Shown: positions 1 through 64,000 of the stretch, in pieces
Layout of the letters: each line of letters opens with the position of its first letter
How positions within the stretch are numbered: position 1 is the stretch's first letter
NCBI GenBank assembly: GCA_015063955.1
Contig: SVTD01000004.1
Location: 949-64,948, forward strand
DNA: 64,000 nt
DNA from: Oscillospiraceae bacterium
GTDB taxonomy: Bacteria > Bacillota > Clostridia > Oscillospirales > CAG-272
Reading direction: 5' to 3'
Program-made: the position numbers and the translations under genes
Notes under the pieces: generated by a model
The model's input: the letters and a program-made list of their open reading frames with translations, nothing else
What the model was told of the DNA's origin: nothing
Database searches by the model: none

Positions 1-1
1 C

Positions 2-529
2 AGCCCTGTTATGGAGGAGCTTTTTCGTCTGATTCTCTCGCCCTTTGCCACCTTTTGTGACAGGGGCGGCGATCTTACGGTGGTCTGCGTGGAAAAGGAT
101 CCCCCGAGGATATCGGGAGCCTGCATTTACGTAGGCACGTCACCGAGGGAGCTTTCGGAAATGCAGGTGCTTATGCCCCGTCCCCTTGATCTTCGTGCCT
201 TTGCCAACGAGGCCATCGCCCTTCTTTCCCGCAGGACTGCGACCGCCTCCGGCGGCTGGGGTGCCGACAGCCATCGTCAGGTTGCCATCTTTGAAGACAG
301 GGAGATCACCCTTACGCAGAGAGAGTACCAGCTTTATACTCTCCTTCTTTCCCGCGTGGGAGAATGCGTATCCCGCGAGGAGATGGACTCGGAGCTGTGG
401 AACGGCGAAAGGAGCGGCAACTGTGCCGACGTGTACGTTTGCTACCTCCGGAAAAAGCTTGAAAAAATAGCGGGTCCCGGAGTGCTCATATCAGTCAGAG
501 GTCGCGGCTATATGCTGAAAAAAACGTAA
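2..529 (+). CDS. OmpR/PhoB-type winged-helix response regulator, 5' end cut by the window edge
   Basis: The frame is open to position 2. The C-terminus (REITLTQREYQLYTLLLSRVGECVSREEM...VYVCYLRKKLEK...ISVRGRGYML) is a typical trans_reg_C wHTH. The upstream part looks like the tail of a receiver domain. Confidence 0.75.
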   Translation, partial: SPVMEELFRLILSPFATFCDRGGDLTVVCVEKDPPRISGACIYVGTSPRELSEMQVLMPRPLDLRAFANEAIALLSRRTATASGGWGADSHRQVAIFEDREITLTQREYQLYTLLLSRVGECVSREEMDSELWNGERSGNCADVYVCYLRKKLEKIAGPGVLISVRGRGYMLKKT

Positions 530-551
530 TCAAATTTAAAGGAACATAAAA

Positions 552-1748
552 ATGAGAGAAGTTATACTTTGCAAATACGGAGAAATCATCCTCAAGGGCT
601 CAAACAAGGGCTCCTTTGAGGCCATGCTCTTAAAGGAGCTTAAAAGACGCGCAAAATACGTAGGCGGATTCGATATCCGCTACGCTCAGTCCACGGTCTA
701 TATCGAGCCCCGTGACGAATTTGCAGATATCGACGAGATGTACGAGCAGGCAAAGAAGGTATTCGGCTTTGCCTCCGTTACGAGAGCGGCAGTTTGCGAA
801 AAGACTATCGAGGCTATCTGCGAAACGGCCCGTGAGTATCTTCCCGAAAAGCTTCGCGGCTATAAGACCTTCCGCTGCGAGGCAAAGAGAAGCGATAAAA
901 AGTTCCCCCTGGAGAGCCCCGAGATCGCCGCACAGATCGGCGGAGTTATCCTTGAGGCTATGGGCGGAAATATTAAAGTAAAGCTCAAAAATGCGGATAT
1001 TACGGTACGCATCGAGGTTCGCGACAAGGCGGCGTACGTTCACGCAGGACAGGAGCCCGGCGCCGGCGGAATCCCCCTCGGATGCGGCGGACGGGGTCTG
1101 CTTCTTCTTTCCGGCGGCATCGACAGCCCCGTTGCAGGCTATATGATGGCAAAGCGAGGTCTTTTCATCGATGCTCTCCACTTTGAATCCTTCCCCTACA
1201 CAAGCGAGCGCGCCCGCGAAAAGGTGCTCACTCTTGCAAAGGAGCTTTGCGAATACTGCGGACACATCCGCGTTCATATCATCTCCCTCACGGAGATTCA
1301 GGAGGCTCTGCGCGACAACTGTAACGAGGAGTATTTTACTCTTCTTCTCCGTCGCTGTATGATGGAGCTTTCGAACCGAGTTGCCGCCGAGGGCGAGTAT
1401 CAGTGTCTTATTACGGGTGAGAGCCTCGGTCAGGTAGCGAGCCAGACCATGGGCGCTCTTGCAGTTACCGACTGCGTTGCAGAAATTCCCGTTCTTCGTC
1501 CCTGCATCGGACTTGATAAGGAGGAGATCGTCGTCCGCTCCCGCGAGATCGGCACCTTCGAGACCTCCATCCTCCCCTACGAGGATTGCTGCACGGTATT
1601 TACCCCCCGTCACCCCAAGACCCGCCCCGAAATGGAGAAGGTTCTTGCAGAGGAAGAAAAGTTCCCCCGCGCCGAGCTTATCGAAAAGGCGTGGGAAAGC
1701 AGATACGCAGTATCAGTGAGGCAGTTTGACAATGAATTCAGATATTGA
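552..1748 (+). CDS. thiI: tRNA 4-thiouridine synthase / sulfurtransferase ThiI (no rhodanese domain)
   Basis: N-terminal ferredoxin-like/THUMP region (ILCKYGEIILKG) and PP-loop LLLLSGGIDSPVAGYMMAKRG. AGGA RBS lies before the ATG. Confidence 0.9.
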   Translation: MREVILCKYGEIILKGSNKGSFEAMLLKELKRRAKYVGGFDIRYAQSTVYIEPRDEFADIDEMYEQAKKVFGFASVTRAAVCEKTIEAICETAREYLPEKLRGYKTFRCEAKRSDKKFPLESPEIAAQIGGVILEAMGGNIKVKLKNADITVRIEVRDKAAYVHAGQEPGAGGIPLGCGGRGLLLLSGGIDSPVAGYMMAKRGLFIDALHFESFPYTSERAREKVLTLAKELCEYCGHIRVHIISLTEIQEALRDNCNEEYFTLLLRRCMMELSNRVAAEGEYQCLITGESLGQVASQTMGALAVTDCVAEIPVLRPCIGLDKEEIVVRSREIGTFETSILPYEDCCTVFTPRHPKTRPEMEKVLAEEEKFPRAELIEKAWESRYAVSVRQFDNEFRY

Positions 1749-2160
1749 GAGACTTAAAGAGGCACGCATTGCTCTGACGGGAGCTGTGCGATGCGCAGTA
1801 TATAACGAGGCGGGGCTTGCAACCTCAACTGAAAGAGGAATCCGCCCTATGATACTCTGGCTTGAGGAGGATCCCGAGTTCCTTCGCGGTGCATCCGTTG
1901 CCGACAAGATCGTTGGCCGCGCCGCCGCAATGATCATGGTTTACGGAGGGGTTCGCGAGGTATACGCCTCCGTGGTTTCAAACGGAGCCATTGAGGTGTT
2001 CCGTGAGGCAGGCATTGCCTGCACCTACTCCATGAGTGCCATCGCCATTTCCAACCGTCGCGGCGACGGTATCTGTCCTATGGAGCGGCTGGTTGCCCCC
2101 ATAAAGGACCCTAAGTCAGCATACGAAGCACTGAGAAATAAAGTATTAATAACAGAGTGA
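1726..2160 (+). CDS. DUF1893 (TM1506-like) protein
   Basis: VYNEAGLATSTERGIRPMILWLEE...ADKIVGRAAAMIMVYGGVREVYASVVS...GICPMERLV resembles the DUF1893 family. It overlaps the thiI 3' end by 23 nt, and its stop overlaps the next ORF. Confidence 0.7.
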   Translation: MTMNSDIERLKEARIALTGAVRCAVYNEAGLATSTERGIRPMILWLEEDPEFLRGASVADKIVGRAAAMIMVYGGVREVYASVVSNGAIEVFREAGIACTYSMSAIAISNRRGDGICPMERLVAPIKDPKSAYEALRNKVLITE

Positions 2161-2168
2161 GGTATTTT

Positions 2169-4496
2169 ATGTTTACAAATGACGATCACAGAATAGTTTA
2201 CGACCGCGGCGAGGGCGAAAACCGCAACTGGATCCTTTCAGAGGATCAGCTTTCCGTACAGCGCCTCGCAAAGTGCGAGTCTATCATGTGCCAGGGTAAC
2301 GGCTATATGTGTATGAGAGGCGGACTTTTTGAGGCTCCCTCCGAGGACGTAGGCCCCGTTACTATGATCGCAGGAACCTTCAACCATCACGAGGGTGACG
2401 GCTGCATGATGCTTATCAACTCCGCAAACCCTCTTTCCGTCGTTGCAACCGTAAACGGCGAGAGAATGGGCTACGATAATATCGACTACACCACCCACAC
2501 CCGCTCCCTTAATCTCAGAAACGGTCTTCTTGAAAGAAGAACCGAGTGGAAGGGCAAGGACGGCGCAAAATATCTCTGCGAGGAAAAGCGCCTCGTCTCC
2601 CTCAAGGACCGCCACCTTGCAGCTCAGAAGGTAAAGATCACTGCCGTTTCAGACGACTGCGAGATCACCCTCAAGGCAGGCATCAACGCTTCCGACGAGC
2701 TTATCCGCATAAATCAGCACTTAGTTCCCGCCGGCAGCGAGGCCTTCGGCGGTATCGTTGCCGTTAACACCCGTACAGACCAGTCAAATATCCGTATCGC
2801 AACGGCTGCAAGCCTTAAATTCTCAAAGTGCGCCGGAGAGGAAAAGACAGAGCTCTCCGACGTTACCTATACGAAGGACGACCTTACAGCATACGGCTCC
2901 GTGACCGTCAGCCTGAAAAAGGGTGAGAGCATTACCGTAAGCAAAAAGATCGCTGTATTTACAAGCCGCGACCAGGGCCGTGATTCCTTTACCTCAGATC
3001 AGCTCTTCTCCCTTGCATACGAAAAGGTAGTATGCGAAAGAGCACGCTGCATCTGCCAGGTCACCGCTGACAGCGAAAACGAATGGATCGAGCGTATCTG
3101 GAACAACCGCGACGTTATCATCGAGGGTGCAGACCGCGATCAGCTTGCTCTCAGATTTGCAATCTATCATCTCACCGCAATGTCCCCCGTTCACGATAAC
3201 AGAATGAACATTGCCGCAAAGGGTCTCTCCGGCCCCGGATACTACGGCCACACCTTCTGGGACACTGAGATCTATATGCTCCCCTACTTTATCTTCGCTG
3301 CTCCCAAGGAGGCAAGAAGCCTTCTTGAGTATCGCTATAACTGCCTTGACGCCTGCCGCGATCACGCTCACAACACGGGCTTTGACGGCGCCCGCTTCCC
3401 CTGGGAGGCTGCCTGGATCACCGACGGCGAGGCTACTCCCGTTATCTACAACACGGGCGACTACGAGATACATATCACAGCAGACGTAGCCTTCGGCGTT
3501 CACTACTACAATATGGTAACGGGCGATGAGGACTTTATGGAAAAGTGCGGCTACGAGCTTCTTCTCGACTGCGCAAAGTTCTGGCCCTCCAGAGTTTCCT
3601 ATAACGCAGAAAAGGATCAGTACGACATCCTCAACGTTATCGGCGCGAACGAGTATAAGGAAAACGTTGACAACAACGCCTATACAAACTATATGGTCCA
3701 CCAGAACATCCGGCTGGCAGTTGAGTACTGCGATATGCTCAAGGCAGAAAAGCCCGAGACCTATCAGCGCTTAAACGAGCTTCTGGATTTGGAAACTGCT
3801 TACGATAAGTGGACTCTCCTTCTGGAAAAGCTCTACCTCCCAACGGAAAACGAGGACGGTATCATCCCCGAGGACGATACGTTCCTCTCTCTCCCCAAGG
3901 TAACAAGGGACGGTATCTCAGCCTCCCTTGACCCCACCATCCGCGATAGGATCAATGAGCTTGGCGGTTTCCTCAAGGTAATGATCGGTAAGCAGGCTGA
4001 CGTCGTTGCCCTTCTTTATATGATGGAGGATCTCTTCAAGCCTGAAACAAAGGTGAAGAACTTCTATTTCTACGAGGAGTGCTGCATCCACGACTCAAGC
4101 CTTTCTCTCTCCACCTTCTCCGCCCTCGCCGCAGACCTCGGCGAAGCGAAGATGGCGTACGACCTCTTCGAGAGAGCGACTCTCATCGATATGGGTAACG
4201 TAATGTGGTCCTCAAACGAGGGTATGCACGCGGCGTCCCTCGGCGGAATGTGGCAGTGCGCGGTTCTCGGCTTCGGCGGCGTTCGCCGCTACGGCAAGGA
4301 GCTCCGAATCGATCCCAACCTCCCCGAGGCGTGGAAGAGCCTTTCCTTCGTTATCAAGTGGCACGGTCAGCGCCTTGAGATCTACGTAGATCACGAATCT
4401 CTCTCAGTTGTAAACGCAACGGGCACCGCCGACGTTCAGTTCCTCCATAAGGGACAGCTCTGCTCCGTAGGCGAGGGAATTACGATCAAGCTTTAA
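2169..4496 (+). CDS. Glycoside hydrolase family 65 alpha-glucoside phosphorylase (maltose/kojibiose/nigerose phosphorylase type)
   Basis: GH65 catalytic core: GYYGHTFWDTEIYMLPYFIFAAPKEARSLLEYRY, ARFPWEAAWITDGEATP. The ATG at 2169 has a TGAGG RBS. An alternative GTG at 2157 overlaps the upstream stop. Confidence 0.9.
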   Translation: MFTNDDHRIVYDRGEGENRNWILSEDQLSVQRLAKCESIMCQGNGYMCMRGGLFEAPSEDVGPVTMIAGTFNHHEGDGCMMLINSANPLSVVATVNGERMGYDNIDYTTHTRSLNLRNGLLERRTEWKGKDGAKYLCEEKRLVSLKDRHLAAQKVKITAVSDDCEITLKAGINASDELIRINQHLVPAGSEAFGGIVAVNTRTDQSNIRIATAASLKFSKCAGEEKTELSDVTYTKDDLTAYGSVTVSLKKGESITVSKKIAVFTSRDQGRDSFTSDQLFSLAYEKVVCERARCICQVTADSENEWIERIWNNRDVIIEGADRDQLALRFAIYHLTAMSPVHDNRMNIAAKGLSGPGYYGHTFWDTEIYMLPYFIFAAPKEARSLLEYRYNCLDACRDHAHNTGFDGARFPWEAAWITDGEATPVIYNTGDYEIHITADVAFGVHYYNMVTGDEDFMEKCGYELLLDCAKFWPSRVSYNAEKDQYDILNVIGANEYKENVDNNAYTNYMVHQNIRLAVEYCDMLKAEKPETYQRLNELLDLETAYDKWTLLLEKLYLPTENEDGIIPEDDTFLSLPKVTRDGISASLDPTIRDRINELGGFLKVMIGKQADVVALLYMMEDLFKPETKVKNFYFYEECCIHDSSLSLSTFSALAADLGEAKMAYDLFERATLIDMGNVMWSSNEGMHAASLGGMWQCAVLGFGGVRRYGKELRIDPNLPEAWKSLSFVIKWHGQRLEIYVDHESLSVVNATGTADVQFLHKGQLCSVGEGITIKL

Positions 4497-4504
4497 GGAT
4501 AGGA

Positions 4505-4560
4505 TGCAAAGGACTTTTTTGAAAAAAAGTCCTCTGCACTCCCAAAAAACTTTAAAAAGG
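4505..4560 (+). repeat. Structured intergenic repeat, copy A (long A/T-cored hairpin plus CTGCACTCnCAAAAAACTTTAAAAAGG tail)
   Basis: Near-identical to 12446-12502. The hairpin is TGCAAAGGACTTTTTT-G-AAAAAAAGTCCTCTGCA. Confidence 0.55.
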
Positions 4561-4569
4561 ATATGAATT

Positions 4570-5220
4570 ATGAAAACAAAAGCTATAATTTTTGACCTTG
4601 ACGGTGTTATTACCGATTCTGCGAAATACCATTTCGAGGCTTGGAAGGAGCTGGCTGACCGTCTCGGCTATAAGTTCGACGAGGACGATAACGAGCGCCT
4701 CAAGGGCGTTTCCAGAATGGACTCCCTCAATATCATTCTCGAGATCAATAACGCTCTCGACGCCTTCACCCTCGAGGAAAAGGAGGCTATGTGCACCGAG
4801 AAGAACGATAACTACGTAAAGCTTATCTCCAAGGTCACCCCCGAGGATATCCTTCCCGGAATCGCAAAGTTCATGGCTGATGCAAAGGCCGCGGGACTCC
4901 GTCTTGCAGTTGCATCCGTTTCCAAAAACGCTCCCGCCCTTCTTACATCTCTCGGCATTATCGATGAGTTTGACTACATCGCAGATGCAAGAAAGATCTC
5001 AAAATCAAAGCCCGATCCCGAGATATTCACGGTATGTGCCGAGTCCCTAGGCATCGAGCCCGAATACTGCGTGGGCGTTGAGGATTCTCAGGCAGGAATC
5101 GAAGCCATCCACGCCGCAGGCATGAAGTCCATCGGCATCAACGTTACCGTGACGAGCATTGCTCCCGACCTTCCCCTCGGCTCTACCGCAGAGCTTGATT
5201 TTGCAGCTATGGTAGACTGA
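4570..5220 (+). CDS. pgmB: Beta-phosphoglucomutase (HAD family)
   Basis: IIFDLDGVITDSAKYHFEAWKELA...RLKGVSRMDSL...KPDPEIF...VEDSQAGIEAI. Its position directly after a GH65 phosphorylase is the classic pairing. Confidence 0.9.
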   Translation: MKTKAIIFDLDGVITDSAKYHFEAWKELADRLGYKFDEDDNERLKGVSRMDSLNIILEINNALDAFTLEEKEAMCTEKNDNYVKLISKVTPEDILPGIAKFMADAKAAGLRLAVASVSKNAPALLTSLGIIDEFDYIADARKISKSKPDPEIFTVCAESLGIEPEYCVGVEDSQAGIEAIHAAGMKSIGINVTVTSIAPDLPLGSTAELDFAAMVD

Positions 5221-5284
5221 GAAAACAGTCAGTCGAAAAAGGCGCAGAACAAAAGACAGCTCAAGATGAAGATCAAATAAAGTA

Positions 5285-5319
5285 GAAATCCGCCGATCCT
5301 TCGGCGGATTTCTCAATTT
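5285..5319 (+). terminator. Rho-independent terminator after pgmB
   Basis: GAAATCCGCCG-atcctt-CGGCGGATTTC followed by TCAATTTG. Confidence 0.75.
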
Positions 5320-5376
5320 GTGCGGCTTTTAAGTATCCGGTTTTATAATGGGTTGAAATAAAGATTCTGAAAGACC

Positions 5377-5405
5377 TTGACTGGAGAATTTAAATATAAT
5401 ATAAT
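5377..5405 (+). promoter_or_regulatory. Sigma-A-type promoter of trpS
   Basis: TTGACT (5377-5382), 17-nt spacer, TATAAT (5400-5405). Confidence 0.6.
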
Positions 5406-5441
5406 AATGTGAGAATTAGTTTTTCCATCAGAGGTAACACA

Positions 5442-6452
5442 ATGTATAAGGATAAAAAAGTTGTATTTTCCGGAATCCAGCCCTCCGGACAGCTTACTAT
5501 AGGCAACTATCTCGGCGCTCTCAAGAACTTCAAGGAGTTTTCCGAGGAATACCGTTGCTACTACTGCGTAGTTGACGAGCACGCTATCACGGTCCGCCAG
5601 AATCCTGCGGAGCTTCGCCGCAGAACATACGAAACTCTCGCTCTCTACATCGCCGCAGGTCTTGACCCCGAAAAGAACGTTCTTTTCGTACAGAGCCACG
5701 TTCCCGGCCACGCAGAGCTTGGCTGGATACTTGACTGCTACACCATGTTCGGTGAGCTTTCCAGAATGACTCAGTTCAAGGACAAGAGCCGCAAGAATGC
5801 TGACAATATCAACGCAGGTCTCTTCACCTATCCCGCTCTTATGGCGGCGGATATCCTTCTCTACCAGACGGAGATGGTTCCCGTAGGCCACGACCAGAAG
5901 CAGCATCTTGAGCTTGCACGCGACGTTGCGGAGAGATTCAATCAGATCTACGGCGACACCTTCATCGTACCCGAGCCCTTTATCAACAAGACCCCTGCGG
6001 CACGTATCATGAGCCTTGCAGAGCCTACGAAGAAGATGTCCAAGTCCGATGAAAACGAGAACGCTACAGTCCGTATTCTTGACGAGCGCGACGTTATCAT
6101 CAAAAAATTCAAGAGAGCCGTTACAGACTCCGAAACAGAGATCTGCGCTCGCGAGGGTAAGGACGGCATCATCAATCTTATGTCCATCTACGGCGCATTC
6201 ACAGGCAAGACCTTCGAGGAGATCGAAAGGGAGTTTGCAGGACGCGGCTACGGCGACTTCAAGCTTGCGGTAGGCGAGGCCTGCGCAGATGCTCTCGCTC
6301 CCGTTCAGGCTGAGTTCAAGCGACTCATGCAGGACAAGAAGTACCTTGAGGAGATAATGCTCAAGGGCGCTATGGAAGCTCATCACGACTCCCTCAGAAC
6401 AATGTCCAAGGTCCGCCGCAAGATCGGCTTTACGGAAAAGCCCCGATTTTGA
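5442..6452 (+). CDS. trpS: Tryptophan--tRNA ligase
   Basis: Class I aaRS with SGIQPSGQLTIGNYLGA (HIGH-like region) and KMSKS. The ATG at 5442 has a GAGGT RBS 6 nt upstream. The ORF-track GTG at 5409 is probably too far upstream. Confidence 0.95.
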   Translation: MYKDKKVVFSGIQPSGQLTIGNYLGALKNFKEFSEEYRCYYCVVDEHAITVRQNPAELRRRTYETLALYIAAGLDPEKNVLFVQSHVPGHAELGWILDCYTMFGELSRMTQFKDKSRKNADNINAGLFTYPALMAADILLYQTEMVPVGHDQKQHLELARDVAERFNQIYGDTFIVPEPFINKTPAARIMSLAEPTKKMSKSDENENATVRILDERDVIIKKFKRAVTDSETEICAREGKDGIINLMSIYGAFTGKTFEEIEREFAGRGYGDFKLAVGEACADALAPVQAEFKRLMQDKKYLEEIMLKGAMEAHHDSLRTMSKVRRKIGFTEKPRF

Positions 6453-6453
6453 G

Positions 6454-6684
6454 ATGGAAAAGAAAACGGCGGTCATTGACCGCATAGAGGAAGGCATCGC
6501 AACCCTTATCCCCGATGACGGATCGGCACCCTTTGAAACTACTCTTCCCGAAGGATTTTTCGAGGGACAGACTGTAGTGATCACAGATGACGGCATCCGT
6601 GGGGCAGAGGAGTGGGAAAAGCCCCAAAGAAACAATAAAGACAGATTAAGAAACCTTTTCAATAAATCAAAAAGGAGCAATTGA
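6454..6684 (+). CDS. DUF3006-like small protein
   Basis: AVIDRIEEGIATLIPDDG...LPEGFFEGQTVVI is a pattern typical of DUF3006. The start is 1 nt after the trpS stop. Confidence 0.55.
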   Translation: MEKKTAVIDRIEEGIATLIPDDGSAPFETTLPEGFFEGQTVVITDDGIRGAEEWEKPQRNNKDRLRNLFNKSKRSN

Positions 6685-6688
6685 CAGT

Positions 6689-7963
6689 ATGAAAACAAGA
6701 GCAGTCAGACTTTACGGAGTTAACGACCTCAGAACAGAGGAGTTCGAGCTTCCCGCAATAAAGGAGTCAGAAATTCTCGCCCGCGTTATTTCCGACAGTA
6801 TTTGTATGTCCTCCCACAAGGCGGCTCTCCAGGGCGCCGCTCACAAGAGAGTTCCCGACGACGTAGCAGAAAACCCCATCATTCTCGGCCACGAGTTCTG
6901 CGGTGAGATCGTTGAGGTTGGCGCAAAGTGGCAGGATCAGTTTAAGGCAGGAGATAAGTTCTCCATTCAGCCCGCTATCAACTACAAGGGCAGCCTTGCA
7001 GCTCCCGGTTATTCCTATCACGATATCGGCGGCGGCGCAACCTACGTTATTATCCCCAACGAGGTTATGGAGCTTGGATGCCTCCTTCCCTACGGCGGCG
7101 ATGCCTTCTATCTCGGAAGCCTTTCCGAGGCTATGAGCTGCATCGTTGGCGGCTTCCACGCAAACTATCACACGACCCCCGGCTCTTACGAGCATAAGAT
7201 GGGAACCGTTGAGGGTGGCTGCATGGCTATCCTTGCGGGAGCCGGCCCCATGGGTCTCGGCGCCATCGACTACGCTATCCACGGCGGACGCGCTCCCCGT
7301 CTTCTCGTAGTTACAGACGTTGACGCAGCCCGTCTTGAGAGAGCTGCATCCCTCATCACAGTTGAGGATGCTGCGGCTCACGGCGTTGAGCTTATCTACG
7401 TAAACACAGCTCTCGAGGGCAACACCACAGAGTATCTCAAGAGCCTTACCGGCGATAACGACGGCTACGACGACGTATTCGTATTTGCTCCCGTTAAGCC
7501 CGTTGTTGAGCAGGGCGATGCCCTCCTCGGACGTGACGGATGCCTCAACTTCTTTGCAGGCCCCACAAACCCCGAGTTCTCCGCAATGTTCAACTTCTAT
7601 AACGTTCACTACGCCTCCACTCATATCGTAGGCACGTCCGGCGGTAACACAGAGGATATGAAGGAGTCCCTCCGTCTTATGGAAGAGGGCAAGATCGCGC
7701 CCTCCTGCATGATCACCCACATCGGCGGTCTTAATGCAGACGCTGAGACTACTCTGAACCTCCCCAAAATCCCCGGCGGAAAGAAGCTTATCTATACTCA
7801 CATCGACCTTCCCCTTACAGCTATCGCAGATTTCCGCTCCGAGGCTGAAAAGGGCGGCGAGAATGCTGAGCTCTTTAGCGACCTTGCAGACATCTGCGAG
7901 AGAAACAACGGTCTCTGGTGCCCTGAGGCTGAGAAGAGAGTTCTCCGCGACGTTAAGTTCTGA
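6689..7963 (+). CDS. Zinc-dependent medium-chain dehydrogenase (sorbose-1-phosphate reductase / sugar-alcohol dehydrogenase-like)
   Basis: GroES-like N-terminus with SDSICMSSHK and ILGHEFCGEIVEVG, and a Rossmann segment ILAGAGPMGLGAIDYA. Confidence 0.85.
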   Translation: MKTRAVRLYGVNDLRTEEFELPAIKESEILARVISDSICMSSHKAALQGAAHKRVPDDVAENPIILGHEFCGEIVEVGAKWQDQFKAGDKFSIQPAINYKGSLAAPGYSYHDIGGGATYVIIPNEVMELGCLLPYGGDAFYLGSLSEAMSCIVGGFHANYHTTPGSYEHKMGTVEGGCMAILAGAGPMGLGAIDYAIHGGRAPRLLVVTDVDAARLERAASLITVEDAAAHGVELIYVNTALEGNTTEYLKSLTGDNDGYDDVFVFAPVKPVVEQGDALLGRDGCLNFFAGPTNPEFSAMFNFYNVHYASTHIVGTSGGNTEDMKESLRLMEEGKIAPSCMITHIGGLNADAETTLNLPKIPGGKKLIYTHIDLPLTAIADFRSEAEKGGENAELFSDLADICERNNGLWCPEAEKRVLRDVKF

Positions 7964-7970
7964 TAAATCC

Positions 7971-8008
7971 TATCGGGAGGGCGATGCCCTCCCGATAAAT
8001 TTATATTT
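7971..8008 (+). terminator. Rho-independent terminator
   Basis: TATCGGGAGGGC-gat-GCCCTCCCGATA followed by an A/T-rich tract. Confidence 0.7.
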
Positions 8009-8106
8009 ATTATTTATTATATATTATTTATTCTTTATTCTTTAACAGACCCTAACCGCTTTTTAAAGAATAGAGAATAAAGAATAAAGAAGAAAGAATA
8101 AATGCT

Positions 8107-8586
8107 ATGGAAAATATAAACAGAATCACAAGCTTTAACGTGGACCACGATTTTATCGTGCCCGGTATGTACGTTTCCCGTATCGACGGGGATATCACCA
8201 CCTACGATCTCAGAACGAGAAAGCCCAACGCCGACGATTTTATGGACAGCACCACAATGCACTCCGTAGAGCATATGCTTGCAACCTTTGCAAGAAACTC
8301 CGACCTTTCCGATAAGGTCATCTACTTCGGACCCATGGGCTGCCGCACAGGCTTCTATCTTCTTATGAGAGATACAACGAACGATGAGGCGTATCAGCTC
8401 GTTAAGGACATCCTCAAAAAGACCGTAGATCACGAGGGCGAGATGTTCGGAGCGGCTCGCAAGGAATGCGGAAACTATAAGGAGCTCTCCCTCGAGGCGG
8501 CAAAGGCTGAGTGCGAGCGCTACCTTGAGGCTCTTCTTGAGCGCGAAAAACTTGGAAAGGCAGATTTTATCTACGATGCAGAATAA
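8107..8586 (+). CDS. luxS: S-ribosylhomocysteine lyase (AI-2 synthase)
   Basis: SFNVDHDFIVPGMYVSRID, metal-site motif HSVEHMLATFARN, GPMGCRTGFYLL. Confidence 0.95.
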   Translation: MENINRITSFNVDHDFIVPGMYVSRIDGDITTYDLRTRKPNADDFMDSTTMHSVEHMLATFARNSDLSDKVIYFGPMGCRTGFYLLMRDTTNDEAYQLVKDILKKTVDHEGEMFGAARKECGNYKELSLEAAKAECERYLEALLEREKLGKADFIYDAE

Positions 8587-9283
8587 AGAAATAAAAACAC
8601 TGGGCATTATTGCCGCAATGCAGATCGAGATCGACGGCATTAAAGAAAGAATCGAAAACCCCGAAACCGTAACCGTCAGCGGAGTGGACTTCGTTTGCGG
8701 TACTATCGGAGAAAAGAAGATCATTGCCGCAAAATGCGGCATCGGAAAGGTATTTGCCGCCCTCTGCGCTCAGACGATGATACTCAGGTTCGCCCCCGAC
8801 TGCATCATCAACACAGGCGTTGCGGGAGGACTTAACGACAACCTCAGAATCCTTGACGTTGTAGTTGCCACCGACGTGGTTCAGCACGATATGGATACCT
8901 CCCACATCGGCGACCCCGTGGGACTTATCTCCGGCATCAATATAATAAACATCCCCTGCGACCGCTTCGTTGCCGCCCTTCTTGCCGAAAGCGTTTCTGC
9001 CGTAGGGATCAGATGCCTTCGCGGCACCGTTGCAACGGGCGACCAGTTCGTTTGCACCGAGGAAAAGAGACAGTACATCAAAAACACCTTTAACGCCTCC
9101 GCCTGCGAGATGGAGGGCGGCGCTATCGGTCAGGTCTGCTACGTGAACGAGGTGCCCTTCGGTATCATCCGCGCCATTTCCGACGGCGGCGACGACAGCG
9201 CATCTATGGACTACCCCACCTTTGCCGCAAAGGCCGCAGAGAACTCCGTAAAGGCAGTTCTCCGCTTTATTGAAAGCTGCTGA
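8576..9283 (+). CDS. mtnN: 5'-methylthioadenosine / S-adenosylhomocysteine nucleosidase
   Basis: LGIIAAMQIEI...GIGKVFAALCAQTMI...ACEMEGGAIGQVC...IRAISD. The ATG at 8576 overlaps the luxS 3' end. Confidence 0.9.
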   Translation: MQNKEIKTLGIIAAMQIEIDGIKERIENPETVTVSGVDFVCGTIGEKKIIAAKCGIGKVFAALCAQTMILRFAPDCIINTGVAGGLNDNLRILDVVVATDVVQHDMDTSHIGDPVGLISGINIINIPCDRFVAALLAESVSAVGIRCLRGTVATGDQFVCTEEKRQYIKNTFNASACEMEGGAIGQVCYVNEVPFGIIRAISDGGDDSASMDYPTFAAKAAENSVKAVLRFIESC

Positions 9284-9312
9284 CAAATTATTATAAAATT
9301 GTTACAAATCTG

Positions 9313-9341
9313 TTGACAATAAAATACAGGTGTGATATTAT
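9313..9341 (+). promoter_or_regulatory. Promoter driving the lysine riboswitch leader
   Basis: TTGACA (9313-9318), 17 nt, TGa-TATTAT (extended -10, 9333-9341). Confidence 0.55.
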
Positions 9342-9364
9342 TATGCCTGTATTTAATAAGGAAA

Positions 9365-9500
9365 AGACTTGATAGAGGTGCGTCTGACAAGAGTAGTCCC
9401 GCAGGACGAAAGGGGATGACGCCGAAAGCTTCCGAAAGGATGCTTGGGACAATGCAAAATATGTATTGTACTGTCACGAAAGTGGAGCGCTGTCATGATC
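9365..9500 (+). promoter_or_regulatory. Lysine riboswitch (L-box)
   Basis: GATAGAGGTGCG...AAGAGTA...GAAAGGGGA...GCCGAAAG...TGGGAC...ACTGTCAC...GTGGAGCGCTGTC matches the conserved L-box core segments in the correct order. Confidence 0.9.
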
Positions 9501-9518
9501 CGTACAGACTTGTATTTG

Positions 9519-9546
9519 GACCGTGACACCGTCACGGTCTTTTCTT
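9519..9546 (+). terminator. Riboswitch expression-platform terminator
   Basis: GACCGTGAC-acc-GTCACGGTC followed by TTTTCTT, directly 3' of the aptamer. Confidence 0.8.
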
Positions 9547-9567
9547 ATAATAAGAAAGGAAAAAGCT

Positions 9568-11253
9568 ATGAAAAAAAGCACCATTCTCGTTATCGTAATG
9601 GCAGTGATCATTGTCGGCCTTTTCGTTTTCATCGCATTTGACGGTGGAAATCCTGATGCGACCGTGACCTGTCCCGATTGCGAAGGAGCTACCTGTGAGG
9701 CTTGCGAATGGATGGGCACCGTTGCCGCTGACACGCCCTACTACCGCACATGGACAGCTCTTCTCGCACCCGTTATCGCTATTGCACTTGCCCTTATCAC
9801 AAAGGAGGTATATTCCTCCCTCGTTATCGGTATCATTGCAGGCGGTCTTCTTGCGGCAGACTTCAACGTTGTCAAGACTGTTGACCTCGTTATTCAGGAA
9901 GGATTTATCGGCGCCATCTCCGGAACTGCCGGAATCTTTGCATTCCTTGTGATCCTCGGCGTTATGGTTGCCCTCGTTAACCGTGCAGGCGGAAGCGCCG
10001 CATTCGGTCGCTGGGCACAGAAGAACATCAAGTCCAAGATCGGTGCCTCTATCTGCACCTTCATTCTCGGTGTTCTCATCTTTATCGACGACTATTTCAA
10101 CTGTCTCACCGTCGGTGCAGTTATGCGCCCCGTTACAGACAACGCCAAGATCTCCAGAGCAAAGCTTGCATACCTTATCGATGCAACTGCAGCTCCCATT
10201 TGTATGATCGCCCCCATCTCCTCCTGGGCTGCGGCTGTTGCCGATTATGCCAAGGATGCTGGCGATATTGACGGTCTTGCCCTCTTTATCAAGGCTATTC
10301 CCTACAACCTCTACTCTCTTCTCACCTTCGTTTTCATTATCGCAATTACACTTATGAAGTTTGATTTCGGTCCTATGAAGACACACGAGCACCACGCACA
10401 GCTCGGCAATCTCACCTTCGGTGGCGAGGGCGAGGCTGTTGAAGAGGAAAAGGCAAACGAAAAGGGCAGAGTTCTCGATCTTCTTCTTCCCGTTATCGTT
10501 CTCGTAGCTATCTGCGTTCTCGCGCTTCTCTACGTTGGCGGCTTCTTCACGGCTGACAGCGGCGTTTATATGGACTTTGCAAATGCGTTCGGTAATACGG
10601 ATGCAACAGTAGGTCTTCCCCTCGGCGCATTCGTAGCACTCGTATTCACCATCGTATACCTTATGTGCCGCCGCATCGTAAGCTTCAAGGAGGCTATGGC
10701 GTGCGTGCCCAAGGGCTTTATCGCAATGGTTCCCGCTATCCTTATCCTTACGTTTGCAACCAGCCTTAAGAATATGACAGGTCTCCTCGGCGCTGACGTT
10801 TACGTTGACTCCCTTATGTCCGGAGCAGCAGAGGGCCTTGCAAACTTCCTCCCCGCTATCATCTTCCTCGTAGCCGTAGGTCTTTCCTTCTCTACAGGAA
10901 CCTCCTGGGGAACGTTCGGTATCCTTATCCCCATCGTAACAGCGATCTTCCCCGCAAACGATCCTCTTCTCATAATCGGTATGTCTGCATGCCTTGCAGG
11001 TGCGGTTTGCGGCGACCACTGCTCCCCCATCTCCGATACGACTATTATGTCAAGTGCAGGTGCTCAGTGTAACCACGTAGCTCACGTATCTACTCAGCTC
11101 CCTTATGCGCTCACCGTTGCAGGACTGTCCTTCGTTGGATACATCCTCTTCGCATTCATCTCCCAGTGGTACATCGTTCTCCCCATTATGGCTGTGGCAA
11201 CAGTAGCAACTCTCTTTGTTATCAAGGCACTTACAAATAAAAAGAACGCATAA
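9568..11253 (+). CDS. NhaC-family (Na+/H+ antiporter-like) transporter, candidate lysine transporter, with an extra N-terminal TM helix and Cys-rich loop
   Basis: Polytopic membrane protein with an NhaC-like repeat architecture. The ATG at 9568 has an AAAGGA RBS. It lies under L-box control. Confidence 0.88.
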   Translation: MKKSTILVIVMAVIIVGLFVFIAFDGGNPDATVTCPDCEGATCEACEWMGTVAADTPYYRTWTALLAPVIAIALALITKEVYSSLVIGIIAGGLLAADFNVVKTVDLVIQEGFIGAISGTAGIFAFLVILGVMVALVNRAGGSAAFGRWAQKNIKSKIGASICTFILGVLIFIDDYFNCLTVGAVMRPVTDNAKISRAKLAYLIDATAAPICMIAPISSWAAAVADYAKDAGDIDGLALFIKAIPYNLYSLLTFVFIIAITLMKFDFGPMKTHEHHAQLGNLTFGGEGEAVEEEKANEKGRVLDLLLPVIVLVAICVLALLYVGGFFTADSGVYMDFANAFGNTDATVGLPLGAFVALVFTIVYLMCRRIVSFKEAMACVPKGFIAMVPAILILTFATSLKNMTGLLGADVYVDSLMSGAAEGLANFLPAIIFLVAVGLSFSTGTSWGTFGILIPIVTAIFPANDPLLIIGMSACLAGAVCGDHCSPISDTTIMSSAGAQCNHVAHVSTQLPYALTVAGLSFVGYILFAFISQWYIVLPIMAVATVATLFVIKALTNKKNA

Positions 11254-11258
11254 AAAAA

Positions 11259-11290
11259 GACCGTCAGGCGAAAGCCTGACGGTTTCTTTT
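11259..11290. terminator. Bidirectional terminator between convergent genes
   Basis: A-tract, GACCGTCAGGC-gaaa-GCCTGACGGT, then TTCTTTT. Confidence 0.75.
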
Positions 11291-11292
11291 CG

Positions 11293-11916
11293 TTATTTTA
11301 TGCTGTAGTAGAGTTTGTCGAATGCGTCTGCATAATGACGGGCGATAAGGCGGCTGCCTGCATCGTTGGGATGAACGCCGTCCTCAGACCAGCACTCGGA
11401 GGGAGCTGTCACACAAGCTGCTGCAAAGATTCCGTCAAGGGGAATATAGAGATCAGCAAACTCGCGGGCAAGCTTTCTCATAACGTCGATCTTGGGATTG
11501 AGGTCCTCGCGGAACCAGTCCTTATCCTCTGTGGGAAGGAGGAAGGGCTCGAGAATGAGGATCTTTGCGTTTGTCTTTTCCTTTACCTCTGTGAGCAGGT
11601 AGCGGACGTTCTTCTCGAAATCCTCGTTGGAAAGCCAGGGAACGCCTGCATCGGCGCGGTGCCAGATATCGTTGATACCGATAAGGAGAGAGAAGAAATC
11701 GGGCTTAAGATCAGTGCAGTCACGGTCCCAGCGCTGTGTGAGATCGTAGGTCTGCTGACCGCTGATGCCGTGGTTCTGGAATTCAAACTCGCACTCGGGG
11801 TGGCGATGCTTGATAGCCTCGATTGCATACTTAACGTAGCCCCAGCCGTAGTCGAAGGGGTTGCCGTGATCGCGGCAGCCTGCGGTGATGGAGTCACCCT
11901 GGAAAACTATTCTCAT
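11293..11916 (-). CDS. SGNH/GDSL-family hydrolase
   Basis: MRIVFQGDSITAG (block I), LIGINDIW (block III), DGVHPN (block V). Start at 11916 with an AGAGG RBS. The longer ORF-track version overlaps trmL. Confidence 0.85.
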   Translation of the reverse strand: MRIVFQGDSITAGCRDHGNPFDYGWGYVKYAIEAIKHRHPECEFEFQNHGISGQQTYDLTQRWDRDCTDLKPDFFSLLIGINDIWHRADAGVPWLSNEDFEKNVRYLLTEVKEKTNAKILILEPFLLPTEDKDWFREDLNPKIDVMRKLAREFADLYIPLDGIFAAACVTAPSECWSEDGVHPNDAGSRLIARHYADAFDKLYYSIK

Positions 11917-11926
11917 AATATACCTC

Positions 11927-12421
11927 TTATTTCTCGGGGCAAAGTTTGCCCGTGTATTTTTGATCGGGGAAGTCGTGCTGTCGGAGAGCCTCGTAAACAC
12001 CCACGGCAACGGCGTTTGAAAGATTGAGACAGCGCTGTCCGTCACGCATTGGGATACGGACGCATCTGTCGTAGTTTTCTCTCAGAAAGTCCTCGGGAAG
12101 ACCCTTTGTTTCCTTGCCGAACATCAGGTATACGGGCAGGGGATAGGACTCTTCCGTATAGGAGCGGGGTGCCTTTGAGGAAAAGCAGTAAAAATCGCAT
12201 TCGGGATTTTTTTCGAAGAAATCCGCAAGAGAATCGTAGTAGTATATTTCAAGTGAGTGCCAGTAGTCAAGCCCAGCACGGTGAAGCTTTGCGTTGTCTA
12301 TGGTAAAGCCCATAGGTCCCACAAGATGGAGCGCCGCTCCCGTAACTGCACAGGTTCGGGCAACGTTTCCCGTGTTCTGTGGGATTTCAGGCTCAACGAG
12401 CACGATGTTTATGTTGTTCAT
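11927..12421 (-). CDS. trmL: tRNA (cytidine/uridine-2'-O)-methyltransferase, SpoU/TrmL type
   Basis: NIVLVEPEIPQNTGNVARTCAVTGAALHLVGPMGF...AGLDYWH...YLMFGKETKGLP...RIPM. Confidence 0.9.
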   Translation of the reverse strand: MNNINIVLVEPEIPQNTGNVARTCAVTGAALHLVGPMGFTIDNAKLHRAGLDYWHSLEIYYYDSLADFFEKNPECDFYCFSSKAPRSYTEESYPLPVYLMFGKETKGLPEDFLRENYDRCVRIPMRDGQRCLNLSNAVAVGVYEALRQHDFPDQKYTGKLCPEK

Positions 12422-12445
12422 TGTTGTTCCTTTGTGTGGGGATTA

Positions 12446-12502
12446 CGCAAAGAACTTTTTTGTAAAAAAGTTCTCTGCACTCTCAAAAAACTTTAAAAAG
12501 GG
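12446..12502 (+). repeat. Structured intergenic repeat, copy B
   Basis: CGCAAAGAACTTTTTTGTAAAAAAGTTCTCTGCACTCTCAAAAAACTTTAAAAAGGG. It is about 90% identical to 4505-4560, and a G>A change in the stem is matched by C>T on the opposite arm. Confidence 0.55.
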
Positions 12503-12655
12503 ATTATAAATTTGGGTTTGTCGGTGGGGGAGAGCTCGCCGAAGCTTGAACTGTTCGACAAACTTAAATTTGAAAGATATCATTCGTTCTTCGAAAAGTA
12601 TACCATTATAATCTCCGTTTGTCTACGATTCGGGTGAAAATTTAACAAAATACCA

Positions 12656-12683
12656 TTGAAATAATTGAGATATATAGTATAAT
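12656..12683 (+). promoter_or_regulatory. Candidate secA promoter
   Basis: TTGAAA, 16 nt, TATAAT. It lies about 70 nt upstream of the secA ATG. Confidence 0.5.
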
Positions 12684-12754
12684 GATATTTTAAGGAAGTG
12701 TTTATAAATATGCGGCTTGCCCGTATGTTTTCCTAAGGAAAGGAGTTTCATAAA

Positions 12755-15499
12755 ATGGGACTTATAGAAAAAATATTCGGATCATACAGCGATAAGCAGA
12801 TCAAGAAGATCGTGCCTATCGTTGATAAAATAGAAGATCTTGCCGATAAATATAAGGCAATGTCCGACAGCGAAATGCGCGCCATGACCGACACCTTCAA
12901 GGCACAGCTTGCAGGCGGCATGACTCTTGACGATATCCTCCCCGAGGCCTTTGCGCTGGTTCGTGAGGCGGCTGACCGAGTTCTCGGTAAGCGCCCCTTC
13001 AGAGTTCAGCTCATGTGTGGTATTCTTCTCCATCAGGGAAGGATCGCAGAGATGAAGACAGGTGAGGGTAAGACTCTCGTTGCAGTTCTCCCCTCATACC
13101 TCAATGCGCTGACAGGCAAGGGCGTTCACGTCGTTACCGTAAACGAATACCTTGCAAAGATGGGTCAGGAGGAGATGGGAAGAGTTCACGAGTTTCTCGG
13201 ACTCACAACAGGTCTCGTTATCCACGATCAGACGAGAAAGGAAAAGCAGGCGGCTTACAACTGCGATATCACCTACGGTACGAACAACGAGTTCGGCTTT
13301 GACTACCTCCGTGACAATATGGTCACATACAAGGAAAATCAGACCCAGCGCGGACACAACTTCGCCATCGTTGACGAGGTGGACTCCATCCTCATCGATG
13401 AGGCGAGAACTCCTCTTATCATTTCCGGCCACGGCTCAAAGATCGACGAGCTTTACGGCCGTGCCGACAGCCTCGTTCGCAGAATGTCCAAATTCGTTAT
13501 CAAGGAAATGGACACGAAGGTTGAGTACGATACGGTAGAAGAGGACTACGTCATCGATGAAAAGGCGAGAAACTGCACACTCACCGCAAACGGTATCAAA
13601 AAGGCTGAGGAATTTTTCGGCATCGAAAACTTCTCCGATCCCGAGAACGCCGATATTTCACATCACGTTTATCAGGCGATGCGCGCTCACGGTATTATGA
13701 AGCGCGACACCGACTACGTTATAAAGGATAACGAGGTCCTTATCGTTGACAGCTTTACGGGCCGTATCATGCCAGGACGCCGCTACTCCGACGGTCTCCA
13801 TCAGGCAATTGAGGCAAAGGAAGGCGTCGAGATCCAGCGCGAGAACCGCACTATTGCAACCATTACGTTCCAGAACTACTTCAGAATGTATAAAAAGCTC
13901 TCCGGTATGACGGGTACAGCTCTTTCCGAAAAGGAAGAGTTTGAGGAGATCTACAGCCTTGACGTTGTTGCAGTTCCCACGAACAAGCCCATGATCCGTA
14001 CAGACCACCCCGACGTGGTTTACACAAGCGTTGCGGGCAAGGAGCGTGCAATCATCGAGCAGATCAAGAAGTGCCACGAAAAGGGTCAGCCCGTTCTCGT
14101 AGGCACCGTATCCGTTGAAAAGTCCGAGCTTCTTTCAAAAAAGCTTAAGGCCCAGGGCATTCCTCATACCGTGCTGAACGCAAAGTTCCACGAAAAGGAG
14201 GCGGAGATCGTAGCTCAGGCAGGTAAGCTTGGCGCCGTTACCATCTCCACAAATATGGCAGGTCGAGGAACTGACATTCTCCTCGGCGGTAATGCTGAGT
14301 TCCTTGCCAAGGTGCAGATGAGAAAAGAGGGCTACGAGGAAGAGGTAATTATGCTTGCCACAGGCTCCTCCCAGTCTGTTTCCGAGGAGGTTTTTGCCGC
14401 CCGCGCTCACTTCAAGGAGCTTTACGATAAATATCAGGAACAGATCCGCCCCGAGGCTGAAAAGGTCTGTGAGGCAGGCGGTCTTTTCGTGATCGGAACG
14501 GAGCGCCACGAGGCTCGCCGTATCGACAATCAGCTCCGCGGTCGAAGCGGCCGTCAGGGCGACCCCGGCGAATCCCGATTCTACCTTTCTATGCAGGACG
14601 ATCTTATGCGTCTCTTCGGCAGTGAGAGAGTTCTCGGCATAATCAATGCAATGGGCATTCCCGAGGATACTCCCATCGATGCGAAGATACTTTCAAACTC
14701 CATCGAGTCTGCTCAGAAGCACCTGGAGGATCAGAACTTCCAGAGAAGAAAGAACGTTATCGCATACGACGACGTTATGAACCTCCAGCGTCAGAAGATC
14801 TACGAGCAGCGTCAGGACGTTCTTGAGGGAATCTCCCTTCGTGACAGGATAGTCTCCTGGATAGAATCCAATATTGCCGATACCGTTGACGCCTGCCTCG
14901 CCGCTGAGGACAGAGAGGCTTGGGAGGTGGATACTCTTATCAATAAATACGCAGGTCTTCTCTGCACGAGAGAGGATATTGCCGCTCTCCCCGAAAAAAA
15001 TGCGAAAGAACAGCTTACCGAGCAGATGACTGCTAAGGCTATGGCGCTTTACGAGGATAAGGAAAAGAATCTCTTCGGCGAGGATGAGATGCGCGAGGTT
15101 GAGCGAGTTATCCTTCTCCGCAACGTTGACCAGAAGTGGATGGATCACCTTGAGGCTATGGACAGCCTTATGGAATCCGTAGGTCTTCAGGCATACGCTC
15201 AGCGTAACCCCATAAGCGAGTACCGCCTTGCAGGAGACGAGCTTTTTGCAGACCTCGTTGAAATGATCCGTGACGATACTGTAAGAATGATGCTCACCGT
15301 TATGCCAAAGCCCAAGGTTATGGAGCGCGAGCAGATAGCAAAGCCCACAACGGCAGGCTTCCAGGGTGACGGCACTCTGAAAAAGAAGCCCGTAGTTAAA
15401 AAGGCAGAGGAGAAGGTGGGCAGAAACGATCCCTGCCCCTGCGGAAGCGGCAAAAAGTATAAAAAGTGCTGCGGTGCAGGAAATGCAAACGAAAACTAA
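12755..15499 (+). CDS. secA: Preprotein translocase ATPase SecA
   Basis: MKTGEGKT Walker [46 protein letters not shown]-terminal zinc motif [14 protein letters not shown]. Confidence 0.97.
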
Positions 15500-15563
15500 A
15501 CTTATTCCGTGAATTTTTTCCTTCCCCGGGAAGGGAAAAATAAATAGAAAGGAATGGTCGGAT

Positions 15564-17030
15564 ATGAAAAGAAAAACAGACCCCCTTCGCCTGGGGCTGA
15601 TCGCAACGGGCGCAATATTTCTGTTTAACCCTACCATAAATATCGTAGATCCCCTCCCCGATTTTATCGGCTTCTGGATCATCGCCTACGCTCTGACAGC
15701 CCTTTCGTATATGTCAGATCTCGTATATAACGCAAGAAAAAATTTCGTGTATCTTGCGTTCCTTGAGGCGGCAAAGCTTCTGGTAATGCTTACGGTCCCC
15801 GGCAACTCAGGCTCCTATCTCGTGCTTATGACCTTCAGCTTTACCGTTCTTGAAACCATACTTTTCCTTCCCGCAACAGATCATCTTTTTGAGGGAATGA
15901 GCTCTCTCGGAGTAAGATACGGAGCCGGAGACAGCCTTTTTTACGTTCCTCTTTCCGGATCAAGACAGAGAAAAATAAAAAAGCTTACTGCTCTTATCGA
16001 GAGCGAAAGTGACGGCGCAAAAAAAGAGGTGCTTTCGAAAAAGAGAAATAAGGCGTCAAAGAGAATGTCCGTTGGATTTCTCAAGGTGTTCACCGTGGCG
16101 GCGTTCCTTGTCCGCGCGCTGGGCGCCCTTCTTCCCACGCTTCCCAACCTCAAGCTTTACGGAGATACCCTTTTCGTAACTGCCGGTCAGATAAACTGGT
16201 CCCAGTTTACGGGAATATTCTACGTTCTTGCCTGGATCGCAGGCTTTGCGGTGTGCATTCCCTGGCTTCTCTCCTTCAGAAGATACTGGAACGGCGTTTG
16301 CTACGAGGAAGCATTTGAGGTTTCCGTCTATACGAAATATGCGTCGGAAATACTCACCGATAAGGGCAGGCTTTATGCCGATCTTATGAAAAAGGTAATG
16401 ATACTCTCAGTAGTTGCCTGTGCTGCGACCTTTACCTTCCCCGTAGATAACGTAAACTTTGTACCAAATCTTATAGTGGCAGGGCTTCTCATTGCGGCTC
16501 TCGTATATCTTCGTCCCTTTGGCGGTGCTTTATCGTTTGCCGGAATGGCCTCCTGCAGTATCTGGGCAGTGCTTTCCGCCATCGGTATCTGGCTCCAGTC
16601 AGAGTATAAGGCAATGAACTACGATCCTGCGGCGGCAGTTGCCTTCGGCGGCGAGGGCAGAGGCGCGGCAAAGGAAATGTATTTCAGAATGGAGATATTC
16701 TCCTATGCCGAGGCGGCATTCTTCCTTATCAGCGCTCTGATCTTTGCATTTGTTTTCGTAAAGGCCCTCAGCGTACATATCGGCATGATGCCTCCCAGAC
16801 GGGACGGACTTGAAAGAGATAAGAAAAAGCTTCAGAAATGCCTGAAGCCCGTTGCCATCAGCGGCGGAGTGGTTATTGCCTTCAATGCGGTCCTCACCTT
16901 TGTCACAAAGTGGTTTGCCGGCGCATGGATCATAAATATGGCGGCAGTCATCGTGCTTTTCGTGTTTGCTCTCCGCGCATATTACAGTCTTTACGATAAC
17001 GTCTACACCCCTCTGAAAAGAAAATTCTAA
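15564..17030 (+). CDS. Polytopic membrane protein of unknown function
   Basis: Many hydrophobic helices and one Lys/Arg-rich loop (SRQRKIKKL...KKRNKASKR). I recognise no family. Confidence 0.75.
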   Translation: MKRKTDPLRLGLIATGAIFLFNPTINIVDPLPDFIGFWIIAYALTALSYMSDLVYNARKNFVYLAFLEAAKLLVMLTVPGNSGSYLVLMTFSFTVLETILFLPATDHLFEGMSSLGVRYGAGDSLFYVPLSGSRQRKIKKLTALIESESDGAKKEVLSKKRNKASKRMSVGFLKVFTVAAFLVRALGALLPTLPNLKLYGDTLFVTAGQINWSQFTGIFYVLAWIAGFAVCIPWLLSFRRYWNGVCYEEAFEVSVYTKYASEILTDKGRLYADLMKKVMILSVVACAATFTFPVDNVNFVPNLIVAGLLIAALVYLRPFGGALSFAGMASCSIWAVLSAIGIWLQSEYKAMNYDPAAAVAFGGEGRGAAKEMYFRMEIFSYAEAAFFLISALIFAFVFVKALSVHIGMMPPRRDGLERDKKKLQKCLKPVAISGGVVIAFNAVLTFVTKWFAGAWIINMAAVIVLFVFALRAYYSLYDNVYTPLKRKF

Positions 17031-17032
17031 AG

Positions 17033-17063
17033 AAAAAAAGCCTTGCATTGCAAGGCTTTTTTC
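17033..17063. terminator. Bidirectional terminator
   Basis: AAAAAAA-GCCTTGC-att-GCAAGGC-TTTTTT between convergent genes. Confidence 0.8.
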
Positions 17064-17064
17064 T

Positions 17065-17481
17065 TTATTTCGCTGCGGTCTCGCAGTAGATGCAGCGGTA
17101 TACGCCCTTTTCAACGTCGGTGAGCTTGAAGATATGGTCAAGCTCCTGCTCAACTGTTGTAATACAACGGGGATTCTTGCACTTGATAACGTTTCTGAGC
17201 TCTGCGGGAAGAGTAACGCTCTTCTTTTCGCAGATCGTGCCGTCCTTGATAATGTTGATGGTCACGGAGGGGGCAACGTATCCTACGATATCAAAGTTAA
17301 CGGGGATATCGGCGTCGATCTTGATGATATCCTTCTTACCCATTTTTGCGCTGCCTGCGTTTTTGATGATGGCAACGGGGCAATCGAGGCTATCAAGATT
17401 GAGAAGCTCAAAAAGAAGCATTCCGCGGCCTGCGGGGATATGGTCGATAACGATACCGTTCTTTATTTCATCAATTTTCAC
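17065..17481 (-). CDS. pyrI: Aspartate carbamoyltransferase regulatory subunit
   Basis: IKNGIVIDHIPAG and the C-terminal zinc domain CKNPRCIT...YRCIYCE. Confidence 0.92.
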   Translation of the reverse strand: MKIDEIKNGIVIDHIPAGRGMLLFELLNLDSLDCPVAIIKNAGSAKMGKKDIIKIDADIPVNFDIVGYVAPSVTINIIKDGTICEKKSVTLPAELRNVIKCKNPRCITTVEQELDHIFKLTDVEKGVYRCIYCETAAK

Positions 17482-17495
17482 GTTTGTTACCTCCC

Positions 17496-18419
17496 TCAGA
17501 TAGTACCTGCTTCTGTGAGCAGCTTTAAGATAAGAGCCATACGGATATACTTACCGTTGTTTACCTGACGGAAGTATGCGGCTCTGGGGTCAGAGTCGAT
17601 AGCGGTGCTTATCTCGTTGACGCGGGGCAGGGGATGCATGATGCAAAGGTCCTCCTTGGCGGGGATAAGCTTTTCGGGAGTGAGGATATAGCTGTCCTTG
17701 AGGCGGAGATAGTCCTCCTCGTTGAAGAATCTCTCGCGCTGAACTCTCGTCATATAGAGAACGTCAAGCTCGGGCATGACCTCTTCAAGGCTTTCTGTCT
17801 GCTTATAGGGAATGCTGTTCTTCTGGAGAACGTCCTTTTTTACGTAGCTGGGCAGCTTAAGCTCCTCGGGGGAGATGAGAACGACGTTGATTCCCTCGTA
17901 GCGGGAAAGGGCTGTAATGAGGGAGTGAACCGTTCTTCCGAACTTAAGGTCGCCGCAGAAACCGATGGTGAAATTATTAAGTCTGCCCTTCTCACGGCTG
18001 ATGGTGAGAAGGTCTGTAAGAGTCTGTGTAGGGTGGTTATGGCCGCCGTCTCCCGCGTTGATAACGGGGATAGACGCGTTGTTTGCCGCAACGAGGGGGG
18101 CGCCCTCCTTCGGGTGGCGCATAGCAATAATATCGGCGTAGCAGGATACCGTCTTTGCAGTATCGGCAACGCTCTCGCCCTTGGATGAGGAGGAGCTCTG
18201 TGCCTCGGAGAAGCCGAGAACGTTTCCTCCAAGCTCCATCATAGCCGCCTCAAAGGAAAGGCGTGTACGTGTGGAGGGCTCGAAGAAAAGAGTGGCAAGC
18301 TTCTTTCTCTTGCACTTGTCGCAGTACTTGTCGGGGTTTGCGATAATATCGTTTGCAACGCCGATAAGCTCGTCTATTTCAGCGGGTGTGAAGTCGAGAA
18401 TGTCAATTAAGCTTCTCAT
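17496..18419 (-). CDS. pyrB: Aspartate carbamoyltransferase catalytic subunit
   Basis: [32 protein letters not shown]. Confidence 0.95.
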
Positions 18420-19072
18420 GCTTTTGCACCGTTTACAGCGAGGTAGTTCTTGATTCTTTCAACGTTCTCGCGGTTTGCCTCGTCCTCTTCAAGGTATTCG
18501 ATGATGTCGTAAACGTCAACAACGGAGTATACGGGGAATCCGAACTGATCGGTGATCTCGGCCATAGCTGACTTTTCGGTCTGGCCCTTTTCCTTACGGT
18601 CAACCATAACGAAGGTAGCTGCAACCTTTACGCCCTCCAAAGCGGAAAGGATCTCCATAGACTCGCGGATAGCGGTTCCTGCGGTGATAACGTCCTCTGT
18701 GATGACGATCTCCTCACCTGCCACGGGCTTGTAGCCTACGAAAACTCCGCCCTCACCGTGGTCCTTTGCTTCCTTGCGGTTAAAGAAGAAGGGAACGTCA
18801 AGACCCTCGCGTGAAAGGCCAACGCTTGTTGCAACTGCGATGGAGATGCCCTTGTAAGCAGGTCCGTAAAGAACGCACTTCTTGTTGCCTACCTTATCAA
18901 GGTAAGCCTTTGCGTAGAACTCGCCGAGCTTAGAGATCTGATCGCCCGTCTTTATCTCACCTGCATTGATGAAATAGGGGATCTTTCTGCCGCTCTTTGC
19001 GGTAAAGTCGCCAAACTTCAGAACGTTTGCGCTCTGAAGAAACTGTATAAATTCTCTCTTGTAAGATTCCAT
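18416..19072 (-). CDS. pyrE: Orotate phosphoribosyltransferase
   Basis: PRPP-binding loop [13 protein letters not shown]. The ATG at 19072 follows an AAGGAG RBS. The stop overlaps the pyrB start (ATGA). Confidence 0.93.
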
Positions 19073-19103
19073 TTTAAACACTCCTTATATTTCAATCAAA
19101 TCC

Positions 19104-19251
19104 ATTTTCGCCAAAAGCGAAAATGCACCTTCACATTCCCGAAGGGAATATTTCACATTTGCGAAGCAAATATTTCACCCGCGAAGCGGATTTCACCCAC
19201 GCTTTGCGTGGATTTCACTGCAGAATTTTTGACTTAGTCACAAAATTCTGC
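19104..19251. repeat. Phased hairpin array: six perfect or near-perfect hairpins separated by ATTTCAC (x4 exact, x1 CCTTCAC)
   Basis: Read directly from the sequence. Heptamers sit at 19150, 19172, 19190 and 19212. Hairpins: ATTTTCGC/GCGAAAAT, ATTCCC/GGGAAT, ATTTGC/GCAAAT, CCGC/GCGG, CCACGC/GCGTGG, and GCAGAATTTTTGAC/GTCACAAAATTCTGC. Confidence 0.7.
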
Positions 19252-19932
19252 CACGCAGCGCTCGTAAGCTGCAACGGGGTCCTCAGCGGCGGTGATGGGG
19301 CGGCCAACTACGATGTAGTCGCTCCCGATCTTCTTTGCCTCTGCGGGGGTCATAACTCTCTTCTGGTCGCCGATGTCGCCGTCTGCAAAGCGAACGCCGG
19401 GGGTTACTGTGAGGAAGTCCGCGCCGCATGTGTCGTGAACCTTGCCTGCCTCCAGGGGAGAGCAAACTACGCCGTCAAGACCTGCGTCCTTAGCGTTCTG
19501 AGCGTAGTGCATAACTACCTTATCGATAGGCTCCTTAATAAGAAGGTCAGCCTCCATTGTCTCCTGGTCGGTGGATGTGAGCTGAGTTACGGCGATGAGA
19601 AGGGGACGTGTGCCGTCGGGACGTGTAAGACCCTCGAGAGCGCCCTCCATCATTCTCTTTGTGCCTGCTGCGTGGAGGTTTGTCATATCTACGTCAAGGC
19701 CGGAGAGAACTGCCATAGACTTCTTAACTGTGTTGGGAATGTCGTGAAGCTTTAAGTCGAGGAAGATCTTGTGGCCTCTTTTTTTGATCTCCTTTACGAT
19801 CGCGGGGCCCTCAGCATAGAAGAGCTCCATACCGATCTTAACGAAGGGCTTTCTGCCTGTGAACTTGTCAAGAAACTCAAATGTCTTTTCTGCGCTTGCG
19901 AAGTCGCAGGCGATGATTACGTCGCGTCCCAT
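19234..19932 (-). CDS. pyrF: Orotidine 5'-phosphate decarboxylase
   Basis: FVKIGMELF, IFLDLKLHDIPNTV, VVGRPI. Confidence 0.93.
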   Translation of the reverse strand: MGRDVIIACDFASAEKTFEFLDKFTGRKPFVKIGMELFYAEGPAIVKEIKKRGHKIFLDLKLHDIPNTVKKSMAVLSGLDVDMTNLHAAGTKRMMEGALEGLTRPDGTRPLLIAVTQLTSTDQETMEADLLIKEPIDKVVMHYAQNAKDAGLDGVVCSPLEAGKVHDTCGADFLTVTPGVRFADGDIGDQKRVMTPAEAKKIGSDYIVVGRPITAAEDPVAAYERCVAEFCD

Positions 19933-19933
19933 A

Positions 19934-20851
19934 TTATTTGCACACTCCTATTATATCTGTAAGATTTTCGATTCTGTATTTTTCCATAACGCGGGGAAGA
20001 TCGAGAACGATGTCGCGGCTCGCGTAGGGGTCAACAAGGTTTGCCGCTCCTACCTCAACTGCCGTAGCACCTGCCATCATAAGCTCGAGAACGTCCTCAG
20101 CACTTGTAACGCCGCCCATACCGATAACGGGAACACTCACTGCGTTTGCAACCTGATATACCATTCTTACCGCAACGGGAAGGATAGCGCTTCCGGAGAA
20201 GCCGCCCATCTTGTTTGCGATGATAGGCTTGCGGTTGTTCAGGTTGATCCTCATACCCAGAAGGGTATTGATAAGGCTGATGCCGTCGGCGCCTGCCGCT
20301 TCAACTGCCTTTGCGATTGCAACGATGTCAGTTACGTTTGGGGAAAGCTTTGCGATAACGGGCTTTGTTACTTCTTTCTTGACGGCCTCTATAATTTCAG
20401 CCGCGCTGTCGGGATAAGAGCCGAAGTTAACGCCGCCGCCGTGAACGTTGGGACAGCTGATGTTTATTTCAAGCCAGCCCACCTGATCGCAGGCGTCAAG
20501 CTTCTTTGCCGTGTATACGTATTCCTCAACGGAGAAGCCGCCCACGTTTGCCATAACCTTTTTGTTAAAGCACTCAGCCAGCTTTGGAAGCTCCTCGGAT
20601 ACGACCTTTTCAACGCCGGGGTTCTGGAGACCTACGGCGTTTATCATTCCGGCCGGGCACTCTGCGATTCTGGGTGTGGGATTGCCGAATCGGGGATCCT
20701 TTGTGGTTCCCTTAAAGGAGAAGGTGCCGAGAATGTTGATGTCGTAAAGCTCTGCAAACTCATAGCCGTAGCCAAAGGTTCCGCTTGCGGGGATTACAGG
20801 GTTATCAAGCTCGATACCGAGAAGATTTACTTTAGTATTTACTTTTCCCAT
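19934..20851 (-). CDS. pyrD: Dihydroorotate dehydrogenase B, catalytic subunit
   Basis: NPVIPASGTFGYG, NISCPNVHGGG, GMGGVTSAEDVLE. It is paired with pyrK. Confidence 0.93.
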   Translation of the reverse strand: MGKVNTKVNLLGIELDNPVIPASGTFGYGYEFAELYDINILGTFSFKGTTKDPRFGNPTPRIAECPAGMINAVGLQNPGVEKVVSEELPKLAECFNKKVMANVGGFSVEEYVYTAKKLDACDQVGWLEINISCPNVHGGGVNFGSYPDSAAEIIEAVKKEVTKPVIAKLSPNVTDIVAIAKAVEAAGADGISLINTLLGMRINLNNRKPIIANKMGGFSGSAILPVAVRMVYQVANAVSVPVIGMGGVTSAEDVLELMMAGATAVEVGAANLVDPYASRDIVLDLPRVMEKYRIENLTDIIGVCK

Positions 20852-21573
20852 ATGATCTCCTCCTTTACAAGTACGGGGCCTTCCTTGCAGATACGCTTGT
20901 TTCCGTAGAGAGTCTTGCAGGAGCAGCCCATGCAGGCGCCGAAGCCGCAGCCCATACGCTCCTCAAAGCTGAACTGACCGCTCACCTCTGTTGCGTTGTA
21001 AACTGCCTTGAGCATAGGCTCGGGTCCGCAGGTGTAGAAGTAGTCGTAGGAAAGGTCCTTCATAGCGTCGGTAACGAAGCCCTTCACTCCGTAGGAGCCG
21101 TCGGCAGTTGCAACGATAGTTTCGCAGCCCAGCGCCTTGAACTCCTCCTCGTAGAAGATCTCCTGCTTTGTGTTAAAGCCGAGGATAGCCGTTACCTTCT
21201 TACCCTTCTCGCGAAGGAGGCGGGCAAGCATATACATGGGGGGGACACCAACGCCGCCGCCGATAACGAGGACGCTTTCTCCGGATTTTGTCATATCGTA
21301 GCCGTTGCCGAGACCCGTGAGTATGTCAAGCTTTCCGCCTGTCATTTCTCTCATGACCTCGGTGCCCTTACCCACTACCTTGTAGATAAGGGTAAGGATA
21401 TCACCCTGACAGTCGCATACGGAGATGGGACGGCGGAGAAAGAGTCCGTCAAGCTTTACGTTTACGAACTGTCCGGGGCCGGTGATGTCGGAGGTATCGC
21501 CCTTGAGCTTCATCAGCATAACGCTGTCGGTCAGAGGGCGGTTTTCGATTATTTCAAACAAACTCTGCTTCAT
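20839..21573 (-). CDS. pyrK: Dihydroorotate dehydrogenase B electron-transfer (FAD/2Fe-2S) subunit
   Basis: FLRRPISV, GGGVGVPPM, C-terminal cluster motif GCGFGACMGCSC. Confidence 0.9.
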   Translation of the reverse strand: MKQSLFEIIENRPLTDSVMLMKLKGDTSDITGPGQFVNVKLDGLFLRRPISVCDCQGDILTLIYKVVGKGTEVMREMTGGKLDILTGLGNGYDMTKSGESVLVIGGGVGVPPMYMLARLLREKGKKVTAILGFNTKQEIFYEEEFKALGCETIVATADGSYGVKGFVTDAMKDLSYDYFYTCGPEPMLKAVYNATEVSGQFSFEERMGCGFGACMGCSCKTLYGNKRICKEGPVLVKEEIIWEK

Positions 21574-21596
21574 TTTTTATTTTTCATCTTTCTTTG

Positions 21597-21664
21597 GCAT
21601 TGTGCTTCTGCACAATGCGAGCGCGAAAAGTGTTTTTACGATACGGTGTTTCGTATTTTCGCGC
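21597..21664. other. Two intercistronic hairpins between carB and pyrK
   Basis: GCATTGTGC-ttct-GCACAATGC, and a composite GCGCGAAAA...TACGA-loop-TCGTA...TTTTCGCGC. Confidence 0.55.
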
Positions 21665-21667
21665 GAT

Positions 21668-24600
21668 TTACGCATCGATGGTGGAGATTGTAAGTGTTGT
21701 TTCCTCCAGAACGTCAAGGAGAACCTTAACGGTATCGAGAGAGGTAAACATTGTCACGTTATTTTCGATAGCGTAGCGGCGGATCTCGTAGCCGTCGTTT
21801 GCGCTGCCCTGAGAGCCGATGTCACGGGTGTTGATAACGTACGCGATATGACCCTGACGGAGTGCCTCGGGGATCTCCTCTGAGCCGTCGCTTATCTTCT
21901 GGAGAACGTGGGTGCGGATGCCGTTTTCCTTGAGGAACTTGGCAGTACCCGAGGTTGCCTCAATATTGAAGCCCAGCATATAGAAGCGGCGGATAAGGGG
22001 AAGTGCCTCCTCCTTGTCCTTGTCTGCTATGGTAGCAAGAACGGTACCGTAGTTCTGGAGGTGCATACCTGAAGCCTGGAGAGACTTATAAAGTGCGCGG
22101 TTCAGCTTATCGTCGTAGCCGATAGCCTCACCTGTGGACTTCATTTCGGGAGAGAGGTAAGCGTCAAGTCCGCGGATCTTGTTGAAGGAGAATACGGGCG
22201 CCTTAACGTACCAGCGCTCCTTCTCATCGGGATAGATATCGAAGATGCCCTGCTCCTTGAGGCTCTTGCCGAGGATGACCTCGGTTGCTATATCTGCAAG
22301 GGAGTAGCCCGTTGCCTTGGAAAGGAAGGGAACGGTTCTGGAGGAACGGGGATTGACCTCGATGATATATACGTCGTCCTTATCGTCAACGATGAACTGA
22401 ATATTGAAGAGGCCGATGATGCCGATGCCCATACCGAGCTTCTTTGCATACTGGAGGATGATGCCCTTTACCTTATCGGAGATGGAGAAGGGAGGATATA
22501 CGGACATAGAGTCACCGGAGTGAACGCCCGTACGCTCAACCAGCTCCATAATACCGGGAACGAATACGTTGCGTCCGTCGCAGATAGCGTCGATCTCAAC
22601 CTCGCGGCCCTGGATATACTTGTCAACGAGAACGGGCTTGTCCTCGTCGATCTCAACGGCGGTTCTGAGGTAGTGGCGAAGCTGCTCCTCGTTTGCAACT
22701 ATCTGCATAGCGCGGCCGCCGAGAACGAAGGAGGGGCGAACGAGAACGGGGTAGCCGATCTCAGCCGCAGCCGCGATACCGTCCTCAAGACGGGTTACAG
22801 CCTTACCCTTAGCTCTGGGAATATCGAGCTCGTTAAGGAGGTTTTCGAATTCGTTACGGTCCTCTGCGCGGTCGATTGCGGCGCAGTCTGTACCGATGAT
22901 CTTAACTCCGCGCTCAAAGAGGGGCTGAGCAAGGTTGATGGCAGTCTGACCGCCGAGGGATGCAATAACGCCCTCGGGCTTTTCAAACTCTACGATATTC
23001 ATAACGTCCTCGGGAGTGAGGGGCTCGAAGTAGAGCTTATCTGCCGTTGTATAGTCTGTGGAAACTGTTTCGGGGTTGTTGTTGATGATGATAGCCTCGT
23101 AGCCTGCCTTCTTGATGGTCATAACGGCGTGAACGGTGGAGTAGTCAAACTCAACGCCCTGACCGATACGGATGGGGCCTGCGCCGAGAACTATGATCTT
23201 CTTCTTATCAGTAAGGCGGGAGGAGTTCTCGCCTGTGTAGGAGGAATAGAAGTAGGGGATATACGCGCCCGTGTGGCAGGTATCTACCATCTTGAATACG
23301 GGGAAGATGCTGTTTTCGCGGCGCATATTGTAAACGTCAAGCTCGCCAACGTTCCAAAGGCGTGCGATGAATTTATCACCGAAGCCCATCTTCTTTGCCG
23401 CCAGAAGTGTGTCAAGATCCTTGGAAACACGGAGCTTTTCCTCCATATCGATGATGTTCTTGAAGGCCTGGAGGAAGAAGGGGGTTATCATTGTGATCTC
23501 GTGGATCTTCTCAACGGAAACGCCGTGGTATATAAGCTCGGCAATGGCAAAGATATTGTCAGAGCGGAACTCCTTGATATACTCAAGAAGCTCCTCAACG
23601 CTCATATCGTCAAACTTTGAAAGATAGAGGTGGTTTGCGCCGATCTCAAGAGAGCGGATACCCTTGAGGATCGCCTCCTCAAGATTTGAGCCGATACCCA
23701 TGATCTCGCCCGTTGCCTTCATCTGTGTGCCAAGCTTGTTTGTAGCGGAGGCAAACTTATCGAAGGGGAAGCGGGGGAGCTTTGCGATAACGTAGTCGAG
23801 GCTGGGCTCGAATGCCGCCGTAGTGTTTGCTATCGGAATTTCCTCAAGGGCCATACCTACTGCGATCTTTGCGGTAACGCGGGCGATGGGATAGCCGGAT
23901 GCCTTGGATGCGAGAGCAGAGGAACGGGAAACTCGGGGATTTACCTCGATAAGATAATACTCGGAGCTGTGGGGGTTAAGTGCGAACTGAACGTTACAGC
24001 CGCCCTCGATCTTGAGCTCCTTGATGAGCTTGATGGCAGAATCGTTCAGCATCTTTTCGTCCTCTTTGGAGAGGGTCATAATGGGAGCAACAACGCAGGA
24101 GTCGCCTGTGTGAACGCCTACGGGGTCGATGTTTTCCATTCCGCAGATGGTGATGGCGTGGTCGTTTGAGTCACGCATAACCTCAAACTCGATCTCCTTG
24201 TAGCCCTTGACGGACTTCTCGATAAGAACCTGGTGAACGGGAGAAAGCTTGAAAGCGTTGATACCGATCTCATAAAGCTCCTCGTCGTTGTTGGCAAAGC
24301 CGCCGCCGGTGCCGCCGAGGGTGAAGGCGGGGCGCAGAACTACGGGATAGCCGATGCGGTTTGCAGCTTCCTTAGCCTCCTCGAGGGAGTATGTTATCTC
24401 AGAGGGGATAACGGGCTCGCCGATGGACTCGCAAAGCTCCTTGAACATTTCGCGGTCCTCAGCTCTTTCAATGGAAGCGCTTGATGTACCGAGAAGCTTG
24501 ACGCGGCACTCCTTGAGAACGCCCTTTTTCTCAAGCTGCATGGCAAGGTTAAGACCGGTCTGACCGCCGATGCCGGGGATGATGGCGTCGGGACGCTCGT

Positions 24601-24838
24601 GGCGGATGATCTTTGCCACGTATTCAAGAGTGAGGGGCTCCATGTATACCTTGTCGGCAATAATGGTGTCTGTCATAATGGTTGCGGGGTTGGAGTTACA
24701 GAGAACTACCTCGTAGCCCTCCTCCTTGAGAGCAAGGCAAGCCTGTGTGCCGGCGTAGTCAAACTCGGCAGCCTGTCCGATAACGATAGGACCGCTTCCT
24801 ATGATAAGTATTTTCTTGATGTCGGTTCTTTTTGCCAT
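21668..24838 (-). CDS. carB: Carbamoyl-phosphate synthase large subunit
   Basis: 1056 aa. Two ATP-grasp halves (ILIIGSGPIVIGQAAEFDYAGTQA and IIVLGAGPIRIGQGVEFDY) and a C-terminal MGS-like domain. Confidence 0.97.
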   Translation of the reverse strand: MAKRTDIKKILIIGSGPIVIGQAAEFDYAGTQACLALKEEGYEVVLCNSNPATIMTDTIIADKVYMEPLTLEYVAKIIRHERPDAIIPGIGGQTGLNLAMQLEKKGVLKECRVKLLGTSSASIERAEDREMFKELCESIGEPVIPSEITYSLEEAKEAANRIGYPVVLRPAFTLGGTGGGFANNDEELYEIGINAFKLSPVHQVLIEKSVKGYKEIEFEVMRDSNDHAITICGMENIDPVGVHTGDSCVVAPIMTLSKEDEKMLNDSAIKLIKELKIEGGCNVQFALNPHSSEYYLIEVNPRVSRSSALASKASGYPIARVTAKIAVGMALEEIPIANTTAAFEPSLDYVIAKLPRFPFDKFASATNKLGTQMKATGEIMGIGSNLEEAILKGIRSLEIGANHLYLSKFDDMSVEELLEYIKEFRSDNIFAIAELIYHGVSVEKIHEITMITPFFLQAFKNIIDMEEKLRVSKDLDTLLAAKKMGFGDKFIARLWNVGELDVYNMRRENSIFPVFKMVDTCHTGAYIPYFYSSYTGENSSRLTDKKKIIVLGAGPIRIGQGVEFDYSTVHAVMTIKKAGYEAIIINNNPETVSTDYTTADKLYFEPLTPEDVMNIVEFEKPEGVIASLGGQTAINLAQPLFERGVKIIGTDCAAIDRAEDRNEFENLLNELDIPRAKGKAVTRLEDGIAAAAEIGYPVLVRPSFVLGGRAMQIVANEEQLRHYLRTAVEIDEDKPVLVDKYIQGREVEIDAICDGRNVFVPGIMELVERTGVHSGDSMSVYPPFSISDKVKGIILQYAKKLGMGIGIIGLFNIQFIVDDKDDVYIIEVNPRSSRTVPFLSKATGYSLADIATEVILGKSLKEQGIFDIYPDEKERWYVKAPVFSFNKIRGLDAYLSPEMKSTGEAIGYDDKLNRALYKSLQASGMHLQNYGTVLATIADKDKEEALPLIRRFYMLGFNIEATSGTAKFLKENGIRTHVLQKISDGSEEIPEALRQGHIAYVINTRDIGSQGSANDGYEIRRYAIENNVTMFTSLDTVKVLLDVLEETTLTISTIDA

Positions 24839-24871
24839 CCTGTTATACCTCCGATATATTTGGAAAAAATT

Positions 24872-26080
24872 TTAAACTTCGTAAACTACCTTGCCGTCGT
24901 GGACCGTAAGGACACAGCGGCCGTAGAGGGTGTCGCCCTCAAAGGGTGTTGCGCGACCCATGGAAAGAAATTTATCCGGGTCTACTTTATATTCGTGATC
25001 AAGCTCCCAGACTGTAAAGTCGCCGCCGTTTTCGATTCCGAAGCGCTTGCGGGGATTTACTGAGAGAAGCTCGATAAGCTTTTCAAGTGTGATGATACCT
25101 GTTTTAACAAGGTGGGTATACATAAGAGAGAAGCAGGTCTCAAGCCCCACGATGCCGAATGCACTTTTTTCAAGTCCCTTCGCCTTTTCCTCTGCTGAGT
25201 GGGGGGCGTGGTCTGTGGCGATCATATCGATGGTTCCGTCAAGGATACCCTCGATAAGGGCCTGTCTGTCCTCCTCGCTTCTGAGGGGAGGATTCATTTT
25301 GAATCTGCCTTCCTCCCTGAGATCCATATCTGTGAGGATAAGGTAGTGAGGGCCGGTCTCGCAGGTAACGTCAACGCCCTCTGCCTTTGCCCGTCTTATG
25401 GCCTCAACGGTCTCCTTTGCGGAAATATGGCATACGTGGTAGGAGCAGCCCGTTTCCTTTGCAAGGCGAAGGTCGCGCTCCACCTGCAGATATTCGCTTT
25501 CGGAGCAGATGCCGCGGTGGCCGTGCTCGGCGGCGTACTGCCCTTTGTGGATGTATCCGCCCTCAAGAAGGTCGTTCACCTCGCAGTGGGCAACTATCAT
25601 TTTACCGAGAGCCTTTGCACGGATCATAGCCTCGCGCATCATACCTTCGGACTGAACTCCCCGTCCGTCGTCGGAAAACGCGATACAGTCGGGAGCCATA
25701 CCCTCAAGGTCGGACAGCTCCTCGCCCTTCTGACCGACGGTGATGGAGCCGTAGGGAAGGACCTTGACGGTGGCATCGCGCCCGATGATGTCGTTCTGCA
25801 TTCTGAGGTTCTCTATGCTGTCGGGAACGGGATTCAGGTTCGGCATGGTGCATACCGCAGTATAGCCGCCTGCCGCCGCCGCCGCGCTTCCTGATCTTAT
25901 GGTCTCTTTATAAGAAAAGCCCGGCTCACGGAAATGCACATGCACGTCACAAAAGCCGGGGAAAATACAATATTTATCAGAGTCAAAAAGAGAATAGCTA
26001 TCCATACCCGGAAAACGGGATACAAAAGACATGTCACTATTATCCATCATTACTGTCTTTGCCTTGAGCTTGGATTCCAT
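24872..26080 (-). CDS. pyrC: Dihydroorotase
   Basis: PGFCDVHVHFREPG, metal ligands, ATDHAPH. Confidence 0.92.
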   Translation of the reverse strand: MESKLKAKTVMMDNSDMSFVSRFPGMDSYSLFDSDKYCIFPGFCDVHVHFREPGFSYKETIRSGSAAAAAGGYTAVCTMPNLNPVPDSIENLRMQNDIIGRDATVKVLPYGSITVGQKGEELSDLEGMAPDCIAFSDDGRGVQSEGMMREAMIRAKALGKMIVAHCEVNDLLEGGYIHKGQYAAEHGHRGICSESEYLQVERDLRLAKETGCSYHVCHISAKETVEAIRRAKAEGVDVTCETGPHYLILTDMDLREEGRFKMNPPLRSEEDRQALIEGILDGTIDMIATDHAPHSAEEKAKGLEKSAFGIVGLETCFSLMYTHLVKTGIITLEKLIELLSVNPRKRFGIENGGDFTVWELDHEYKVDPDKFLSMGRATPFEGDTLYGRCVLTVHDGKVVYEV

Positions 26081-26097
26081 AATCTACCCCTTTAAAC

Positions 26098-26207
26098 AAA
26101 AAATCTTGCCGATTCCGACAAGACTAACGCAAATGAGCGCAATTATCCTGCGCCTTGAACTATTGCCGTCTTGCCGATCTCTCTGTATCGCCTTAAAGAC
26201 TAACGAA
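26098..26207 (-). promoter_or_regulatory. pyr operon leader: PyrR-like binding hairpin plus antiterminator/terminator alternative
   Basis: mRNA sense: CGAUACAGAGAGAUCG (plus 26175-26190) resembles the PyrR loop consensus (..CAGAGAG..). CGGCAAGAC can pair with GUCUUGUCG, or GUCUUGUCGG can pair with UCGGCAAGA-UUUUUU (terminator, plus 26098-26123). Confidence 0.5.
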
Positions 26208-26236
26208 AGTATACTACTTTTTTTCCCCTTTGTCAA
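26208..26236 (-). promoter_or_regulatory. pyr operon promoter
   Basis: On the minus strand: TTGACA (26236-26231), 17 nt, TATACT (26213-26208). Confidence 0.55.
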
Positions 26237-26278
26237 TAATTATAGCGGTTTTTTTGAAAAAAATGTTGATTTCGATTG

Positions 26279-26307
26279 TTGACAAAAATATAGGGCTATG
26301 ATATAAT
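26279..26307 (+). promoter_or_regulatory. pur operon promoter
   Basis: TTGACA (26279-26284), 17 nt, TGa-TATAAT (26302-26307). Confidence 0.6.
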
Positions 26308-26365
26308 TTCAAATGTAGGCGGCTTTGTACGACCGTTGCCGCTTGCGTATTGAATATTAAATAAT

Positions 26366-26446
26366 CAGGCTCCCTGCGACTGACGGATTATTGTGGGTCA
26401 CCACAGTGGAACAGGGGCAAAAAACTTAGGCCGACCGTCTGGGCGC
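26366..26446 (+). promoter_or_regulatory. ZTP riboswitch (pfl motif)
   Basis: GCGACUGACGG...GUGGGUCACCAC.GUGGA...linker...GGCCGACCGUCUGGGCG. The pseudoknot GACGG (26382-26386) / CCGUC (26435-26439) covaries relative to the usual GGCGG/CCGCC. It sits upstream of purine and folate genes. Confidence 0.85.
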
Positions 26447-26478
26447 ACTTAACGTACAAGGTAAGTGCGCTCTTTTTT
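26443..26478 (+). terminator. ZTP riboswitch terminator (expression platform)
   Basis: GCGCACTTA-loop-TAAGTGCGC followed by TCTTTTTT. The left arm overlaps the conserved CUGGGCGC of the aptamer. Confidence 0.8.
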
Positions 26479-26521
26479 ATCATAACGGATTTATAACAAA
26501 AAACAAGGAGTAAAAAAGGCA

Positions 26522-27010
26522 ATGAAAAAAGTCGGAATCGTAATGGGAAGCGACAGCGATCTTCCTATTATCAAGAAAGCAACGGATACGCTTCGCGCTC
26601 TTGATATTCCTTTTGAGGTGCACATTTATTCAGCACACAGAACGCCCGATGAGGCGAGAGATTTCGCGCGCTCTGCACGCGATTGCGGCTTCGGGGTAAT
26701 TATTGCGGCAGCCGGTATGGCGGCTCATCTTGCAGGTGCTATTGCTGCAAATACTACTCTTCCTGTTATAGGTATTCCCTGTAAGGGACCCAATTTCGAC
26801 GGCATTGATGCTCTTCTTTCCACAGTTCAGATGCCCTCCGGTATTCCGGTTGCAACTGTTGCTGTGAACGGTGGAGTCAATGCCGCTTTGTTGTCAGCCC
26901 AGATACTTGCGGTATCTGATGCCGACGTTGCCGCAAAGCTTGATGCCAAGAGAAAAGCAGACGCAGAGGCGGTTCTTGCAAAGGATGCAAAGGTTCTCGA
27001 AAACCTTTGA
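26522..27010 (+). CDS. purE: N5-carboxyaminoimidazole ribonucleotide mutase (class I-like PurE)
   Basis: VGIVMGSDSDLP, SAHRTP, AAGMAAHLAGAIAANTTLPVIGIP. Confidence 0.95.
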   Translation: MKKVGIVMGSDSDLPIIKKATDTLRALDIPFEVHIYSAHRTPDEARDFARSARDCGFGVIIAAAGMAAHLAGAIAANTTLPVIGIPCKGPNFDGIDALLSTVQMPSGIPVATVAVNGGVNAALLSAQILAVSDADVAAKLDAKRKADAEAVLAKDAKVLENL

Positions 27011-27021
27011 TCTTAACGAAT

Positions 27022-27097
27022 GCTTTTCGCCGGGGGCGAAAAGCTACCGTGATTTTTGATTGTTAGTTTTTCATTCTTCATTTCCGCCGAGGGCGGA
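27022..27097 (+). other. Two intercistronic hairpins between purE and purF
   Basis: GCTTTTCGCC-gg-GGCGAAAAGC (27022-27043) and TCCGCC-gag-GGCGGA (27083-27097). Confidence 0.5.
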
Positions 27098-27112
27098 CAG
27101 AAAAGGAGTTTT

Positions 27113-28537
27113 ATGGGCGGTTTTTTCGGTGCGGTAAGCACCCGTGATGTCATCGCCGACGTTTTCTACGGCACAGACTATCATTCCCATCTGGGAACCC
27201 GTCGCGGCGGTATGGCAGCATACGCCGATGATATCGGTCTTCAGAGGGATATACATAATATTCAGAATTCTCCCTTCAGAACAAAGTTTGAGCATATTTT
27301 CGAAGAGATGCACGGTAACAGCGCTATCGGCTGTATCAGCGATACAGACCCTCAGCCTCTGCTTTTCCGCTCTAAGCTCGGTAAATATGCCATAAGCGTT
27401 ACGGGGCTTATCAATAATGCGGAGGAGCTTATCGATAAGTATCTCAATGAGGGCGGCGGACACCTGAGCGCCATGACCGGCGGCAGGGTAAATGCAGTTG
27501 AACTTGTTGCGGCGATCATAAATCAGTTCAATACCTTTGAAGAGGGCATCGGATTCGTTCAGGAAAAGATAGACGGATCTGCCACCATCCTTATTCTCGA
27601 GGAGGGGGGACGCATTATAGCAGCCCGCGATAAGCTGGGAAGGCTTCCCGTGCTTATAGGAAGGGATGACGACGGGTACTGCGTATCCTTTGAGTCCTTT
27701 GCGGCTGATAAGCTGGGATATACCCTTGAAAAGGAGCTTGGCCCCGGAGAGATCGTTGAGATCACCCCTGACGGCATTACACAGCTCGCCCCTCCGGGAG
27801 AAAAGATGCGTATCTGCTCATTCCTCTGGTCGTATTACGGATATTCAACTGCCTCCTACGAGGGAGTTAACGTTGAGACCATGAGATGCAGAAACGGTAT
27901 GATCATGGCAGAGCACGATATGGAGGCAGGCAACGCTGAGGGTATCGATTACGTTGCAGGCGTTCCCGATTCGGGAACCCCCCACGCTATCGGATATGCA
28001 AACCGCAGTCACATTCCCTTTGCCCGTCCCTTTATCAAGTATACTCCTACCTGGTCAAGAAGCTTTACACCTGCAAAGCAGGATGAAAGAAATAAGGTCG
28101 CAAAAATGAAGCAGATGCCCGTTCACGACCTTATCAAGGATAAAAACCTCCTCTTCGTGGACGATTCCATCGTCCGCGGAACACAGCTGAGGGAAACCGT
28201 TGAGTTTCTCTATTCAAACGGAGCGGCGTCAGTTCATATGCGCTCTGCCTGCCCTCCCATAATGTACGGCTGTAAGTATCTGAATTTCTCAAGAGCAACG
28301 AGCGATCTCGAGCTTATAACCAGAAGCACCATCCTGGAGCTTGAGGGCTGTGAGGGCTTTAAGCATCTTGAGGAGTACAGCGATCCCTCCACCGAGCGCG
28401 GACAGAAGCTTCGCCGCAATATTTGCGAAAAATTACATTTTGAGTCTCTTGAGTTCCAGACCATCGAGGGTATCATCAAGGCTATCGGCATCGAGCCCGA
28501 AAAGCTTTGCACGTATTGCTGGAACGGCAAGGAATAA
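27113..28537 (+). CDS. purF: Amidophosphoribosyltransferase homologue (PurF-like) lacking the N-terminal catalytic Cys
   Basis: PRTase domain intact (LLFVDDSIVRGTQLRE). N-terminus is MGGFFGAVS instead of MCG[IV]xG. AAGGAG RBS at 27103-27108. Confidence 0.85.
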   Translation: MGGFFGAVSTRDVIADVFYGTDYHSHLGTRRGGMAAYADDIGLQRDIHNIQNSPFRTKFEHIFEEMHGNSAIGCISDTDPQPLLFRSKLGKYAISVTGLINNAEELIDKYLNEGGGHLSAMTGGRVNAVELVAAIINQFNTFEEGIGFVQEKIDGSATILILEEGGRIIAARDKLGRLPVLIGRDDDGYCVSFESFAADKLGYTLEKELGPGEIVEITPDGITQLAPPGEKMRICSFLWSYYGYSTASYEGVNVETMRCRNGMIMAEHDMEAGNAEGIDYVAGVPDSGTPHAIGYANRSHIPFARPFIKYTPTWSRSFTPAKQDERNKVAKMKQMPVHDLIKDKNLLFVDDSIVRGTQLRETVEFLYSNGAASVHMRSACPPIMYGCKYLNFSRATSDLELITRSTILELEGCEGFKHLEEYSDPSTERGQKLRRNICEKLHFESLEFQTIEGIIKAIGIEPEKLCTYCWNGKE

Positions 28538-28555
28538 AATACGAGGTATATGATA

Positions 28556-29608
28556 ATGCATAACGAATCCAGAAGTGAAAGCTACGCAGCTGCGGGCGTT
28601 GATATTACCGCAGGCTATAAGGCTGTTGAGCTTATGAAAAAGCACATAGCAAGAACAAGAAACGAAGGCTGTCTTGATGACGTGGGCGGCTTTGGCGGCT
28701 GCTTTGGCCTTAATGTTCTTGGTATGGAGGAGCCTGTTCTCGTTTCCGGTACAGACGGATGCGGTACCAAGGTAAAGATGGCTATCCTCATGGATAAGCA
28801 CGATACCATCGGTGTTGACGCTGTTGCAATGTGCGTTAACGACATCATCTGCTGCGGCGCACGTCCTCTCTTCTTCCTTGACTACATTGCCTGCGGAAAG
28901 AACGTTCCCGAGAAGATCGCTGCTATCGTTGGCGGTGTGGCTGAGGGCTGCGTTCAGTCCGGCGCTGCTCTCATCGGCGGCGAGACCGCAGAGCATCCCG
29001 GTATGATGCCCGTTGAGGAGTACGACCTTGCAGGCTTTGCCGTAGGTATCGTTGACAAGAAGAAGATCCTTGACAACAGCAAAATGGCAGAGGGCGACGT
29101 TGTTATCGCTCTCGCTTCCAGCGGTGTTCACTCCAACGGCTTCTCTCTTTGCCGTAAGGTGTTCGACATCGACAATAACCCCGATTCTCTCTACGTTTCA
29201 AACGAGAAGCTGGGCGGCAAGTGCATCGCTGAAACTCTTCTCACACCTACAAAGATCTACGTCAAGTCCGTTCTCGCACTTCTCGAGAAGGTGGACGTTA
29301 AGGGTATCTCCCATATCACCGGCGGCGGCTTCTATGAGAATATTCCCAGAAGCATTCCCGACGGACTGTGTGCAAAGATCAATAAGAGCGCGGTAAAGGT
29401 TCTCCCCATCTTCGACCTCATTATGGAAACGGGCAATATCCCTGAGCGCGATATGTATAATACCTATAACATGGGCGTCGGCATGAGCATCGTCGTTCCC
29501 GCGTCTGACGTTGATGAGGCTCTTGAGATCCTCAAGGCTCACGGCGAGGATGCATACGTTATCGGTGAGATCGTTCAGTGCGACGAAACAAAGATCATTC
29601 TTGAATAA
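28556..29608 (+). CDS. purM: Phosphoribosylformylglycinamidine cyclo-ligase (AIR synthetase)
   Basis: [37 protein letters not shown]. An alternative ATG lies at 28550. Confidence 0.95.
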
Positions 29609-29615
29609 TAAGACC

Positions 29616-30221
29616 ATGGCTGAAAAGAAAGCAAAGGTAGCCGTTCTGGTCTCAGGCGGCGGAACAAATCTTCAGGCGCTTATAGATGCCCAGCATTCGG
29701 GCATCATCAAAAGCGGAGAGATAACTCTCGTTATCTCAAATAAAGAGGGCGCATATGCCCTTGAGAGAGCGAAGAACGCAGGCATCGAAACTGCAGTCGT
29801 TCTCAAAAGGAACTACAGCGATGCCCTCGGCTTCGAGGAGGCCATCAAGGCCATTCTCACAGAAAAGGAAATAGACGTTATCGTCCTTGCGGGCTTTATG
29901 TCTATCCTTTCCGAAAGCTTTACCGGCGCTTATCCCGAAAGGATCATAAACGTACATCCTTCTCTTATCCCCTCCTTCTGCGGCGCAGGCTTCTACGGCC
30001 TTCGCGTCCACGAGGCAGCCCTCAGCTACGGCGTCAAGGTAACGGGTGCTACCGTTCACTTTGTAAACGAGATCCCCGACGGCGGCCGCATCATTATGCA
30101 GAAGGCAGTTGAGATCGAGGAGGGCGATACCCCCGAAATTCTCCAGAAGAGAGTAATGGAGCAGGCGGAGTGGAAGATACTTCCTCTGTCTCTTGAAAAA
30201 GTTTGTTCAGAATTAAAGTGA
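29616..30221 (+). CDS. purN: Phosphoribosylglycinamide formyltransferase
   Basis: VAVLVSGGGTNLQALID, NVHPSLIPSFCG, GATVHFVNEIPDGG. Confidence 0.93.
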   Translation: MAEKKAKVAVLVSGGGTNLQALIDAQHSGIIKSGEITLVISNKEGAYALERAKNAGIETAVVLKRNYSDALGFEEAIKAILTEKEIDVIVLAGFMSILSESFTGAYPERIINVHPSLIPSFCGAGFYGLRVHEAALSYGVKVTGATVHFVNEIPDGGRIIMQKAVEIEEGDTPEILQKRVMEQAEWKILPLSLEKVCSELK

Positions 30222-30231
30222 GGATAAACAA

Positions 30232-30945
30232 ATGAACGTATACGAAACAAAGACAATGGCAGAGCGTCTCTGCGGAAACAGTTACCCTGGCCGCGGTATC
30301 GTCCTCGGCGTAACTGCCGACGGCAAGAAGGCAGTAGCCGCTTACTTCATCATGGGACGCAGCGTAAACTCCCGCAACCGCGTTTTCTGTGAGGAGCCCG
30401 ACGGAATCAGAACAGAGGCATACGATCCCAGCCTTATGGTTGACCCCCACCTCATCATCTATCATCCCGTACGTGAGATCGGTGATGGCCTTATCGTAAC
30501 GAACGGCGACCAGACGGATACTGTCTGGGAATACCTTGCAAAGGGTGAGAGCTGGGAGGCAGCCCTCAGAACCCGCCAGTTTGAGGACGACCGTCCCAAC
30601 TGGACTCCCCGTATCTCCGGCATTCAGGCGCGCGACGGCTCTTATAAGATGTCTATCCTCAAGGCGGCAGACGCAGAGGGAGCAGCCTGTGCGAGATTCT
30701 TCTACGAGTACCCCGCAACTGCCGGTGTGGGCCACTTTATCCATACGTACGTGTGCGACGGAAATCCCGTTATCCCCACCTTCCAGGGCGAGCCTGAGAG
30801 AGTATCTATCCCCGATACTGTCGATGAGTTTGCAGACGAGCTTTGGACAAACCTCGATGAAAACAATAAGATTTCCCTTTTTGTAAGATATACAGACCTT
30901 GAAACACGCGATACAGAGCAGATCATCATCAATAAGCATGAGTGA
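30232..30945 (+). CDS. purO: IMP cyclohydrolase, archaeal PurO-like type
   Basis: YPGRGIVLGVTADGKKAVAAYFIMGRSVNSRNR resembles the PurO/IMP_cyclohyd family. It sits immediately upstream of an AICARFT-only purH. Confidence 0.8.
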   Translation: MNVYETKTMAERLCGNSYPGRGIVLGVTADGKKAVAAYFIMGRSVNSRNRVFCEEPDGIRTEAYDPSLMVDPHLIIYHPVREIGDGLIVTNGDQTDTVWEYLAKGESWEAALRTRQFEDDRPNWTPRISGIQARDGSYKMSILKAADAEGAACARFFYEYPATAGVGHFIHTYVCDGNPVIPTFQGEPERVSIPDTVDEFADELWTNLDENNKISLFVRYTDLETRDTEQIIINKHE

Positions 30946-30960
30946 TTAAGGAGAAGAAAA

Positions 30961-32145
30961 ATGAAAGAATTCGAACTTAAATACGGCTGTAACCCTAACC
31001 AGAAGCCCTCTAAGATCTTTATGGCAGACGGCTCTGAGCTTCCCATCGAGATCCTTTGCGGACGTCCCGGCTATATCAACTTCCTCGATGCATTCAACTC
31101 CTGGCAGCTCGTAAAGGAGCTCAAGGAGGCTACGGGTCTTCCCGCAGTTACATCCTTCAAGCACGTAAGCCCTACCAGCGCCGCTGTCGGCACTATCCTT
31201 CCCGAAAAGCTCAAGAAGGCTTGCTTTGTAGACGATATCGAGGGACTTGACGAGTCTCCCCTTGCCTGCGCTTATGCCAGAGCACGCGGTGCAGACAGAA
31301 TGTGCTCCTTCGGTGACTGGGTAGCTCTTTCCGACGTATGCGACGTAACAACGGCAAAGCTTATCCAGCGTGAGGTTTCCGACGGAATCATCGCCCCCGG
31401 CTACGAGCCCGAGGCACTTGAGATCCTCAAGTCCAAGAGAAAGGGCACTTATAACATTGTTAAGATCGATCCCGATTACGTTCCCGCGCCCGTAGAGCAT
31501 AAGCAGGTGTTCGGAATCACCTTCGAGCAGGGCAGAAATACTTTCGAGATCAACCGTGAGCTTCTCACGAACATCGTAACAGAGAACAAGGATCTTCCCG
31601 AGTCTGCTGTCCGCGATCTTATTATCGCGCTCATTACCCTCAAATACACTCAGTCCAACTCCGTTTGCTTTGCAGTAGACGGACAGGCTATCGGCGTAGG
31701 TGCAGGCCAGCAGTCCAGAGTTCACTGCACGCGTCTTGCAGGCGGCAAGGCTGATACTTGGTTCCTCAGACAGCACGATAAGGTCCTCTCTCTCCCCTTC
31801 AAGGCTGAGATCAGAAGACCTGACCGTGATAACGTTATCGACGGCTACATCAACCGCAACGAGGAGGACGTATGCGCTGAGGGCAACTGGCAGAAGTACT
31901 TCACAGAACGCCCCGAGCCCCTCACAGACGAGGAGATCCGCGCATATCTTGACACGATTGACGGCGTAGCTCTCGGCTCTGACGCTTTCTTCCCCTTCGA
32001 TGACAACATCGAGAGAGCAAAGAAGTCCGGCGTTAAGTACATTGCAGAGCCCGGCGGCTCTATCCGTGACGATATCGTTATCGAGTGCGCAAATAAATAC
32101 GGTATGGCTATGGCATTCACGGGAATGCGTCTTTTCCATCACTAA
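30961..32145 (+). CDS. purH: AICAR formyltransferase (PurH AICARFT domain only, no MGS-like cyclohydrolase domain)
   Basis: LKYGCNPNQ, SFKHVSPTSAAVG, GAGQQSRVHCTRLA, EPGGSIRDD. Confidence 0.9.
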   Translation: MKEFELKYGCNPNQKPSKIFMADGSELPIEILCGRPGYINFLDAFNSWQLVKELKEATGLPAVTSFKHVSPTSAAVGTILPEKLKKACFVDDIEGLDESPLACAYARARGADRMCSFGDWVALSDVCDVTTAKLIQREVSDGIIAPGYEPEALEILKSKRKGTYNIVKIDPDYVPAPVEHKQVFGITFEQGRNTFEINRELLTNIVTENKDLPESAVRDLIIALITLKYTQSNSVCFAVDGQAIGVGAGQQSRVHCTRLAGGKADTWFLRQHDKVLSLPFKAEIRRPDRDNVIDGYINRNEEDVCAEGNWQKYFTERPEPLTDEEIRAYLDTIDGVALGSDAFFPFDDNIERAKKSGVKYIAEPGGSIRDDIVIECANKYGMAMAFTGMRLFHH

Positions 32146-32158
32146 TATCGTTTACCTT

Positions 32159-32196
32159 GGGGTTGCTTCGTTTTTGAAAATAAAACGGTCAACCCC
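32159..32196 (+). other. Composite intercistronic hairpin between purH and purD
   Basis: GGGGTTG...CGTTTT-loop-AAAACG...CAACCCC. Confidence 0.5.
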
Positions 32197-32254
32197 TGTG
32201 GTGCATTTATAAGAAGTAAATAAATCATAAAAAATAAAGGAAGGTACGCCTGAT

Positions 32255-33514
32255 TTGAAGATACTTGTAGTCGGCGGCGGCGGCAGAGAGCACGCCATAA
32301 TCAAGAAAATTAAAGAGAATAAAGAAGTAAAAGAGATCTTTGCCCTCCCCGGAAACGGCGGAATGGTAAACGACGCAACCTGCGTGAATATTAAGGCGAC
32401 GGATATTGACGGTATCGTAAATTTTGCGGTGGAAAATACTATTGACTACGCAATAGTTGCCCCCGATGATCCTCTTGTAATGGGCTGTGTAGACGCCCTT
32501 GAGGAAAAGAATATCCCCTGCTTCGGTCCCCGTGCATGTGCCGCAATAATCGAGGGAAGCAAGGCGTTTTCAAAAAAGCTTATGAAGAAGTACGGTATTC
32601 CCACCGCGGCCTTTGAGGTCTTTTCAAAGCTTGAGGATGCTCTTGAGTATCTGAAGACAGCCCCTATCCCCACAGTAATCAAGGCAGACGGTCTTGCTCT
32701 CGGTAAGGGAGTGATCATTTGCCAGACCCGCGAGGAGGCAGTAACCGCCGTTACCGAGATGATGGCAGACGGCAAGTTCGGCGACAGCGGTAAGACCGTT
32801 GTTATCGAGGAATTTCTCGAGGGTCTCGAGGTATCCGTTCTTTCCTTCACAGACGGAAAGTGCGTGGTTCCCATGATCTCCTCAATGGACCATAAGCGTG
32901 CGGGCGACGGTGATACGGGCCTTAACACCGGCGGTATGGGTACCGTAGCTCCCAATCCCTACTACACGAAGGAAATTGCCGAGCGGTGTATGCAGGAGAT
33001 ATTCCTGCCCACAGTCGGCGCAATGGTAGAGGAGGGAAGAACCTTCAAGGGCTGCCTCTACTTCGGACTTATGCTTACGGAAAAGGGCCCCAAGGTTATT
33101 GAATATAACTGCCGCTTCGGCGATCCCGAAACTCAGGTGGTTCTCCCCCTTCTTGAAACCGACCTTCTCACGGTTATGAGAGCGGTAACAGAGGAAAAGC
33201 TTTCAAGCGTACCCGTTAAATTTGCAGATAAGAGTGCGTGCTGTGTCATTATGGCATCAAAGGGATATCCCCTCGCATACGAGAAGGGTTATGAGATAAA
33301 TATTCCCGATGAAATTGCAGACAAGGTATACGTTGCCGGAGCTGCAGAGAAGGACGGCAAGGTGGTAACGGCAGGAGGACGAGTTCTCGGTGCCGTTGAG
33401 GTTGCCGATACTCTCCGCGAGGCTGTAGACGGCGCATACGCACTTGTAGATAAGATAAGCTTTGAAAATGCATACTACCGTCACGATATAGGCGAGAGAG
33501 CACTCAAGGCATAA
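32255..33514 (+). CDS. purD: Phosphoribosylamine--glycine ligase
   Basis: KILVVGGGGREHAI, ATP-grasp core, IEYNCRFGDPETQ. TTG start with an AAGGAAGG RBS. Confidence 0.95.
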   Translation: MKILVVGGGGREHAIIKKIKENKEVKEIFALPGNGGMVNDATCVNIKATDIDGIVNFAVENTIDYAIVAPDDPLVMGCVDALEEKNIPCFGPRACAAIIEGSKAFSKKLMKKYGIPTAAFEVFSKLEDALEYLKTAPIPTVIKADGLALGKGVIICQTREEAVTAVTEMMADGKFGDSGKTVVIEEFLEGLEVSVLSFTDGKCVVPMISSMDHKRAGDGDTGLNTGGMGTVAPNPYYTKEIAERCMQEIFLPTVGAMVEEGRTFKGCLYFGLMLTEKGPKVIEYNCRFGDPETQVVLPLLETDLLTVMRAVTEEKLSSVPVKFADKSACCVIMASKGYPLAYEKGYEINIPDEIADKVYVAGAAEKDGKVVTAGGRVLGAVEVADTLREAVDGAYALVDKISFENAYYRHDIGERALKA

Positions 33515-33534
33515 GCATTACAGAGGTGACACAT

Positions 33535-36500
33535 ATGGTATACAGAGTTTTTGTAGAAAAGAAAAAAGAGCTTGCTCACGAGGCAAAGGCGCTCCTTTCC
33601 GATGCGAGAACCCTTCTCGGAATCGAAGCTCTCACAGATGTCCGCGTTATCAACAGATACGATGCGGAGAACATCGAGGCAGACCTTTTTGAGTATGCTA
33701 AAAAGACAGTATTTTCCGAGCCCCAGCTTGATACGGTATGCGAAGAACCCGAGCTTTCCGGCGCATACGTGTTTGCTGTAGAGTTCCTTCCCGGTCAGTT
33801 CGATCAGAGAGCAGATTCTGCGGCACAGTGTATTCAGATCATTTCTCAGGGCGAGCGTCCCCTCGTCAGAAGCGCTAAGGTATATGCTCTTTACGGAGAC
33901 CTTACAGAGGAGAATATCGCAGAGATCAAGAAGTACGTGATCAACCCCGTTGAGGCAAGAGAGGCGGCACTTGATAAGCCTGAAACTCTCGCTATCGAAT
34001 ACGAGATCCCCACAGAGGTTGCAACGCTGGACGGCTTTACAAAGCTTGACCGAGAGGGACTTGCAGAGTTTATCAAGTCCTACGGCCTTGCAATGGATAT
34101 TGACGACATCACCTTCTGCCAGGAATACTTCCTTACTGAAAAGCGTGATCCCACCATCACCGAGATCCGTATGATCGATACCTACTGGTCCGATCACTGC
34201 CGTCATACAACCTTCCTTACGACCATCGATAACGTAACCTTTGAGGACGCTCTTATCCAGAAGGCTTACGAGGAGTATATCGATACCCGTCGCGAGCTTG
34301 GCAGAACAAAGCCCGTCTGCCTTATGGATATCGCAACTCTTGCAGTTCGTTATCTCAAGAAGGAAGGCAAGCTTGAGAAGCTCGACGAGTCCGAGGAGAT
34401 CAACGCTTGCACAGTTAAGATCGATATTGAAGTAGACGGAAAGCCCGAAAAGTGGCTCCTTCTCTTCAAGAATGAAACACATAACCATCCCACAGAGATC
34501 GAGCCCTTCGGCGGTGCTGCAACCTGTATCGGCGGTGCTATCCGTGATCCTCTGTCAGGACGTTCCTACGTATATGCCGCAATGAGAGTAACAGGTGCGG
34601 CAGACCCCCTGAAGCCTGTGAGCGAAACTATCAAGGGTAAGCTTCCCCAGCGTAAGATCGTAACGACTGCTGCTGCAGGATATTCCTCCTACGGTAACCA
34701 GATCGGTCTTGCAACAGGTATCGTTGACGAGATCTACCATCCCGGCTATGCCGCAAAGAGAATGGAGATCGGTGCCGTAATCGCGGCAGCTCCCGAGGAA
34801 AACGTTCGCCGCGAGCGCCCCTGCCCCGGTGACGTTATCATCCTTCTGGGCGGAAGCACGGGACGTGACGGATGCGGCGGTGCAACAGGTTCCTCCAAGT
34901 CCCATACGGAGCAGTCCCTCGAAAGCTGCGGCGCTGAGGTACAGAAGGGTAATGCTCCCGAGGAAAGAAAGCTCCAGAGAATGTTCCGCAGAAAAGAGGT
35001 TACACAGCTCATCAAGAGATGTAACGACTTCGGCGCGGGCGGCGTATCCGTTGCTATCGGTGAGCTTGCAGACGGTCTTGATATCGACCTTAACGCAGTT
35101 CCCAAAAAGTACGAGGGCCTTGACGGTACTGAGCTTGCAATCAGTGAGTCTCAGGAGAGAATGGCTGTAGTAGTTGAAAAGGAAAACGTAGAAAAGTTCC
35201 TCGCCTTCGCCGATGAGGAAAACCTCCAGGCACGTCCCGTTGCTACGGTAAAAGAGGACGCAAGACTTACAATGTACTGGAACGGCAAGACTATCTGCGA
35301 CATCAGCCGCGAGTTCCTTAACTCAAACGGTGCCGAAAAGCATATAGACGTTACCGTTGCCAAGGCCGAGCCCTACGCAAAGAAGATCGAGGGCACAATT
35401 ACAGAGAACCTTAAGGCGGCGGCAGACGACCTTAATATTTGCTCAAAGCGCGGCCTTTCCGAGCGCTTTGACTCCACCATCGGCGCGGGCACGGTGCTCA
35501 TGCCCTTCGGCGGAAAGAACCAGCTCACACCTATCCAGGCAATGGTGCATAAGGTGTCCGTTGAAAAGGAGCATACAGACGACTGCTCCTTTATGTCCTG
35601 GGGCTATAACCCCTTCATCACAGAAAAGAGCCCCTACCACGGCGCATACCTTGCAGTAGTTGAGTCTTGTGCAAAGCTTGTGGCATCGGGCGCAGAATTT
35701 AAGGAAGTATATCTCACCTTCCAGGAGTATTTTGAAAAGCTCGGCCGCGATGCGAAGCGTTGGGGCAAGCCCACGGCGGCCCTCCTCGGTGCCTTCAAGG
35801 CTCAGAAGGAGCTTGGAATCGGCTCCATCGGCGGTAAGGACTCCATGAGCGGAAGCTTTGAGTCTCTTGACGTTCCTCCCACCCTCGTTTCCTTTGCTGT
35901 AACTATGGGTAAGGCAGACGAGGTGGTTTCTCCCGAATTTAAGAAGGCAGGCAATAAGGTATATCTTGTTGCTCCCGAATACGATGAAAACGGTCTCCCC
36001 GTGACCGAATCCCTCCTTGCAGTCTTTGATAAGGTAACTGCTCTCATGAGAGCGGGTAAGGTTGTGGCAGCATACACCCCCACTCTCGGCGGTGTAGGCG
36101 AGGCTGTTATGAAGATGTGCTTCGGTAACGGTCTCGGCTTTGACTTCGCTGACGGCTGGTGCCCCGTTTGTGCGTTTAAGTATAACTACGGTGCGTTCGT
36201 TCTTGAATGCACGGAGGATATCGAGGGCGCAAGACTTGTAGGCTGCGTAACCGATGAGAAGGCTATCACCCTCGGCGCAGAAAAGATCTGCCTTACAGAG
36301 CTTCTCGGTATCTACGAGGATAAGCTTGAGAGCGTTTACTCCTGCAATATCAGTGCAGAGGGCAAAAAGATCGAGAACTTCGATTATAAGGCAGAAAAGA
36401 GAGTAGCTCCCGCAATAAAGGTAGCCCGTCCCAAGGTGCTCATTCCCGCATTCCCCGGCACAAACTGCGAATACGACTCCGCAAAGGCTATGCGCGATGC

Positions 36501-37224
36501 AGGCGCCGATCCCGAGATCATCGTTATCAATAACCTCACAGCAGACGGTATTTCCAGAAGCGTTGAAGGCTTTGCAAAGAAGCTTGAGAGCGCTCAGATG
36601 ATATTCATCCCCGGAGGATTTTCCGGCGGTGACGAGCCTGACGGAAGCGGTAAGTTCATTACGGCGTTCTTCCGTAACGAGGCTGTCAAGGCAGGAGTTA
36701 CAGACCTTCTCGAAAACCGTGACGGTCTTATGTGCGGTATCTGTAACGGCTTCCAGGCACTTATCAAGCTCGGTCTTGTACCCTTTGGTAAGATCATCGA
36801 TACGGATGAAAACTGCCCCACACTTACATTCAACACGATCTCCCGCCACCAGTCAAGGATCGTTCGCACAAGGATCGCATCCAATAAGTCTCCCTGGCTT
36901 GCCGATACAAACGTAGGCGACATCTACAGTGTTCCGATCTCCCACGGCGAGGGTCGCTTCCTCTGCTCACCTGAATTGGTAGCGCAGCTTGCCGCTAACG
37001 GTCAGATCGCAACTCAGTACGTAGACCTTGACGGCAACGCTACAGATGACGTACACTATAATCCCAACGATTCCGTTTGCGCCATCGAGGGTATAACTTC
37101 TCCCGACGGACGAGTATTCGGTAAGATGGGTCACTCCGAGCGTGTCGGCTCAGGACTTTATAAGAACGTACCCGGCGACTACGACATCAAGATGTTCAAG
37201 TCCGCTGTAAAGTACTTTAAATAA
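33535..37224 (+). CDS. purL: Phosphoribosylformylglycinamidine synthase, single-chain (PurS/PurL/PurQ fused)
   Basis: About 1230 aa. DTYWSDHCRHTTF, NHPTEIEPFGGAATCIGGAIRD, C-terminal glutaminase with GICNGFQAL and HGEGRF. Confidence 0.95.
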   Translation: MVYRVFVEKKKELAHEAKALLSDARTLLGIEALTDVRVINRYDAENIEADLFEYAKKTVFSEPQLDTVCEEPELSGAYVFAVEFLPGQFDQRADSAAQCIQIISQGERPLVRSAKVYALYGDLTEENIAEIKKYVINPVEAREAALDKPETLAIEYEIPTEVATLDGFTKLDREGLAEFIKSYGLAMDIDDITFCQEYFLTEKRDPTITEIRMIDTYWSDHCRHTTFLTTIDNVTFEDALIQKAYEEYIDTRRELGRTKPVCLMDIATLAVRYLKKEGKLEKLDESEEINACTVKIDIEVDGKPEKWLLLFKNETHNHPTEIEPFGGAATCIGGAIRDPLSGRSYVYAAMRVTGAADPLKPVSETIKGKLPQRKIVTTAAAGYSSYGNQIGLATGIVDEIYHPGYAAKRMEIGAVIAAAPEENVRRERPCPGDVIILLGGSTGRDGCGGATGSSKSHTEQSLESCGAEVQKGNAPEERKLQRMFRRKEVTQLIKRCNDFGAGGVSVAIGELADGLDIDLNAVPKKYEGLDGTELAISESQERMAVVVEKENVEKFLAFADEENLQARPVATVKEDARLTMYWNGKTICDISREFLNSNGAEKHIDVTVAKAEPYAKKIEGTITENLKAAADDLNICSKRGLSERFDSTIGAGTVLMPFGGKNQLTPIQAMVHKVSVEKEHTDDCSFMSWGYNPFITEKSPYHGAYLAVVESCAKLVASGAEFKEVYLTFQEYFEKLGRDAKRWGKPTAALLGAFKAQKELGIGSIGGKDSMSGSFESLDVPPTLVSFAVTMGKADEVVSPEFKKAGNKVYLVAPEYDENGLPVTESLLAVFDKVTALMRAGKVVAAYTPTLGGVGEAVMKMCFGNGLGFDFADGWCPVCAFKYNYGAFVLECTEDIEGARLVGCVTDEKAITLGAEKICLTELLGIYEDKLESVYSCNISAEGKKIENFDYKAEKRVAPAIKVARPKVLIPAFPGTNCEYDSAKAMRDAGADPEIIVINNLTADGISRSVEGFAKKLESAQMIFIPGGFSGGDEPDGSGKFITAFFRNEAVKAGVTDLLENRDGLMCGICNGFQALIKLGLVPFGKIIDTDENCPTLTFNTISRHQSRIVRTRIASNKSPWLADTNVGDIYSVPISHGEGRFLCSPELVAQLAANGQIATQYVDLDGNATDDVHYNPNDSVCAIEGITSPDGRVFGKMGHSERVGSGLYKNVPGDYDIKMFKSAVKYFK

Positions 37225-37252
37225 TGAAATAATGAAAGGAAGGTAAAAGACA

Positions 37253-38761
37253 ATGGCATACTATTTCGAAGAAGCATCCCATACCTTTAATGAATATCTG
37301 CTCGTTCCCGGATACTCCTCATCCGAGTGTATCCCCACAGCAGTTTGTCTTGATACTCCCCTCGTTCGCTACAGAAAGGGCGAGGAGAGCGCGATCACTC
37401 TCAAAACACCACTCGTATCTGCTATCATGCAGTCCGTTTCCGGCGAGCGCCTTGCTATCGCGCTTGCTCGCGAGGGCGGTTGCTCCTTTATCTACGGTTC
37501 TCAGTCAATCGAGGACGAGGCTGCAATGGTTGCGGCAGTTAAGGGCTATAAGGCAGGATTCGTTGTGTCAAACTCCAATATCCGCCCCGATCAGACCCTT
37601 GCAGATATTATCGCACTCAAGGAAAAGACAGGTCACTCCACCGTTGCCGTAACTGAGGACGGAAGCGCTACAGGTAAGCTTCTCGGTATCGTAACAGGCC
37701 GCGACTACCGCGTTTCCAGAATGGATCCCTCCCTCAAGGTATCCGAATTTATGACTCCCCTTGAAAAGCTCGTAACAGCTCCCGAGGGAACAAGCCTCAA
37801 GAAGGCAAACGATATTATCTGGGATCACAAGCTCAATTCTCTCCCCATCGTTGATGAAAACGGTAATCTTTGCTACTTCGTATTCCGCAAGGACTACGAT
37901 CAGCACAAGGCTAACCCCAACGAGCTTCTTGACGCTGAAAAGAGATACGTTGTAGGCGCAGGTATCAACACCCGTGACTACGCTGAACGCGTACCCGCTC
38001 TTGTAGAGGCAGGCGTTGACGTTCTTTGTATCGACTCCTCCGAGGGATTCTCCGAGTGGCAGTCCAGAACCATCGCGTGGATCCGTGAGCACTACGGTGA
38101 GGACGTAAAGGTAGGCGCAGGTAACGTTGTAGACCGCGATGGCTTCCGCTTCCTTGCAGAGGCAGGAGCTGACTTCATTAAGGTCGGTATCGGCGGCGGT
38201 TCTATCTGTATTACCCGTGAAACCAAGGGTATCGGCCGCGGTCAGGCAACAGCTCTTATCGAGGTTTGTAAGGCTCGTGACGAGTATTTCGAGGAAACAG
38301 GCATCTACGTTCCCGTATGCTCCGACGGCGGTATCGTTCACGACCATCACATCACTCTCGCACTTGCAATGGGTGCAGACTTCATTATGCTCGGCAGATA
38401 CTTCGCTCGCTTTGAGGAGAGCCCCACGGCAAAGATCAATATCGGCGGCACTCTTATGAAGGAATATTGGGGCGAGGGCTCAAACCGTGCCCGCAACTGG
38501 CAGAGATATGACCTTGGCGGTGCAGGCAAGCTTTCCTTCGAGGAGGGCGTAGACTCCTACGTTCCCTATGCAGGTACTCTTTCCGATAACGTAAGAGTAA
38601 CTCTCGCAAAGGTAAAGAGCACGATGTGCAACTGCGGCGCGCTCACCATTCCCGAGCTCCAGCAGAAGGCACGTCTCACTCTCGTAAGCTCTGCAAGCAT
38701 CGTAGAGGGCGGCGCACACGACGTTGTTCTCCATACCCCCAAGGCGACAAACGACAGATAA
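37253..38761 (+). CDS. guaB: IMP dehydrogenase
   Basis: CBS pair in the middle. Catalytic loop [36 protein letters not shown]. Confidence 0.92.
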
Positions 38762-38785
38762 CTGAAATTGATAGGAGATATACCA

Positions 38786-40462
38786 ATGGCTTATCTTTCT
38801 GACATTGAGATCGCTCAGGCTTGTACTATGAAGCCTATCGGCGAAATTGCCGCAGCCGCTCACGTAGATGAAAAATATATCGAGCAGTACGGCAGATATA
38901 AGGCTAAGATCGATCTTTCCCTTCTCGAGGAAACTGAGCGCGAAAACGGCAAGCTTATCCTCGTAACAGCTATCACTCCCACACCTGCAGGTGAGGGTAA
39001 GACCACAACCACCATCGGCCTTGCAGACGGTTTGAAAAGGATCGGTAAGGACGTAACCGTGGCTCTGCGCGAGCCCTCCCTCGGCCCCGTATTCGGTGTC
39101 AAGGGCGGCGCCGCAGGCGGCGGATATGCGCAGGTAGTTCCTATGGAGGATATCAACCTCCATTTCACAGGCGATTTCCACGCAATCGGTGCGGCAAATA
39201 ACCTTCTTGCCGCAATGCTTGATAACCACATCCAGCAGGGTAACTCCCTCGGCATCGACGTTCGCCGCATCACATGGAAGAGATGCGTTGATATGAACGA
39301 CCGTCAGCTCCGTTTCATCGTAGACGGTATGGGCGGCAAGGTGAACGGCGTTCCCCGTGAGGACGGATTTGATATCACCGTTGCCAGTGAGATCATGGCA
39401 GTTCTCTGCCTTTCCAACTCCATCACAGACCTGAAGGAGCGCCTCTCCCGTATTATCGTTGGCTACAACTATCAGGGCGAGCCCGTGACCTGCGGCCAGC
39501 TCAAGGCTCAGGGCGCAATGACGGCACTCCTCAAGGATGCCATCAAGCCTAACCTTGTTCAGACCCTTGAGGGCACACCCGCCTTCGTACACGGCGGCCC
39601 CTTCGCAAATATCGCACACGGCTGTAACTCCGTAATGGCAACAAAGCTCGCTCTCAAGATGGGCGACTATACTGTAACAGAGGCAGGATTCGGTGCAGAC
39701 CTCGGTGCTGAGAAGTTCCTTGATATCAAGTGCCGTATGGCAGGTCTCGTTCCCGATGCGGTTGTAGTAGTTGCAACTGTCCGTGCTCTCAAGATGCACG
39801 GCGGCCGCGCTAAAACTGAGCTTGCAAACGAGGATATTGAAGCACTTGAGAAGGGCATTCCCAACCTTCTCCGTCACGTTTCCAATATGAAGAACGTTTA
39901 TAAGCTTCCCTGCGTGGTAGCGGTAAACCGCTTCCCTACGGATACGGATGCAGAGATCGATTTCATTATAAACAAGTGTAAGGAGCTCGGCGTAAATACC
40001 GTTCTTTCTACCGTATGGGCAGAAGGAGGCAAGGGCGGCGAGGCTCTCGCTCGCGAGGTAGTACGCCTTTGCGAGGAGGAGCAGGGCGACTTCACCTTCT
40101 CCTATGATCTTGATCTTTCCATTGAGGAAAAGATCGAGGCTATCGTTAAGAAGGTATACGGCGGTAACGGTATCGTTGTAACACCTCAGGCAAAGAAGCA
40201 GATCGCAGAGCTCACAGCTCTCGGCTTCGATAAAATGCCCATCTGCGTTGCAAAAACACAGTATTCCTTCTCCGATGATCCTGCAAAGCTCGGCGCACCC
40301 GAGGGCTTTGACGTAACCATCAAGAACGTTAAGGTGTCTGCAGGAGCCGGCTTCATCGTAGTTCTTACAGGCGATATTATGACAATGCCCGGCCTTCCCA
40401 AGGTACCTGCCGCCGAGCGTATCGACGTAGACGAAAACGGCAAGATCACAGGTCTGTTCTGA
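38786..40462 (+). CDS. fhs: Formate--tetrahydrofolate ligase
   Basis: [59 protein letters not shown]. Confidence 0.95.
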
Positions 40463-40469
40463 TAAGGAT

Positions 40470-40530
40470 ACGCGTACTTTTCTTGAAAGAAAAGTACCAA
40501 AAGAACTTCAAAAAAGAATAAAAGTAAAAA
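40470..40530 (+). repeat. Divergent third copy of the structured intergenic repeat (tentative)
   Basis: TAAGGATA-CGCGTACTTTTCTTGAAAGAAAAGTAC-CAAAAGAACTTCAAAAAAG...AAAAAGG parallels copy A in its hairpin core and A-rich tail, but with much lower identity. Confidence 0.3.
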
Positions 40531-40569
40531 GGCTATCGTTTTTCGAGCGATAGCCTTTTTGATTTTTTT
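40526..40569 (+). terminator. Terminator of the pur-guaB-fhs operon
   Basis: GGCTATCG-loop-CGATAGCC followed by TTTTTGATTTTTTT. Confidence 0.8.
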
Positions 40570-40634
40570 ACACTCTAACTGCAAATTTCAGTTCGTTAGA
40601 TCCGAACTTTATGTGCAAAGATACTTAGGATAGT

Positions 40635-40667
40635 AAAAAACCACCGCAAGAGATCCTGCGGTGGCAT
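40635..40667 (-). terminator. Terminator of the minus-strand PstS-like operon
   Basis: Minus sense: CCACCGCA-loop-TGCGGTGG followed by TTTTTT. Confidence 0.7.
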
Positions 40668-40680
40668 TTAGATATTTATT

Positions 40681-41673
40681 TTATTCCCCTATCCTGACGT
40701 ATCCCGTTTTCTCGATAAGAGTCTGCCCCTCATCGCTGAGAATCCAATCAATGAGGAGGGGGATATTTTTGTTATCGTTATCCGCACGATATATGGCGTA
40801 AAATTTTGCAATTATGGGATAGCTTCCGTTTTGGATATTCTCAGCATTGGGATAAACCCCGTTGAGAGAAAGCATTTTAACGTCTGAGTTCTCAACGATG
40901 CCGTCCATATAGTATCTGAAGGAAAAACCGATGGAGCCGCCAACGATGGCAAGGGGAGAGTTTTTTGCGATTTGGCGCCCGCCCATAAAGGCGTTCATGG
41001 CCGACTGGCTACCGCTGCCCTCAAGTCGGGTCACGTGGTTGATAGGGCGGTATATGCCGCCTACGTCCTTCCAGTTTGTGATCTCTCCGCCGTAGATGTC
41101 ACGTATCTGAGCAGTTGTTAGATCGCTGACGGGATTGTTCTTGTTAACAAAGAAAACAAAACCCTCAAGTCCTACGGGAACGTATACGAGTTCAACGCCA
41201 TTTTTCTTGGCGTAGGCAGTCTGTTCCTCTGAGGGAGAGGCGCAGAAAAGAATGTCGCAGTCGCCGTCTACGACTGCAGTGTAGCCACGAACTGTGTTGC
41301 GGTACTGCATCTTGCTGTCGGTGGCAAAGTTTTCGCCGTAATAATTATCGTCGGAGAAACTGCCACCCTCGTACGTAACGCACCCTTCAGGGTAAACGTT
41401 GTCAATAATTGCGGCATAAACAGGAACTAAAGCCGCCGCGCCGTCAAGAACGGGCAGATCACCTTCGAGAGAAAAAGAGGTCTCTATTCGAGGAAGATCG
41501 GAGCTCTCCTCAAAGGGAAGATAGGATCCTACGTCTATCATTCGAGCTTGATTTGCAGAGCTGAAATTGTTTGAGAGACGCCTTGTCATTAAAAAATAGA
41601 TACTGCAATTAAACAATCCGAAGACTGTAAATATTAGTACAATGGTACATATCTGTTTTGCAAGCTTATTCAT
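40681..41673 (-). CDS. Membrane-anchored PstS-family (phosphate-binding-protein-like) substrate-binding protein
   Basis: N-terminal TM helix (ICTIVLIFTVFGLFNCSIYFL), then a PBP-like domain with FFVNKNNPVSDLTTAQIRDIYGGEITNWKDVGG and EGSGSQSAMNAF. No pstCAB genes are adjacent. Confidence 0.8.
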   Translation of the reverse strand: MNKLAKQICTIVLIFTVFGLFNCSIYFLMTRRLSNNFSSANQARMIDVGSYLPFEESSDLPRIETSFSLEGDLPVLDGAAALVPVYAAIIDNVYPEGCVTYEGGSFSDDNYYGENFATDSKMQYRNTVRGYTAVVDGDCDILFCASPSEEQTAYAKKNGVELVYVPVGLEGFVFFVNKNNPVSDLTTAQIRDIYGGEITNWKDVGGIYRPINHVTRLEGSGSQSAMNAFMGGRQIAKNSPLAIVGGSIGFSFRYYMDGIVENSDVKMLSLNGVYPNAENIQNGSYPIIAKFYAIYRADNDNKNIPLLIDWILSDEGQTLIEKTGYVRIGE

Positions 41674-41674
41674 G

Positions 41675-41818
41675 CTACCACCACAGCTCCTTTGAAATAA
41701 AGTAGATAATGGAGCAGTGCTCGTAGGCGTAAAGAGCCCATATAACATGAGCTATAGTTGCAATAAGGCATAGTCCGAGAGCTGTCAGCAGGATGATGTT
41801 ATATGTTTTGTCTTTCAT
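41675..41818 (-). CDS. 47-aa single-pass membrane mini-protein (not in the ORF track)
   Basis: MKDKTYNIILLTALGLCLIATIAHVIWALYAYEHCSIIYFISKELWW. It starts 4 nt after the upstream stop, and its stop is 1 nt before the PstS-like ATG. Confidence 0.45.
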   Translation of the reverse strand: MKDKTYNIILLTALGLCLIATIAHVIWALYAYEHCSIIYFISKELWW

Positions 41819-41822
41819 ATTA

Positions 41823-42089
41823 TTACATATATGCAATGGCTGATAAAAAAGTAATGATTACAGAGGATTCGCCGATTATCACTACTGCCGCGATAATAAC
41901 GGATAATATCAAACGGGAAAGCTTTTTTTTGTGTGTCTCGCGGTCGAAATCATTTGCAGAAAGCTCAAGTGCTTTTTTGGAGGCCCGATAGTTTATAAGA
42001 CTGATTATAAAGAAAATAATTGAAGCTATGGGAGCGGCATAAAAAGCCGCAAGCATTACGTATACGATCACAATAAAAAGTATTTCCAT
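41823..42089 (-). CDS. 88-aa membrane protein
   Basis: MEILFIVIVYVMLAAFYAAPIASIIFFIISL...ILSVIIAAVVIIG. AGGAGG RBS before the ATG at 42089. The ORF-track start at 42119 falls inside the predicted promoter. Confidence 0.55.
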   Translation of the reverse strand: MEILFIVIVYVMLAAFYAAPIASIIFFIISLINYRASKKALELSANDFDRETHKKKLSRLILSVIIAAVVIIGESSVIITFLSAIAYM

Positions 42090-42109
42090 ATCGATACCTC
42101 CTGCAAATA

Positions 42110-42138
42110 ATTCTAACACACTTGTTGATGTTTGTCAA
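42110..42138 (-). promoter_or_regulatory. Promoter of the mini-protein/PstS-like operon
   Basis: Minus strand: TTGACA, 17 nt, TGt-TAGAAT. Confidence 0.5.
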
Positions 42139-42259
42139 TATACGCCTTTTAAGGCTAGCTATACCTATGCTTACCGTAGGCGGCCAAGGGTCTGACCGCC
42201 CTACGGTGCTCCTATATACTCCCCGACTATCCTGAGTTTTAAGGCAAATGTTAATAACA

Positions 42260-42288
42260 TGAAAAAGGCGGTCGTCCCCGACCGCCTT
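42260..42288 (-). terminator. Strong minus-strand terminator
   Basis: Minus sense: AAGGCGGTCG-ggga-CGACCGCCTT followed by TTTTC. Confidence 0.65.
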
Positions 42289-42446
42289 GGTTTATTCTCT
42301 ACCTATCCATTTTATTTTGTTTTCCTCGCCGCGGATAATTCGTACGAAGTGATGAACGTATTTCTGTTATTACCGAAAAAACAGAGCAGGCAACAACGAA
42401 AAACGAGGGGGATCCGTAATATTTGTTATAATCCTCGTGTCTGTTT

Positions 42447-43058
42447 TCAGAGAATCACGAGAACGCATACGATGAGCCAGATAACGGGGATGAGCCCTCC
42501 GACTATGAACTGTGCCACCGTATGGCGCTTCATATATACGGAGCTCCACAGAGAGAGAAGGAAAAGGGGGATGCTGACTGTCAGCGTGAGGGGCCCGACA
42601 AAATATGCAAGGGCCGCAAGGGGACCGAGAAGTCCGCACGAATGGCCGCTTGCCTTGAACCGAAACAGCTTGTTTACGGCAAGAAGCGTTGTTCCCGACA
42701 GAAGGTATGTCAGAAACATCGTGAAAATGGGCGCACCCACGCTGAAGATCAGTCCGTACACAACGCCAAGGATATATCCGAGGGTGCACATAACAAACGC
42801 CAGATTACGTTGACCTTCACGTCCCTGGTGCTTAAAGGGGGGAATTATGAGCTGCAGAGGATATGCAGTAACGGGAAGCAAAGTAATGAATGCTACCGCT
42901 GCGATATACTCCCAGATGCTTTCGTAAAAGCCGTCCGTCGCCAGAAATACGGAAAACGCTGCAAGAGCGGCGATGGGCGGTACGGTTGATACTCTGATTA
43001 TTTTTGCAATGCGCCACGTTGCGTTCTTTTCAGGCGCTTTAGTTTGCGTTGTGTTCAT
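42447..43058 (-). CDS. Polytopic membrane protein, divergent PAP2/DUF212-like (tentative)
   Basis: Six hydrophobic helices. KASGHS and KRHTVAQFIVGG are reminiscent of divergent PAP2 motifs. The ATG at 43058 follows a GAGGA RBS. Confidence 0.7.
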   Translation of the reverse strand: MNTTQTKAPEKNATWRIAKIIRVSTVPPIAALAAFSVFLATDGFYESIWEYIAAVAFITLLPVTAYPLQLIIPPFKHQGREGQRNLAFVMCTLGYILGVVYGLIFSVGAPIFTMFLTYLLSGTTLLAVNKLFRFKASGHSCGLLGPLAALAYFVGPLTLTVSIPLFLLSLWSSVYMKRHTVAQFIVGGLIPVIWLIVCVLVIL

Positions 43059-43307
43059 ATCCGTCCTCAAGTTTTGTTTGCAAGAATCTCAGGCACCGTA
43101 CGGCGCCGTCGGTGGGATCCTTCCCACGGATATACCCTAACATAAGTATTGCCAAAAGTCACGCTACTTTACCAGGCTGTCGGTAGAAAGCAAAAAAACC
43201 GCCGGTAGAGTTGTAAAAAAAGGACTCTACTCACAGTAGAGTTCCTTTAAAATCAGGGGGGTTCGGGCTTTTTTCGGTTGACAGGCAGGGCGGCGGTGTG
43301 ATAAAAT

Positions 43308-43940
43308 ATGAGTACAGAATTAAAAGGAAAGGATGTGGGCTTTTTGACGGAGCTTAAAAAAATCGTTGCAAAAAACATAGCAGACCTGCGCCACGAGGCA
43401 GGTATGACTCAGCTTGAGCTTGCCGAAAAGCTGAACTATTCCGATAAAGCAGTTTCAAAATGGGAGTCGGGCGCATCTATTCCCGACGTGGGAGTTCTTC
43501 TTGAGATCTCAAGACTGTTCGGGGTTACCGTTGATTATCTCCTTTCCGAGGATCACAGGATACCCGTCAAAGCGATTATGAAGGAGACGGTAAAGGGAAG
43601 AAAGCATCTTATCATAACCCTTCTTTCCGTAGCTTTGGTTTGGCTTATCGCAACGGTCGTGTTCGTTGTCCTTAATCTTGTCGGAGCATGGGGCGCAACC
43701 TGGCTTCTGTTTATTTACGCGATTCCCGTAAGTGCCGTTGTGCTTATAGTTTTCAACTCCATATGGGGAAAGCGCAGGCAGAATTACCTCTATATTTCAA
43801 TTCTTATGTGGTCCGTTCTCAGCGCCGTGTACCTCAGCCTTATTGCCTATAACTTCTGGCTTTTATTCACCATCGGAATCCCCGGACAGATAATCATCTG
43901 CCTCTGGGCGGGAATGAAAAAGCCCCAAGGCGAGAAATGA
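43308..43940 (+). CDS. Membrane-tethered XRE-family HTH regulator
   Basis: HTH: GMTQLELAEKLNYSDKAVSKWESGASIPDVGVLLEISRLFGVTVDYLL. Four predicted TM helices follow. An alternative GTG start lies at 43335. Confidence 0.85.
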   Translation: MSTELKGKDVGFLTELKKIVAKNIADLRHEAGMTQLELAEKLNYSDKAVSKWESGASIPDVGVLLEISRLFGVTVDYLLSEDHRIPVKAIMKETVKGRKHLIITLLSVALVWLIATVVFVVLNLVGAWGATWLLFIYAIPVSAVVLIVFNSIWGKRRQNYLYISILMWSVLSAVYLSLIAYNFWLLFTIGIPGQIIICLWAGMKKPQGEK

Positions 43941-43964
43941 GCACTTCAAAAAGCAAGGCTAAAT

Positions 43965-44009
43965 TAAAAAAATCCCCGGTGTTCAAAAAACACCGGGGAT
44001 TTAAAATTT
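43965..44009. terminator. Bidirectional terminator between the XRE gene and hpf
   Basis: AAAAAA-ATCCCCGGTG-loop-CACCGGGGAT-TTAAAATTT. Confidence 0.75.
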
Positions 44010-44012
44010 AAG

Positions 44013-44528
44013 TTATTCGGGAATGATAAGACCGTAGTCTCCCGCTTTTCTCTTGTAGACAACACAGGTCTCCTCTGTGTCTATATCCTTGAAAACGAAA
44101 AATTCGTGGCCGATCTGGTTCATCTGGAGTATAGCCTCTTCCGGGGTCATGGGCTTGATCTCAAAGGTCTTCGTGCGGATCTCAAACTCTTCTTCCTCGG
44201 GCTCCTGAGCCTCGTATTCGGGAATGCGGATGCTGTCGCGCAGCTTCTTTGTCAGACGGGTCTTGTTCTTTCTCATCTGACGCTCGATGTTGTACATACA
44301 GCAGTCAAGAGCGTTCATAAAAGTAGAGTTCTCTTCTTCGCTGCGGAAGAGGAACACACCCTGCTGGATCGTCACCTCAACGCGCTCCATATCGCGGATA
44401 CGGGAGAGCTTGACTGTTGCAGAAGACTCGTCGGGGAAGAACTTGTCAAATTTTGCAAGCTTCTTCTCAATATGCTGGGCGAGCTTTTCGTCAACGTTTA
44501 CTTTTCTTGCGTTAATGGTGATCTTCAT
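44013..44528 (-). CDS. hpf: Ribosome hibernation promoting factor, long form
   Basis: MKITINARKVNVDEKLAQHIEKKLAKFDKFF, C-terminal dimerisation domain KPMTPEEAILQMNQIGHEFFVFKD. Start at 44528 with an AGAAGGG RBS. Confidence 0.92.
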   Translation of the reverse strand: MKITINARKVNVDEKLAQHIEKKLAKFDKFFPDESSATVKLSRIRDMERVEVTIQQGVFLFRSEEENSTFMNALDCCMYNIERQMRKNKTRLTKKLRDSIRIPEYEAQEPEEEEFEIRTKTFEIKPMTPEEAILQMNQIGHEFFVFKDIDTEETCVVYKRKAGDYGLIIPE

Positions 44529-44589
44529 AATGTGCCCTTCTTTCTTGGTGGATTGGCGGAGCGAGGTATTCTTCGCTCTTCGCATTTTC

Positions 44590-44618
44590 ATTATAGCATA
44601 CACTTTGGCATTTGTCCA
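44590..44618 (-). promoter_or_regulatory. hpf promoter
   Basis: Minus strand: TGGACA, 17 nt, TGc-TATAAT. Confidence 0.5.
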
Positions 44619-44697
44619 CAGTAATTTGTAAAAAATGTATAAAGAAATCAAAATTAATGAATAAAAATTGTAGAATTGTCCCGAGCGTGCAGTACTG

Positions 44698-44726
44698 TTG
44701 ACATTCACAAAAAAGTGATTTATAAT
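44698..44726 (+). promoter_or_regulatory. cca promoter
   Basis: TTGACA, 17 nt, TATAAT. Confidence 0.55.
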
Positions 44727-44765
44727 TAGAAGCATAAATTATGAGTATTCGGAGGTGAGAGTGTG

Positions 44766-46085
44766 ATGCTTCCTGACGATATACTGGCTCTGCTTTCTCA
44801 TATGGAGAGCCACGGGATCAAGGGATACGTGGTGGGCGGAGCCGTTCGCGACCTTGTTATGGGCAGAGAGCCCGATGATTACGATATTGCGGCGGAATGC
44901 CTTCCCGAGGATCTTTTAGAGGCGTTTTCAGATCATCAGCACTATGATACGTCTATCAGATTCGGCACTCTTAACGTTTACAGCGGCAAGAGATGGATCG
45001 AGATCACCTGCTGCCGCTACGAGTCGGGATACAGCGATCTTCGCCACCCCGATACGGTGGAATTCTGTAAGGATATAAAAAAAGACCTTAAAAGAAGGGA
45101 TTTTACAGTAAATGCAATGGCGATGGGTTCAAAGGGGCAGATCGTCGATCCCTTCGGCGGCAGGGAAGACATAAAAAACAAGATCATCCGCTGTGTCGGC
45201 GAGCCTGAGCGCCGTTTTTCCGAGGATGCGCTCCGTATTATCCGCGCCCTTCGCTTTGCCTCTTGCCTTGAATTTGAAATTGAGGAAAACACTAAAAGGG
45301 CGATACGGGAAAAGCGGGAGCTTTTGTCACTTGTCGCAGGTGAGCGTATCTTTGCGGAGCTTTGCAAGCTCCTTCTTGGAGACGGTGTTCTTTCGGTCCT
45401 TCTTGAGTACAGCAGCGAGCTTGGCGTAATTATTCCCGAGCTTTTGCCCTGCGTGGGACTTGATCAGAAGAATCCTTATCATATTTACACGGTATACGAG
45501 CATATCGCCCGAAGCGTTGCGGCATCTCCCAAGGAGAAAAACATCCGTCTTTGTATGCTTTTTCACGATATTGAAAAGCCGAGGGCGTTTTTCGTGGACG
45601 AAAAGGGTGTCGGGCACTTTTACGGCCACCCCGAAATGTCGCAAGAGACAGCAGAAAATATCCTCCGCCGTCTGAAGGCGGACGCAGATACGGTAAAAAA
45701 GGTAAGCTTTCTTGTAAAATATCACGATACAAGGCCCTCTGCTACTAAAAAAAGCCTTCACAAGTATCTTATGAAGGTGGGATTTGAGGGAGCGAGGGAG
45801 CTTCTTTCAGTCAGAAGAGCAGACCTCAGCGCTCAGTCTCCGGAGTTTTTTTCACAGTTTGAATATCTTTCCGAGAGCGAAAGGATAATTGACGAGCTTG
45901 AAAAGGAGGGTGTCTGCCTCAGCGTGCAGGACCTTTTAGTAAACGGTAACGATCTGATAGAGCTTGGGATAGAGAAGGGAAAAAAGATAGGAGAGGTTCT
46001 TTACTGGCTTCTCGGAATGGTTGTGGCCGGTCAGGTTAAAAACGAAAGAGAACAGCTCCTTTCTCTTGCAAGAAGAAAAGTATAA
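44766..46085 (+). CDS. cca: CCA-adding enzyme / tRNA nucleotidyltransferase (with HD-type domain)
   Basis: GYVVGGAVRDLVMGREPDDYDI, RRDFTVNAMA, RALRFA, LFHDIEKP. Confidence 0.9.
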   Translation: MLPDDILALLSHMESHGIKGYVVGGAVRDLVMGREPDDYDIAAECLPEDLLEAFSDHQHYDTSIRFGTLNVYSGKRWIEITCCRYESGYSDLRHPDTVEFCKDIKKDLKRRDFTVNAMAMGSKGQIVDPFGGREDIKNKIIRCVGEPERRFSEDALRIIRALRFASCLEFEIEENTKRAIREKRELLSLVAGERIFAELCKLLLGDGVLSVLLEYSSELGVIIPELLPCVGLDQKNPYHIYTVYEHIARSVAASPKEKNIRLCMLFHDIEKPRAFFVDEKGVGHFYGHPEMSQETAENILRRLKADADTVKKVSFLVKYHDTRPSATKKSLHKYLMKVGFEGARELLSVRRADLSAQSPEFFSQFEYLSESERIIDELEKEGVCLSVQDLLVNGNDLIELGIEKGKKIGEVLYWLLGMVVAGQVKNEREQLLSLARRKV

Positions 46086-46120
46086 AAACCTTGCGAAGCA
46101 CGTCTTCGCAAGGTTTTTTA
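46084..46120. terminator. Bidirectional terminator
   Basis: AAAA-ACCTTGCGAAG-cacgt-CTTCGCAAGGT-TTTTT. Confidence 0.8.
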
Positions 46121-46137
46121 TTGTAAAGTATTAAAGA

Positions 46138-46995
46138 TCAGTCTGCCTTCTTGAGAAGTATGTAGCTGAGGATACACGCCGCAACCATAGAGCCCTGGGA
46201 GATAAAGCCGAAAAGTGCGCCGGTGGCAAGGGTAGAGAGTGCGCCGATTCCGAGGAATATTCCGTAAACGAGGATCCTTGTGGCAACACCGCGCTCGTTA
46301 AGCTCGATGGGTCTGCATTCGTTGTATGCACGGGATACGTTGGTGAGATACTTTGAGAAGCGTCCCGTAAAGAGAACGTTGACAAGGATCATGATTCCCG
46401 CAGAGAGAAGCGTTGCTACGAAAAGGATAACGCCGATAACAACGCCGGAAAGCTCTGTAATGGCTTTTATGAAAGCATCGATAAACTCGTACATCATAGC
46501 GCTTGTTTCTGCATCAACGTGATTTTCCATAAGCGCTTCCTCGAAGCCTGCGTAGATCTCAGTGGTGAATTCGCCGACAGCGTCGCCGATCATCCCGAAA
46601 ATAAGGAGGCAGAGGAGGCCGAAAAGGATGATAAGACCTGCGCCCACGTATGTAAGAACGTATCCGATCTTTACGGAAACGGAGGTGACCTTTATGCCTG
46701 AGCCGATAAGGTTTGTGTTCTCACCCGTAGAACCGGCATAAACGAGCCATACGCCTATAACGATGAGGATGGCAAGAACGTCGAAGCTTCCAAAGAAGAA
46801 TCCAACGCCTGCAGAAACTGTCAGCAGGATGCAGATTGCAAGAAACAGAGGATTCTGAAGCTTTGTTTTTGTATTTTCGAGGGGAGATACGGGAGCTGCT
46901 GCAGGATCCTGAGATACTCCGGACAGGTTGTAACCGCAGTTGTGGCAGAACACCGCGCCCTCGGCAAGGCTTGCGCCGCATTTGGGACAAAACAT
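46138..46995 (-). CDS. Zinc-ribbon domain membrane protein
   Basis: N-terminal CPKCG...CHNCG zinc ribbon, followed by several TM helices. Confidence 0.8.
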   Translation of the reverse strand: MFCPKCGASLAEGAVFCHNCGYNLSGVSQDPAAAPVSPLENTKTKLQNPLFLAICILLTVSAGVGFFFGSFDVLAILIVIGVWLVYAGSTGENTNLIGSGIKVTSVSVKIGYVLTYVGAGLIILFGLLCLLIFGMIGDAVGEFTTEIYAGFEEALMENHVDAETSAMMYEFIDAFIKAITELSGVVIGVILFVATLLSAGIMILVNVLFTGRFSKYLTNVSRAYNECRPIELNERGVATRILVYGIFLGIGALSTLATGALFGFISQGSMVAACILSYILLKKAD

Positions 46996-47056
46996 GATTT
47001 GACCGCCTTTCTTTATTCTTTATTATTTTGATTATAGCAATATATATGCCTTTTTG

Positions 47057-47665
47057 TCAATCTTTTGACTCTTTTTTTGCGCCCCTTGGAGAGTGTTTTT
47101 TCTTTTTCTTTTTTCTTACGGAAAAGCCGAACTTTCCGAGGCTTCGTCCAAGCTCGAAGTATTCTCCGTGGGCAAAGGCTGCAAGCTGAGCCCTGTCAAT
47201 GCACAGTCTTCCGTCGCGGTCGAGAAGATCCTCGTTTACCGTAACGGCAACTATATCCGCAAGAAACATATGGTGGGTGCCAAGCTCGATAACGTCAAAA
47301 ACGCGGCATTCGATGGAAAGAGGGCACTGGTCGATGAGGGGAACTGATATTTCAGAGGCAGGAACCCTCGTAAGATTCCATTTTTTGAATTTATCTACCT
47401 TTCTGCCCGTGTGTATGCCGCACCAGTCGCAGGCAGAAATAAGTGAGGAGGGGGTCAGATTCAGGGCAAACTCCCCGTTCTTTTTCAGTATCTCGTAGGA
47501 ATAGCGGGACGGGCGCACGGAAATATACGTTTTCGGAGGGATGGTGTTTATAAGTCCCGTCCAGGCAACGGTAAATACGTTATCCCGCTCCCCGTCGCTG
47601 ACGGTAACGAGAACGGGAGGCACGGGAGCAAGCAGGGCTCCGCCCTTCCAGCTTATTTTTGACAT
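47057..47665 (-). CDS. Flavin reductase-like FMN-binding split-barrel protein
   Basis: LLAPVPPVLVTVSDGERDNVFTVAWTGLINTIPPKTYISVRPSRYSYEIL. Lys-rich C-terminal tail. Start at 47665 with an AAGGAAGGA RBS. Confidence 0.85.
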   Translation of the reverse strand: MSKISWKGGALLAPVPPVLVTVSDGERDNVFTVAWTGLINTIPPKTYISVRPSRYSYEILKKNGEFALNLTPSSLISACDWCGIHTGRKVDKFKKWNLTRVPASEISVPLIDQCPLSIECRVFDVIELGTHHMFLADIVAVTVNEDLLDRDGRLCIDRAQLAAFAHGEYFELGRSLGKFGFSVRKKKKKKHSPRGAKKESKD

Positions 47666-47856
47666 TCTGTGATCCTTCCTTTTTGAGCTGTATTTCACTT
47701 ACATTTTATCTTAATTTTTCCTTAAGTACAATATAGTTTACAAAAAATACTTGCAATAAATTGTCAATAATTATATAATGAGATCGAACCCGAAAACAAA
47801 AATCGGTTTCAGAGGCGCCCCGTCGCCTCAGGAATAAAAAAAGATCGAGGGATTTC

Positions 47857-48882
47857 ATGGAAAAGCTTATAACCTTCACCGTGCCCAGCTACAATTCCGC
47901 GGCATTTATGCATAACTGCATAGATTCTCTTCTCGGCGCAGGTGATGATATTGAAATAATGATCGTAAATGACGGCTCAAAGGACAATACCGGTGAGGTG
48001 GCAGACAGATATGCCGCTCAGTATCCCGATATCGTCACGGTCATCCATCAGGAAAACGGCGGTCACGGAGAGGGTGTAAACCAGGGAGTGCGCCACGCAA
48101 AGGGCAAATATCTGAAGATCGTTGACTCCGATGACAGACTTGATTCCGAGGAGCTGAAAAAGGTCCTTGATAAGATCCGCAAGAACGAGGCAGAGGGCAC
48201 TGAGATCGATATGTACGTATGTAACTACGTATACGTCAGAATCGATACGGGAGACCGCCGCCCCATGGGATACGCGAATATTTTCCCTGAGGAAGAGGTC
48301 TGCACCTGGGAAGATACAAAGCCATTCGGCCCCTCAAAGTATCTTATGATGCACTCCGTTATCTACAGAGTACAGCTTCTTCGCGACTGTAACTTTGAGC
48401 TTCCCAAGCACACCTTCTACGTTGATAATCTCTATATGTACTATCCCTTCCCCTACGTTGAAAAGATATACTATATCAATTCCGATCTTTATCTCTACTA
48501 CGTAGGCAGCGACGAGCAGTCAGTAAACGAGAAGAACGTAGTAAAGCGTATCGACCAGCAGATCCTCGTAACTAAGCTCGTTATCGACAGCCACGACCTC
48601 CAGGAGGTAAAAAAGAAGAGCCGCCGCCTTTACAGATATATGCTCCACGAGCTTTCGATGCTTATATCCATCTGTAACGTTTTTCTTGATATCAAGGGAG
48701 ATCGCGAAAGCGTTGAAAAGCAGAAGGAGCTTTGGAGATATCTCAAGGCAAAGGATCCTTACACCTATAAGAAGATGCGCTACGCAGCTCTTTCCGCCTT
48801 CACTCATCTTCCCGGTGAGCTTGGCAGAAAAACAACGGTGGGTATATACAGAATCATTAATAAAATCTATAAACCCAACTGA
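47857..48882 (+). CDS. Family 2 glycosyltransferase
   Basis: FTVPSYNSAAFMHNCIDSLL...IVNDGSKDNT...KIVDSDD (DxD). Confidence 0.88.
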   Translation: MEKLITFTVPSYNSAAFMHNCIDSLLGAGDDIEIMIVNDGSKDNTGEVADRYAAQYPDIVTVIHQENGGHGEGVNQGVRHAKGKYLKIVDSDDRLDSEELKKVLDKIRKNEAEGTEIDMYVCNYVYVRIDTGDRRPMGYANIFPEEEVCTWEDTKPFGPSKYLMMHSVIYRVQLLRDCNFELPKHTFYVDNLYMYYPFPYVEKIYYINSDLYLYYVGSDEQSVNEKNVVKRIDQQILVTKLVIDSHDLQEVKKKSRRLYRYMLHELSMLISICNVFLDIKGDRESVEKQKELWRYLKAKDPYTYKKMRYAALSAFTHLPGELGRKTTVGIYRIINKIYKPN

Positions 48883-49008
48883 TTTTTTGTACAAATTGAG
48901 ATATTCCTATTGCAATTTCAAAAAATCGTGGTATACTGTTAATAGTAGAAGTATCCTTTCATGGATATACTTATATACAGACAGGCAGCCCAGCTGTCAA
49001 GGAAAGGA

Positions 49009-49278
49009 ATGATATTGATGAATGAAGAAAAGCGTACAGGTTCAAGCGTAGGTAAGATAATCCTTATCTCTGCGGCAGTTGCTCTTGCTGTTGTAGGCAT
49101 CGTTGCTCTGCTTTATAATCTGTTCAAGAAGCATTTTAAGGTTACTATCGATTGCGGCAAGTGCGATGATTGCGATAGCTGCGATGACGATTGCTTCGGC
49201 GATGACCTCGACCCTGCTTGCGACTGCGATGAGGACTACGTTCCCAAGTGCAGCCTTGACGATGCAGAAGAGGCTTAA
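49009..49278 (+). CDS. Single-pass membrane mini-protein with a Cys/Asp-rich C-terminal tail
   Basis: TM helix IILISAAVALAVVGIVALLY, then CGKCDDCDSCDDDCFGDDLDPACDCDEDYVPKC. The start is chosen after an AAGGAAAGGA RBS. Confidence 0.6.
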   Translation: MILMNEEKRTGSSVGKIILISAAVALAVVGIVALLYNLFKKHFKVTIDCGKCDDCDSCDDDCFGDDLDPACDCDEDYVPKCSLDDAEEA

Positions 49279-49297
49279 TCCTGACTTCTGAATAACG

Positions 49298-49337
49298 AAA
49301 ATGACTTTTTGAGGTTCACCCTTGGAAAGTCATTTTT
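49298..49337 (+). terminator. Candidate terminator
   Basis: AAAATGACTTT-loop-AAAGTCATTTTT. Confidence 0.5.
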
Positions 49338-49369
49338 AGGTAGAAAAAGATTTTTAAAGGGAAAATACT

Positions 49370-50428
49370 ATGAAAAAGATACTTATGGCAGTCCTCGCCC
49401 TCCTTGTGCTGCTGGGCCTTGCCTCCTGCGGCTCTGAGGGCTCAAAAAAAGAGGAGACCACCGCAAAGGCTGACTGGCGCAATACCATAGAATACGAAAG
49501 CGCGTTTTTTGTAAACGAGAATCTGAGGGTTCTTTATGCCCTTGATACCGGCAGCATTACTCTCTGGGATAACGGCGGCGACGGCAGCGTTATGCAGGTC
49601 ATCGAATACGATACCTCCGTTGCTGACGCCATTGAGAGAATAGAAAAAGAGGACTTCAACGGCGACAATAACTGCGATATCCGCATCATTTATTCGGAAA
49701 GCGAAAAGGGAACGAGATATAATCTTTTCCTCTGGAGCGATAAGGCGGGCAGATTCGTTGAGTGTATGCTTTACAATACGATCACAGATCCCGTGTATAA
49801 CAGCGAGACCGGCGAGATCACGGGAGTTACCGATAAGGGCGTTTTCGGAAAGGTAACGAAAACGTACTGCTTCAACAGCTCATCGGGTCTTGACGAGCTT
49901 ACCTGTACTATCGAAGGCGTTGACAGCGTTGCAGCTACAGTTGCAAAGGCGATAGGCGGCGAAAGCGTTGAAAGAATCGTAAATACCGTAACAGTTGACG
50001 AAAAGGAATGCACGGCTTACTCGGTCATCAGCGGAGGCAAGAAGGTTGGATACGTAGCCGCAACTCCCGATTCCGTCTGGTACGTTGACGCGGGCTGCTG
50101 CGGTCTTTACCGTGAAACGGGCGAGAGCGAGAGCGGCGAGGTCCTTCTCGGTGACTATCTTGGAGAAGCCAGAGCGGCATTTAACCTTGCAAAGCTTATG
50201 GGCGGCGAGGACGTGAGCCTTGTGGGCATGACCTACGGCCTTATAAACGGCTCCGAGGCTCAGCGCTTCGGCGCAAAGAAGGCAGACGGGGCATCCTTTG
50301 CCGTAGCCTGCGATGAAAACAGCGTTTGGTATTATTCGGAAAACGGAACGGCATTTTTGCAGGTCATCTCCTCAACGGGCGATATCGTCGGTGAGGAAGA
50401 GGTTGAATTCGCCATTCCCGAGGAATAA
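49370..50428 (+). CDS. Lipoprotein of unknown function
   Basis: Signal peptide plus lipobox MKKILMAVLALLVLLGLASCGS. Confidence 0.85.
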   Translation: MKKILMAVLALLVLLGLASCGSEGSKKEETTAKADWRNTIEYESAFFVNENLRVLYALDTGSITLWDNGGDGSVMQVIEYDTSVADAIERIEKEDFNGDNNCDIRIIYSESEKGTRYNLFLWSDKAGRFVECMLYNTITDPVYNSETGEITGVTDKGVFGKVTKTYCFNSSSGLDELTCTIEGVDSVAATVAKAIGGESVERIVNTVTVDEKECTAYSVISGGKKVGYVAATPDSVWYVDAGCCGLYRETGESESGEVLLGDYLGEARAAFNLAKLMGGEDVSLVGMTYGLINGSEAQRFGAKKADGASFAVACDENSVWYYSENGTAFLQVISSTGDIVGEEEVEFAIPEE

Positions 50429-50446
50429 TAAAGAGAGGGTAAGAAA

Positions 50447-50971
50447 ATGTTTGTAAAAAAGGCAACGCCCGCTGAAATTGCAGGGGCAAAGGAAAAGCTT
50501 GAAAGAGCCTTCGGAGAGGTGATCCCCGTGGAGGATATGCCTGTTCGGGAATATATGATAAAATGGCTGTCCGTTTTTGCGGCGGATATGACGGTGTACG
50601 ATGCAAAGTCCTTCTGCCTGCCGAAGCTTCTCTACAGAAACTATCTTTGGCACGCCTTCAGCTTCCAGAAGACGGACTGCTACGTTGATGAGGATGCTGA
50701 GGAGGCATTTAAGAACGGCTTTGAGGGGGAATGCTATATTCTTCTCAACCGTGAGAACCTCCTTTGTAAGATCCCCGACGGAAGAGTGCTGAACCCTGAA
50801 AACGTAAAGGAATTCGACAATTTCATCGTCTTCACCGCAGATTTTTCCGAGACCTTCGTCCATACGGGCAACGAGGAGTTCGGCCCCTATTATAAATCGG
50901 CGGACATGGCTCAAATCGATGACAGCGAGCCCGAAGAGGAAATAGAAGTCGAAATATTTGAAGAAGAATAA
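50447..50971 (+). CDS. Acidic cytoplasmic protein of unknown function (possibly DUF4275-like)
   Basis: YLWHAFSFQK motif and an acidic tail DDSEPEEEIEVEIFEEE. The family assignment is from memory only. Confidence 0.7.
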   Translation: MFVKKATPAEIAGAKEKLERAFGEVIPVEDMPVREYMIKWLSVFAADMTVYDAKSFCLPKLLYRNYLWHAFSFQKTDCYVDEDAEEAFKNGFEGECYILLNRENLLCKIPDGRVLNPENVKEFDNFIVFTADFSETFVHTGNEEFGPYYKSADMAQIDDSEPEEEIEVEIFEEE

Positions 50972-50977
50972 CGCAAA

Positions 50978-51015
50978 TAAAAAAGCATTGCAAGCGCACG
51001 CTTGCAATGCTTTTT
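50978..51015. terminator. Bidirectional terminator
   Basis: AAAAAA-GCATTGCAAGCG-cac-GCTTGCAATGC-TTTTT. It overlaps the ruvX stop. Confidence 0.8.
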
Positions 51016-51427
51016 ACTTCATATTTCTGTCAATGTAGTCCTGAAGGATAAGGGTTGCGGAAAGCTCGTCCACGTTATCCTTGCGCTTCTTGCCGCGAAC
51101 GTTCAGCTCGGAGAGGATATTATGGGCGCTGACGGTGGTCAGGCGCTCGTCGTAAAGCTCAACGGGCACCCCTGCAAGCTCTGAGAGCATAGCCGCAAAC
51201 GCACGGCACTTTTCACTTCTCGGGCCCTCAGTTCCGTTCATATTAAGGGGATTTCCCACGACTATAAGCTCTGCCTTTTTCTCCTTTGCCGCATCGGCAA
51301 CTGCCTGGGCGGTTTTCTTCATTCCCTCGCATCTTACACAGCCTGCCCCGAAGGCGAAGGTGCCTGCGTTAAGAGCAAGACCTGTTCTCGCGTCTCCGTA
51401 ATCGACGCCAAGTACGATTTTTGCCAT
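51014..51427 (-). CDS. ruvX: YqgF/RuvX-family putative pre-16S rRNA nuclease
   Basis: IVLGVDYGDARTGLAL...VVGNPLNMNGTEGP...DERLTTV. Confidence 0.9.
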   Translation of the reverse strand: MAKIVLGVDYGDARTGLALNAGTFAFGAGCVRCEGMKKTAQAVADAAKEKKAELIVVGNPLNMNGTEGPRSEKCRAFAAMLSELAGVPVELYDERLTTVSAHNILSELNVRGKKRKDNVDELSATLILQDYIDRNMK

Positions 51428-51441
51428 ATTTATATCCTTTC

Positions 51442-52377
51442 TTACTTTGCTTCCTTTATACTCTTCGCAAACGCCTTGATCTCCTTGAGGGTGGGGATGG
51501 ACGTTGAGGCGCCCTCTCTGGATACGCAGATCGCCGCCGCCAGGGTCGCGAATCTTGCAGCCTCAAGGATATCGCCCTTTTGCATATACGCATAGCTGAG
51601 AGCCGCAGTAAACACGTCTCCTGCGGCGGTGGTATCTGCAACGGATACCTTGTGGGCGGGGATTATGTTATAGTACTTTCCGTCATATACAAAGCAGCCT
51701 CGGCGGCCGAGCTTGAGAACGACGTATTTTGCCTCCGTTACCGTTGCAAGGCGGATGGCCGCCTTGAGGCAGTTCTGTACGGAATCGGGCTTTATGCCTG
51801 TCAGTATCTCGCATTCGGTTTCATTGGGAGAAAGAATCTCAACGCCCTGAAGCTTTTCCAAAGGATAATCTGCTCTTGCGGGGCCTGCATCCACAAAGAA
51901 GGGGATTCCGTTTTCTCTTGCAAAGCGTGCCGCCGCAACAGATGCCTCGTCAGGTATCTCAAACTGAATGAAAACACCGTCGGGATAGCAGGTAAAGGCC
52001 TCCTCAACGTCATTTTCGCAAAGGCAGTTGTTTGCACCGGGATATACGATAATGCGGTTCTGTCCGTCCTCCTCAACGATGATGGAGGCAAGGCCCGTGG
52101 CCTCCTCTCGGTCCTCGCCGATAAATCTTGTATCGATCCCCTCGGCCTCGTAAAGCTTTTTCAGCTTCTTTGCATTATCATCCTTGCCCATTTTCGTGCA
52201 GAACACCGTATCCGCTCCTACGCGGGCAAAAGCAAGAGCGCTGTTTGCGCCCTTTCCGCCGGGAACGTAGCTGTATCCGTTCTGTTCGATGACGGTTTCG
52301 CCGCCATCGGGCATTCTTTTTACGCGCTGAACGAAATCTATATTTGCAGAGCTTACCACAAGAACTCGTTTTTTCAT
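51442..52377 (-). CDS. rbsK: Ribokinase (PfkB family)
   Basis: VVSSANIDF...PGGKGANSALAFARVGA...DTTAAGDVFTAA. Confidence 0.88.
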   Translation of the reverse strand: MKKRVLVVSSANIDFVQRVKRMPDGGETVIEQNGYSYVPGGKGANSALAFARVGADTVFCTKMGKDDNAKKLKKLYEAEGIDTRFIGEDREEATGLASIIVEEDGQNRIIVYPGANNCLCENDVEEAFTCYPDGVFIQFEIPDEASVAAARFARENGIPFFVDAGPARADYPLEKLQGVEILSPNETECEILTGIKPDSVQNCLKAAIRLATVTEAKYVVLKLGRRGCFVYDGKYYNIIPAHKVSVADTTAAGDVFTAALSYAYMQKGDILEAARFATLAAAICVSREGASTSIPTLKEIKAFAKSIKEAK

Positions 52378-52522
52378 AATTTTACCCTTTTCGATGATTT
52401 ATATTTATATTATATATCTTCTTTTCCCATATTGCAAGCAATAGTTTTTTAACATAAAGCTGTTGAAATAGATGCAAAGGTATGATAGAATTTCTATATA
52501 TACAAAAAGGAAGGTAATTTCT

Positions 52523-54184
52523 ATGGAACGTATTATTTGTAAGCCTGTAGCCGAGACCGAAAAGTGTTTTCTCGACGAATCCATAAACGACAAAAAGGAA
52601 TATACTACCGCAACGATGCTTCTCGGAGAGCGCTTTTCCTATCAGATCGCCTATAACACCGACGGACTGCCCGTGGGTATTGACGGTATGTGGGTAAAGG
52701 TAAGAGTTGAGGGTCCCGCAAAGGACTGGGTACAGATCCAGATCGTTGATTCTGTAAACGTCCGTATGCCCATGAACATCGGCTGTGAGGATAAGAATTT
52801 CCTTCGCACCGAGCCCGGTCTCTATCCCGATCTTCTGAAGCCCTACAGGGAGGGCAACGACCTTGCCGCATCCAAGAGACTTCAGTCTCTCTGGGTGGAC
52901 GTTTACGTGCCCGAGGATGCCGAGGGCGGCAAGTACCCCATCAGCGTGACGTTCTATGACGATGCACACGGAGATCTCGGATGCTGTGAATTCACAGCCG
53001 AGGTCATCCCCGCAGTTCTTCCCGAGCAGGAGATCGCAGTTACTCAGTGGTTCCACCCCGACTGCCTTGCGGTATACTACGGTGTTGAGATGTTTTCAGA
53101 GGAGCATTGGGCTATCCTTGCAAAGCATATTGACGTTTACGTAAAGAACGGACTCAATATGATCCTCACCCCCGTTTTCACTCCCGCTCTTGACACGGTT
53201 CCCGGCGGAGAGCGCCCCACCTGCCAGCTCGTTGACGTTTACAGAAACGACGGCCGCTGGTCATTTGGCTTTGAGAAGCTTGAGAGATGGGTAAATCTTT
53301 GCCTTGAGCTTGGCATCGAGTATTTTGAGATCTCTCACCTCTTCACTCAGTGGGGAGCAAAGCACGCGCCCAAGGTAATGGCGCATACCGAAAACGGCTA
53401 CGAAAAGGTATTCGGCTGGGAAACTGATGCCTGCGGCCAGGAGTATCCCGCATTCCTTCGCGCATTTATCCCTGCCCTTATCGAAAAGCTTGAGGAGCTT
53501 GGCGTTGCCGACTGCTCCGTATTCCACATCTCCGACGAGCCCGGAAGCGATATGCTGGAAAGCTACAACTCCGCAAAGAATACAGTAACAGAGTGCCTTA
53601 AGGGTCAGATCATCATGGATGCTCTTTCCGACTACTCCTTCTACGAGCAGGGCGTTGTTGAGCACCCCGTAGTCGCTACGGACCATATCGATCCTTATCT
53701 TAAGGCAGGCGTTCCCAATCTTTGGGCATACTACTGCTGCTGCCAGGTAAACGGCGTTTCAAACCGTATGGTTGCAATGTCCACAGCCAGAAACCGCATC
53801 ATCGGTCAGCAGCTTTATAAGTACGATATTGCAGGATTTCTGCAGTGGGGCTTTAACTTCTACTTCACTCAGGGCTCCCGCGAGTTCTGCGATCCCTATC
53901 AGTGCACAGACGGCGGCTGGTGGGTTCCCGCAGGCGACACATTCTCAGTTTACCCCGCTCACGGCGGCGGCGCATACGAGACTATCCACCTTCTCGGCTT
54001 TACGGCAGCCCTTACTGACCTTCGCGCATTCAAAAAGTGCGAGGAGCTTTGGGGCAAGGAGGCTGTTATGGCTGTGATCGAGGAGAGAGGCGAGATCACC
54101 TTCAAGGATTATCCCAGAGACGACGGGCAGATCCTTACGGTGCGCGAAAAGATCAACAGAATGATCGCAGAAAAGCTTTCCTGA
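52523..54184 (+). CDS. DUF4091-like glycoside-hydrolase-like protein (function unknown)
   Basis: About 550-aa soluble protein. ATG at 52523 after an AAGGAAGG RBS. Its overall composition resembles DUF4091 proteins, but that is recollection and was not searched. Confidence 0.75.
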   Translation: MERIICKPVAETEKCFLDESINDKKEYTTATMLLGERFSYQIAYNTDGLPVGIDGMWVKVRVEGPAKDWVQIQIVDSVNVRMPMNIGCEDKNFLRTEPGLYPDLLKPYREGNDLAASKRLQSLWVDVYVPEDAEGGKYPISVTFYDDAHGDLGCCEFTAEVIPAVLPEQEIAVTQWFHPDCLAVYYGVEMFSEEHWAILAKHIDVYVKNGLNMILTPVFTPALDTVPGGERPTCQLVDVYRNDGRWSFGFEKLERWVNLCLELGIEYFEISHLFTQWGAKHAPKVMAHTENGYEKVFGWETDACGQEYPAFLRAFIPALIEKLEELGVADCSVFHISDEPGSDMLESYNSAKNTVTECLKGQIIMDALSDYSFYEQGVVEHPVVATDHIDPYLKAGVPNLWAYYCCCQVNGVSNRMVAMSTARNRIIGQQLYKYDIAGFLQWGFNFYFTQGSREFCDPYQCTDGGWWVPAGDTFSVYPAHGGGAYETIHLLGFTAALTDLRAFKKCEELWGKEAVMAVIEERGEITFKDYPRDDGQILTVREKINRMIAEKLS

Positions 54185-54185
54185 T

Positions 54186-55637
54186 ATGAAAAAGCTTATT
54201 TCCATAATCTCGATCATTCTCGCCCTTTTGCTCCTTTTGCCCTCCTGCACGAAAAAAACGGGCAGCGACGATTACGATCACGCCGCCGATTTCACAGAGG
54301 AGGACGGCGAGATCTACAAGAGCGTTCCCAAAGAGCGCTATAACGGATACGAATTCTGTATTCTCAATGCCCGCGCGGGAACTTCGGCGTCCGTAATGGA
54401 TGCCGATACCGTGGTCGGCGACAGTCTGAATGAGGCTCTTCTTCACAGAAACTTCAACGTAGAGGAGCGTCTCGGGATCACCGTCTCCGAGGTGCTCGAT
54501 ACTCCCGAAAAGGTTTTCGATATAGCAGTTTCCGCCTGCCTTTCAGGTGAGGAGACCTATGACGCCGTATGCAATTCTGCAAACCATATGGCAACGATGG
54601 CCGTTTGCGGCTACCTGGTCACAGACCTTGACCTCCCCGGGCTTGATCTTACGAAGCCCTGGTGGAACGAAAAGGCCGTAGATTCCTCCTGTGTGGATTC
54701 TGCAAGGTTCTTCTTTTTCGGCGATATCCAGCTTTCCTATTTCGATGCTCACAGCATGGTTGGTGTCAATATGGATATGGTATCCGACATCAGCGGAATG
54801 CCTGACCCCTACGATCTCGTTGACAACGGCAAATGGACGGTTGACGAGATGATCCGTATGATGAATATGGCAGACGCGGATATGGACGGAAACGGAAGCC
54901 TCACCTGGGAGGACCGCTACGGCGCCGCTCTTGACCGCTCGGGAGTTATTTCCCTGATCGTGGGATGCAATTCCTATATCTCCACCCGTGACGAATACGG
55001 CCTTCCCGAGCTGAGCTGCTTTACCGATGATAAGCTTTACGACGTTTACGCCCTTCTTTCCGATACTCTGTATTCGAGAAACGAGTATATTTACGATACC
55101 GTAAAGAACGAGGCTGACGGAATGAGCGCGGCGGCAATGTTTAAAAACGGCTATTCTCTCTTCCATATCACCACCGTAGGCGAGCTTGCAAATCTGAGAA
55201 CCATGGAATATGAGTTCGGCGTTCTCCCGATGCCCAAGTATTCGGAGAACCAGACGGATTATGTTTCCCTCATCCACGCTCCCGATGCAACTGCTGTGGG
55301 CGTTATGAAAACGGGCAGAGATCTGAGGAGAACCGGCGGCATTCTTGAAAACCTTGCCGCAGAATCCCACAGAGAAAAGGGCATCCGCCGCTGTTACGTT
55401 GATTCGGTGCTTTCATTCGTATACCTGAATGATGAAAAATCCAGAAAAAACCTTGATATAATACTCTCCTCCGGCGTATTTGAGCCCTCTCAGATCTACG
55501 GCTGGGGAGGCATCTGCGAAAAGATCAGCGAGATCGCAGGAAAAAAGGATATATACGCATCAAGCCTTGCCTCGGTAAGGCTCAAAGCCATCTCCGACGT
55601 CAGCGATACAATCGAAGAGGTCAACCGACACAGATAA
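54186..55637 (+). CDS. Lipoprotein, extracellular solute-binding-protein-like
   Basis: Lipobox ILALLLLLPSCTKK. Size and composition resemble ABC sugar-binding proteins. No permease genes are adjacent. Confidence 0.75.
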   Translation: MKKLISIISIILALLLLLPSCTKKTGSDDYDHAADFTEEDGEIYKSVPKERYNGYEFCILNARAGTSASVMDADTVVGDSLNEALLHRNFNVEERLGITVSEVLDTPEKVFDIAVSACLSGEETYDAVCNSANHMATMAVCGYLVTDLDLPGLDLTKPWWNEKAVDSSCVDSARFFFFGDIQLSYFDAHSMVGVNMDMVSDISGMPDPYDLVDNGKWTVDEMIRMMNMADADMDGNGSLTWEDRYGAALDRSGVISLIVGCNSYISTRDEYGLPELSCFTDDKLYDVYALLSDTLYSRNEYIYDTVKNEADGMSAAAMFKNGYSLFHITTVGELANLRTMEYEFGVLPMPKYSENQTDYVSLIHAPDATAVGVMKTGRDLRRTGGILENLAAESHREKGIRRCYVDSVLSFVYLNDEKSRKNLDIILSSGVFEPSQIYGWGGICEKISEIAGKKDIYASSLASVRLKAISDVSDTIEEVNRHR

Positions 55638-55682
55638 AAAATAATCCGCTTCAGGATACGAGCCTAAAGCGGATTTTTTTAT
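55636..55682. terminator. Bidirectional terminator
   Basis: AAAAAA-TAATCCGCTT-loop-AAGCGGATT-TTTTTT. Confidence 0.8.
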
Positions 55683-57121
55683 TTTGTTTTCCAAAGTCTG
55701 GGGGAGAAGAGGAGTATCATGGGGAACAGCTCAAGTCTGCCCAGAAGCATTGCAAAGGAAAGAACGATCTTTGAAAAAGGCGAATAAGCTGCAAAGCTTG
55801 ATGCAGGACCGACTGCGTCAAGTCCCGGGCCTACGTTATTGAAGCAGGCGGCGGTCGCAGTGAAATTCGTTTCAAAGGAGAAGGGCTCGAAGGAGAGCAA
55901 AAGGAAGATGATGACGAATATGAAAATATAGAGAGCAAAATAGTTGCTTGCGTTTTTCAGAACGGAGGAATCAACCTGCTTTCCGTCTATCTTTACGGTA
56001 TTTACGCTCTTAGGGGAAAGAAGATGACGAAGCTCGTTACGGAACATTTTTCCAAGCAGGATGATTCGGGAACACTTAAGACCGCCCGCGGTAGATCCCG
56101 CGCATCCTCCGAAAAACATAAGGATAATGAGTATAGCCTTTGAAAGCCCCGGCCAGAGGTTGAAGTCTACGGTGGAGAATCCTGACGTACTTATTATGGA
56201 TGCTACCTGGAAGGCGGAATATCTCACAGAATCTCCAACGTTTCCGTAGATGGAATAGATATTAACGGCAATAGTGGCAACGGAGGCAAGAAATACGCCC
56301 AAAAACACCCACAGCTCAAGATTTTTAAGTACAGACTTTAGGCGGCGGATGAGAAGGAGATAGTAAAGGTTGAAATTCAACGAGAACACTATCATAAAGG
56401 CGGTGATGACCCACTGACAGTAGGGGGAATAGCTGCCGATACTGTCTGCTCTTATACCGAAGCCGCCGGTGCCCGCAGTACCGAAGGAATGAATCAAGCT
56501 TTCAAACAGAGTCATTCCTCCGAAAAGGAGCATAATGACCTCAATAGCAGTGAGCCCTATATAAATGAGGTAGAGAACTCTTGCCGTATCCTTGGCTCTG
56601 GGAACGAGCTTTCCAACGATAGGGCCGGGAACCTCAGCTCTCATAATGTGAATGGATCTGTCGGAAACGCTGGGGATTATCGCCATGATAAATACGAGAA
56701 CTCCCATGCCGCCGATCCAGTGAGTGAAGCTTCGCCAGAAGAGCATACCGTGGCTGAGGGCCTCAACGTTCTTCACAACAGACGCGCCCGTGGTGGTAAA
56801 TCCGCTGACGGTCTCAAAAAACGCATCGACGTACGAGGGTATCTCGTGGCTCAGAAAGAAGGGAAGGGCGCCTACGGCTGAAAGGGCAAGCCAGGAAAGA
56901 GAAACGATGGCAAAGCCTTCCTTTGCGTAAATAACGTCATTCCTTTTTCTGCAAACGATCATCAGCGTACCGCCGACAGCAGCGGCAATGGCTGCCGATA
57001 TAATGAAATGAAGCGCTGTGTTTTCCTTATATATGATGCCTACAAGGGTAGGAAGCAAAAACAGCACTGCCTCCAGCAACAAAAGCTGTCCGAGGGTGTA
57101 AAAAACCTTTTTGCGATTCAT
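55679..57121 (-). CDS. trkH: TrkH/KtrB-family K+ uptake membrane subunit
   Basis: Repeated M1-P-M2 modules with GFTTTGAS, GTAGTGGFG and TSGFSTVD selectivity-filter-like segments. Confidence 0.92.
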   Translation of the reverse strand: MNRKKVFYTLGQLLLLEAVLFLLPTLVGIIYKENTALHFIISAAIAAAVGGTLMIVCRKRNDVIYAKEGFAIVSLSWLALSAVGALPFFLSHEIPSYVDAFFETVSGFTTTGASVVKNVEALSHGMLFWRSFTHWIGGMGVLVFIMAIIPSVSDRSIHIMRAEVPGPIVGKLVPRAKDTARVLYLIYIGLTAIEVIMLLFGGMTLFESLIHSFGTAGTGGFGIRADSIGSYSPYCQWVITAFMIVFSLNFNLYYLLLIRRLKSVLKNLELWVFLGVFLASVATIAVNIYSIYGNVGDSVRYSAFQVASIISTSGFSTVDFNLWPGLSKAILIILMFFGGCAGSTAGGLKCSRIILLGKMFRNELRHLLSPKSVNTVKIDGKQVDSSVLKNASNYFALYIFIFVIIFLLLSFEPFSFETNFTATAACFNNVGPGLDAVGPASSFAAYSPFSKIVLSFAMLLGRLELFPMILLFSPRLWKTK

Positions 57122-57129
57122 AATCTACC

Positions 57130-58488
57130 TTATCTTACAATGTCCGCAAGGTCAGTCATCTTCTTGCCTGCGGTGAGGATAACTACTTTATCTCCGGGGA
57201 GAATGCAGTCATCACCCATAGGGATGATGGTCTTTCTTCCTCTGATTATGCCTGCCACGAGGGTGTTGGGCTTGAGCTTCAGATCCTTCAGGGCTACGTG
57301 GGTATACTTCGTATCGTTCTGAGCCTCAAATTCAAGGGCCTCTGCGGCACCGCCCATAAGCTTGTAAAGAGTTTCGATCTTGCTGCCGAGAGAATTCTTC
57401 AAGGCTCTCGCATATCCGACGAATATATCGGCAACAAGCTTTCTGGGGGATATTATTGTATCAAGCCCCATCTTTTCCGCAATAAGCTCAAATTCATCGC
57501 GGTTTACCTTGGAGATTACCTTGGGAACGTTCTTTGAAGCGGCTGAATATGCAAGAAGGATATTTTCCTCGTCCATTCCCGTAAGGGAAACGAAGGCATC
57601 CGTATGCTCAAGACCTGCCTCAAGGAGGAGATCAAGGTCGGCGCCGTCGCCGTGGATGATGGTAGCACCGCTGAGAGACTCGCTCATTTCGCGGCAACGC
57701 TGGAGATCTCTTTCAACGATGGTAACACGGGTGTTCCCTCCGAGGAGAAGCTTGGCAAGATAATAAGTGGTTCTTCCCGCGCCGACGATAATAACGCTCT
57801 TTGCCTGCTTCTGGGTAACGTTAAGGCTCTTCAGAAGCTTCATAAGCTCTGTGGGAGATGCGGTGATACCGATCTTGTCGTTCGCCGCAAGGGTAAAGGT
57901 ACCGTCGGGAACAAACACCTTGTCATCTCGCTTGACGATACCGACAAGATACTGTCCGGGATACTTTTTTCTCATATCCATAAGACGCATTCCGCAAAGG
58001 AGGGAATCTGCCTTGAGGCGGATCTCTGCGATCTCAAGATTTCGGCGTGAGAATGATTCCACGTTTACAGCCGTGGGGAGCTTGAGCATATTATAAAGCT
58101 CGCGAGCAGCAAGAAGCTCGGGGTTGATGGCCATTTCAAGCTCCAGAAACTGGCGCAAAAGACCGAGGCTGCGGTCGTTATATTCAGGATTTCTGATTCT
58201 GGCAACGATATTTGAAGCGCCCATCTTTTTTGCAACGAAGCAGGAGAGCATATTTATCTCATCGCTGTCGGTCATAGCAACGAATAGATCGGCCTTTTCA
58301 ACGCTTGCCTCCTCGAGGGCATCGCTGTCAGCCGCATTACCCTCAACGGTAATGATGTCGAACATATCAGTGATGGCTTCAAGGGGTTTGGGGTTTGTAT
58401 CAATTGCGGTAATGCTGTGACCTTCAGCTGTAAGGCTTGCAATAATGGTTCTGCCAACCTTGCCGCAACCTGCGATTACAATGTTCAT
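57130..58488 (-). CDS. trkA: TrkA K+ uptake NAD-binding subunit (two RCK units)
   Basis: MNIVIAGCGKVGRTI and IIVGAGRTTYYLAK Rossmann motifs. Start at 58488. Confidence 0.92.
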   Translation of the reverse strand: MNIVIAGCGKVGRTIIASLTAEGHSITAIDTNPKPLEAITDMFDIITVEGNAADSDALEEASVEKADLFVAMTDSDEINMLSCFVAKKMGASNIVARIRNPEYNDRSLGLLRQFLELEMAINPELLAARELYNMLKLPTAVNVESFSRRNLEIAEIRLKADSLLCGMRLMDMRKKYPGQYLVGIVKRDDKVFVPDGTFTLAANDKIGITASPTELMKLLKSLNVTQKQAKSVIIVGAGRTTYYLAKLLLGGNTRVTIVERDLQRCREMSESLSGATIIHGDGADLDLLLEAGLEHTDAFVSLTGMDEENILLAYSAASKNVPKVISKVNRDEFELIAEKMGLDTIISPRKLVADIFVGYARALKNSLGSKIETLYKLMGGAAEALEFEAQNDTKYTHVALKDLKLKPNTLVAGIIRGRKTIIPMGDDCILPGDKVVILTAGKKMTDLADIVR

Positions 58489-58647
58489 ATATTTTACCTT
58501 TAGTAAAGTGAATTGGCTTTTAATTAAACTATAGTATATCACAATCGTTTCTGTCTTTCAACAGTATTTGCAAATTTCCGATTCCTTTGCGCGTTATATT
58601 AAAGATATTTCTTTTTTCGATATGTAACCGGTTATACAGTAAAACAG

Positions 58648-58773
58648 ATGACAGAACGTGAGAGCGTGACCGAACAACTCAAAGCAGACAATCAAATGGA
58701 GTGGGTCGATCGGATGAATAATATCCATAGCAGAGCCATCGAAGTTGTGAATAAAGAAGTGATTTATTCGTAA
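58648..58773 (+). pseudogene. C-terminal fragment of a TnpV-family (transposon/ICE-associated) protein
   Basis: MTERESVTEQLKADNQMEWVDRMNNIHSRAIEVVNKEVIYS matches the conserved TnpV C-terminus (..GVTEQLKAxNQMxWVxxMNNIxxRAxEIVxxExIY). The frame is closed upstream by a stop at 58600. Confidence 0.6.
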
Positions 58774-58778
58774 AGGAA

Positions 58779-58817
58779 AAGTGGGGCGGCAATATAATGT
58801 TGCTGTCCCACTTTTTC
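58779..58817. terminator. Bidirectional terminator
   Basis: 13-bp stem AGTGGGGCGGCAA-tataatg-TTGCTGTCCCACT flanked by A- and T-tracts. Confidence 0.6.
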
Positions 58818-58821
58818 GCTT

Positions 58822-59037
58822 TTATGCTATTTCTTTTGAAATAAGTCTGTAATAATGACGTTCGATTTCCTCTACGGTGTTGATGCGGTGTAACAAAACA
58901 TCGTATTTTTTAACGATAGACATTTGTCCATCAATGCTTGGAATATCTAATTTTGTATAAGTAAAAAATCCCGTCATATTCCAAGTTCCATTATCCGAGT
59001 TTGAAGCATATGATAGAAAATCTTGTTTATATTGCAA
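58822..59037 (-). CDS. Orphan 71-aa ORF, possibly a gene remnant (HsdS-like C-terminal segment?)
   Basis: TTG start with no convincing RBS. DIPSIDGQMSIVKKYDVLLHRINTVEEIE resembles the conserved IPxLxEQxxIvxxLdxll helix of type I specificity subunits. This is a weak call. Confidence 0.3.
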   Translation of the reverse strand: MQYKQDFLSYASNSDNGTWNMTGFFTYTKLDIPSIDGQMSIVKKYDVLLHRINTVEEIERHYYRLISKEIA

Positions 59038-59167
59038 CGAAAGCCATTTAAATTGATTTCATATGGTAGTATCGTTTACAATTTGGCGAAAAGGAATGCT
59101 TAACTGTGCTACCAACACTTCATTTATGAGTCGGCTAACCGAGAGAGCTTCCTGTTTCTTTTGCTTT

Positions 59168-60085
59168 TTAGCCATTGTTGTTTCCTCCAATTACCCATTC
59201 ATTTTGATTTGCAGACCATTGTTCAGAAAAAGCTTTATTCTCTATTGCCGCTGTAAACGGTTTTGCAAGAAATGCTTTTATTGTTTTAAGTACGGTGCTA
59301 TAGTCATCGGTCTTTGTGTCGATTTTACGAACAAAAGCCTTCCATTTCTTTTGCATTGCTATATCATCATCGAAGTTCATAACCTGTTCGAACTGTTCAA
59401 CGGTAAAAGTATGTTCACGATTGGCAAAGGTTTTTCTCAGTGCTTCGGTCAGCACTTTGCCATCAAAATCAAATTTGTTAGCAATATAATAAATATCGTA
59501 ATAATCCTTCATTCGGCTTGAAAATTCCATAAGGCTGAGAATGGCGTCTATCTTCTCAGCAATGGTGGTTTCAACGGAATAGGTATTAACTATAGGCGCA
59601 TCAAAATCCGAAAGTTGTGTTGGGATCTTGCGCTTTTCTTGTTTCGGTACAATAACATCACCGACGCCAAAATCAATACTGAACGGTGTTTTAGTGTTCT
59701 TAATACGAGCGACTACTGAGGCACCAATGCCTGCATACTTTTTCGCAACAGCAATAGGCGCAACATCTTTAATCTCAAAGTTCACAAAGTCATTACTGGT
59801 ATGAACCTCTATAATCTCTTCAAGAATTGATTTTAACTGTTCAGGGGTGTTGGGCATTTGACGGAGTAAAAAGTCCACATCAACAGTTACTCGGCTATCA
59901 AAATTGGTAAGGGAATAGATGAATAAACCGCCCTTAAGCACAAGATTTTCTGCATATTTCGATTTTTCTAAACGGCGCAGAAATTCCTCTTGGCAAAAGA
60001 GCTGCAGGCAAAGCTGATAGCTTCTTCCACTTTCAGCAGCTTTATTTTTAAGTCGTGCAAGCACGGATGCAGCCATATCAGCCAT
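59168..60085 (-). CDS. abiEii: AbiEii/AbiGii-family nucleotidyltransferase toxin (type IV TA)
   Basis: SVLARLKNKAAESGRSYQLCLQLFCQEEFLRRL, NTase motif LVLKGG...VTVDVDF. About 300 aa. It overlaps the upstream antitoxin gene by 8 nt. Confidence 0.88.
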   Translation of the reverse strand: MADMAASVLARLKNKAAESGRSYQLCLQLFCQEEFLRRLEKSKYAENLVLKGGLFIYSLTNFDSRVTVDVDFLLRQMPNTPEQLKSILEEIIEVHTSNDFVNFEIKDVAPIAVAKKYAGIGASVVARIKNTKTPFSIDFGVGDVIVPKQEKRKIPTQLSDFDAPIVNTYSVETTIAEKIDAILSLMEFSSRMKDYYDIYYIANKFDFDGKVLTEALRKTFANREHTFTVEQFEQVMNFDDDIAMQKKWKAFVRKIDTKTDDYSTVLKTIKAFLAKPFTAAIENKAFSEQWSANQNEWVIGGNNNG

Positions 60086-60683
60086 TGAGCAGTACCTCCA
60101 TCAATTCTGTGACCCTTTTATACACACGCAGTTTTTTTGCATAGACAGAAAGGTTTTTTAGATTTTTCTTCTTATCATTAGCATAGGCATTAAGTGCCTT
60201 GTTAAAGATTTCATTATCAAGTCGTGAACGGTATTTGAAGCAATCACAAATCGTGCGCTCACGATCATATACAGAAAGAATAACTCCGTCAAAGTTGTCG
60301 GTGGTTTTTCCCAACTCATACAGTTCGGGTTGCACATAATAAGGTTGCAGAGCGAGTACATCCACATCCAGTTTTGTTCTCGACATAGAACGTGGTATGG
60401 CTATAGACCATTTGCGAGGAGCAAAATCGCTATATCCATAATGAAAAAGAGCTGATTCAACGCACACTATTCCTTTCGGAATGAGAGTGGCAAGCAATTG
60501 CTCTTCGGAAGAAGTATCGTGTTCAGCCAGTTTATAATAACCGTGACGTACACGATCAAGATAACCGGTATTGCACATATTTACTACATCAACAGCTCTG
60601 ATACCAGCAGCAACAAAATCAGCGGATTTGGCTATACCGCCTTTGTTTGTTATAACTTCTTTAGCAAGTTCTCGGATGTCCAC
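60078..60683 (-). CDS. abiEi: AbiEi-family antitoxin / transcriptional autoregulator
   Basis: N-terminal wHTH-like GGIAKSADFVAAGIRAVDVVNMCNTGYLDRVRHGYYKL. GTG start after a GAAGGTG RBS. Confidence 0.85.
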   Translation of the reverse strand: MDIRELAKEVITNKGGIAKSADFVAAGIRAVDVVNMCNTGYLDRVRHGYYKLAEHDTSSEEQLLATLIPKGIVCVESALFHYGYSDFAPRKWSIAIPRSMSRTKLDVDVLALQPYYVQPELYELGKTTDNFDGVILSVYDRERTICDCFKYRSRLDNEIFNKALNAYANDKKKNLKNLSVYAKKLRVYKRVTELMEVLLNG

Positions 60684-60703
60684 TCATTCACCTTCTTTCA
60701 TCA

Positions 60704-60810
60704 AAAAATCACGCACAAAAACAGTGCAATTGTGTTCGGATTTTATTATAACACTTAAAATAAAAAAATGCAATAAAAATCACGCACAAATTCGTGGAAT
60801 CTGTGCGTGA
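60704..60810. promoter_or_regulatory. Candidate AbiEi operator: three copies of TCACGCACA (two direct, one inverted) bracketing the promoter
   Basis: AAAAATCACGCACAAA at 60704-60719 and 60775-60790. TGTGCGTGA at 60802-60810 forms a perfect 9-bp inverted repeat with 60780-60788. Confidence 0.5.
60745..60773 (-). promoter_or_regulatory. abiE promoter
   Basis: Minus strand: TTGCAT, 17 nt, TGt-TATAAT. Confidence 0.55.
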
Positions 60811-60896
60811 AATTAAATGTAGAATATTTTAAACTGATTAGCAATCCCATAAATCCGAAAAATATTCAAACCCCGTCGTAAATTTCTTGATTTATC

Positions 60897-61058
60897 TTAA
60901 TCTTCTTTTTTGAAGTTATCCTTGCCCACTCCGCATAACGGACAGACAAAATCCTCGGGGAGATCCTCGAATTTTGTACCCGGGGCAATTTCGCATTCGG
61001 GACAGCCCGCTTCCTCGTCATATTCCCATCCGCATATTTCACATACGTATCGGCTCAT
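60897..61058 (-). CDS. Rubredoxin
   Basis: YVCEICGWEYDE...FVCPLCGVGKDNF (two CxxCG knuckles). Start at 61058 after a GAGGTG RBS. Confidence 0.92.
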   Translation of the reverse strand: MSRYVCEICGWEYDEEAGCPECEIAPGTKFEDLPEDFVCPLCGVGKDNFKKED

Positions 61059-61243
61059 TATATCACCTCGCTTTTTCATTATTATGTACATATTTCAGGC
61101 TTTTATCCGCATTAATAATCGGTACGTAATTGACCTTGGATCAATAATATGCTACAATTGATTAACGGTATTTTCCTGCGGAATATCAGCTTTTTGCGGG
61201 AGATACTATGATAATGACCCTACGTTAAGAAAGGATGTTTTTT

Positions 61244-62224
61244 ATGAAGATCGCTTTTTTTGATACAAAGACCTACGATAAGCCCTCCTTTGACAAGTAT
61301 GCCGAAAGGGCAGGGATCACTATGAAATATTTTGAAACCAAGCTTACTGAGGATACGGCGTCCCTTGCTCAGGGCTTTGACGGCGTTTGCGTATTTGTAA
61401 ACGATACAGTATCCGCTCTCGTTATTGATATACTCCTCGAGCAGGGCTGTAAGTTTATTGCTCTCAGATGTGCCGGCTTCAATAACGTGGATTTCAAGCA
61501 TCTTGCGGGAAGAATGCCTGTTTTCAACGTTCCCGCCTATTCCCCACACTCCGTTGCAGAGCACGCAATGGCAATGCTCCTCACCTCTATCAGAAGAATA
61601 CACAAGGCGTATATCCGCACCCGCGATTTCAATTTCAGCCTTAACGGAATGACAGGCTTTGACCTTCACTCAAAAACCGTAGGCGTTGTGGGTACGGGAA
61701 AGATAGGAAGGTGCTTTATCGATATCTGCCGCGGATTTGGAATGAAGGTGCTTGCATACGATAAGTATCCCGCAGATATTCCCGACGTTACCTACGTTGA
61801 TAAGGATACTCTTTTCAGAGAAAGTGATATTATTTCACTTCATTGCCCCCTCACGGATGATACCTATCATATGATCGATGATGATGCCATCGCCAAAATG
61901 AAGAAGAGGGCTATCATAATCAATACCTCAAGAGGGGCTCTTATCGATGCCGCGGCTCTGCTTGCCGCCATTAAGGAGCGACGCCTCGGCGGTGCCTGCC
62001 TGGACGTTTACGAGGATGAAAACGATCTCTTTTTCGAGGATTATTCAAACCATATCGTTTCCGATGACGTGCTTGCAAGACTTATTTCCATGCCCAACGT
62101 GATCGTTACCTCCCACCAGGCGTTCCTTACAGAGGAGGCTCTTGATAATATTGCACAAACCACGATCGAGAACGTTCTGTGCTACCTGACAGAGGGCTGC
62201 GATAAGAACAGAGTTATAGTATAA
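61244..62224 (+). CDS. ldhA: D-lactate dehydrogenase / D-2-hydroxyacid dehydrogenase
   Basis: Collinear with E. coli LdhA as I recall it: [59 protein letters not shown]. Confidence 0.88.
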
Positions 62225-62262
62225 AAAACAGAAACCGGAATGCGTGTATGAAAGGAGGAAAT

Positions 62263-64000
62263 ATGGGAAAATTCAAGCTTGTTTCCGAATATAAGCCAAC
62301 AGGCGACCAGCCTGCGGCTATAGATAAGCTGTCGGCCGGCATAGATGCGGGAGAGCGATTCCAGACCCTTATGGGCGTTACGGGCAGCGGCAAGACCTTT
62401 ACGATGGCAAACATTATTGCAAATGCAAACCGCCCCACCCTCGTTCTCGCCCACAATAAAACTCTTGCGGCACAGCTTTGCTCGGAGTTCCGTCAGTTCT
62501 TTCCCGAAAATGCAGTTGAATATTTCGTTTCCTATTACGATTATTACCAGCCCGAGGCTTACGTCCCCGGAAAGGATATGTATATCGAAAAGGATTCGTC
62601 TATAAACGACGAGATCGACAAGCTTCGCCACAGCGCAACCAGCGCCCTTTTCGAGCGGCGGGACGTTATTATCGTTGCCAGCGTTTCCTGCATATTCTCC
62701 CTCGGTCCTCCGGAGGAATACTCCTCTCAGGTAACGGCTCTGCGCCCCGGTATGCAGATGGACCGTGACGAGCTTGCCAGAAAGCTTATCTCCGTCAGCT
62801 ACAACCGCAACGATATGAGCTTCCAGCGCGGAACCTTCCGTATGAAGGGTGATACCCTTGAGGTATTCCCCTCCAACGAAAACTCCAAGGGTATACGCGT
62901 GGAGTTCTTCGGAGACGAGATAGACCGCGTCTGCGTTATCGATGCCCTTAAGGGAACGGTCATTCAGGAGGTCAGCTACGCTCCCGTTTACCCCGCAAAC
63001 CACTACGTTCTCTCCGAGGAGCACAAGGAGAGGGCATTTGAGGAGATAGAGCGTGAGCTTGAGGAGCGGATAGCCTTCTTTGAAGGGCAGGGTAAGCTTA
63101 TCGAGGCTCAGCGTATCGCAGAGCGCACGCGGTACGATATGGAGATGCTTCGGGAGGTTGGCTTCTGCTCGGGAATTGAAAACTACTCCCGTGTTTTTGC
63201 AGGCCGCGCCCCCGGCTCCACCCCATACACCCTTCTGGATTATTTTCCCAAGGATTTTCTCCTTTTCGTTGACGAGTCCCACGTGACCCTTCCCCAGGTT
63301 CGGGGTATGTTCGGCGGCGACCGCGCAAGAAAGAAGAATCTTATAGATTACGGCTTCCGTCTGCCCTCGGCATACGATAACCGCCCCCTGAATTTTGAGG
63401 AGTTTGAGGGAAAGCTTGGGCAGGTCATAACGGTATCCGCAACCCCCGGAGATTACGAGAAGGAGCATTCCTCACAGATAGTTGAGCAGATCATCAGACC
63501 TACGGGCCTTCTCGATCCCGAGATCGAGGTTCGTCCCGTTGAAACGCAGGTGGACGACGTCCTATCCGAGATCCGCCTGAGAGTGGAAAAGGGCGAGCGA
63601 GTTCTCGTTACTACCCTTACCAAAAAAATGGCGGAGGATCTCTCCGAGTATCTTGATTCTCAGGGAGTCAGGGTAAAATATATCCACCACGCTGTAGAGA
63701 CCATGGAGCGAAGCGAGCTTCTCCGCGATCTTCGCCTCGGAGTTTACGACGTTCTCGTGGGCATCAATCTTCTTCGTGAGGGTATCGACCTTCCCGAGGT
63801 AACCCTTGTTGCGATCCTCGATGCGGATAAGGAGGGCTTTCTCAGAAGCGAATCCTCCCTTATTCAGACAATCGGCCGCGCAGCGAGAAACGTTGGCGGC
63901 AAGGTAATAATGTATGCAGATACGATCACGGGATCAATGAATGCGGCGATTACCGAAACAAACCGCCGTCGCGAGATCCAGAACAAGTATAACGAGGATC
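62263..64000 (+). CDS. uvrB: Excinuclease ABC subunit B, 3' end beyond the window
   Basis: It is absent from the ORF track because no stop is reached. [23 protein letters not shown]...[43 protein letters not shown] at 62251. Confidence 0.95.

Follow-up and report, generated by a model that had tools for sequence, protein, structure and literature searches.

The window, by which we mean the whole 64-kb stretch of DNA analysed, contains a pyr operon in which pyrF (OMP decarboxylase; minus strand, 19234-19932) is followed by pyrE (orotate phosphoribosyltransferase; minus strand, 18416-19072) after a spacer of 160 nt. Genes were called with a codon-usage-scored caller and identified from Pfam matches on the source contig (OMPdecase for pyrF, Pribosyltran for pyrE, OTCace for pyrB, and PyrI). 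The pyrF-pyrE junction holds six self-complementary hairpins at 19103-19251, set apart by the heptamer ATTTCAC, which reads GUGAAAU in the sense of the pyr mRNA. Four copies of this heptamer are exact, starting on the plus strand at 19150, 19172, 19190 and 19212 (spacings of 22, 18 and 22 nt), and one, CCTTCAC at 19128, is degenerate.

In the mRNA sense (minus strand throughout), the array opens with a cap hairpin predicted by RNA folding, GCAGAAUUUUGUGAC-UAA-GUCAAAAAUUCUGC (19220-19251). Its 5′ arm is supplied by the final 15 coding nucleotides of pyrF and its loop by the stop codon of that gene (19234-19236); the 3′ arm (19220-19233) consists of new sequence. Then follow heptamer 1, GUGAAAU (19212-19218), mini-hairpin 1, CCACGC-AAA-GCGUGG (19197-19211), heptamer 2, GUGAAAU (19190-19196), mini-hairpin 2, CCGC-UUC-GCGG (19179-19189), heptamer 3, GUGAAAU (19172-19178), mini-hairpin 3, AUUUGC-UUC-GCAAAU (19157-19171), heptamer 4, GUGAAAU (19150-19156), and mini-hairpin 4, AUUCCC-UUC-GGGAAU (19135-19149), all four mini-hairpins being evident both from the sequence and from the RNA fold. 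The terminal degenerate heptamer is GUGAAGG (19128-19134), a position at which other single arrays carry GU(G/U)(A/G)AGGA(A/G). The last element is a weakly terminator-like, A/U-rich hairpin, CAUUUUCGCU-UUU-GGCGAAAAUG, followed by GAUUUGAUUG (19103-19125), and other single arrays also finish with an equivalent hairpin. The ribosome-binding site of pyrE, AAGGAG, lies outside the hairpins. The initial annotation had read the stems, heptamers and 22/18/22-nt spacings at 19104-19251 correctly, including two plus-strand stems that are exactly of the GCGAAGC type and a last hairpin spanning the pyrF stop codon, which the RNA fold places in the loop. One small correction concerns this cap hairpin, which ends at 19251 (...TTCTGC); base 19252 is C and not A, so that T19219 is left unpaired.

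ATTTCAC occurs 13 times in the whole window against about 9 expected, so that it is not the heptamer itself that is enriched but its cluster: the largest same-strand cluster within 70 nt comprises 4 copies, while 300 first-order Markov simulations of the window gave a largest cluster of 1 in 286 cases and of 2 in the other 14. All six stems fold as independent hairpins. The RNA folding energy is -64.1 kcal/mol (z -5.5) in the mRNA sense and -50.7 kcal/mol (z -5.9) in the antisense, and folding as DNA gives z-scores of -7.6 and -7.2 for the two strands; the z-scores being similar for both strands, folding energies do not discriminate between an RNA and a DNA structure. A loose terminator scan gave two matches in the spacer, compared with about one expected in shuffles, namely the final hairpin (19125-19103), which has 10 pairs including 4 G-C pairs and ends in the tail GAUUUGAUUG, and a match at 19145-19128 that overlaps the degenerate heptamer and mini-hairpin 4. 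Downstream of the mini-hairpins comes GUGAAAU rather than a U-rich tract. On the ATTTCAC-reading strand, a role of the mini-hairpins as intrinsic terminators was dropped: the tails there have only 3 T, which on inspection would fall short of the scan's criteria.

In the pyrF-pyrE spacer we recognise a copy of the Gut-1 hairpin-array element (Rfam RF01706). The covariance model matches full-length (model positions 1-77) at 19145-19220 of the minus strand, with 62.6 bits against a gathering threshold of 50 and E = 4.5e-10 over the whole window, and the alignment shows the common design of (G/A)UGAAAU plus hairpin. A second test of membership asks for at least three tandem hairpins with covarying stems between (G/A)UGAAAU motifs, and the pyr copy has four exact heptamers and four mini-hairpins; the earlier statement that the motif matches none known is therefore to be replaced by this Rfam assignment. 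The succession (G/A)UGAAAU, hairpin, GUGAAAU, hairpin (with a CUUCG-type loop), GUGAAAU, hairpin, GUGAAAU is found in both, and the habitat is also shared (gut metagenomes and Clostridia). Gut-1 was presented as an sRNA known from human-gut sequence alone, with no sequenced organism carrying it and no function or genomic context given (Weinberg 2010, Genome Biol 11:R31; PMC2864571), and our search of the literature for Gut-1, RF01706 or GTGAAAT repeats found this paper only. The pyr copy differs in that it sits within a pyr operon on a 66-kb contig and extends beyond the 77-nt model, comprising four mini-hairpins plus cap and terminal hairpin, and the motif as surveyed here is multi-copy and often just half of an inverted composite of ~190 nt. 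Being intercistronic and on the sense strand, the pyr copy also falls outside the class of a free-standing sRNA gene that is not cis-regulatory (Weinberg 2010); however, the sRNA label is a classification and not a structural criterion, and Gut-1 membership thus stands.

The history of the junction can be read from 80 metagenomic relatives (PyrF 81-92% identical) found by a PyrF-based metagenome scan, in none of which a heptamer array follows pyrF. A pyrE of the same type comes directly after pyrF in 21 relatives; the junction measures 5-42 nt in 18 of these, and the remaining three have longer, unrelated spacers of 79-196 nt. One relative (L128) has the identical 18-nt pyrF end, 'gcagaattttgtgactaa', followed at once by a ribosome-binding site. 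In it and in three others (L129, L132 and L161) the pyrF 3′ end is identical or almost identical to the one here, and neither the cap 3′ arm nor the array is present. The absence in 80 relatives, together with the mostly short junctions, indicates that the array of ~135 nt is a lineage-specific insertion; the DNA not present in the relatives' junctions spans ~19095-19233 (minus strand), its 3′ boundary being uncertain by ~10 nt. Judging from these comparisons, the ancestral pyrF-pyrE junction held little more than a ribosome-binding site, and Gut-1 was inserted in this lineage. The initial annotation had suggested a regulator of the pyr operon and had named conservation of the spacer in related genomes as a check, and the result of that check goes against it. 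For the array, neither a transposase nor a target-site duplication or terminal inverted repeat was detected, so that any mobility is read from its distribution. A module scan detected no further copy in the 64-kb window, nor in 312 kb of the relatives' sequence, so the count for the source genome is one in the 64 kb visible; the same cap plus heptamer was met neither among 324 loci, other than on the window's own contigs, nor in IMG/VR. At another locus (L101), an array stands behind a gene that has no array at its orthologue in the window. Recombination at the array was considered for L123 and rejected, as the break there falls on the border of pyrE and pyrB.

Scanning species genomes with the pattern gave 120 loci, of which 70 have palindromic arrays. 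Nearly all of these ~70 true arrays belong to metagenome-assembled genomes (MAGs) of gut or rumen Clostridia, labelled Oscillospiraceae, Ruminococcaceae, Acutalibacteraceae or Christensenellaceae, to which at least one of their phages must be added. The arrays are intergenic in all cases, many of them starting 16-100 nt past a co-oriented gene or tRNA and many being paired with an inverted array, and in about 25 of the 70 loci they lie within ~200 nt of a contig end. In the MAG JAZTZP three copies agree in every base for at least 141 nt; they begin at a sharp 5′ boundary, upstream of which their flanks are unrelated. Two copies of a second subfamily bring this MAG to at least five arrays on four contigs. 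Scattering of identical modules as a generic REP-type repeat had been named at the outset as a further finding that would count against a pyr role, and at the level of the family, with its many unrelated gene contexts in other genomes, it does so. Pfam assigns the 108 neighbouring proteins to 161 families of at most four members each, HTH_3 reaching four and 23S_rRNA_IVP three, and no Y1_Tnp is found in the 25 of the 161 families listed; no enriched transposase, integrase or RNA-binding protein gene could be put forward. Among single arrays, 33 have GUGAAAU in the sense of the gene directly upstream and 14 in the opposite sense, and half of the single arrays begin no more than 70 nt after the upstream stop codon. 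GC skew on the heptamer strand is positive in 21 cases and negative in 27, hence array orientation is not tied to the replication strand, and this link was dropped. Just 3′ of tRNA genes, the Gut-1-type (GUGAAAU) array of single arrays and composites is co-oriented with the tRNA in 11 of 11 cases, and a phage head operon from the same metagenome has two sense-strand arrays at gene junctions. A phage or plasmid origin was discarded on the grounds that blastn gave no match for the window array in PLSDB plasmids and none for a composite element in INPHARED phages, and that true arrays account for only ~14 of 120 pattern matches in IMG/VR. Integrase arm-type sites, or an att site beside the tRNA, were also rejected, as they leave the palindromic spacers unexplained. 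As its distribution suggests, Gut-1 behaves like an extragenic repeat, modular in build and interspersed in the genomes of gut and rumen Clostridia.

The rules by which these arrays are built can be extracted from the hairpins themselves. When 37 distinct 15-nt modules taken from other genomes are compared, 98.6% of the cells are paired versus 53.6% in shuffles, all six pairs change on both sides (104 both-side changes), and sliding the partner columns lowers pairing to 30-43%. This bears out the view that variable stems with a constant single-stranded linker represent a selected design. The hairpins adjoin the heptamers with zero spare nucleotides, and 151 of 176 distinct hairpins are perfect, a share that is inflated because the arrays used for these statistics were chosen for at least two palindromic spacers. 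Read on the GTGAAAT strand, the loop is of the form T..C (G..A on the ATTTCAC strand) in 103 of the 176 hairpins and of the opposite sense in 5, and the closing pair is C-G in ~85% of the hairpins and in 33 of the 37 modules. G-U pairs make up 1 of 222 cells across the 37 modules; mismatches in the 176 hairpins are nearly balanced, with 11 G-T versus 7-9 A-C, so that wobble pairs give no guide to the functional strand. The caveat of a DNA-level role, also raised in the initial annotation, holds good, as the G..A loops occur on the strand opposite GUGAAAU and G-U pairs are almost absent.

In many cases the Gut-1 motif is one half of an inverted composite of ~190 nt. The two arms of a composite, as well as the heptamers within one array, match by variant (GUGAAAU with AUUUCAC, GUGAUAU with AUAUCAC), and in the RNAfold prediction the heptamers of one arm pair with those of the other to give a ladder of four-way junctions. 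The hairpins of the composite have position-specific identities that are conserved with covariation across MAGs. The composite also carries a covarying long-range stem and covarying segments denoted X and X″, and a short direct repeat (X′ and part of X″) flanks its first array on both sides. In four loci (L005, L018, L041 and L097) a -35-like hexamer, TTGAAA/TTATAG, and a TATAAT-like -10 box come directly after the last ATTTCAC.

Several known systems resemble the array in part. REP, BIME and REPIN elements are likewise short, multi-copy extragenic palindromes located at gene 3′ ends and between cistrons, occurring singly, in tandem clusters or in inverted pairs, with a presence that varies between close relatives. 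REP elements act at the RNA level (mRNA 3′ stabilisation, and effects on translation near stop codons) and transpose as single-stranded DNA. Dispersal in unrelated contexts is seen for the Gut-1 family, with the arrays of JAZTZP and the 161 neighbour families, as against one copy in the 64 kb visible of the source genome. In REP the palindrome is conserved and has a GTAG foot, whereas Gut-1 has varying palindromes, a conserved 7-nt linker and no GTAG, no RAYT/Y1 gene lies beside Gut-1 arrays among the 25 of 161 neighbour families listed, and the host phylum differs. BOX elements of Streptococcus pneumoniae, also a member of the Firmicutes, have the organisation boxA-(boxB)n-boxC and are intergenic, co-transcribed and strongly folded. 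They share with Gut-1, as do similar MITE-like repeats, a layout in which a 5′ cap module and a 3′ module enclose internal modules of varying number, but their modules are 45-59 nt long and conserved in sequence, while a Gut-1 module consists of 7 constant nucleotides and a free palindrome of 11-19 nt. The family-wide G..A loops closed by C-G are those of the d(GCGAAGC) GNA mini-hairpins known from the phage G4 and phiX origins. Integron attC sites combine 7-nt conserved core sites with variable palindromes and are read as single-stranded DNA. The Gut-1 copy, in contrast, has no origin, primosome or integrase context, and lacks RYYYAAC/GTTRRRY core sites, extrahelical bases and cassettes, its stems being perfect, of 4-9 bp, and its heptamer GTGAAAT. 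CRISPR arrays, with repeats of 23-55 nt and unique spacers, and type III toxin-antitoxin loci, with ToxI-like repeats of 34-45 nt, differ in that the constant unit here measures 7 nt and palindromes make up the variable units, and the array is flanked by pyrF and pyrE with no toxin gene adjoining.

We consider it slightly more likely than not that the pyr array is an interspersed, modular hairpin-array repeat that is co-transcribed with the operon and acts generically, as an exonuclease barrier, as processing punctuation or as a weak terminator. The array would be transcribed in sense within the pyr polycistron, as six stable, independent hairpins with single-stranded GUGAAAU between them. Its effect would be generic rather than pyrimidine-specific, the hairpins blocking 3′-to-5′ exonucleases or marking processing sites, and some transcripts may end at the last hairpin and its U-rich tail; hairpin block and partial termination together could uncouple the mRNA upstream of pyrE from the amount of pyrE-pyrB-pyrI. 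For the exonuclease-barrier and terminator effects, the argument is one of analogy with REP elements. The invariant heptamer would be the recognition signature of the family, with a protein, a nuclease or the AUUUCAC of inverted arrays as candidate partner. The perfect stems probably derive from fold-back (template-switch) copying at the DNA level, since the cap hairpin is built from the end of pyrF: its 5′ arm is ancestral coding sequence, and its 3′ arm matches the complement of that arm at 14 of 15 positions. Template switching is a documented source of perfect hairpins (PMC8794818). Among the points that weigh against the generic reading are the single copy in the 64 kb visible and the negative result for a transposase, target-site duplication or terminal inverted repeat. 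The invariant heptamer and the position-specific composite hairpins point to a specific function beyond that of a selfish repeat. Moreover, the G..A loop bias is on the strand opposite the mRNA and G-U is no commoner than A-C, neither of which is predicted by a constraint acting on RNA only.

A first, rather unlikely, alternative is that the array is a multivalent RNA platform that is not pyr-specific, in which rigid hairpins display the GUGAAAU linkers to an oligomeric RNA-binding protein or nuclease, or in which the linkers pair, in trans or in cis, with the AUUUCAC of inverted arrays. Such a platform would account for an invariant heptamer among freely varying stems, for hairpins that abut it without a spare nucleotide, for the four-way-junction ladder that RNAfold draws from paired heptamers, for position-specific composite hairpins that covary and for an orientation that follows the upstream gene, and the motif was classed as RNA from the start (Weinberg 2010; PMC2864571). 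Array-bearing mRNAs, tRNA trailers and sRNAs would then come under one post-transcriptional regulator, after the manner of a CsrB/RsmZ sponge or as a regulon tag. However, there is no candidate protein and no gene family enriched among the 108 neighbours, the near-absence of G-U pairs is unusual for a purely RNA-level constraint, and many copies look recent and dispensable, with relatives that do without them; the matching of heptamer variants within an array and between composite arms would also suit the platform, but that between the two arms is equally expected from simple inversion of a double-stranded DNA site. A second alternative is that the element works or moves as single-stranded DNA, its C-GNA-G or C-GNNA-G mini-hairpins (of the d(GCGAAGC) type) and heptamer being recognised by a HUH/Y1-type transposase (REP/RAYT, IS200/IS605) or by the replication and recombination machinery, with any RNA effect incidental. 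This we regard as doubtful, despite the strand bias of the G..A loops, their C-G closure and a strictly Watson-Crick palindromy in which G-T equals A-C mismatches, all of which fit a DNA-level origin or constraint; GNA loops are particularly stable. Identical copies at different loci, arrays at contig ends, arrays beside tRNA genes and just past terminator hairpins (classical targets of hairpin-seeking mobile DNA), a cap hairpin that appears to have arisen by inverted copying of target DNA and a direct repeat round the composite's first array, resembling insertion into a hairpin 3′ arm, likewise suit a mobile single strand. Yet no Y1, HUH or other transposase occurs among the neighbours in the 25 of 161 Pfam families listed, orientation follows the upstream gene and not GC skew as it should in lagging-strand elements, and varying palindromes with a constant linker are the reverse of REP elements; nearest-neighbour DNA folding is equal for both strands, with parameters that ignore the GNA bonus.

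It is improbable that GTGAAAT is a double-stranded DNA iteron, that is, a transcription-factor or nucleoid-protein site recurring about two helical turns apart. The regular spacing of 18-25 bp, the last composite ATTTCAC abutting a -35 box in the four loci named above and inverted arrays that look like opposed sets of binding sites would agree with it, but perfect palindromic spacers, C-G closure and biased loops are left unexplained, the spacing (18-26 bp) is not locked to helical phase, and the pyr copy has no promoter to serve within the operon, where the only promoter-like match overlaps the pyrE start codon. Very little credence remains for a pyr-specific attenuator, or for a multivalent site of the TRAP/HutP kind bound by a pyrimidine-responsive regulator of pyrE-pyrB-pyrI, an architecture that the initial annotation had invoked. 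The position between pyrF and pyrE on the sense strand and the weak terminator-likeness of the last hairpin are in its favour, and TRAP/HutP sites, like CsrB/RsmZ sponges, do repeat a short constant motif regularly between or on hairpins. However, the spacer shows no triplet periodicity of the TRAP (GAG/UAG triplets at 2-3 nt) or HutP (NNUAGNN sets) kind, and the Gut-1 motif is neither GAG/UAG nor GGA, has no known cognate protein and is neither confined to a single operon nor retained at orthologous sites; the same module follows unrelated genes and tRNAs and stands between phage head genes. With the array in 0 of the 80 relatives of the PyrF-based scan, a pyr-specific regulator was rejected. 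A PyrR site in the spacer was rejected as well, the covariance model RF00515 giving no match in 18900-19450 at E up to 1, whereas the operon leader has a match at 26094-26203 of 33.5 bits, below the threshold of 54, in keeping with the PyrR-like leader site noticed earlier.

For pyrimidine regulation the array of this one lineage, read as a recent passenger, means little, and the operon keeps its PyrR-like leader. For Gut-1, it leads to the first genomic contexts since 2010: within an operon, past tRNA genes and terminators, and in a phage head operon. It also takes the published description further, to an element that is multi-copy and gained or lost between close relatives, that often belongs to a larger inverted structure with a covarying long-range stem, only one half of which is described by the Rfam model, and that has strictly Watson-Crick stems and a strand-biased loop code. 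More speculatively, and with a low probability in our estimate, Gut-1 arrays may be an unrecognised modular device of gut Clostridia and their phages that joins three unusual properties. The stems may be made at the DNA level by fold-back copying of adjoining sequence; the heptamers may be units of pairing or recognition that, on the folding model, zip GUGAAAU to AUUUCAC in the ~190-nt composites, where the four-way-junction ladder may alternate with a second fold pairing X and X″; and single arrays, the pyr copy among them, may be half-elements by which transcripts are marked for that same machinery. In that case they would represent a new kind of nucleic-acid device and not a REP look-alike. 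At the pyr copy, an example of such copying would be the final 15 nt of pyrF, which recur in inverted form to give the cap hairpin.

The array in the pyrF-pyrE spacer belongs to a catalogued motif. A window-wide Rfam scan at the gathering threshold returned three matches, a lysine riboswitch, a ZTP riboswitch and RF01706 'Gut-1 RNA', the last at 19145-19220 on the minus strand (62.6 bits vs a threshold of 50). The Gut-1 alignment consensus (CAaUGAAAU, hairpin, GUGAAAU, hairpin, GUGAAAU, hairpin, GUGAAAU) is the architecture described in the initial annotation, which knew of no matching motif; the array thus does correspond to something known, namely an orphan. The original description of Gut-1 (Weinberg et al., 2010; PMC2864571) drew on 43 human-gut metagenome representatives, had none in a sequenced organism, took the motif for probably a non-coding RNA that is not cis-regulatory and did not comment on function. 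A full-text literature search found no later Gut-1 publication. By membership tests the pyr-spacer array is a Gut-1 element; it is not a TRAP/HutP or PyrR site, a CRISPR, a ToxI-like array or an attC.

In mRNA sense (minus strand), the array opens with a cap hairpin (19220-19251) that has the pyrF stop codon as its loop, followed by GUGAAAU (19212-19218) and by the hairpins CCACGC-AAA-GCGUGG, CCGC-UUC-GCGG and AUUUGC-UUC-GCAAAU, each with GUGAAAU behind it; then come an AUUCCC-UUC-GGGAAU hairpin, a degenerate heptamer GUGAAGG (19128-19134), a final A/U-rich hairpin (19103-19125) and 30 nt including the pyrE ribosome-binding site. On re-reading, the earlier plus-strand transcription of 19103-19251 proved exact apart from base 19252, which is C and thus leaves 19251 as the final base of the last stem. 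Across the full window the heptamer shows no enrichment (13 copies vs about 9 expected); four same-strand copies within 70 nt arose in none of 300 Markov simulations (simulated maximum 2), and the array folds far better than shuffles on both strands, as RNA and as DNA. The structural insight of the initial annotation was right.

The window comes from a JGI metagenome contig, and the spacer is identical in four contigs that carry an identical PyrF. A protein-guided scan of metagenome contigs gave 80 related loci with PyrF 81-92% identical, none of which has a heptamer array downstream of pyrF. Where a same-type pyrE directly follows pyrF (21 relatives), the junction measures 5-42 nt and holds only a ribosome-binding site in 18, and the other three have longer spacers (79-196 nt) unrelated to the array. 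The last 18 nt of pyrF (gcagaattttgtgactaa) are identical in L128, a relative with no array behind them, and differ at 1-2 positions in three others that likewise lack it (L129, L132, L161). Since the array is missing in relatives, the junctions are short and the pyrF end is kept, about 135 nt were inserted in the window's lineage. Ancestral pyrF coding sequence forms the 5' arm of the cap hairpin, and the 3' arm (GUCAAAAAUUCUGC) matches the reverse complement of the 5' arm at 14 of 15 positions; the cap hairpin was thus made by inverted copying of the target rather than imported ready-made. The same hairpin occurs nowhere else among the loci collected here or in IMG/VR. On the evidence of this cap, DNA-level copying by fold-back or template switching, a documented process (PMC8794818), best accounts for the perfect and variable stems.

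Six relatives (L157, L169, L158, L167, L172, L177) carry unrelated repeats downstream of pyrF, of the GGGGCGTTGCCCC-type (palindromes) and the GAATTCAGAATTA-type (short repeats), and hairpin or repeat elements seem to have settled at this junction repeatedly. Note also that one contig (L123, 1400-1600, compared with L121, 4400-4600) has the same sequence as the window's contig across pyrF, the array and most of pyrE, and falls to about 70% identity once the pyrE/pyrB border is reached; gene calling gives it a single 360-aa pyrB product with a weak PyrI_C match, where the window has separate pyrB (307 aa) and pyrI (138 aa). This divergence reflects either recombination or chimeric assembly and is unrelated to the array.

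An exact-pattern scan (GTGAWAT-N10-16, three times, one genome per species) found at least 120 loci. Among the matches listed, 70 loci have palindromic spacers, almost all in gut or rumen MAGs labelled Clostridia, Oscillospiraceae, Ruminococcaceae, Acutalibacteraceae, Christensenellaceae or 'Eubacteriales', and the non-palindromic ones are ordinary tandem repeats or chance matches in other phyla. Among these same listed matches, the Rfam model gives 23 Gut-1 hits in 20 loci, the arrays are intergenic without exception, and 108 flanking proteins fall into 161 Pfam families, none common to more than four. One MAG (JAZTZP) holds three copies that share at least 141 identical nt and begin at a sharp 5' boundary, beyond which their upstream flanks are unrelated, and two further copies of a second subfamily; in L101 an array follows a gene whose window orthologue has none. 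In about 25 of the 70 listed loci the contig ends no more than about 200 nt from the array, as expected of multi-copy sequence that breaks assemblies. A relaxed module scan found no second array in the 64-kb window and no array at all in the relatives, of which 312 kb was covered.

A tRNA or tmRNA gene lies within about 150 nt in 14 of 60 loci among the matches listed. Eleven of these (L005, L018, L021, L026, L034, L057, L061, L070, L071, L077, L097) have the array or composite 30-150 nt 3' of a tRNA gene (3' end CCA), mostly with a terminator in between, and the GUGAAAU-type array is co-oriented with the tRNA in all 11. The plasmid collection PLSDB gave no blastn match to the window's array, and the cultured-phage collection INPHARED none to a composite element. 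An IMG/VR fragment with phage head genes (L261:1-4487; PHROGs identify a portal and a major head protein), from the window's source metagenome 3300031555, has a sense-strand Gut-1 array at each of two gene junctions, and at one of them the portal gene stops with the UGA of the first heptamer; the fragment also holds several other palindromic repeat families. Direct repeats containing Gut-1 arrays occur on three unrelated contigs with different genes between them: L034 (171-417 and 2910-3156, 2739 nt apart), L073 (2277-2442 and 4995-5160, 2718 nt) and L261 (144-218/2882-2956 and 1500-1573/4291-4364, 2738-2791 nt). The near-equal spacing may be a coincidence or a cassette-like unit of fixed size.

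Single arrays elsewhere share the window's layout: a cap hairpin, which in many cases coincides with or overlaps the stop codon upstream, 3-5 heptamer-hairpin modules, a terminal variant heptamer GU(G/U)(A/G)AGGA(A/G) and a longer A/U-rich hairpin. Many loci have instead a composite of about 190 nt (L034:205-392, L065:5344-5534, L071:1820-2010, L045:4030-4200, L073:2276-2448, L028:489-658, L025:1554-1727), which reads X, loop, X', three GTGAAAT-hairpin units and GTGAG, then X'', three ATTTCAC-hairpin units and ATTTCAC; the Rfam model spans the first half only. X, 10-12 nt long and placed ahead of the first array, has its full complement in X'' after that array, covaries with X'' across four sequence families, and can pair instead with the shorter X' to form the cap hairpin. 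A parallel GTGATAT/ATATCAC lineage follows the same plan. In four composites (L005:5160-5222, L018:1790-1850, L041:993-1045, L097:4680-4737) a -35-like hexamer (TTGAAA, TTATAG or TTAAAC) abuts the last ATTTCAC, and 17-18 nt separate it from a TATAAT-like -10; the boxes of L005 and L041 lead into a 23S-rRNA-IVP (four-helix-bundle) gene.

The figures on spacers, modules and orientation count only arrays with at least two palindromic spacers, a selection that inflates the share of perfect hairpins. Perfect palindromes make up 151 of 176 distinct scorable spacers, about 85% close with a C-G pair, and loops read T..C on the GTGAAAT strand in 103 cases (TNC 67, TNNC 36) vs 5 in the opposite sense. 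In 37 distinct 15-nt modules 98.6% of cells are paired, vs 53.6% in shuffles and 30-43% with partner columns slid, with both-sided changes at all six pairs; the stems are thus strongly constrained or generated as perfect copies.

Most likely, the pyr spacer is a recent insertion of a modular repeat, interspersed and built of hairpin arrays, with a generic effect; this reading draws on the distribution data and on an analogy with REP and BOX repeats. The array would be co-transcribed with the pyr operon in the orientation adopted by most copies; its stable hairpins could serve as 3'-exonuclease barriers or processing marks of generic effect, and with a putative weak terminator at the last hairpin they would loosen a formerly tight pyrF-pyrE coupling. 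REP/BIME or BOX repeats are probably the closest in working, without identity, as the array differs from REP elements in that its palindromes vary, it has no GTAG foot, and no RAYT gene shows among the 25 neighbour Pfam families listed. Candidate roles for the invariant heptamer are a site for a protein or nuclease, a unit by which inverted arrays pair, and the recognition sequence of a mobilising enzyme. The Gut-1 orphan motif gains a context and testable hypotheses, but these results say nothing on pyrimidine control.

That the array is an RNA platform seems doubtful; the stems lack the tolerated wobble pairs that usually mark RNA, a G-U pair occupying 1 of 222 cells in the 15-nt modules and G-T mismatches (11) not exceeding A-C mismatches (7-9) in frequency. 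The loop code is C-GNA-G when read on the strand complementary to the mRNA, and such loops reportedly form extra-stable DNA mini-hairpins (attributed to Hirao 1994 and Yoshizawa 1997). Action as single-stranded DNA is nonetheless unlikely: against a replication-linked role, orientation follows the immediately upstream gene (33:14, median distance about 70 nt) and does not correlate with GC skew (21:27). Folding of the composite with RNAfold pairs the heptamers of both arms into nested 7-bp helices with hairpins on either side, a ladder of four-way junctions, and we regard it as similarly improbable that the family is a DNA-made, heptamer-zipped junction-ladder device of which the pyr copy is a half-element. 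Double-stranded DNA iterons would be a very unlikely account. Least credible of all is a pyr-specific regulator: the absence from all 80 relatives, which the initial annotation had itself named as decisive, fully refutes its regulatory interpretation, and a second sign it had named, a scattered REP-type repeat, holds for the family, although the window contains a single array. The PyrR-like site it placed in the operon leader is consistent with a PyrR binding-site model match in the pyr/car operon leader at 26094-26203 (minus strand), yet at 33.5 bits this is sub-threshold (threshold 54); the operon thus appears conventionally controlled.

Elsewhere in the window, the lysine riboswitch lies at 9365-9500 (plus strand, 83.6 bits), and the ZMP/ZTP riboswitch at 26366-26451 (plus strand, 55.1 bits) faces the purine-gene cluster, divergent from the pyr operon. 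Tandem Repeats Finder also reports two adjacent 7-nt tandem arrays in an A/T-rich stretch, ATTTATT x6.7 at 7999-8044 and TAAAGAA x5.6 at 8064-8102.
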